A DNA stretch of 64,000 bases from an uncultured Clostridium sp. (GCA_948469655.1 CAOKMF010000004.1:11452-75451); one strand, 5' to 3'; shown: positions 1-64,000, numbered from the stretch's first letter. Made by a program: numbers and translations. The notes: a model not told the origin generated them from the sequence alone.

Positions 1-3000
1 TATTTTACCGGTTTCCACCACCTGCTGGTACAAATTCCACAGATGATAAATATACTGGTTTGTCTAATTTAATAATAATGTAACGTTCTTCATCTGTACC
101 ATTCCATGCTGAATGATATCTAGTATTATAATTTGCATCAATTGCATTTGTTGCAGCTCCAGCATTATTTGTAGCTTGTGTTGAAACTCCTGCAATAGAT
201 AAATGAGATACTGGTATATATTTTCTTGTATCTGGTTGATTATCAGGGGTAAAATTATATACAGGAGATACAGAACTTGTAAGTTTTGTTCCGGCTTGCA
301 GGCTGTCTTATTTGTACTGTTTTGGTACCTGTTAAATCTGGTGAAGCCGTACTATATGAAATCCATGGGTCTTTTTCTGTATAACGCCATTCTGTATTTA
401 GATTAACACCAATAACTCTATTCTCTAAATCATTTGCAAATAAGTTAGCTGGAAGAGCTTGTTCTGTTATATCTATTTGGAATATAGTGTTATCATTACG
501 AGGAACTCCTTCAATGTTTATATAAATATCATTTGCAGATGTTATAGATGCAATTTCTGTTTCAGTTAACTGCCATTTATGTTCTTCTTCAGCTGTAAAT
601 GAGTTTCCAGTCTTCCATGTTTGTTTTCCATCTAAGCTATATTCAAAACGGAAACCGTTTCCATCAAATTTACTTGCAAATACAAGCTTTCCTGCATTAG
701 CCCCATCAAATGAAAATGTTGCAATAGATTTATCTACTTTTCCAAGTAAATGGTTTGCTTCAAGCCTTGTTAAACTTGGTTGACAAACTCTTGTGACACT
801 ATTAGGAAGTGTACTTGCTTCTTTTAAAGTATTTGTTTGTAAAAGTGTAAATTTATAGGTATTTTCTACACTTGTTAAATGTGGTTTTATTAAATTTGTT
901 AATTGATACATTGGCAATGGGAAATCTTTTAGAGCTTCTGCTAATTCCTCTGCTAAATCACAAAATTGGTCTTCAGTTTTACTATTATTTGCATTATATA
1001 AAAGTATTAAATTATACCATGCGTCAATATTTATAGGTTGTTTTTCTAATGCTTTTCTATATATTAGTTCTTGTCTTTCATATACTTCTTCCTGATTTTC
1101 TAAGTTTCCGCTATATACATCTGCAAGCATAATAACTTCTTCTGCTTTTTCAAAGTTTTCGTAATCATTTAATGCTTCTTGTGCAAGTTGCATGTATACT
1201 ACTGTATATCCCGTAGCAAAGCTTCTATTGTTACCCCAGCCAAGTAACATTCTTTCACCTTTTTCTGATAACGTCCAACCACTTACGTCGTTATCAATAT
1301 TCCAATATCCTTTTCCATAGTATACACTATTAGGATCCATGTTTTGAGTATAATATAGAAGTGCTGCATGTCCTGGTTGACCAATAACAGTTGCCGGTAT
1401 TCCATGAGTTGCACGAATATTTGAACCACTTTTTGATATACCACCACAAACACAACCAGTACCAAATTTATTTCTAAAGTTCATCCATACTTTATACAAT
1501 TTATAATCTGGTGTGCCTCTTGTTACTTTAAATGTATAAGTTTGATTATTTTTACCCCCAGGTATGGTAAATGTCGTATCCCATAAACCAACCTTTTGAA
1601 CTTCGTCTTGAGTAAATTCTGTACCTTTATTATCAGCCTTCTTATTTACTGCAAATAATTTATTAAAATAATCTACATTTTCTTCAGCATAATACCTGCT
1701 ATCCCCGTAATTTGGCCATACATATGCTATATATGGGTGAGGTGTTATATATTTGTATTGTCTATATTTATCTATGTTATCTTGAACATATGCATTTAAC
1801 CATAAAATCTCTTCGTCATCTATTAGATTATTCATAATAAAACGCATTTCTTCAACATTTAGAGTTTCAAACCATTTTGCTATATTCCATGTTTCTCCTA
1901 TTGCTGTTAAATCAAACTTATCATTTTCATACATATATTTATATATTGCATAACGTTTAAGCGCATCTGATTTGTTTTCTGCTGCACCTGATTGCATCCA
2001 TAAACCAACTGTTTGTGTATGTGTTAAAGAAAGTGTAATTGCCATTTTTTTATATAAATCGCCTCTAGTCATACCTTCTGTGCATAAATCATTGTTTATT
2101 ACTGTATTATTTGCAAAATCGCTACTATATTCATCATAAAGTCTAGAAAGCTGAGTTAATGAATTATAATAGTTTCCTCCGTCTGGTGCTCCACCAAGTA
2201 AGTAAAGACGTAAGTTTTCTGCTTTGTCTCTTTCTGCATTATCATCTTTTCCTAATTCACTGTTATACATTAACCAATTAAGTATGTTTTTATTTTCCTC
2301 ATTTTCTGCTATAAAGCGTCTTAGAGCATATGGTCCAACTCTTTTTACAAAAGTTCTTTGTAATAGAGCTAGCTCATAATCTGGATGTTGCTTAATATAT
2401 GTAGCTATATCTGTATTTTCATTTATATTAGCACTCTTTAATATTGCATCTAATTCTGAAAGTAGAGGCACTTCTTCCTCACCAGGCTCTTTATATCCAT
2501 CTTTTATTAATTTTGTATCAGCATAAACAGAATGGTCATTTCCATTAGGACCATTTGAATCTGCTACTAATCTTAAATATTTATTTTGTCTGATATCAAT
2601 TCTAATAGGTGTCGCATTTTCTCCAGGTTTTTTTATAATATCTCCACCTATTGGATCACCCCAGTTAGTTCCATCTTGAGATGTATAAATTCTATATATA
2701 ACACCATTGCTAGAACTAGCAGCGGTTTTATTCATACCTATGTATGCTGTAAAATAATCATAATCATATCCTGTTAAATTATATCTTATATCAGATGTTG
2801 CATGAGCCCATAGTCCTTTATCAAAAGAATAATATCCTCCCTCTACTTTTACAGAAATTAATGAGCCATCAGAAGCTTTATCTTTTATAAAACTTCCCCA
2901 ACCAACCTTTGTATAGGTTGGATCTAAGTCTGATAAATAATAATATTCTGACTCAGTATTTTCTTCTGATTCTTCACTATTTGCAAATACTATAGAAATC

Positions 3001-3105
3001 CCGACTCTCTTTTTGAATAGCTAAAAATACTACAAATAATAAAGTAAAAATAAAAAATATTTTAAATAAAAATTTAAATTTACTATTTCTAATATTCTTT
3101 TCCAT
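1..3105 (-). CDS. Large secreted multidomain protein (more than 1,030 aa; the C-terminus runs past the window start). It has a signal peptide, an N-terminal NPCBM/F5-8 type C (discoidin)-like domain, a central ~600-aa domain with a GTGCVCGG...QPGHAALLYY...NIDND motif (possible Cys/His/Asp hydrolase or transglutaminase-like core, uncertain), and C-terminal discoidin-like domain(s). The frame is broken by extra C before Gly codons near 3003, 290 and 10.
   Basis: Minus-strand ORF 255..2735 (826 aa), extended by hand translation. Start ATG at 3103-3105, RBS AGAGAGGA 8 nt upstream, signal peptide MEKNIRNSKFKFLFKIFFIFTLLFVVFLA. Discoidin-like motifs IYRIYTSQDGTNWGDPI and SAWNGTDEERYIIIKLDKPVYLSSVEFVPAGGGNGKI. 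Confidence 0.6.
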
Positions 3106-3382
3106 TTTAATTTCCTCTCTTTTCTTTGAATAAACTTATATAATTTTATTATACAATATTATGTATGTCATGTAAACATATTATAGCATGTTTTGTAGCT
3201 TTATTTCAACTTTTTAAAGTGATTATCTTTATTAATTATCCTATGTTCCCTTAGGCTTTCAGCTTATTTATCTCTTATATTACATTTACTTTATATTTTC
3301 ATTTCATTTTTGCTACTTATTGTAATAATTACAGGCACTTAAGTATCCGTAAGATACATGGTATTTTATTCTTATTTTTATC

Positions 3383-3411
3383 TTGTATTACACTAAAACT
3401 TGTAGTATAAT
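3383..3411 (+). promoter_or_regulatory. Putative sigma-A promoter of purH: -35 TTGTAT (3383-3388), 17-nt spacer, -10 TATAAT (3406-3411).
   Basis: Hexamers read directly from the sequence ~55 nt upstream of the purH start. Confidence 0.4.
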
Positions 3412-3466
3412 GTGTTTGGAAAATATGAGAAAAGGCAAAAACAAAATTTAATATATGGAGGTATAT

Positions 3467-5014
3467 ATGAAAGCTTTAATTAGTGTATCAGACAAAACAG
3501 GTATCGTGGCATTTGCAAAAGAATTAGAAAAACTTGGCACCGAGATTATTTCAACAGGTGGTACATATAAAAAACTTAAAGAAGAAGGAATCTTGGCTAC
3601 TGAAATTTCTGAGCTTACAGGTTTCCCTGAATGTTTAGATGGAAGGGTTAAAACCCTGCATCCAAAAGTTCATGCAGGAATACTTGCTATGAGAGCAAAA
3701 GAAGAACATATGAAACAACTACAAGATTTAGATATTGATACAATAGATTTCGTTGTTGTCAATCTTTATCCATTTAAAGAAACAATTTTAAAACCTAACG
3801 TTACACGTGAAGAATGCGTTGAAAACATTGACATTGGTGGTCCAACAATGCTTAGAAGTGCTGCTAAAAATTATCAAGATGTAACAGTAATAACTGACCC
3901 AAATGATTATGAGATTGTTTTAAATGAATTAAAGCAAAATAAAGCTGTATCGCTTGATACAAAATTCTATCTAATGAATAAAGTTTTCGAACATACTGCA
4001 AATTATGATGCAATGATTGCGTCTTTCATCAAATCTGAAAGAAAAGATGAAAGTTTTCCTGAAGCTCTAACTTTTACTTATGAAAAAGTTCAAGAAATGA
4101 GATATGGAGAAAATCCACATCAAAAAGCTTGTCTTTATAAAGAAATTGGTAAATGTAAAGGCTCTCTTGTATCTGCTAAACAGCTAAATGGAAAAGAGCT
4201 TTCATTTAATAATATTAATGATACAAATGGCGCTTTAGAATTATTAAAAGAATTTGATGAGCCAACTGTTGTTGCTTGCAAACACGGAAACCCTTGTGGT
4301 GTTGGATCTAGCTCTGATATTTATGAAGCATGGACTAAAGCATTTAACGCTGATAAGACCTCTATATTTGGAGGAATTGTTACAGTAAATAGAGAAATAA
4401 CAAAGAAAATGGCTGAAGAAATGAAAGAAATTTTCTTAGAGGTTATTGTTGCTCCTTCTTTTGAAAAAGAGGCTCTCGAATTATTAAAAACAAAGAAAAA
4501 CTTAAGACTTTTAGAATTACCTGAAATCTCAGTTAAACAACCTGAAGGTTCTTTAGACATTAAAAAAATTAATGGTGGTGTCATAGTTCAAACAATAGAT
4601 TCAAAACTTCTAGATAATTATGAAGTTGTAACTGATAGAAAACCTACTGATAAAGAACTTGAAGATATGATGTTTGGACTTAAAGTTGTAAAATTTGCTA
4701 AATCTAATGGTATTGTTTTAGCAAAGAATAAACAAACAATAGGAATTGGCCCTGGCCAAGTAAATCGTATTTGGGCATTAAAACAATGTATAGAACATTC
4801 AAAAGAACTAATTGGAGATGAGGTAACAAAAGGAGCAGTACTTGCATCTGATGCATTCTTCCCTTTTTCAGATTGTGTTGAAGCTGCACATGAGGCTGGA
4901 ATCACTGCAATTGTTCAGCCAGGAGGATCTATTCGTGATCAAGAGTCTATTGATAAATGCAATGAGTATGGAATTAGTATGATTTTTACTGGTATGAGAC
5001 ATTTTAAACACTAG
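3467..5014 (+). CDS. purH: Bifunctional AICAR transformylase / IMP cyclohydrolase PurH. Intact: no frameshifts.
   Basis: N-terminus [37 protein letters not shown]...[15 protein letters not shown] is the classic MGS-like/AICARFT-IMPCHase pattern. RBS GGAGG at 3457-3461, 5 nt before the ATG at 3467 (the ORF track starts at an upstream in-frame ATG at 3455). Stop TAG at 5012-5014. Confidence 0.95.
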
Positions 5015-5157
5015 AAGTTCAAAAAATAAACTTCGTATTACGTCGTTAATTTTGCTTCAAAAATCCTCAACGTACACCAGTACATCTCCGGTATTTTGAA
5101 GCAAAATTGCCTAGTACTACTTGTTTCTTTTTTGAACTATTCAGAGAGAACTTCGCC

Positions 5158-5338
5158 AAAAGTCCGCGACAGGCAGTCTATATATTTTTTTTAATCTGCG
5201 AGTTCGACCTGACAAGATTTCTCATTGCGACTAATAGCAATTCGTATCTACACACAAACAAGCGGTTAAACTAAACGCCTTGGAGAACGGAACAGTTAAA
5301 AAACAATATATAACTGCCTTGGCATGACATCGTTAAAC
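5158..5338. repeat. Copy A of a ~180-bp palindromic intergenic element. A long inverted repeat (about 5172-5202 and 5288-5318) flanks a ~85-nt variable core. It is noticeably more GC-rich than its surroundings and lies between purH and dapB.
   Basis: Left arm GGCAGTCTATATATTTTTTTTAATCTGCGAG, right arm CGGAACAGTTAAAAAACAATATATAACTGCC, which is the reverse complement of the left arm. A second copy lies at 7491..7672. Confidence 0.6.
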
Positions 5339-5385
5339 CTAAACTCTCTGAATTCTTATAAATCATAAATGAAAGGAATTAAAAA

Positions 5386-6132
5386 TATGGATATATTAGT
5401 TAGTGGAGCACTTCGGAAGAATGGGAAAGGAAGTTATAGATTGCATAGAGAAAGAACCTGATTTGAATTTTGTATGTGGTTTTAACCAATTTGCAGGAAG
5501 TGTATGTGATGTTCCTGTATATGACAAGATTTTGGATATAAAAGAAACTCCTGATGTTATTATAGATTTCTCTCATGTTCATTTAACTTTAGAAATATTA
5601 AAATATGCAAATGAAAAGCATATTCCAATTGTTATTGCAACTACTGGCTTTAATAGTGAGCAGGAAAAAATATTAGAAGAATCTGCTAAAACCTTACCAA
5701 TCTTTAAATCTGCAAATATGTCTTTTGATATAAATCTTATGTGTAGATTGGTATCTGAGATTGCTCCATTATTTACAAATTCTGATATAGAAATAACAGA
5801 AACACATCATAGAAATAAAGTAGATGCACCAAGTGGAACTGCTCTTCTTCTTGCAAATAGCATAAATGATGCAGTTCGGTGGAAAAATGAAATATGTGTA
5901 TAATAGACATGATTTATCTAGGAAAAGAGACGATGACGAAATCGGTATTACTTCTATTCGTGGTGGTAATATTGTAGGAGAACATACTGTACAATTCTTT
6001 GGACTAAATGATACGTTTGAAATAAAACACACATCTTATTCTAGGTCTGTTTTTGCAGAAGGAGCAGTTAAAGCTGCTAAGTTTATTAAGGATAAACCAA
6101 ATGGACTTTATTCAATGAATGATATGGTATAA
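5386..6132 (+). CDS. dapB: 4-hydroxy-tetrahydrodipicolinate reductase DapB. Reading frame interrupted by an extra C at 5414 (CTT-C-GGA) and at 5877 (GTT-C-GGT).
   Basis: Removing the two Cs gives MDILVSGALGRMGKEVIDCIEKEPDLNFVCGF...INDAVGGKMKYVYNRHDLSRKRDDDEIGITSIRGGNIVGEHTVQFFGLNDTFEIKHTSYSRSVFAEGAVKAAKFIKDKPNGLYSMNDMV. The GxxGxxG NAD(P)-binding motif and the DapB C-terminal domain are present. Confidence 0.85.
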
Positions 6133-6139
6133 TAATAAA

Positions 6140-6180
6140 AATGATGTAATTCCTTGGAAAGAATTACATCATTTTTTATT
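6140..6180. terminator. Bidirectional rho-independent terminator between dapB (+) and the gltD-like gene (-).
   Basis: Hairpin AATGATGTAATTC-cttggaaa-GAATTACATCATT followed by a T-run. Confidence 0.6.
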
Positions 6181-6181
6181 T

Positions 6182-7426
6182 TAACTTCTCATATATTTTC
6201 TCTGCTGCGTTTCTTCCGAGACATTGCTGCCCATGCAACAGTTGATTTTTCTCCGAACCAAATCACCTGATGCAAACACATTTTCCATTGATGTCTCCAT
6301 ATTTTCGTCTACTTTAATGTATCCCCATTCGTTTAATTCTAGTCCTAATTTTTCTAATACATTTTTATCTGGATTTGAACCGAAGTGCCATAATTACAAA
6401 GTCCATTTTTGCTTTATAGTTTGAGCCTTCTATATTTACTGGTCTTTCTCTATCTCCCTCTACTGCCACAAGCTCTGTTTTTATACACTCAATTTCTTCT
6501 ACATATGATTTCCCTAAGATTTTAACGATATTATTTTGAAACCAAAATTCTACTCCTTCTCGCATTGCATCTTCTACTTCTTCGTCTTCTGCGGGCATTT
6601 GCTCTCTTGCTCTTCTATATATTACAATTGTTTTCTTAGCATTTTTCTTATTTACTGTTCTTGCTACATCCATTGCAGTATTTCCGCCACCTATTACACA
6701 AACTATCTTGTCCCTAAAATCTGGAAAATCTTCATATTCTAAAAGTTCATTTCCACCATATACTCCTTCTAGCTCTTCACCGACCTATGTTCATTTTAGA
6801 AGATATATTTGCTCCAAATGAAAGTAAAACTGCATCATACTTTTCTTTTAGCTCTTCTAAAGTAAAATCTTTTCCAAGCTCTTTTCCTAAAAATACTTCT
6901 ACACCTAAATCTAAAATTTTCCCTACTGCATTTTTTATAACTTCTCTTGGAAGTCTAAAATCAGGTATACCATGAGATAAAAGTCCTCCGTATTTCTTTA
7001 TGTTTTTCATATATGTGAGTCTTAAATCCTCTTCTTGCAAGGAAAGCTGCAGCTGTAATTCCAGATGGGCCTCCGCCAACAATTGCAACTTTTTTATTTT
7101 TATCTTCTTCTAGCTTTTCTATTTTCCAGTTCTCTTTTATCGCCATATCTCCGAATAAAACTTTCAAGTTTTCCAATCGATACAGGCTCTCCTTTTATTC
7201 CTCTTACACATTTTCCTTGGCATTGCTTCGAATGTGGGCATATTCTCCCACATATTGGCTGCAATACTGTTGTATCTAGTAATACTTCATATGCTTTTTT
7301 ATATCCCTTTTCTTTTATGCATTTTATAAATTCTGTTATATCATTTCCAAGGGGGCAACCACTTCTACATGGCTTTGTTTTACAACTTAAACAGTATGAC
7401 GCAAGTTTTTGAATCTCTTCTTCCAT
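6182..7426 (-). CDS. NAD(P)H-dependent Fe-S/FAD oxidoreductase of the glutamate synthase small-subunit (GltD) family. Frame broken by at least 6 extra C before Gly codons.
   Basis: N-terminal Cys clusters [19 protein letters not shown]...[22 protein letters not shown]-binding motif [32 protein letters not shown]. Reconstructed C-terminus ...[71 protein letters not shown]. Confidence 0.75.
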
Positions 7427-7490
7427 TTTCTATTACATCTCTTTTCTATATATTTTTTAGATTTTACAGATTCATAGCTTACTCTTGCTT

Positions 7491-7672
7491 AAGGTCCGCG
7501 ACAAGGGGTCTATATATTTTTTTTAATCTGCGAGTAGCGACCATTTTGGCTTTCCTATAGCGAATACAACAGAGTGTGTATCTGATATATGAAAAGTATG
7601 TGTCTTAAACGCCTTGGAGCGCGGAACAGTTAAAAAACAATATATAACCCCTTAGGCAGGACATCTTTAAAC
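7491..7672. repeat. Copy B of the ~180-bp palindromic intergenic element (arms about 7504-7535 and 7622-7653), in the region upstream of the gltD-like gene.
   Basis: Arms AAGGGGTCTATATATTTTTTTTAATCTGCGAG and CGGAACAGTTAAAAAACAATATATAACCCCTT. Relative to copy A the outer stem differs by paired changes (GGCAG/CTGCC versus AAGGG/CCCTT) that preserve complementarity. Confidence 0.6.
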
Positions 7673-7696
7673 TGAATAGCTATGAATATTGAATAT

Positions 7697-8203
7697 ATAT
7701 ACATATTTATTCCGCTTCTAATCTTTGTTTTGCTTCCTTCAAATCTCTCCAAAAATCTATCTTCTTACTCTCATCACGAAGAAGTGCTGCAGGGTGCCAA
7801 GTTGGCATATACCATATCCCATTCTTTTCTACCCATGTACCACGAGAGCTAGTTATACCATATTCTTCACCTAAAATATTTTTTAAGGCAACACTTCCGA
7901 AGTAAAACTATAACTTTTGGCTTAACTAGCATTACCTGAGCTCTTAGATAATCTATACAGGCTTCTGCCTCATCTTTTTCAGGGTTTCTGTTTTGTGGTG
8001 GTCTACACTTTACAATGTTTGCAATATATACATCTTCTCTTTTTATTCCAAGTCCGAATAAAAGCCTTGTTCATAAGCTGTCCTGCTTTTCCTACAAAAG
8101 GTTCACCGCTCCCTATCCTCGTCTGCTCCCGGTCCTTCTCCTATAAGCACAAGATTCGCATTTCTATTTCCGAACTCCAAATACAATATTTTGTCTCGTG
8201 CCA
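7697..8203 (-). CDS. Uracil-DNA glycosylase, family 4. Frame broken by 3 extra C before Gly codons.
   Basis: Reconstructed MARDKILYLEFGNRNANLVLIGEGPGADEDREGEPFVGKAGQLMNKAFIGLGIKREDVYIANIVKCRPPQNRNPEKDEAEACIDYLRAQVMLVKPKVIVLLGSVALKNILGEEYGITSSRGTWVEKNGIWYMPTWHPAALLRDESKKIDFWRDLKEAKQRLEAE. The GEGPG, FVG.AG and HPAALLR motifs are present. Confidence 0.8.
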
Positions 8204-8279
8204 TGTAATTTACACTTTTTACATTCTTTTATTCCTTCTTCTAATTCTTCCCATGAACTATACATATTTAATACACCTT

Positions 8280-9203
8280 CTATATTACAGCTTGTTCTAC
8301 TAATTTTATTTTTTCTTTTGCTTGAGTATCAATCACTGCATTTACTCCAATCGGAATTACAGTTTTCAAAAGTCCATGTCCAAAATTATCTGATTTAATA
8401 ATTGGGAAATTATAATTATTCTCTAATGTATCAAGAACAATTTGTTCTAAAGTAATTCCGCTTTCATGCTCATAATTTCCGTATCCATAAGCCCTTTATT
8501 TTATCAAACACGCCGGTTTTGCACACATTTGTATAGATAATTAGAAACCATTCCAGGGGGACTTTCAAATCCTAAATCTTCAATAAATAGTATCTTATCT
8601 TCTAAATCTACTGTGTATTTTCCAGTTATTAAATTTGAAAACAGACATAAATTTCCACCGAACTAACTTTCCGCTTCCCTTTCCTTCTCTTACCACTTTA
8701 AACTCGTCTTCATCTGTTCCAAGTTTTAAATCTTTATCAAGAAATCTCTTTATAACTTCTTTATATCCATAGTCAGTCTCTTCATCACTTAAAGATTTAA
8801 AGTTTGGTCCATGAAACGTAACAAGTCCTGTGCTTGCATTTATAATGTTTAAAACAGAGGTTGGATCACTATAACCACAAATTATTTTAGGGTTATCTTT
8901 TATCATATCATAATCTAAATAATCAAAAACAGAATTACAATTAAACCCACCGCATTGTACAAAATATGCCGGTTTATACTTTTATCCTTAAACATTTCAT
9001 TCAAATCTTCTGCTTTGTGTTTTGCTGTTTCCCCATATCCAAGTGGATTTTCATATGCGTATTTCCCAAACTTTACATTTAAACCGAAGACCTTCCATCT
9101 TTTTAACTGATTTTTGTACTTCTTCTATTTCTTCAGACGTAATTGGATCTGATAAAGAAACAACCCCAATGGTATCTCCTTTTTTTAACTTGTTTGGTAT
9201 CAA
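8280..9203 (-). CDS. ldcA: LD-carboxypeptidase (S66 peptidase, LdcA family). Frame broken by at least 5 extra C before Gly codons.
   Basis: TTG start with RBS GGAGGA 7 nt upstream. Reconstructed ...LKKGDTIGVVSLSDPI...KSINGIFCTMGGFNCNSVFDYLDYDMIKDNPKIICGYSDPTSVLNI...GSGKLVGGNLCLFSNLITGKYTVDLEDKILFIEDLGFESPPGMVSNYLYKCVQNGVFDKIKGLWIGNYEHESGITLEQIV...GHGLLKTVIPIGVNAVID. Confidence 0.8.
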
Positions 9204-9215
9204 TTTAGTTTCCTC

Positions 9216-10742
9216 CTATCTCCTTAGTAATTCATCAAGCTCCTCCTTAGACAGCTTTAAATCCTTAAACCTAATTGCCGCCTCAAGTTTAAGTGACTTT
9301 GGCATGTCTTCAAGATGCTTATTTAAAAAGTCTACATTTCCTTCTTTATATGCATACTTAATAATTTTTTCTTTAATATCTAGGTTTGAAATATAATTAT
9401 AATTCTCATACAAAAATTCATAATTTTCTTCATTAAGTATAACCTTTAAAATAGTATTTTTCAAATCTCCATCATCTATTGCTTTAAAATTTTTGTAGAC
9501 AAAACTAATATTTCCTTTTCTATACTCAGCAAGCAAAATTTCATTTTTTACTTTTGGGTTAATTGAATCCAAATATTTTGCAACAATATTTAGGTCTCCT
9601 TGTTTATAAATTTCTTCTATAAATTCTGTCCTAATGTCTATCTTGCTACTATTCATATCAATTTCAAGGTCCATAAATCTACCTTGTCTATATTTATTAT
9701 ATAATTCCTCTTTTAATTTATTTCCTTCTTCATGAACTTTATCTTTTACACTTTTTGCTTCAAAATACTTTCTCTGTACCCCTTTTAATTCTTTTTTATG
9801 CATTTTAACAAAATCTTCTCTTCCGGTCTTTTAATGCAAGCCTTACTAAATTCTTTCTAGTTTCTTTATCTAATTCTTTAAATACACTTTCTACATAGTC
9901 CATATCATTTTTTAAATATGCATCCTTTGCCCTTGCCTCATAGCTTATATAGTAATTTTCTTTTCCAATAGACTCTAAACCATGTCTATAAAGAAATGCA
10001 CCTGTATATGAAATATCAATTTTATAATCTCGGATTAGTGTCCTATATTTCCAAATTCTTTCTTTGATATTTGCCATGTTATAATCAACCATTTGCTTTA
10101 CTTTATCAAGGCCTTTAGTTCCTCTTACTGTTTTTCCGCTCCATCATCCATAAATAAACACTATCTGTTGTAAGTACTGCTTCCCTTGGCACTTTAAAAT
10201 CTATTAATCTCTTACAATACTCTTCTGGTAGATTCTCATTTGTATACAAAAGTTCTGCTTTGCTGTTTTGGAATTTACCAAAAACTGTGCATCCGCGAAA
10301 ATCACATTTTCTAACATCAGCAGATATTTCTTTTATAGTTTTTCCGGTCTAGTGAAATAATAATTGGTCTAATAGTTCCCATATTTATTGTACACTTTGT
10401 ATTTTTTAGATTTATCTTTGACTGGACAAATATCTTTTTCCCATTATTTCTTTCTCTTGAGTACCCTGGCATAAAATCATGAAGATAAAAATCTGATAAA
10501 TCTTCTCCTTCAAAATCCATATCAGGAAGTTCTAAATAAAGAGGTCTTCTTTCTATCTTGCGTGTCCTCTTATTAAAAGCTTCTGAACATTTATCTCTAT
10601 AGTCTGACGCATATTCTAAAGCATCTATTTTATCTAAACTATTAAATTTTTCCCATGTCATAACTTTTTCATGTTTAAATTTTGACATATTCTCAAATTT
10701 CATAAGCTGTCTATAAAGTATTATTTTTGCCTGCTCGTCCAT
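9216..10742 (-). CDS. Hypothetical protein of ~508 aa with no recognisable domain. Frame broken by 3 extra C before GGA codons.
   Basis: The three minus-strand ORFs 10317..10742, 9805..10092 and 9216..9803 join into one frame once a C is removed at each junction (...SLDGKTIKEIS..., ...MMEGKTVRGTKG..., ...ALKDGREDFVKMHKK...). RBS AGAGGTGA upstream of the ATG at 10742. Confidence 0.6.
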
Positions 10743-10785
10743 TTTCTCACCTCTTTTTTCTATTAAATAGAAAAATCGTATTTTC

Positions 10786-11526
10786 TTATATGAGTGTAAT
10801 TATACCTGTGTTTCTTCCTGCCTTTTCTTTATCTTCCCTGTATGAGTGCATTTTATTCTTCTCACACTTTGTACAAATCCCACTATCTATAATATTTGCT
10901 TCTCTTAATCCTTCTTTTTTTAATATTACCTTATTTATAAGTACAGTGTCAATATAATATTTATTATTATCCTCAGATTTTTTTATAATATCTTTAATTT
11001 CTTTAAAACCTTTAAATTTTTCATAAAACATATCCTTCACATCTTCGCTAACTTCAAAGCAACAATCTCTTATGCTAGGAGATATACAGCAAATCAAATT
11101 CTTGGGTTCTACATTATATTCTGTTTTTAAAATTCTAACCGCATTTTTTGCAATTTCTCCATATGTGCCTTTCCATCCTGAATGTATACACGCTATAACA
11201 TTTTGAATAGGGTCATAAAAGTAAAGACAAATGCAATCTGCAAAAGTAAGTGATAATACTTTATTTTGTTTATCTGTAATTAATCCATCTGTCTCCTGAA
11301 ATTCAGGAGTATATATTCCAGGAATTTGGTCATCTACACATTTAATATTTGTGCTGTGTGTCTGAGAAGGTCTATATATATTTCTTAAGTTTAAATTTAA
11401 AGATGTACAAATTTTCTCATAATCTTTTTTTACACTTTCCATATCACCTATATTAAAATCTAAAGGTTTTAACGTATAACAATGCTTAATTTTATCAGAA
11501 AACTCAAGCAATTTCCTAAACTGCAA
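10786..11526 (-). CDS. pgeF: Peptidoglycan editing factor PgeF / YfiH-family (DUF152) purine-nucleoside phosphorylase / laccase-domain protein. Intact, TTG start.
   Basis: 246-aa ORF with HCYT(L) resembling the conserved HxFTTR/HC motif, and CIHSGWKG...CISPSIRDCCFEVSEDV. Confidence 0.75.
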   Translation of the reverse strand: MQFRKLLEFSDKIKHCYTLKPLDFNIGDMESVKKDYEKICTSLNLNLRNIYRPSQTHSTNIKCVDDQIPGIYTPEFQETDGLITDKQNKVLSLTFADCICLYFYDPIQNVIACIHSGWKGTYGEIAKNAVRILKTEYNVEPKNLICCISPSIRDCCFEVSEDVKDMFYEKFKGFKEIKDIIKKSEDNNKYYIDTVLINKVILKKEGLREANIIDSGICTKCEKNKMHSYREDKEKAGRNTGIITLI

Positions 11527-11566
11527 GTATTCTATATCTTTATCTTTAATATGTATTACACTTTTA

Positions 11567-12154
11567 TTAGATAGATTTTTTCCGATTAAACATAGACAAA
11601 ATCTCTTCTTCTATATTGCACCCATCTTCATTAATTATTACATAGTCACAATGTGACTTAAAAAAGTTATTGTTTTTTTGGCTTTTTATTCTAAGTTTTG
11701 CAGATTCTTCTGATATACTATCTCTTTTGCAAATCCTATTTACTAAAGTATCTAAAGATGTGATTACTCCTATAGTAATATCACAAAACTCATCTAATCC
11801 AAATTCAAATAAAAGTGCCGCATCTATTACTACATCTCCTGTTTCTCCATTTAATATGGCTTCTTTTTTGATTTTTGGAACAACATAGCAAGAAGTTAAC
11901 TTGTCTAATTTTTCCTTTTCTGCATAATTTGAAAAAATTTTATCCCTAAGTTTTTTTCTATCAAGCTCTCCATTATCTAATAAAATTTCTCTTCCAAAAT
12001 TCTCTACAATAGTATCAAAATAAACTTTTCCGAGGAACTTGCATTTTTCTACAAGTATCATCTGCGTCTATTAGTTTTGCATTTCTAATTTCAGATATAA
12101 TCTTAGACACTGTACTTTTCCCAGTGCCAGAAATTCCAGTTACGCCAATAATCA
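11567..12154 (-). CDS. coaE: Dephospho-CoA kinase CoaE. One extra C before GGA near 12040.
   Basis: MIIGVTGISGTGKSTVSKIISEIRNAKLIDAD... (Walker A). After removing the C the frame continues ...VPGKVYFDTIVENFGREILLDNGELDRKKLRDKIF... Confidence 0.8.
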
Positions 12155-12300
12155 TATTTTATCATATCCCTTCTATAAAGTATAAATTTGATTGGAAAAG
12201 AATTAAATTTTGGCTAGGCGTTCAAGAAAGAAATACTGGAGGCGTGCTTTTTAACGCTAAAGGATTTTCTTTTGCAGAACTTAGGCGCCAAAATTGTAAT

Positions 12301-15300
12301 TATTTTTCAATCTTCTCCCAAGCTTCTTCATCTGAAAGATTTGGAATATAATTATATTCATTTCCAAACTTAGCTTTATCGAACTGACAAATTGACTTAT
12401 ACAAGCAAAATTCACATGCTGATTTTTTTGATTTATAATATGGATTTATATCAATTTTTCCGGCTTAAAATCTCCTTAGATATTCCTTTTATAGTTTTTA
12501 TAATATACTTTTGTAAAACTTTAAACTGTTCTCCACTTATACTGCTAGACCTTCCTTCTGATAAGCTTCCGTCATTTTTAATATATGCTGGAATAATATT
12601 AGAGCTACCTGTATCTAATGATTTATCCATCATTTTAACAAGCTTTACATCAGATGCTATAAGCCCTTTCATCTTAAAGTTTCTTTTTATATCTTCTTCT
12701 ATTTCTTCTTTTGTTTTTCTCTTATCAAGTTTTTCTGTAAGCATATTAAAATATAAAACAGCTGCAGCCTTAGCGTTTTCGTACTTGCAGATAGCATCTA
12801 AATATGTTAAAAGTTGAAGCTTAAGTCCATATGCCACATCATTTAATTTTATAAAGTTATTCGAAGATTTATAATCAATAATTCTTAAATATTTTCCGCT
12901 CCTCATCTTTTGCTATATCTATTCTATCAATTTTACCAACTATTTGAACTTTCCTTCCGCTCCTCTAGTTCAATCGCAATAGGCGGATATTTTTTATTTT
13001 CTCCAAACTCTACCTCATGCCCAAGCACCTCAAAATCACTATCTGTTATTGATAAAATTATATACTTCATTGCCTTAATAATTAATCTTTTTAATCTAAA
13101 AGTCTGATTTCTAAATTTAGCTGAACTTATAAATATATAGTTTTCCTTTAGGTTTAACTTTTCTTCTATAATTTTATCTATTATTTCTCTTGTTTTTTCA
13201 TCTGTTATTTCCTTTAGATTAATTTTATTATTTTCTATCTCTTCAAAAAATGTATCTATTACATCATGCATAAAGCTTCCTGTGTCTAAACTTTCAAGCT
13301 TAAATGTTTTCTCCTCTTTAAGTTTTAAAGCATATGTTAAATAAAATGAAAAAGCGCATTTTTTGTAATTCTCAAGCCCTGATACGCTTGTTTTTAATGT
13401 ATCTCCATATAGTTTTTTTATATTATTTTCGTTTAAGTTCTCAGGCTTGTTCGAAAAATCTAATCCTTTAACTGCATTTTTTAATCTTTCATTCCAGTTC
13501 TTGTCTTCTTCAAAAATTTTGTAGATACCAAACCAAATATCATCTATTTCTTTTCCATCTTTAAAATTTCTAATATTTAATAAAAGGTCGGAAAAAGCTG
13601 CATTCATCACTGTAATCTCAGCCTTCTTGCTAATAATATCACTCTCTTCTTTTAAATTTGGAAATATCTTTTTTATCTTCAAGCACAAAGTAGATGGTTT
13701 AAGAGAATTTCCCTCGCTATCAGAAGAAACATAGGATAAATATAACTTTTCTTCAGCTGTACTAAATGCTTTATATATATTAAAATTGTCGTCATATAAA
13801 TTTTCTAGAGTAGTATTTGCAATATGTATGTCCATTTCTTTTAATTTTTCCCTATCATTATCATTTAAAAAGCCTTCATTCGTATTTACACCAGGGAAGC
13901 TTCCGGTCATTTAACCCGAATAATAAATATGACTTTTACAGTATGGCTTCTTGACCTATCTACATCACCGGACCGTTATCTCATCAAAACCTGCTGGTAA
14001 CTTTCCAAGTCCATTCTCAGAAAATGCTATTTTTAAAAGAGAAGCGTACTTCTCAAATGAACAAGTATCTTTTTCAAATATCTTTGCAATTTCGTCAAGT
14101 ATTTTTATAACCACATTAAAACTTGCTTCATAATCAGTAGCAAGGTCTGCATTCTCTTTAGAAACTCTCTCTGCTTCTTTTCTTAACTTTTTATCAATTT
14201 CATTCTCGATTAAAAACTCATATATTGCCTTGCTCAAAAGAGCACCAGTCATACTTTTATAGCATTTATCTTTAAATCTTAAAAGTGGATTTACAATTTT
14301 TTTTCTAATATCATTTAATCTCTTTAAATTCTCTTCATCTTCCCCAAATTTCCAGTCTTCTTTATACCATTTTGAATATTTTATACCTAGCTTTTTTGCA
14401 TAGTTTTCTAAAATATATATGTCCATATCTGAAACTTCTAAAAATTTAGACTTAGCATATGCAATCACACTATCATATGACCAATTTTTCTCAAATACAT
14501 TTAAAACTCCGAAGTATATATTTAATTAAGATATTTTGGCTTAAATCTTTCTTTTCGTCAATATATACAGGTATATTATATTTAGAAAATATTACTTTTA
14601 TTAAACCTGAATATGTATCTATATTTTTTGTAATAATACCAATTTCTCTATATCTATACCCGTTATCCCTGACTTCTTTAATAATTTTTGATGCAACATA
14701 TTCTATTTCTGAATATGGATTATTAGCTAAAAAAAGATTAATGTTTTCAGGCTCATTTTCAAACCTGTCATATATAGTTGAATAAATATTTTTTTCCAAA
14801 ACTGCAAGTTCTTTAGATTTAAATCTATATGGCTTATCTAAATGAACTTTTTCTATTTTTTTTATATTTGTAAGCTCTGCTAGTTTAATTAATTTATTTG
14901 CTGTAACTTTATTACTATAGAAAATATCTGTATCTTGCTCTGTATTTTCTAGGTTTAAATCATCTGTACATAACGTAACAAAAATATCTTTTGAAATTTT
15001 TAAAAGTTCTTCTATAACTTTATATTCTTGTGGAGTAAATCCGCACAAACTCATCTATGAAAATTACTGAATTCTTAAATTCCTCTGCATTTTTTAAATT
15101 CTCTGCAAGAAAATCAAGAGAATCATTTTCATCTAAAAACTTATCTTTTATAGCATTTTGAAATTTGCTATATACTAGATTCAAATCAAGTAATTTTGAT
15201 TTTAAATATTTATCGTCAAGTTCTTCTGCAATCTTTAAAAGCTTTCCTTCTGTTATATTATGTTTTTTAAACTCAGTTATAGAACGTTCCACAATCTCTG

Positions 15301-15637
15301 TGTTTTGCAAATTTTTACCTAAGAATGTAAGTTCATTTTTTGATTTGTCTAAAATATCATAAAAAAGCATAGATTTGCCAAAGCCTTCTATGTTTTTTAA
15401 ATCATTCCCATTTTCATTTTTTACTCTATATGCCATACGTGAAAAGGTTAAAACCTCAGCATTTATAACAGCACCTGAACCTATTTCATCAAGAAGCCTT
15501 TTTTCTGCTGTAAAAGAAAATTGCTCAGGTGTAATTATATATATTTTTTTCGTATCTTTAATTATCTCTTTAATCTTCTTAAAAAGATACGTACTCTTTC
15601 CATTTCCTGCTTTTCCATAGATTAGATTAAGTGCCAT
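12301..15637 (-). CDS. addB: ATP-dependent helicase/nuclease subunit B (AddB/RexB), about 1,110 aa. Fragmented into at least 5 ORFs by extra C before Gly codons. No addA gene lies next to it.
   Basis: N-terminus MALNLIYGKAGNGKSTYLFKKI (Walker A). C-terminal PD-(D/E)xK nuclease with Fe-S cysteines: RIIDYKSS...GKIDINPYYKSKKSACEFCLYKSICQFD...SDEEAWEKIEK. Confidence 0.8.
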
Positions 15638-15858
15638 CTATTTAAGTAATCCTTTCTATAAAATACTCTCTGTCAAATAATAATTAAAACTTGCGTTTGT
15701 CACTCTAATCAAAAAATTTCGCAGAAATTCTAATATCCTTTTATGGCACCCTTTCAAGGTAAACTTGAACTATTTCCATAAAATTATTTAAGAATTTCTA
15801 TGCTCAATTTTTTTCAGCCGTTTCTCACTTAAATTTTAACTATTATTTGACTTAAATT

Positions 15859-16727
15859 TTACCCTATACTTCTTCTTTGATAAAATAGATACTGCTGTGC
15901 TAGTCCTGCTAAATTCTCAAACTTTTCTTTTGCTAAGGCTTGTAAAACTTTTTTTGATACTTTAGTTTCATCTTCCATCTTTATATATAGTTCATTCATA
16001 ACTCTTCTAACCCATACATCCACTGGGAAAACTTCAAATCTTGCAAGTGAAAATAACATTATACAATCTGCAACTTTTCCGTCCTACACCCGGAAGTGTC
16101 ATTAGCTTGTCTCTTAAAATCTCTGTATTTTGCTCATTCTTAAGCTCTTTTAAAGTAATCTCTTGTGTCACAAACATTTTGGTTGTATCATGCACTCTTT
16201 TGTCACGAAATCCAAGCCCAAGCTCTCTTAAGTCTTCTACACTTGCTTTTTCAAGTTCTTGAATTTCAGGGAAAGTATAATAGTCTTTTCCTTTATATTC
16301 AATTTTTTGCCCATACCTTTTTGATATTCTTTCAAGAATCCCTTTTATCCTAGGAATATTGTTATTTGCTGAAATTATGAAAGAAATAATTGTTTCCCAA
16401 AGGTCTTGTTTTAAAATTCTAATTCCTTTTCCATACTGTGTACTCTGTTTTAAATTATCATCAATCTTAGAAAGCTTCTCTTTTATTTTTTCATAATCTC
16501 TATTTAAGTCAAAGTAATCCTTCACTATAGCTTCTATATCGCCTTCAAATACACCTTCAAATATAACTTTACCATCAAGTTTTTTCACATTCAAAACTGC
16601 ATTTTTAATTACCCCAGTATAGCTTCCGGTCTTCATTTATATTCCATCTAAAACATTGCCCACATTCAAATATGTCTTTTAATTCAAACGACTTTGGATT
16701 TTCTAAAATAAACTTTTGCTCTTTCAT
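15859..16727 (-). CDS. ogg: 8-oxoguanine DNA glycosylase / N-glycosylase-DNA lyase (Ogg). 2 extra C before GGA.
   Basis: Reconstructed MKEQKFILENPKSFELKDIFECGQCFRWNINEDGSYTGVIKNAV... and ...[36 protein letters not shown]... (HhH-GPD motif). Confidence 0.8.
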
Positions 16728-16769
16728 AAATAACTTCCCTTTTTGAAAAAGAATTCAAAAAATATCTTT

Positions 16770-16960
16770 TGAATTCTTCTATTAAATTGCTAAATAACCC
16801 TGTTTTAAGGTCGTTAAACTTCATAAGTTTCGCCATCAACGTACCCTAGTACGCCTCAGGCGATAACTTACTCGTTTGCCTACTTAAAACAGCAATTCTT
16901 TAGCAATTTTTATATTTCCACAATTTATTGTTCCGACCTCAAAACTTAATTATCTTACGA
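16770..16960. other. Structured intergenic element between hpf and ogg. A long imperfect hairpin encloses a GC-richer core. Candidate ncRNA or cis-regulatory RNA.
   Basis: AAATTGCTAAA-TAACC-CTGTTTTAAG pairs with CTTAAAACAG-CAATTC-TTTAGCAATTT. The core contains the internal complement GCCTCAGGCG. Confidence 0.3.
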
Positions 16961-16961
16961 T

Positions 16962-17498
16962 TTAAGCCTCGGGCTCAACAAGTCCGTAATTTTTTCCGTC
17001 TTTTAATCTAAAGATAACATTAACCTTTCCTGTATCAATATTAATAAATGTAAGGAAATTATGAGTTTTAGTTTCTTCAAGTTTTAATTTTGCATCTTCT
17101 GGTGCGATAGGTTTTATATCATAATACATAGTTTTTAAGATTTCATCTTTTATTTCTTTTTCATTCGCATTTGTAAAAACAGTATCTTTTAATTTAATTG
17201 ATTCATCTTTATTAATTCTATCTCTTTTAGTCTTTGCTTTTCTGATTTGTCCTTCTAGAATATCAATATCTTTATCGATTGAAGCATACATATCTTTATG
17301 TTCTGTCTCAGCTCTATATGTATTTGCTTTTGTTACAACATGCATTTCTGCAATCTGCATGCTTTTTTCCGTCCTTATTGTAACAGTTACATCAAAATCT
17401 TCTTCAAAATATTTTTGTATTCTTTCAAGTTTCTTTTCCGCATAATCTTTTATGGCTTCTGTTGCTTTTAAATCTTTACCTGTTATTTTTATATTCAT
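16962..17498 (-). CDS. hpf: Ribosome hibernation promoting factor (long HPF). Intact.
   Basis: MNIKITGKDLKATEAIKDYAEKKLERIQKYF... is the S30AE/RaiA N-domain, and a C-terminal dimerisation domain follows. Confidence 0.85.
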   Translation of the reverse strand: MNIKITGKDLKATEAIKDYAEKKLERIQKYFEEDFDVTVTIRTEKSMQIAEMHVVTKANTYRAETEHKDMYASIDKDIDILEGQIRKAKTKRDRINKDESIKLKDTVFTNANEKEIKDEILKTMYYDIKPIAPEDAKLKLEETKTHNFLTFINIDTGKVNVIFRLKDGKNYGLVEPEA

Positions 17499-17635
17499 AA
17501 AATCAGCTCCTTTTTATCTTATCTTTCTGACCTTATTATACATTAATAAATAATAATTAGCAAGATTTTCTTACTAAATTAATTTATATATAATATACTT
17601 CTTACGATAATATTTTCTCTAATTAATATTATTTC

Positions 17636-18119
17636 TTACATATGTGTAAATAAATAGTTTATTCCACCATTTGCTGCAGCAGTTAAAGCAAGTATGATTA
17701 TTCCTGCGGTAAATACTCCTAAAACTATTGGTGGAATTGCCTTTTTAGGAGATAGGTCTAAAAAATTTGCAATTAGTGACCCTGTCCATGCACCTGTCCC
17801 TGGTAGTGGAACTGCTACAAATAGATATACTCCAAGAATTGTAGCGTTTTGAAGCTTCTTACTTTCTGCAATTTTCTTTGTTGCTTTTTCTGTCGCCCAA
17901 TCTATGATGACTTTAAATATTTTTATTTTGCTAAGCAAATCAAATATTGGTCTTATAAATTTTACTATAAAATAAACTGGAATTATATTTCCGAATAAAG
18001 CTTATAATGAATGCCTCAAAATACGTAAGGTGGAATGTAAATACTGCAACTGGTATTGCTCCCCTAAGCTCTATTATTGGCACCATACTAATTATAAAAG
18101 TGGCTAAATATCCGAGCAT
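17636..18119 (-). CDS. Small multi-drug export protein family (Sm_multidrug_ex-like) membrane protein. One extra C before GGA.
   Basis: MLGYLATFIISMVPIIELRGAIPVAVFTFHLTYFEAFIISFIGNIIPVYFIVKF... continues into ORF 17636..17938. The start overlaps the tsaC stop. Confidence 0.6.
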
Positions 18120-18745
18120 AATTCAATCTCCTTTTCTATTTTGTCTTTTTTAATTGGTCCTTCTCTTAAAACTATTATATTTTTCTTTTCTATTTTTATT
18201 ATGCTTGAAGGAACTCTATGTTTTGTTTCTCCTCCATCTATTATTACATCTACTTTGTTTTTAAATTTTTCTAAAGCATCTTTGCCATTTGTAATCTCTT
18301 TTTCACCAGCGGCATTGCAACTTGTTGCAACAACCCCGATTTCCGAAGTTTTTCTACAATTTTTAGTAAAAGTTCATCTTCTGGTATTCTTATCCCGAAT
18401 TGTAGCTTTACCAGCTGTTACAATCTCGGGAATAGTCTCATTTTTTTCAAAAATAATTGTAAGTGGACCTGGCAAAAATTTTTCTATAACTGTTTTTTCT
18501 ATGTCTGTTATACTTTTTGTAACTTTACTAATCATATTTATATCTGATGCAACTACACTCATTGGGTTTGTATATTTTCTATTTTTTAAGTCATATATTT
18601 TTTTTATTGCATCTTCGTTTAAGCTATCAGCGATAATTCCATAAACAGTATCTGTAGGGGTAATAATTACCCCTCCTAACTTTAAAATATTTACTATTTC
18701 TTTTATTTTTTCTTCTGTTATGTCTTTTAATTTAATATATTCCAT
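18104..18745 (-). CDS. tsaC: L-threonylcarbamoyladenylate synthase TsaC/YrdC family. 3 extra C before Gly codons.
   Basis: MEYIKLKDITEEKIKEIVNILKLGGVIITPTDTVYGIIAD...TIGIRIPEDELLLKIVEKLGNGVVATSCNAAGEKEITNGKDALEKFKNKVDVIIDGGETKHRVPSSIIKIEKKNIIVLREGPIKKDKIEKE. Confidence 0.8.
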
Positions 18746-18767
18746 ATCTACAATTTTGTCCTTCTTT

Positions 18768-21103
18768 TATTCCAAATTTATTGTAATTATTGTTCCTTTT
18801 TCAACCATTCCGTCCTTCTCCGTACACTTTGTGTTTTAACTTTTCCACTACCTGTATAAGATATATTTAAATCTTTTTTAGACAATTCTTCTTTTGCTTC
18901 ACCAAGTGTTTTTCCGAACTAGATTTGGCACTTCTACAGATGTTCTTACATTATTTTCTTCTGTATATAATACAACTGTTCCTCCTTCTAATATAGATGT
19001 ATCTTTTACTGGAACTTGCTCTTTAACTAAAACAGAATTGCTATTTGGTGTATCACTTGAAACTACTTTAAATCCTAAATTTTCTAATGTTTTCTTGGCT
19101 TCTGTCAATGTTTTATTAGTTACATCTGCTACTTTGGATGTCTTTGGACTTACACTTCCTACACTACTTGTGTCAGATTTTTCTGATGCTATTCCCATAT
19201 AAGGTAATACATCTGTAAGAATATTTGACATTATAGGTGCTGCAATCCTACTACCATATGCCGCTTCTGATTTTACATTATATACGACTACCAACCCTAC
19301 AACTTCTGGTTCATCAGCTGGAGCAATTGCTGTATAAGAAACTACGTATCCGGTCTTCTGGTCTAGTGACCGATGGCTCTGATGTACCTGTTTTCCCTCC
19401 TATACTATATCCTGCAACTGTTCCATATATATTTTCCCTATTTTCTACAACTGATTTCATCATGTCTCTTAATTCTTTTGCTGTTTTTTCTGATATAACT
19501 TTTCTTACTTCTTTTGTATTATATTCCTCTACTGCTCCACTATCTGTATTTACTACTCTTTTTACTATTCTAGGCTGAACTAATTTTCCGTCATTTGCTA
19601 TTGTAGATACTGCTGTAATAAGCTGAAGAGGTGTTATTTCAAATCTCTGTCCAAATGACGTTACTGCAAGTTCTACTCTTCCTACTTTATCAATTTCATG
19701 GAATCTACTAGAACTTTCTCCTGCGACCTTTACTCCTGTTTTTTCAAATAATCCAAAACCTTCAAAATATTTATACAAAGTTTCTTTCCCAATCCTTGAG
19801 CCAAGTTGTATAAATGCTGCATTGCAAGAATTTCTAAGTGCCTCTCTTAATGTTTGTTTTCCATGCACTGCATACTGTGCACATCCTATCTTTATATCTT
19901 CTTCTACTGCATCTTCTATTATCGTATACCCTTCACAATGGAAGTCATTAGGTACATCGGTAGTTGTTATCTGTTCTTCTAGAGCTGCTGCTGAAACTAT
20001 TAATTTAAATGTAGAGCCTGGCTCATATGTACTAGAAAAGTTTCTATCTCTCCATAAATTTTCAAGTAAAGTCTTTTTATCTACCTGTGTATCTCCAGCT
20101 CCAGTAGTTTCTGGCGATTGACTATTTCCTGTTTCTCCTTCTTTAGGCTTAGCAGTTCCATCTTCATTTTTTTCTACTGGTATTGTAAATGGATCATTTA
20201 AATTATAGCTTGGATATGTTGCCATTGCAAGTATTTCTCCTGTTTTTGGCTTCATAAGTATAGCTGATCCTGCGACTCCGTTTATTATCTACTACGCCTT
20301 TTTCTAAGTATTTTTCTACAATACCTTGAATATTTACATCTATTGTTAAATAAAGGTCTGAACCATTTTGTACTTCTACATATTGCTCAGCATCTCCTGA
20401 AATTTCGTCTCCATTTCTATTTCCTGTTGTTACAATTTTCCCGTGATGTTCCTTTAAGTTCTGAATCCCATTTATTTTCTATTCCATATAGTCCTTGTGA
20501 ATCTGTTCCTGTAAATCCAATAACATGTGAAGCTAAGTTTCCGTAAGGATAATATCTCTTATTATCTTCGTCTATATTTATTCCTTCAGTTATTTTGTTT
20601 TCTTTCATCCAGCTTTCAAGTTTATCAACGGCGTCTTTTTCAACTTGTTTTATTATAGTTTCAACTGATTTATCACTTCTAACCTGTGCTAAAACTGTTT
20701 CATATTCTAAATTAAAAATTTCTGACAGCCCTTTTGCAACAGTTTCTTGAAGTTCTATTGTTTTATATTTTGCTGTAGTTTCATCAATATTTTTTGATTT
20801 TGATTCTTTTACTATAAATTTTGATGGGTTAATGGTTATTGTATCTACTGACGCACTCATTGCAAGTGCTTTACCATTTGCATCGTATATTGCTCCTCTT
20901 TTAGGAGATATTATTTTATTTAATGTTTGTTGCCTTGAGGCAAGTTCTTTAAGCTCTGCCCCTTGAACAAATTGTATAAATCCAATTCGAACAATAAGTA
21001 AAGCAAAGACAATAATCATTATCTTTGATGCTACTTTAAGTCTATATGCAGGTATCGCTTTATCTAATACCTTCTTTTTACCCTTTCTTTTGTTTCTTTC
21101 CAA
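18768..21103 (-). CDS. Penicillin-binding protein of the FtsI/SpoVD class B transpeptidase type, with a C-terminal PASTA domain. Several extra C before Gly codons.
   Basis: N-terminal TM MERNKRKGKKKVLDKAIPAYRLKVASKIMIIVFALLIV. STFK and KTGT motifs present. Reconstructed PASTA region VPNLVGKTLGEAKEELSKKDLNISYTGSGKVKTQSVGEGGMVEKGTIITINLE. Confidence 0.8.
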
Positions 21104-21127
21104 TATACTTCACCAAAAATATTTTAT

Positions 21128-21168
21128 ATTAAAACATAACAAAAAGCAAGTCCATTTTTTAGACTTGC
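21128..21168 (-). terminator. Rho-independent terminator downstream of the CAP-domain gene.
   Basis: AAGCAAGTC-cattttttag-ACTTGCTT followed by a T-run. Confidence 0.55.
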
Positions 21169-21187
21169 TTTTATATCACTTATTTTG

Positions 21188-21715
21188 TTATACTCCTAGA
21201 AAAATTTGCACAAATATTTTTCCATAAACCGGACTATCTATAACATATATTCCTGTATATTCATAATCTTCATCTAAAATATTGTCTCTATGGCTTGGAG
21301 AATCTATCCACGCATTTACTGCTTTTTCTGGTGTAGTACTTCCTGCTAAATTTTCTCCTGCAACCTTATATCTAACTCCATTATCTTTTAGCATTTCAAA
21401 TGGTGTTCCTAAGTTTTCAGAATTATGAGAAAAGTATTCATTTTCTACAATATCTTCTGCTTTAATTTTTGCAACGTCTTGTAATTTAGATATTGCTTTT
21501 AAGTCAGATAAACCGTTTTCTCTTCTATATTCATTTATGGCATTTAAAGTTTCTTTTTCTTCTTTACTTAAAGTAGCTACTTCTTGTACCATATCATTAA
21601 TTTCTTTGTTTTTTTCTGTTTCATCTAAGGCTGATGTTGCAAATGAGATTCCTTGTATTAAAACAAACACCGCAAAAATAAATAAAGTAACAATTTTTTT
21701 AATTTGTACTTTCAT
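21188..21715 (-). CDS. Secreted CAP/SCP (YkwD-like) domain protein. Intact.
   Basis: Signal peptide MKVQIKKIVTLFIFAVFVLIQGISFA. Motifs NEYRRENGL...YFSHNSENLGTPFEMLKDNGVRYKVAGENLA...WIDSPSHRDNIL. Confidence 0.75.
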   Translation of the reverse strand: MKVQIKKIVTLFIFAVFVLIQGISFATSALDETEKNKEINDMVQEVATLSKEEKETLNAINEYRRENGLSDLKAISKLQDVAKIKAEDIVENEYFSHNSENLGTPFEMLKDNGVRYKVAGENLAGSTTPEKAVNAWIDSPSHRDNILDEDYEYTGIYVIDSPVYGKIFVQIFLGV

Positions 21716-21938
21716 TATTTACACATTCCTTAATATAAAATCTCTAAAAATTTCTTATCTTATGATTTTCATTTTTAATATTTTATCCTTTGCAATGTGT
21801 GTTTATTCTATTAATGCACCAACCTTTTTAAGTATAACACATTTTTTTACTTATGTCAACTTTTATGGTTAGTTTTGAATCATTGGGTAGGGTGTTTCTG
21901 TTTGTCCCACTTTTGAGACAGTCAGAACCGTCCCGATT

Positions 21939-21976
21939 GTCCCTACAAAAAATGCAGGAGAAATTTCTCCCGCATT
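21939..21976 (-). terminator. Rho-independent terminator of the ~3,000-aa dockerin giant.
   Basis: Minus strand GCGGGAGAAATTTCTCCTGC hairpin followed by ATTTTTTG. Confidence 0.6.
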
Positions 21977-21994
21977 TTATTACATTTTCTTATT

Positions 21995-24900
21995 CTAAAT
22001 TTCATTATCTTCTGTTTCTTCTATAGTTTTGTCATCTTCTATACTTTCTTTTGTTTCCTCTACCACTTCTATTACTTCTGATTCTTTTTCTTTCGTTTTT
22101 CCTTCTGTTTCTTCTGTTTCTTTTACTTCTTCTGTTTTGTCTTTTGTCTCTTCTCCTACTTGGCTCATGAATTCTGCTTCATCTTCTAAATTCATTTCTT
22201 GTATTTCATATGGATTTTCCCATATAACGACCTCTGCTAGTTTTCCATAGTTTTTAACTAGAATATCTCTATCTTTTTGGTCAACTACTCCATCTTCATT
22301 AAAGTCATATACTTTATTCGCATCGTCTATCTCGCTATCAATGTAATATCCAAATTTTCTGTTAAACCATACTAAGTCGTCTATTTCTATTTCTCCTGTT
22401 TCTACTACATCTCCTGCAATCAAATGATATTCTCCAAGGTTTGCTTCTTTTTCTAAACTATCAAGTACAATGTTTTGGACTGTATATGATAGATACCCTT
22501 GTCTTTCTATTACAAGCTTATATGTATCTGGTTTTACATGTAATTCATATGAGCCATTCTCTTCAGTCTCGACTTTTTGAACAAGAGTATCGTCTTTGTA
22601 TAGTCTTACACTTGCCTTATGTTTTCCTTGAGTATTTTCTGTCACTACACTTCCTATTATTCTTGTCTCAGTCTTTTCTTCTCTTATAATGTCTACTATA
22701 TATGCTCTATATGCCTCATTTTCTGCTTGGCATAGTACTAATACATGTTTTGAACCACCACTTGGAATAATGTGTGTTCCTGCTCCACTTGTGACTTTTG
22801 CTAATGGATCTTCTGGAATTGCATTTATTGTTACTCTGTCTTCCCACTGTGAAAGCTTAACTCTATAGTTCGTCTCTTCTCTACTAAATTCAGGTTCTAA
22901 TGTTCCTGTATCTACTGTTAAGCTTTCTAGATAATTATTATCTGATTTTGCCATTTCTACTTTTATACTGTATCTCGTATGACTTGTTCCATCATGGCTT
23001 GTTACATCTATATTAAATGTTCTATTTTGTGATGTTAAGTCAAGATTTCCGTTCCTTCACTACTGTCGCATACTGGTCTGTTGGTACTGCAAGTACGTCT
23101 TCTGCCTTAAGCTCTATTGTTCCCTTTGGTAATGATAATTTGTACTCTGTAATTCCACTTTCAAATGCAGGTGTTATTTCATATCCTGATACTGCTAGTT
23201 TTTGTAATGTAGAGTCACTACTCTTTTTCCTAATTACATTTATTGTATAAGTTTGTGTTGTATATCCATCTGCTGCAATTGTTTTAATTTGATATGTATT
23301 GGTTTTTAATACTGAAAGTTCTATTATAGGGTCAGGGAATACTTTTGTTGTATCATATATTGGAACTGCAACTATTTCATTTTCAGTAAGTATAAACTTA
23401 TCATTTGGTACAGTAAGTGTATATTCATATTTGTCTGAATTAAATTCTTCTTCTATATCAAATGATTTAACTTGTAAGCTCTTAAGCCTTGCATCATCTG
23501 TTCTTATTCTGTTTACATTTACTGTATATATCTTTTTGCTTCCATCTTCTGCTGTAACTGTAATCTTTCTTACACTTTCTCCATCTGGAACTGGAAGTTC
23601 TCCATGTCCTGTAACTTCAGCAAATCTGTCTTCTGTACTTACTTCAAATGAAAGTAATGCATCTGCATTTCCAAGTGTTAGGTTATATTCTGTATTTCCA
23701 TAAGTAAAGCTTGGGTCTAGTGTTCCTACACTTGGGATTAAATCTATCAAACTATTATTGCTAGATTTTTCCCTGTTTATAATTATCTCATATGTTCTGA
23801 TTTCGCCATTTTCAGCCTTTACATTAATTAGATGTGTATTTTCTCCGTGCTACTAAATATGTATATCCAAATCCTGTAACTTCTGCTGTTTTATCTTCTG
23901 GTTCTCCATTTAGTCTAATATTTGTTGTTCCGGCTGGTACATTTATCTCATATTTTAATGTCTCTTTGTTAAATGCAGGTGTTATTTCTACATTAGTTCC
24001 ACTTATTTGAGCATTTAAACTTTTTAGATAATTATTATTGCTTTGCTTACGTATAATGTTTACTGTATAAGTTCTCTTTACCCCAATAACAGATGTTACA
24101 ACTATCTCTGCCTTATTTTCTCCTACCTTTAAGTCATATATTCCGCCGTTTGTGATTTCCATAGTCGCATTTGCGTCTTCTGGTTCAGCATCTATCTTGA
24201 TACTTGTTACATTATTTTCTACTGTTACTGTGTAATTGTTTGTCGTTTTATTAAAGCTTGGCGTAAGTGTTCCGACTTGATGGTAATATGTAACTTAAGT
24301 AATTATTTGTTGATACTTGTCTATTTACTACTACAGTATAAGTCTCAGTAAGCTTTCCGTCACTTGATGTAACTTCAATTTCAATTAAATTATTACCAAC
24401 TACAAAATTTTCATTTCCTTTAACTACATATGTTGCATTTGGGTCTAGTGTTTCTATAATTAAATCTAAACTTGTTATCTCATTATCTACTGTTACCATG
24501 TAGTTGTTATTATTTTGAGTAAAGTTTGGTATTATTTTGTATCCATTATTATTGTCAAGTCTTGAAAGTTTTGCACTTACAGCTGTTTCTCTTGTTACGT
24601 TAATTATATATGGGTTTTTAATTCCACTTGCAGAAATTACTGTAAGAGTAATTTTATTCTCTCCTACATTTAAGTTATATGTTCCATTTCCCTCTATAGT
24701 CGCTTTACTATCTTCTGGATATCCTACAAATGAAATACTATCTATTTCATATGGGACTGTTATGGTGTATTCATTTACAAGTTTGCTAAATTCTTCATTT
24801 AATTCTCCATTCGAAATCTCAAGTTCCGCTAAATAGTTATTGTCTGATAATCCTTTATATATATTTACTGTATAAGTTTTTGTTTTTCCACTTTCTGATG

Positions 24901-27900
24901 TTACAATTACATCAAAAACATTTTTACCGTCACTTAAGTTTACAAGGCCTATTCCTGAAACTGTTGCATTTTCATCATCTGCAACAGCATCTAAATATAC
25001 TGAATTTACATTATTTGGTACATTTACATCATATATTAGATTACTCTTGTTAAATGCAGGTGTTAGGTTATATCCAATTACTGCTAAATATGCTAAATTG
25101 TTATTGTTAGATCCAGTTTTTGTTACTTTTAAAACATAATCTTTTGTTGTTTTTCCATCTGGAGCAGTTACTCTTATGGTAATTTGGTTTAAACCTTTAT
25201 CTAAGTCTTCATTTCCTATTATTTCGTATGTTGCACCTTCTTGTTCTGGCGTTGCATATATTACAAGTTCGCTTAATGTTGTTTCCACATTATAGTTTGT
25301 AGCCAACTTATCAAAGCTTGGTGAAATTGTATGGTTTTGTATAGATAAACTTGCTAGATTTGCATTATCTGACTCTGCTCTTCTTACCTTTATTTGGTAA
25401 GTCTTTTCTTCCCCTATAGCAGACATTACCTTTACAGTTATTATATTTAGTCCAACATTTAAATTATATGTTCCTGTTCCTGTGATATCTGCTGTATTGT
25501 CTAATGCTTTTGCTGATACTGTTATATTGTCTTCTTCAAATGGTAAATCAACTTCATATACTAAATGTTTTTGGTCAAAGCTTGGTGTAAGAGTTCCTTT
25601 ATTTACTGTAAGTTCCATTAAATCAACTCTATCTTCTAAATCTGGCTGTTTATATACTGTTATATCATAATCTAATCTTGTAACTCCATCAGACGCAATA
25701 ACGCATACTGTAACTAGGTTATCACCATATACAAAATTACTATTTCCTATTATCTCATATGTTGCATCTTTATCTTCCGGTATAGCTTCTAATGTTAAGT
25801 GGTCTACATCATGCTGTACTTTCATTGTATAGTCTGTCTTTGTCTTTTCAAATACTTCGTAAAGTTCTCCTTCTTCTGCAAATAGGCTCTTTAAGTACGC
25901 ATTGTTTGATTTTGCTCTTACAATTAAAATATCATATTCTTTATAGCTTCCGGTCTTCTGCTTGTACTTTCATTTTAACTGTATTTTGTCCAATATCTAG
26001 GGTATATTTTCCATTTCCTGATATTACTTTAGATGTAGCAATTTCTGGAATTCCTGTGATTGTCATTTCGTCTATTTCATTTCTTACATCAAGTCTTATA
26101 GTGTTAAAATCTATAATATTTGATATTGCACCTTTATCATTATCTACCCTTATTAAGTTTGCATTTCCGGTTCTGTTTTCTAACCACATTTATATTGTAT
26201 GTTCTTACATTTCCGTTTTCTGCTTGAACCGTTATTGTTACTTCATTATCTCCTATCTGAAGCGCATATACTCCTTCTCCCGTAACAATACTTGCTTTAT
26301 CATCCTTTACTGCCTTTATTTCAATGTTTGTAACTTCATTTTCTACTTCTACTCTGTAATCTGTTATTTCTTTATCAAACTTAGGAGCTAAACTTCCATG
26401 ATTTGTTATTATATTTAATAAATAATCATTTTCTGATGGTTCTTTATTCACAGTTATCTTGTAATCTCTTTGTTCTCCGATTTTCTGCTGTAACTCTAAT
26501 TATTACAATATTTTTTCCTGTTACGAAATTAGAATTCTGAATTACTTTATATGTTGCTGTTTTATCTTCCGTTTGTATTGTAAGTGGCAAATTTGTTACA
26601 GAAGATGGAACTGTTATCTCATATTCGTTTTCTAGTTTATCAAATTCTTTATCAAAGCTTCCCACAGATGTTATTAAAGTTTTTAAGTAGTTATTGCTAG
26701 ACTGGTCTCTATTAATATTTACATAGTAGTATGCTTTTGAGCCGGTCCTGTGCTGTAACTTCTAATTTATATGTATTTGTTCCTGTTCTTAAAGTTTTTT
26801 CTCCAGCTCCTGTAACTGTCGTCGTACTTACTTCTGGAATCGCCTCAATATTTACATTCTCTACTTCATTTGGAACTGTTACAGTATATGTATCTAAAAG
26901 TTTATTATATGTTGGATCCATAGGGTATACTGCTTCTCCATTTTTTACAGATAATGAAGATATAAATACATTTCCACTTTGTTTTCTGTATGCATGAATT
27001 ATATATACTGCTTGTTCGCCATTTGGTGCTGTCACTATAATATATATATCATTTAGTCCAACTTTTAGGTCTGTATTTCCTTCTATAATTGGCGTTATTT
27101 CCTTCATTTCGGGAATTGCTGTAATATCTAAATGTGTTACTTCATTTTCTACTTCGATAAAGTATTCTAGCACATCTTGGTCAAATTCTAAATCTGTTTC
27201 CACATTGTCAATTGTTAAGCTTTCAAGAAGGCAGTTTCCACTCATATCTCTTGTTATGTGATATGTATATTCTGATTTAGTTACTCCATCTTCTGCTGTA
27301 ACTGTAATAACAATAGTATTTTCTCCTGCTTCAAGCATTACTTCTCCGTCGCCTGTAACTGTTTGATATTTATGTCCTTTTTCTACATTAAATGTTAGTT
27401 TCTTAATTCTGCTTGGCACAGTCATAGAGTATTCATGTACATCAGGGTCAAACTCTTTTGGGTCTAAAACTCCATAAAGTTCTGGGTTTACATTAATAAT
27501 ATTTTCGATTAGTCCATCAATAGTTATATTTAGTGGTTTAGAGTTATCAGATGCTTCTCTATCTACTATTATTTTATATTCTCTTACATCTTCACTTTCA
27601 GCTGTTACTTTAAGTATTATTTCTGTTTTCCCTGCTGGAATATCATAAGTTCCATTTCCTTCTACAGTTGCCTTAATATCATCTACTACTCCATAAATTG
27701 TAAGGTCTGTATCTTCTGGGTTTAAGTGTACTTTATATTCAAATGTTTCGTAATTCACTTCTGGCTCTAGTACACCTTTATTTACTTGGATTTCCTTAAG
27801 TAAATTATTTTGTGATGGGTCTTCTAAAAGTGTTATTCTTGCATGTCCGTTTGAAGAGTTTCCTTTGACATAGTTTCCTGCTGGACTTGGCATTCCTACA

Positions 27901-30900
27901 TATCCTTGCTTAGAATCTGTCCATTCATACCCTTCACCGTCTATCATAACTGTCTTTTTAAATTTGTAATTTGAGTAATGTATATTTTCTCCTGTCGGGT
28001 TTCCGTCTTCTCCTGTGCTGTTACATCCGTCATGACCTGATATGTATGAAGAACCACCAGAACCTGCTGACTGACGCGAGATATTATTTGTGCTACCACC
28101 ATAATATCCTGCACCTCCGTCCGGCCTACACCATCACTATCTGCTTTTCCCCATGCATCTCTACCTGTACCTAATTCCCAACCTGAATCTTGTGTTCCTG
28201 CAGGACTTTTTGAATAATATGAATACCCATTTAATCCTCCACCTGAACCACCTTTATATGACCATGAAGCACCTCCGACCTGCTCCTGCAACCATTATTC
28301 TAGAGTATAGACTTTCTTTATCATTCCATGAACCTGGAACCAGTCTAAAGTCCGTCGCTCCTCCTCCTGCTCCTGATGTTTCATTATCACTTCTATCCCA
28401 AGTTCCAAGTCCTCCGCCGTTCCAGCTTTGAGCTGAATCTTTTCCTACAACCGAATCAGTTCCTTGCTGTCCTACATATATATATATTGTATCTCCTTCA
28501 TTTAATTTAATTGTTCCTGAAGTATATCCTCCAAGTCCAGCAGTTCCTCCAAGTCTTCCATTTATTCTTGCATATCCTCCTCTTGCTCCCCAACCTTCAA
28601 ATTTGTAAAGACCAGTTTTTGGTGCTACAAATACTTGATAATCTCCTGTATATGGGAAATCATATACTTCTTCTCCTTCGTTTTCTCCTTTTTGTACGTA
28701 AATTGTATATACTGTATCTTCTACCCCTTCTCTTGAAACAGTTATTGTTACAGTATTTCTTCCTGTTTTTATATATCCTGCACCTTTTATTACAACTTTT
28801 GCATTTTCATCATATGGTATTGCTACCGTATCAAGTGCAATTACTCCTGGAGTAACTTCAAATTCATAAGTCGTTTTATCACTTTGGAATAATGGTGCAA
28901 AGTTTTGATCTTTAAAATCTAAAAATTTCAATTTTGTATTTGGCTGTTTTGTTAGCACTATATTATATAAAGATGTACTTAATCCGGTCTTCTGATGTAA
29001 CTTCTATTGTCTTTACCGTTGTCCATGCTGATACATCTACTTCTCCTATACCCACAACCTTTTGATTTGGGAATTTTTTAATTCCATCTAAATTTATACT
29101 ATTTTCTATCCAATATGGCATTACAATTTCATAACTCAAGTTTGCTTCTTGGTAATTTTCTATTTCTTCTCCGTCTAATTTTATACTTGCTAGATGGCTA
29201 TTTGATGATGCTTTTCTTACAAAATGTAAATTATATGTATATTCTAAGCCGTATTCATTAGTTGCTTTTATTTGTTTTATAGTTTCACCTGGATATGTTT
29301 CTACTGTTTGAACTTTTCCACCTTCTACTGTAATAGCTTCTCCAGACGTTTCTACTGTGACAATTGGATATGCTTCTTCACTATCTAACTCTATATAATA
29401 ATCTGTTTCAGCTGGGTTAAATTCTCTTGTCATATGTCCTTTATCTACTGTTATATTTGTAATTGCTTGACTGTCCATTGAACTAAGTGATGTGATCGTT
29501 GCTTTACTTGTATCTGATACTCCTGCGGTTAAAGTAGTGTTTTTAAATATTTTTCCTGAATAATGGTAAGAATCTGATAACTGTGTAAACTCCTCGACTT
29601 TAGGAGTAATATCATCTTCTGATTTTATTCCTATACATTCTGGATGTCCTGATACATATCCTGATCCTCCAGCACCTGATGAAGATTTCTTTGTATTACT
29701 AGTATATCCACCATAGTAACCTCCGGCCTCCGACCGTCCTACACCATCACTATCTCCTACTCCCCATGCATTTTGACCCACACCAAAAGCATATCCAGAA
29801 ACTTGAGTTCCTGGTTTTCCAACACATGAAGTAGTTCCATTAACTCCTCCACCTGTTCCTGCTACATATTTCCAAGATGCACCACCTCCGCCGACCTGCT
29901 ACAATAATTCTAGACGCAAGACCTTTATCATCATTCCAATTTCCTGAAACTAAACGAATATCTGTTGCTCCACCGACCTGCTCCTGATGTTTCGTTATCA
30001 TTATGGTCCCATGTTCCAAGGCCTCCGCCCATTCCATGTCGCTGCTGAATCTTTTTTAACAACTGCATCGGTTCCAGTTTCTCCTACATATACATAGTAT
30101 TTTTCACCTTTTTTTAGTGCAATTTCTCCGGCTAGCATATCCACCTTTTCCATATGGAGATGCTAAACTTCCGTCATTTCTTGATTTTCCTCCCCTTGCT
30201 CCCCATACTTCAAATTTGTACATTCCTGTATATGGAACAACAAATTCTTGATATGCTCCTTTGTAATCATAGTTATGTACTTGGTCAGAATCTACACATG
30301 TAATTGTATAAACCATTGGTTCAGCAATATATGCATTTGTAACTGTTATAGTAATTTTGCTTCCAATTCCTATATTGTCTTGTCCTTCTATTGTAATTTT
30401 TGATGATTCGTCCCAAGCTGATGCAAATACATTTACTGATGTTACTTCTCTATCTTTTGGAAGATTTATTGTATAATTTGTTTCTTCCGGTGTAAATTCT
30501 GGGAATAAATTATATCCTGGAAGTTCAATGTTTTTTAGATATGCATTATTGCTTCTTCTTAAATTCAATGTATATCTCTTTTTATTTTTCTTATCTTCTG
30601 CCAATACATCAAATATAATAGTTTTTTCATACCCTGTCATTATATATTCTGTTTCACCGTTTTATTTCTTGCCCATCATCTAATTTTAAATATTCAATTC
30701 TTATCAAGTCTTCTGTTTTGTATGGCAACTCTATTTCATAAGTATCTTTTGTTTCATCAAAACTACATTCTATTCCGGTTTATTTTTACTCCACTAAGTT
30801 TGGTTTCGCTTGAAGGTATTTTCTCTTCACCTGTTTCAATATTTTCTACTAAACGCTTTATACTATCTACAAAGCCTAAAGAATAATCATCTGTCATTTT

Positions 30901-30999
30901 TACTGTTAAAACTGACACGCAAACTAAAGCTATACCTGCCATGCAAGCAAAGCCAATTCTTCTTTGTAATTTTCTCTTTAGTTTTTTGGTCATTTTCAT
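21995..30999 (-). CDS. Giant (~3,000 aa) dockerin-bearing cell-surface protein. N-terminal TM/signal; two tandem copies of (cadherin-like domain + Gly-rich beta-helix-like domain, YKFEVWGARGG...YVYVG...NGGGLGTWD...GAGGGATD.RLV...VAGGGG); ~15 cadherin-like beta-sandwich repeats (...YT.TVTAEDG...Y...V.R); CarboxypepD_reg-like domain; type-I dockerin (DLVWFNRKFGYYIDSEIDDANKVYDFNEDGVVDQKDRDILV); acidic Glu/Thr/Lys tail. Heavily fragmented by extra C before Gly codons.
   Basis: I re-translated every junction from 23830 down to the stop at 21995 by hand, and the frame runs through once the extra Cs are removed. Upstream fragments share domain type and orientation, with no internal RBS or terminator. 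RBS AAAGAGGA upstream of the ATG at 30999. Confidence 0.6.
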
Positions 31000-31059
31000 C
31001 TTATGTTCCTCTTTTGCTTTTGTCTTAACTAGAATTATCTCATAATACTAGTTACTAAC

Positions 31060-31087
31060 ATTATATGCATATTTTTTCTGATTTCAA
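31060..31087 (-). promoter_or_regulatory. Sigma-A-type promoter of the ~3,000-aa giant gene (minus strand): -35 TTGAAA (31082-31087), 16-nt spacer, -10 TATAAT (31060-31065).
   Basis: Hexamers and spacing read from the sequence. The same block is duplicated upstream of the ~4,760-aa giant at 45608-45635. Confidence 0.5.
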
Positions 31088-31103
31088 GTGCATAAAAATT
31101 AGT

Positions 31104-31143
31104 CAAAAAAATAAGCCCCTTTTTCCTTTACGGAAAGGGCTTC
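31104..31143 (-). terminator. Second rho-independent terminator between the two giant genes.
   Basis: Minus strand AAGCCC-tttccgtaaaggaaaaag-GGGCTT followed by ATTTTTTT. Confidence 0.5.
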
Positions 31144-31227
31144 GCACCTTTTTTACTATTTTCTTGACATTTTCATAACTTTTTTATTACAAAGAGTGGT
31201 AAAATCGAGTTTTTCTTTAGGGAGAAG

Positions 31228-31266
31228 CAATTTTACAAAAATGCGAGAGAAATTCTCCCGCATTTT
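31228..31266 (-). terminator. Rho-independent terminator directly after the ~4,760-aa giant.
   Basis: Minus strand AAAATGCGGGAGAATTTCTCTCGCATTTTTG. Confidence 0.6.
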
Positions 31267-31274
31267 GTTTGTTA

Positions 31275-34200
31275 TTAGAATTCTAAATAATCATTTGGAT
31301 CTTCACTACTCTTTGGCTTACTACTTTCTTTCCTTATCTCAAAGTGTAAGTGATGCCCTGTGCTGTTTCCTGCATTTTCGTCTTCTCCTGGCTCTCCTCC
31401 TTCTAGCCCTATGATGTCCCCTGCTTTTACTTCGTCTCCTACCTTTACATCTAACCTCGACATATGTGCATAAAAACTATATACTTCTTCCCCGTTTATA
31501 TTATGCCTTATCTCGATGCAGTTACCGTAACCTTTTTGCACCCCACTAAAGGTTACTTCTCCATCATATACTGCTAGTATTTCTGCATGATGTTCTACTC
31601 TTAAGTCTATTCCTGCATGTACTGTCTCTTCTCCTGTGATAGGATCTTCTCTTAAGCCATATGCTGATGTTATACTGTAATTACATGCTACTGGTAACAT
31701 GAATTCTGCTTCATCTTCTAGATTCATTTCTTGTATTTCATATGGGTTTTCCCATACTACTACTTCTGCTAGTTTTCCATAGTTTGCAACTAATACGTCT
31801 CTATCTTTTTGATCAACTACTCCGTCTTCATTAAAGTCATATACTTTATTTGCGTCGTCTATTTCGCTATCTATGTAATATCCGAATTTTCTGTTAAACC
31901 ATACTAAGTCGTCTATTTCTATTTCTCCTGTTTCTACTACATCTCCTGCTGATAGTTTATGTTCTCCTAAGTCTATGTCTTTATTTGGTATTAATGTTAT
32001 ATCTGTTACTGTATAGCTTAGGTATCCGCTTTTTAGTCGCAACTATTTCATATTTTTCATCTAACAAGCTTGCATCATCAATTCCTTCTGTGTATGCCCT
32101 TATTTTGAATGTTCCATCTTCATTTGTTTCTACTTCGTCTATCACTTCGTCTGGGTCCCCAAGTTTGTATAGTGTTACTTTTGATTTGTGTTTTCCTTCG
32201 AAGTTTTCTGTTAAAATGCTTCCTGTAATGTCTATAATTTTATCTTCGTCTATCTGATTTTCAATTTGCAATGTATATTCTTGCTCTTCGCCATTTTCAG
32301 AAGTTACAATAACTTTAAACTCTTTTGTTTCTCCCATTAAAACTGCTAAATCTCCTACTAGCTTTCCAGTTTGATTTTCTATTATAACATTTCCTTCTAA
32401 GTCTTCTATTCTGACTTTTGCTTTTTCATCTTTTAACTTAATCTCTACTGGATAATTTTCTTTGTTCATAACTACTGTAGAATATGTTAGTCCATCTTCA
32501 CTTATGACTGTTCCTAAATTATCTACTTTTATATAGATAATTCCAGTTTCAGTAGATTTTTGTCTTATCTTTAGGTCATATTCTTCGTATCCTACATTTT
32601 CCCCTTTGTGTGATACGATTTTTATTATATAGTTATCTTCAAGTTCTTCTGTGCTTAAGTTTAATGTCACATTAACTTTGCCTATTCCACTTGCAATGGT
32701 ATTTCCTTCTGAATCTATAAGCATTACAGTTTGAAGTTCATTTTCTGCAGTAATTACAACTTCTGGCTTATTTGCATTTGGCACAATTGCTTCGTATCTT
32801 TCATTTACTTCATCATAGTCTATAGTCTCAGAGTTCACTTCTACGCTCTTTAGTGATACATCTGCATTTTTAGTTATTATAATTGTTTGCTCTCTTTCTG
32901 TACCATCTTCTGCCATAACAGTAACAATTAAGGTTACACTATCTGAATCTAAACTACTACTTAATGAAATTTTTCTTGTAATTTGGTAAATTTCAAACTC
33001 TTCTTCTGATTCTCCTTCTTCTGCTTTAAGTCTTAATTTACCATATTTATTGTTTAATGTAATAGTTAAGTCTATTTCTTCTAGTTCTTCTTTTACAGTT
33101 ACATAAATTGCATCATCTTTAAATTCAGTATTTGTCACACCTTCTCCTGTAACAGATTTAATACTTGTATCACTAGATTTTTTCTCTATTACTAAAATAT
33201 ATTCTTTTTCTGTGCCATCTTCACCAGTTACAACAATTGGAACTTCTGTAATATCATTTTTAAGTATAACTCTAACTATTTCGTTAGTTTCACCATTTAT
33301 CTTTGAAGTAGATTTTTCTGAAACTAAAACTACTTTTACGAATCCTTCTGATACTTTTCCTATCCTATAATGATATTTTCCGTCGTCTTCAAGTACCGCT
33401 TCTTCTAAGTCTTCTGAACTTTCACCTGCTAAAACATTTAATATATCGTAATTTGCTTCTGCAATTTCTACGAATAACTGATATTTTGCTAGGCTTCCGG
33501 TCTTCTGCTGTAACAGTGATTTCATATTCGTATACTGTTTTTCCGTCTACTACTGTTTCTGTCTTTTTTGCGATGTAAGATGTGTTTGCTTCCCCATCAA
33601 TTTGAGTTATAGCTTTTGTGTCTTCTGCTTTTGCTTCTACATTTATATCAGTCGTAGAATTTATTACTTTTTCTCTGTATATTCCATCTACATCAGGACT
33701 AACTATTTTGCCATTTACTGTAACTACGTCTAGGTTTGTATTTGCAGATTGTTCTAAGATTGCTATAGTGTAAATTTCTGTTTCTAAGCCATTTTGTGAT
33801 GTAACTTTAACTTTAACAATAGTCTCTTGCCCTGTTTTTGTAACTGTGATGTTATCTTTTCCGATAGCTTTTGGGTTACTTCCAAGTTCCATAGTTGCTA
33901 ATAAGTCACTTAATGTAACTTCTACATTAAATTCAGTATCATGGCTTCTTATCTCATATCTATTTTTTCCTTCAATATATGTTGCTAAGACCCCATTTAT
34001 CTCTACTTTTTCAATAGTTGCGTCATCTGGAAGTCCTTCTATTACAAGTACATAGTTCTTTATGCTTCCATCTTCTGCTTTAACTTTAATGTTTGCTTCT
34101 GTCTGTTTTGCTGTAATATCTACTTGCTTTGTAGTTTCATATAATTCAAAGACTGTATTTTCAATGTTGACGTAAGCCTCGATAGGAGATTTAACTTCCG

Positions 34201-37200
34201 TTACCGCTTTTACTTCTACACTTGTTTTTGCACTTGTTAAATAGTAATGGTACTTACCATCTTCTCCAAGGGTTGCAAGATTTCCATCTACTTCTATTTT
34301 CTCTAAGTTCACATTTGTGCTCATTTTAATTACTTTTACCGTAATTTCTTTTTCAGCTGTTCCGTCTTCTAATTGTACTTTAATACTAACTATTGTTTCG
34401 TCTCCTGTAAGTGTAACTCCTTGTCTATCTTTATTTTGTACCCAAATACCAGTATTTGCAATTTGTATTTTGTCTTTTACATATTCTGTTATTCCTATTA
34501 CATCTACATTAGATAGATCATATGGTACTTTTATTTCATAGTTTTCATCATCAATCTTCTTAGATTTATACACCTTATCCCCATTCTCAGCATATATATC
34601 TACTATATTGATTTCTGGCTCTTCCCATTCGACTTTTCTAATTATTAATGTATATTCTGCAATTGTTCCTGCTTCTGATTTTACAATAAATTTTACATTT
34701 TTTACATCTTTATCAAGTGTTATATCTTTTTCATCTTGTTTTTTTACATACTGCTTTCCATCTATACTTATTTCACTTTCCCCTTCGGTTAGTTCTATTT
34801 TTACTTTTGATATATCTGTAAATTCTGTAACTTCCACTTCATATGTCATTTTTGCATCTGCGACAAGTTTTGCCGTGATATCTTCTACTGTATTATCTGC
34901 CTTTACTGAACTTGCTGTAATTTTTAATATGCTTACATCATCTGTAAGTTCTCTTTCGACTACTCTTTTTAATTTTACTTCTTTTCCAGTCACCTTATCT
35001 TTTACTGTGATATATGCTGTTCCTTCTGATATTCCCTCTAATCTTCCATTTTCGTTTACTGATACAACACTTGAATTATCACTTGTTATTTCAAAGTCAC
35101 TTCTTGGTACTTCTGTATCTTCAAATACATTAAACTGTATTAATTCTATACTTAAGTCTTCTGTTTCACCTATTTTCATAGCTTTGTTTTCCGGATCTAT
35201 ATTTAGAATTCTGTTTCCGACTATTGTATAATCTTCACTATCGTCTCTTGTTCCATTTCCTAAAGAGCCATAGTTATTTTCTCCAGAAGCATATACATTT
35301 CCTGTATTTTCTATAATGTATGTATTGTTATTTCCGGATGCCTATTCCAAAAGCATTTTCTCCATAGTTTGTTACTTTTGTACCATTTTCATAAACTTCT
35401 TCATCTACTGTTTGGTACATAATGCTATTTTCTTTTCCTTCTATGTCGATTACTTTAGAAGTAATTTGTGTTTCTATTACGTTTTCTCCTGCATATTCTA
35501 AGACTTTGCCTTCTGTTGTTAAAATTACGATTTTATCATTTAACACTATAGATTTTACTGCATTATCTATGCCTTCTATTTCGCCATTTAATAAATCACC
35601 AAAACCTATTACTTTTCCTTTTGTTGTAACAAATGCTGCTTGATTTGTTTGGCATGAAACATTTATTACTCCTGACGTAATTTTATCGTATCTAGTAACT
35701 CTCTCTAAGTCTCTTTCCCATTTATATACAAGTCCAATATCGTCTATCATATATGCTATATTTCCGCCGGCAAGAAATTTTCTTTATATTATTTAAGCCG
35801 TCTATTTGTGTTAATTTCTTTGGGTTTTTGTTTGTTCCTGTTACCAAAACTGTTCCGTCCGACTTTAATGCCATAAGGAAGTCATCCCCAGCTTTTATAT
35901 CTTCAAAAGTAGATATACTATCTACCTTTGTCGGTAAATCTTTTGTCTCAAAGCTTCCGGATTCCAAGCTGTCCTGCTCCATTATATCCGAATGTCCATA
36001 TGCTTCCATCAGCCTTTAATACTGCTCCAAAGTTTTCTCCGTCCTGTGACTTTAGGTGAGACTTTAGAACCTTCTGGAACTACTTTTATAAGTACACTAT
36101 ATATTTTTTGAGATTGGCTTGAAACTACATTTACTCTAGTTGCTCCAATATTTTTTCCTGTAACTTTTCCACTCGCAGAAACCGATGCTATATCTGTTTT
36201 AAGTGAGCTATATTCTAGTGAATCTGCAAAGTCTTTACTATCATATATTAGGTTAAATTCATATGATATGTCTTCTATAATATCTTTGCTTTGTCCTTTT
36301 TCTAAAACTATTTCAGTTTCAGATGGTCCACTGAATTCGTCTCCTACTTGCACTGGGACATTTCCTCTTGTTTTTACTCTTATGCTTTCGTCTCCGTGTG
36401 TATAGTCTCCACTTGCCCAAACTGTTCCGTCTTTTTTTAAGAATACTGTATATGTATTTCCTGCATCAATATCCATTACTTCGTTTATAGTATCTAGTTT
36501 TTCGAAGCTTTCTACATTTATATTTGTTCCTTTTCCTAGCTCTCCACGTGAATTTTGTCCACATACGAAAACTTCTCCATCTTTATTTATAACTGCTTGA
36601 TAGTTCTTTCCACCTGTAAGATAACGTATATCACTTAATCCTTCTATCTTTCTTGGTGTATCTATGTATGTTCCAAGGCTTCCAATTCCAAGTTCTTTGT
36701 ATATATTTGAACCCCAAGTATATACTTCTCCTGTGTCTTTTAATGCCATTACTGTACTATCACCTACACCTATTTGGACAATATTTTTAAGTTCTTTTAC
36801 TTTTGTAAATTCTTTTACTTTTGTTAGCCCTGTATCATTTTGTCCTAGTTCTCCATATAGATTTGAACCTGTAACATATACTTCTCCTGTGCTTTTAAGT
36901 GCTACTGTATGATTTTTACCAGCTTTTATATCAATTATGTCTGTCATGTTCTTAGCTCTATTTATTGATATATTGTTTGTATAGCTTCCGTATACCACCT
37001 TCTCCATTTGAGTTTAGACCAAAGCTATATACTTCTCCTAAAGCTCCTATCGCAAATGATGTGTTACTTCCACATGCAATTTTTCTAATATTACTTAAGC
37101 CATCTATTTTTATTGGTGAAGGTACATCTTTTGTATTTGTATTTCCAAGTTGGAAGTTAGAATTTTCGCCCCAAGCCCAAACATTACCATTTTCGTCTAG

Positions 37201-64000: not shown

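Follow-up and report, generated by a model that had tools for sequence, protein, structure and literature searches.

The window analysed here, that is, the whole 64,000-nucleotide (64-kb) stretch of DNA from an uncultured Clostridium sp., contains two copies of a long palindromic element in its intergenic DNA. Both copies, A and B, are real, as an earlier note on this DNA had proposed, and they lie on the plus strand, with extents (5139-5353 and 7470-7687) slightly wider than the 5158-5338 and 7491-7672 given there. Copy A is situated between the stop codon of purH (5014) and the start of dapB (5388). Copy B is flanked by two minus-strand pseudogenes, one S66-peptidase-like (stop at ~7707) and one gltD-like (start at 7426), and gene calls in same-species contigs place it antisense to both of these neighbours. 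Each copy consists of a long stem (P1) around a core whose ends form an inner helix (P2), as follows:

5016-5138, no strand assigned: separate hairpin element of 123 nt that abuts copy A and starts 2 nt past the purH stop; it gives a self inverted BLAST match
5139-5353, plus strand: copy A, outer helix to outer helix (DNA fold 5139-5148:5344-5353; covariance-model match 5170-5322, 117.9 bits)
5162-5171, plus strand: left outer conserved block GTCCGCGACA, found also at 7494-7503, with partial pairing to 5321-5329
5171-5198, plus strand: copy A, left arm of P1, AGGCAGTCTATATATTTTTTTTAATCTG
5199-5292, plus strand: copy A, core of 94 nt, with left end CGAGTTCGACC (5199-5209) and right end TAAACGCCTTGGAGAACGGAA (5272-5292)
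5202-5205:5285-5288 and 5208-5209:5282-5283, plus strand: copy A, pairs of P2
5293-5319, plus strand: copy A, right arm of P1, CAGTTAAAAAACAATATATAACTGCCT
5321-5338, plus strand: right outer conserved block GGCATGACATCGTTAAAC, with its counterpart at 7655-7672
7470-7687, plus strand: copy B, full extent (DNA fold 7470-7479:7678-7687; covariance-model match 7502-7656, 113.9 bits)
7503-7530, plus strand: copy B, left arm of P1, AAGGGGTCTATATATTTTTTTTAATCTG
7531-7626, plus strand: copy B, core of 96 nt, with left end CGAGTAGCGACC and right end TAAACGCCTTGGAGCGCGGAA; a U:A to G:C change on both sides keeps P2 paired
7627-7653, plus strand: copy B, right arm of P1, CAGTTAAAAAACAATATATAACCCCTT

Several housekeeping genes in this part of the window are broken. 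dapB (5388-5903) is disrupted near 5412, by a 1-nt insertion, and again near 5903, the gltD-like gene (6365-7426, minus strand) is broken in at least 3 frames, the S66 peptidase gene (7707-9000, minus strand) is interrupted by frameshifts, and addB (12451-15637, minus strand) is in about 5 pieces. The same fragmentation is seen in independent short-read assemblies of the same species, and these are therefore real pseudogenes rather than assembly errors. Between the convergent dapB and gltD-like genes lies an ordinary bidirectional intrinsic terminator (6137-6176; AT-rich stem of 16-18 bp, T-runs on both strands). Farther along, the minus strand carries a long run of large surface-protein genes (21000-55700; Cadherin-like, Big_2/Big_3 and RCC1 repeats) with extensive internal and paralogous DNA repeats, e.g., at 40.2-41.2, 42.9-43.8 and 44.2-45.1 kb.

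The 27-nt left block GTCTATATATTTTTTTTAATCTGCGAG (5176 and 7508) and the 43-nt right block TAAACGCCTTGGAGNNCGGAACAGTTAAAAAACAATATATAAC (5272 and 7606) each occur exactly twice in the 64 kb and not once in shuffles, and the shared flanks GTCCGCGACA (5162, 7494) and GGCAKGACATCKTTAAAC (5321, 7655) are real and likewise confined to two sites in the window. The inverted arms, previously given as ~31 bp, are genuine, with a true complementary length of 28/27 nt, interrupted by two bulges and a single U-C mismatch; what had been quoted as arm ends, GCGAG and CGGAA, belongs to the conserved core instead, and the right block differs between the copies at two positions (AA vs CG), not one. An outer 10-bp helix closes each copy (ATTCAGAGAG/CTCTCTGAAT in A, 5139-5148:5344-5353; ATTCATAGCT/AGCTATGAAT in B, 7470-7479:7678-7687), and three of its pairs are changed between A and B with the pairing intact. 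Overall, the arms of the two copies are 100% identical and the 64-65 nt core middle is 54% identical, while seven base pairs differ with pairing kept (the long-stem tip and the outer helix account for three each, and P2 for one) and no helix position is disrupted. The paired stem substitutions reported earlier are real (AGGCAG...CTGCCT in A vs AAGGGG...CCCCTT in B). Enrichment in GC is only mild (0.35-0.41 vs 0.26-0.33 in most neighbouring intervals; in summary 37-41% vs ~30%), and nearby coding DNA reaches 0.44-0.48; to call the element GC-rich was therefore an overstatement, and an argument from GC-richness is weak. Two other readings of the repeat structure were discarded. The outer hairpin (GTCCGCGACA...GACATC), considered as an independent repeat that hosts the element in its loop, has no further copy in the window or in 124 loci, and a direct repeat shared by the 3' portion of the core and the 3' flank, which looked conspicuous in copy A (GTTAAACTAAAC vs GTTAAACCTAAAC), is not significant across 13 loci.

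The host belongs to the uncultured Clostridia of the gut; its purH is 79-90% identical to purH of MAGs labelled Clostridium sp. or Clostridia, including CAG:452, and synteny around both copies is conserved in relatives. The purH-dapB spacer, which measures 372 bp in the window, is 9-82 bp long in the closest relatives (L001, L002, L007 and L008), and the spacer upstream of gltD, ~290 bp in the window, is ~10-95 bp long in L001, L008, L009 and L013. These short, empty spacers in close relatives indicate that the window copies are insertions. Both copies are present in 8 independent short-read same-species assemblies in the same places and the same orientation and with almost no variation, and the insertions are therefore fixed in the species. 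Other relatives (L006, L013, L002, L005 and L008) have different long-stem elements in the same spacers, and the presence or absence of the family is sporadic among close relatives. When the element was compared by BLAST with 80 purH-centred loci of related genomes, one diverged homologue was obtained, in a rabbit-gut Clostridia MAG (L006), with the same core-end motifs and an entirely different long stem; with the covariance model, too, 1 of these 80 related loci (1.24 Mb) carries a family member.

A wider family was recovered from metagenome contigs. The exact 18-base pattern AAACGCCTTGGAGNNCGGAA matched 43 loci, of which 24 are low-GC contigs with the whole element; the high-GC loci among the 43 are chance matches. 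In total, 21 full copies from gut metagenome contigs and one related MAG score 92-137 bits with the covariance model (R1, built from 20 copies), and the local GC of the organisms with homologous copies is 21-38%. One 6.4-kb contig (L118) has two copies, after mreB and after mreD, the second of which was missed by the pattern and caught by the model. The earlier note had let its hairpin depend on there being more than two copies and on covariation among them; further copies do exist, and they covary.

The basic unit of the family is ~150 bp long and consists of near-perfect AT-rich inverted arms of 26-30 bp (up to 34; complementarity 93-100% in the copies examined) around an asymmetric core of 92-96 nt. 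The left core end is YGAGTTCGACC and the right core end is AAACGCCTTGGAGAACGGAA, also written (C)GTATCTTAAACGCCTTGGAGAACGGAA; the two ends pair together, and a semi-conserved RGTGYGTATC is found near the core centre. As the right-hand motif, taken as 18 exact bases, was the search key, its invariance is partly an artefact of how copies were found. The asymmetric internal loops (5' YGA vs 3' GGAA; GA vs A) are invariant in all copies, and in 14 independent copies the length of the core middle is 63-66 nt and its median identity 58%. Within a genome the arms are identical (A vs B; the two L118 copies, L118a vs L118b), and between genomes they differ. In the genome of the window, ~30 nt of extra conserved sequence and the 10-bp outer helix are added on each side, giving ~215 bp in total; copy lengths overall are ~150-220 bp. 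Contig L118 also contains, at 1330-1507 (minus strand), a distant relative of the family alongside its two bona fide copies, with perfect 29-bp arms and a 117-nt core that starts with GAATGTGACC and ends with GTAGGAGAACCGAA; in this relative, P2 does not pair in the register of the family. A relic is seen in a divergent intergenic region of two further contigs (L107 8291-8416 and L117 7813-7938), where only the right-hand 20-nt motif AAACGCCTTGGAGAACGGAA and an AT-rich arm are present and the left half of the element is missing or replaced.

Comparison with known families returned nothing for the element. With Rfam, for which the earlier note had proposed a check, no known RNA family was matched: cmscan with 4227 families against the window and 15 loci gave nothing at gathering scores for the element, and at E up to 10 nothing relevant was found in the window and seven homologous loci. 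The 64-kb window as a whole has no Rfam match at gathering score, and those in relatives are a skipping-rope RNA (L005 329-411, minus strand, 61 bits) and a ZMP/ZTP riboswitch (L010 7281-7362, minus strand, 47 bits). ARAGORN found no tRNA or tmRNA, blastn against PLSDB and INPHARED found no plasmid or phage match, and a pattern scan of viral contigs gave one match only, due to chance, at 40% GC. The literature search found the motifs in no relevant context, its keyword matches being general repeat literature only. A tRNA-like, or T-arm, reading of GAGTTCGACC was rejected, as the motif has no flanking stem and no ARAGORN or Rfam match. So was a small ORF in the core: a reverse-strand frame (FRSPRR...) runs through some copies, but the stops differ in position in L114 and L104, a start codon is lacking, no frame includes the left motif, and ORFs on both strands are not conserved in the alignment. 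The element family is without coding capacity.

At the metagenome loci, the copies adjoin unrelated housekeeping genes (mreB-mreC, mreD-PBP2, dnaX-ybaB, a histidine kinase and an S1-domain protein) and start 6-55 nt (mostly 13-36) past the stop codon of the upstream gene. In many low-GC gut bacteria, the family has thus come to occupy intergenic DNA immediately past stop codons. Relative to the flanking genes, the modelled strand reads antisense in 10 of 12 independent tandem-gene loci, the exceptions being window copy A and L006 (two-sided binomial p ~0.04, for loci that are not fully independent). An orientation that tracks replication might fit copy A too, as purH and dapB are on the minority strand of the window. 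No target-site duplication (di- to octanucleotide) was detected at 11 junction pairs, where a palindromic 2-bp target could hide inside the arms, and neither a transposase or recombinase nor a partner gene was seen among the 28 window ORFs checked against Pfam. Derivation of the arms from a terminator at the target was rejected, because the two loci of one genome (L118a and L118b) have the same outer arm.

Base pairing between the two halves of the element was assessed in a model-guided alignment of the 21 copies. Paired cells amount to 95.0% compared with 78.6% in column shuffles, 14 of the 21 pairs are changed on both sides, and none of 500 shuffles reached the observed pairing values; when the partner was slid by 1-3 columns as a control, pairing was 36-61%. 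Support from covariation is strong for both P1 and P2, the latter being formed by GUUC:GAAC followed by CC:GG across a GA/A bulge, whereas RNAalifold gives no consensus helix in the 64-nt middle. In P2, double changes have arisen twice independently (U:A to G:C in window copy B, C:G to U:A in L118b). Alleles of a single locus from different metagenomes (L084, L101 and L119) display two mirrored changes per arm, with one hybrid allele. These mirrored and double changes indicate that pairing between the halves is maintained. The hairpin is not due to chance. The earlier step from compensatory changes to selection on a hairpin fares less well: the changes are non-random, but in a long, near-perfect DNA palindrome they are by themselves no proof. 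Hairpin-templated correction, i.e., quasipalindrome template switching, is an established mutational mechanism, and because it can mirror changes without selection, the compensatory changes in the arms are weaker evidence than they appear. That the asymmetric loops persist suggests that such correction has not simply run to completion.

Other long-stem elements are present in the window and in its relatives. The hairpin element at 5016-5138 shares the architecture of the family without being homologous to it (AT-rich arms of 15 bp, GTTCAAAAAATAAAC/GTTTCTTTTTTGAAC, and a ~92-nt core with an inner hairpin, TTTTGCTTCAAAAAT/ATTTTGAAGCAAAA); weak BLAST matches link it to L012 and to L017, in the latter within the same intergenic region. 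Between an addB fragment and an OGG-like glycosylase gene, a long-stem intergenic element (15672-15851) has 21-bp arms (GTCAAATAATAATTAAAACTT / AAATTTTAACTATTATTTGAC) and a 138-nt core containing a 36-nt imperfect palindrome. A 90-nt element with short arms (AATTTTGGC/GCCAAAATT) lies directly past a stop codon at 12214-12300 (minus strand), and its GAACGCCTAG motif resembles AAACGCCTTGG of the family, to which it may be distantly related. Another palindromic family (fam2), unrelated to the first and not in Rfam, again shows the architecture of long variable AT-rich arms around a ~90-nt core (CCTTGCTGTCGCAA-hairpin-TTGCTCCAyTCGCACTTCGCTTCGCT..GGTCGCTTACGCGG). Its sites are L006 7590-7676, 11601-11670 and 15350-15417, L008 4572-4695, L005 11634-11735, L010 4638-4694 and 14520-14646, and L031 4277-4347, and in L006 it occupies the same two intergenic regions as window copies A and B.

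Several known classes of element resemble the family in part. BOX/RUP of Streptococcus pneumoniae are small interspersed repeats whose terminal repeats form a duplex by hybridisation; they occur preferentially downstream of coding sequences and follow the coding bias, are transcribed together with their neighbours and rarely transpose (Croucher et al. 2011, PMC3049150). Like them, the new family is non-coding, 100-200 bp long, intergenic in a low-GC Firmicute and non-random in orientation, with a long terminal duplex. In contrast to BOX, which was compared by its published features, it lacks the modular A-B-C structure of variable box number, no sequence relationship was detected, its core ends are conserved across genera while its arms diverge, and we know of no IS with matching ends. 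REPs, as outlined in PMC3733652, are 20-40 nt long and G+C-rich with a GTAG or CGTC tag. The family shares with the REPIN/RAYT (IS200-like Y1) system a hairpin-forming inverted doublet as the replicating unit, complementary arms that are homogeneous per genome, an extragenic position after genes and the lack of a target-site duplication, and recognition of a single strand would explain its strand bias. Its arms, however, are AT-rich, there is no conserved tag at the arm foot, the spacer is a conserved 93-nt core, and no RAYT gene was found in the 64-kb window; with no GTAG/CGTC tag and no short G+C-rich palindrome, it cannot be classed as a REP.

The likeness to MITEs such as Correia of Neisseria lies in the length of ~150 bp, the terminal inverted repeats of 26-30 bp, the non-coding, multi-copy and intergenic nature, and the folding into a hairpin when transcribed. 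Terminal inverted repeats are indeed present, the arm sequence having two occurrences only within the 64-kb window. But no TA or other duplication is found at the 11 junctions, no parent IS is known to us, and it is the inner core rather than the tips of the terminal repeats that is conserved; with no target duplication at these junctions and no known parent IS, the family is not demonstrably a MITE. A GC-enriched intergenic block with covarying helices in an AT-rich genome is also typical of the Firmicute and metagenome RNAs catalogued in Rfam, yet none of the 4227 families matches the window or the seven homologous loci. An integron attC site (R''/L'' and L'/R' boxes, RYYYAAC...GTTRRRY, at the hairpin foot, with a cassette array and intI nearby) was rejected: there are no attC boxes, the hairpin foot varies, GTTAAAC is found in copy A only and outside the stem, and the flanking genes are syntenic housekeeping genes. 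Multiple dispersed non-coding copies that are present or absent between related genomes do make the family a set of small interspersed repeats, while membership in any named family is not demonstrable. Its unusual traits are core ends conserved across genera, arms that diverge and yet are homogeneous per genome, and a middle of constrained length.

The earlier note had left open whether the hairpin is an RNA element or a MITE-like terminal repeat. If it were a dispersed structured non-coding RNA (an sRNA gene, or a cis element of operon transcripts, with a functional core and the long stem as processing stalk or closing helix), the covariation of P1 and P2, the asymmetric internal loops conserved in all copies and the constant core length would follow naturally. 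All four pairable non-Watson-Crick cells of P2 are U:G or G:U on the modelled strand only, including a population variant in L131, and some variable hairpins (L108/L123 and window copy B) likewise have wobble pairs on that strand. The P2 cells fit a single-strand function of the modelled strand, as RNA or ssDNA, and the invariant loops and constant middle length keep such a function alive. The arms behave differently. RNA helices normally accumulate G:U pairs, but the arms are without these usual wobbles: G:U accounts for 4 and A:C for 6 of 65 non-complementary arm positions, and one-sided (wobble) cells are absent from all 15 modelled P1 pairs. The whole element folds with z-scores of -3.0 to -4.6, which are due to the arms, since the core alone shows no extra stability relative to dinucleotide shuffles (mean z of -0.34 and -0.44 on the two strands), and the middle has no consensus helix. 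At the window copies and three other loci, no recurrent promoter or terminator occurs at a fixed place, and a scan for intrinsic terminators at the elements gave only a small chance hairpin (7492-7511). An outward promoter (TTGGAG, N17, TATAAT-like) was rejected, its spacing being inconsistent and the scanner giving no call for it, as was a likeness of TTCGAC(C) to the Spo0A 0A-box, with a 6/7 match only. With 10 of 12 loci antisense and 2 sense, the element is neither consistently co-transcribed nor consistently independent, and its sporadic presence among close relatives and the empty Rfam search up to E of 10 also speak against a structured RNA. Several tests thus lean towards DNA rather than RNA, and of the two options the evidence leans to the MITE-like one because of the empty sites in relatives, the unrelated flanks, the lack of wobble enrichment in the arms, a thermodynamically unstructured core, and the lack of a recurrent promoter or terminator and of an Rfam match. 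We consider the structured RNA doubtful, while according it real weight.

Two further explanations bear on what the palindrome does in place. The element could have arisen or been recruited after stop codons as a signal of the host, i.e., an oversized terminator, a stabiliser of mRNA 3' ends or a protein-binding site. The position 6-55 nt past upstream stop codons, the very stable hairpins, the A-runs and T-runs in several arms and the other long-stem elements in the same intergenic regions of relatives are in agreement with this, but no G+C-rich stem with a T-run is detected at any copy, the ordinary terminators of this genome (6137-6176) look different, the element is found inside operons such as mreBCD and dnaX-ybaB, and close relatives do without it. 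Homologous copies also adjoin unrelated genes in organisms of 21-38% local GC, which requires spread by copying. An origin as host signal is quite improbable in our assessment. An inverton, in which a site-specific recombinase flips the 93-nt core between the arms and thereby switches a promoter, is more improbable still, to the point of being nearly negligible. It would be in keeping with near-perfect inverted repeats around a short asymmetric segment, with the occurrence of both orientations relative to neighbour genes across loci and with the TTGGAG hexamer near the right arm. Against it, each locus has a single orientation (copy B in 8 contigs, copy A in 3, L084 in 8 and L099 in 3, in assemblies that show the majority state only), no promoter recurs, the core ends form covarying pairs, for which inversion has no need, the elements sit in housekeeping operons, and no recombinase is among the 28 window ORFs (Pfam). 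An invertible segment of 93 bp is also shorter than the switches known to us.

Our preferred reading, which we hold to be somewhat better than an even bet, is that the copies are non-autonomous mobile palindromic insertion elements of the BOX/RUP, Correia, ERIC or REPIN kind. Their copying or movement would depend on an enzyme whose gene lies elsewhere and which recognises the single strand in its folded form, and the recognised features might be the hairpin and its conserved asymmetric internal loops, by analogy with HUH/Y1 enzymes acting on REP/REPIN and on IS200/IS605 ends. Such recognition in trans, if it operates as proposed, would account for the kept pairing, the missing target duplication, the strand bias and the conserved loops. 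Once inserted, the element would probably be co-transcribed with the flanking genes, and its main effect on the host would then be to place a very long hairpin between the cistrons of the mRNA, where it could serve as an RNase III substrate or as a 3'-end protector; this analogy is based on the behaviour of ERIC, Correia and BOX in transcripts, as summarised in PMC3049150. The pseudogenes and the other long-stem elements of the window are consistent with a proliferation of selfish repeats.

Some observations count against the mobile element. The 28 window ORFs checked revealed neither an autonomous partner nor a mobilising enzyme, no transposition event and no empty/filled polymorphism within one species was observed, and conservation is the inverse of that of a textbook MITE, with core ends kept across genomes and outer arms diverging. 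A core middle of constant length at 58% identity is not obviously expected of junk DNA. It is conceivable, and on present evidence unlikely, that the family and the sister families of the same architecture form an undescribed class whose function resides in the folded single strand (stem, loops and 64-nt middle). Such a class could take the form of a structured RNA freed from its processing stalk, or possibly of a mobile element recognised as ssDNA, with a duplication-free, strand-specific insertion mechanism aimed just past stop codons.

Small palindromic repeats of the interspersed kind are familiar from a few cultured pathogens, and to our knowledge they have hardly been charted in the uncultured low-GC Clostridia that dominate gut metagenomes. 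The present family is undescribed but ordinary-looking, and is most likely one of the small selfish repeats of intergenic DNA that form a familiar class, not a system of a new kind; that its conserved folded core stands for a new RNA or a new single-strand transposition mechanism is the less expected outcome, to which we give a low probability. The family is easily recognised by covariance model R1 or by the core-end motifs, marks insertions inside conserved operons and would put duplexes of 26-30 bp into mRNAs. Such elements are also a practical confounder in GC- or covariation-based ncRNA screens, where they mimic structured RNAs because maintenance of the palindrome yields compensatory changes. 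If recognition of a single strand is correct, the conserved loops, the lack of duplication and the strand bias would together indicate a transposition chemistry that has not yet been linked to an enzyme in Firmicutes. For the host itself, the real pseudogenes together with several repeat families form the pattern expected of a lineage under relaxed selection.
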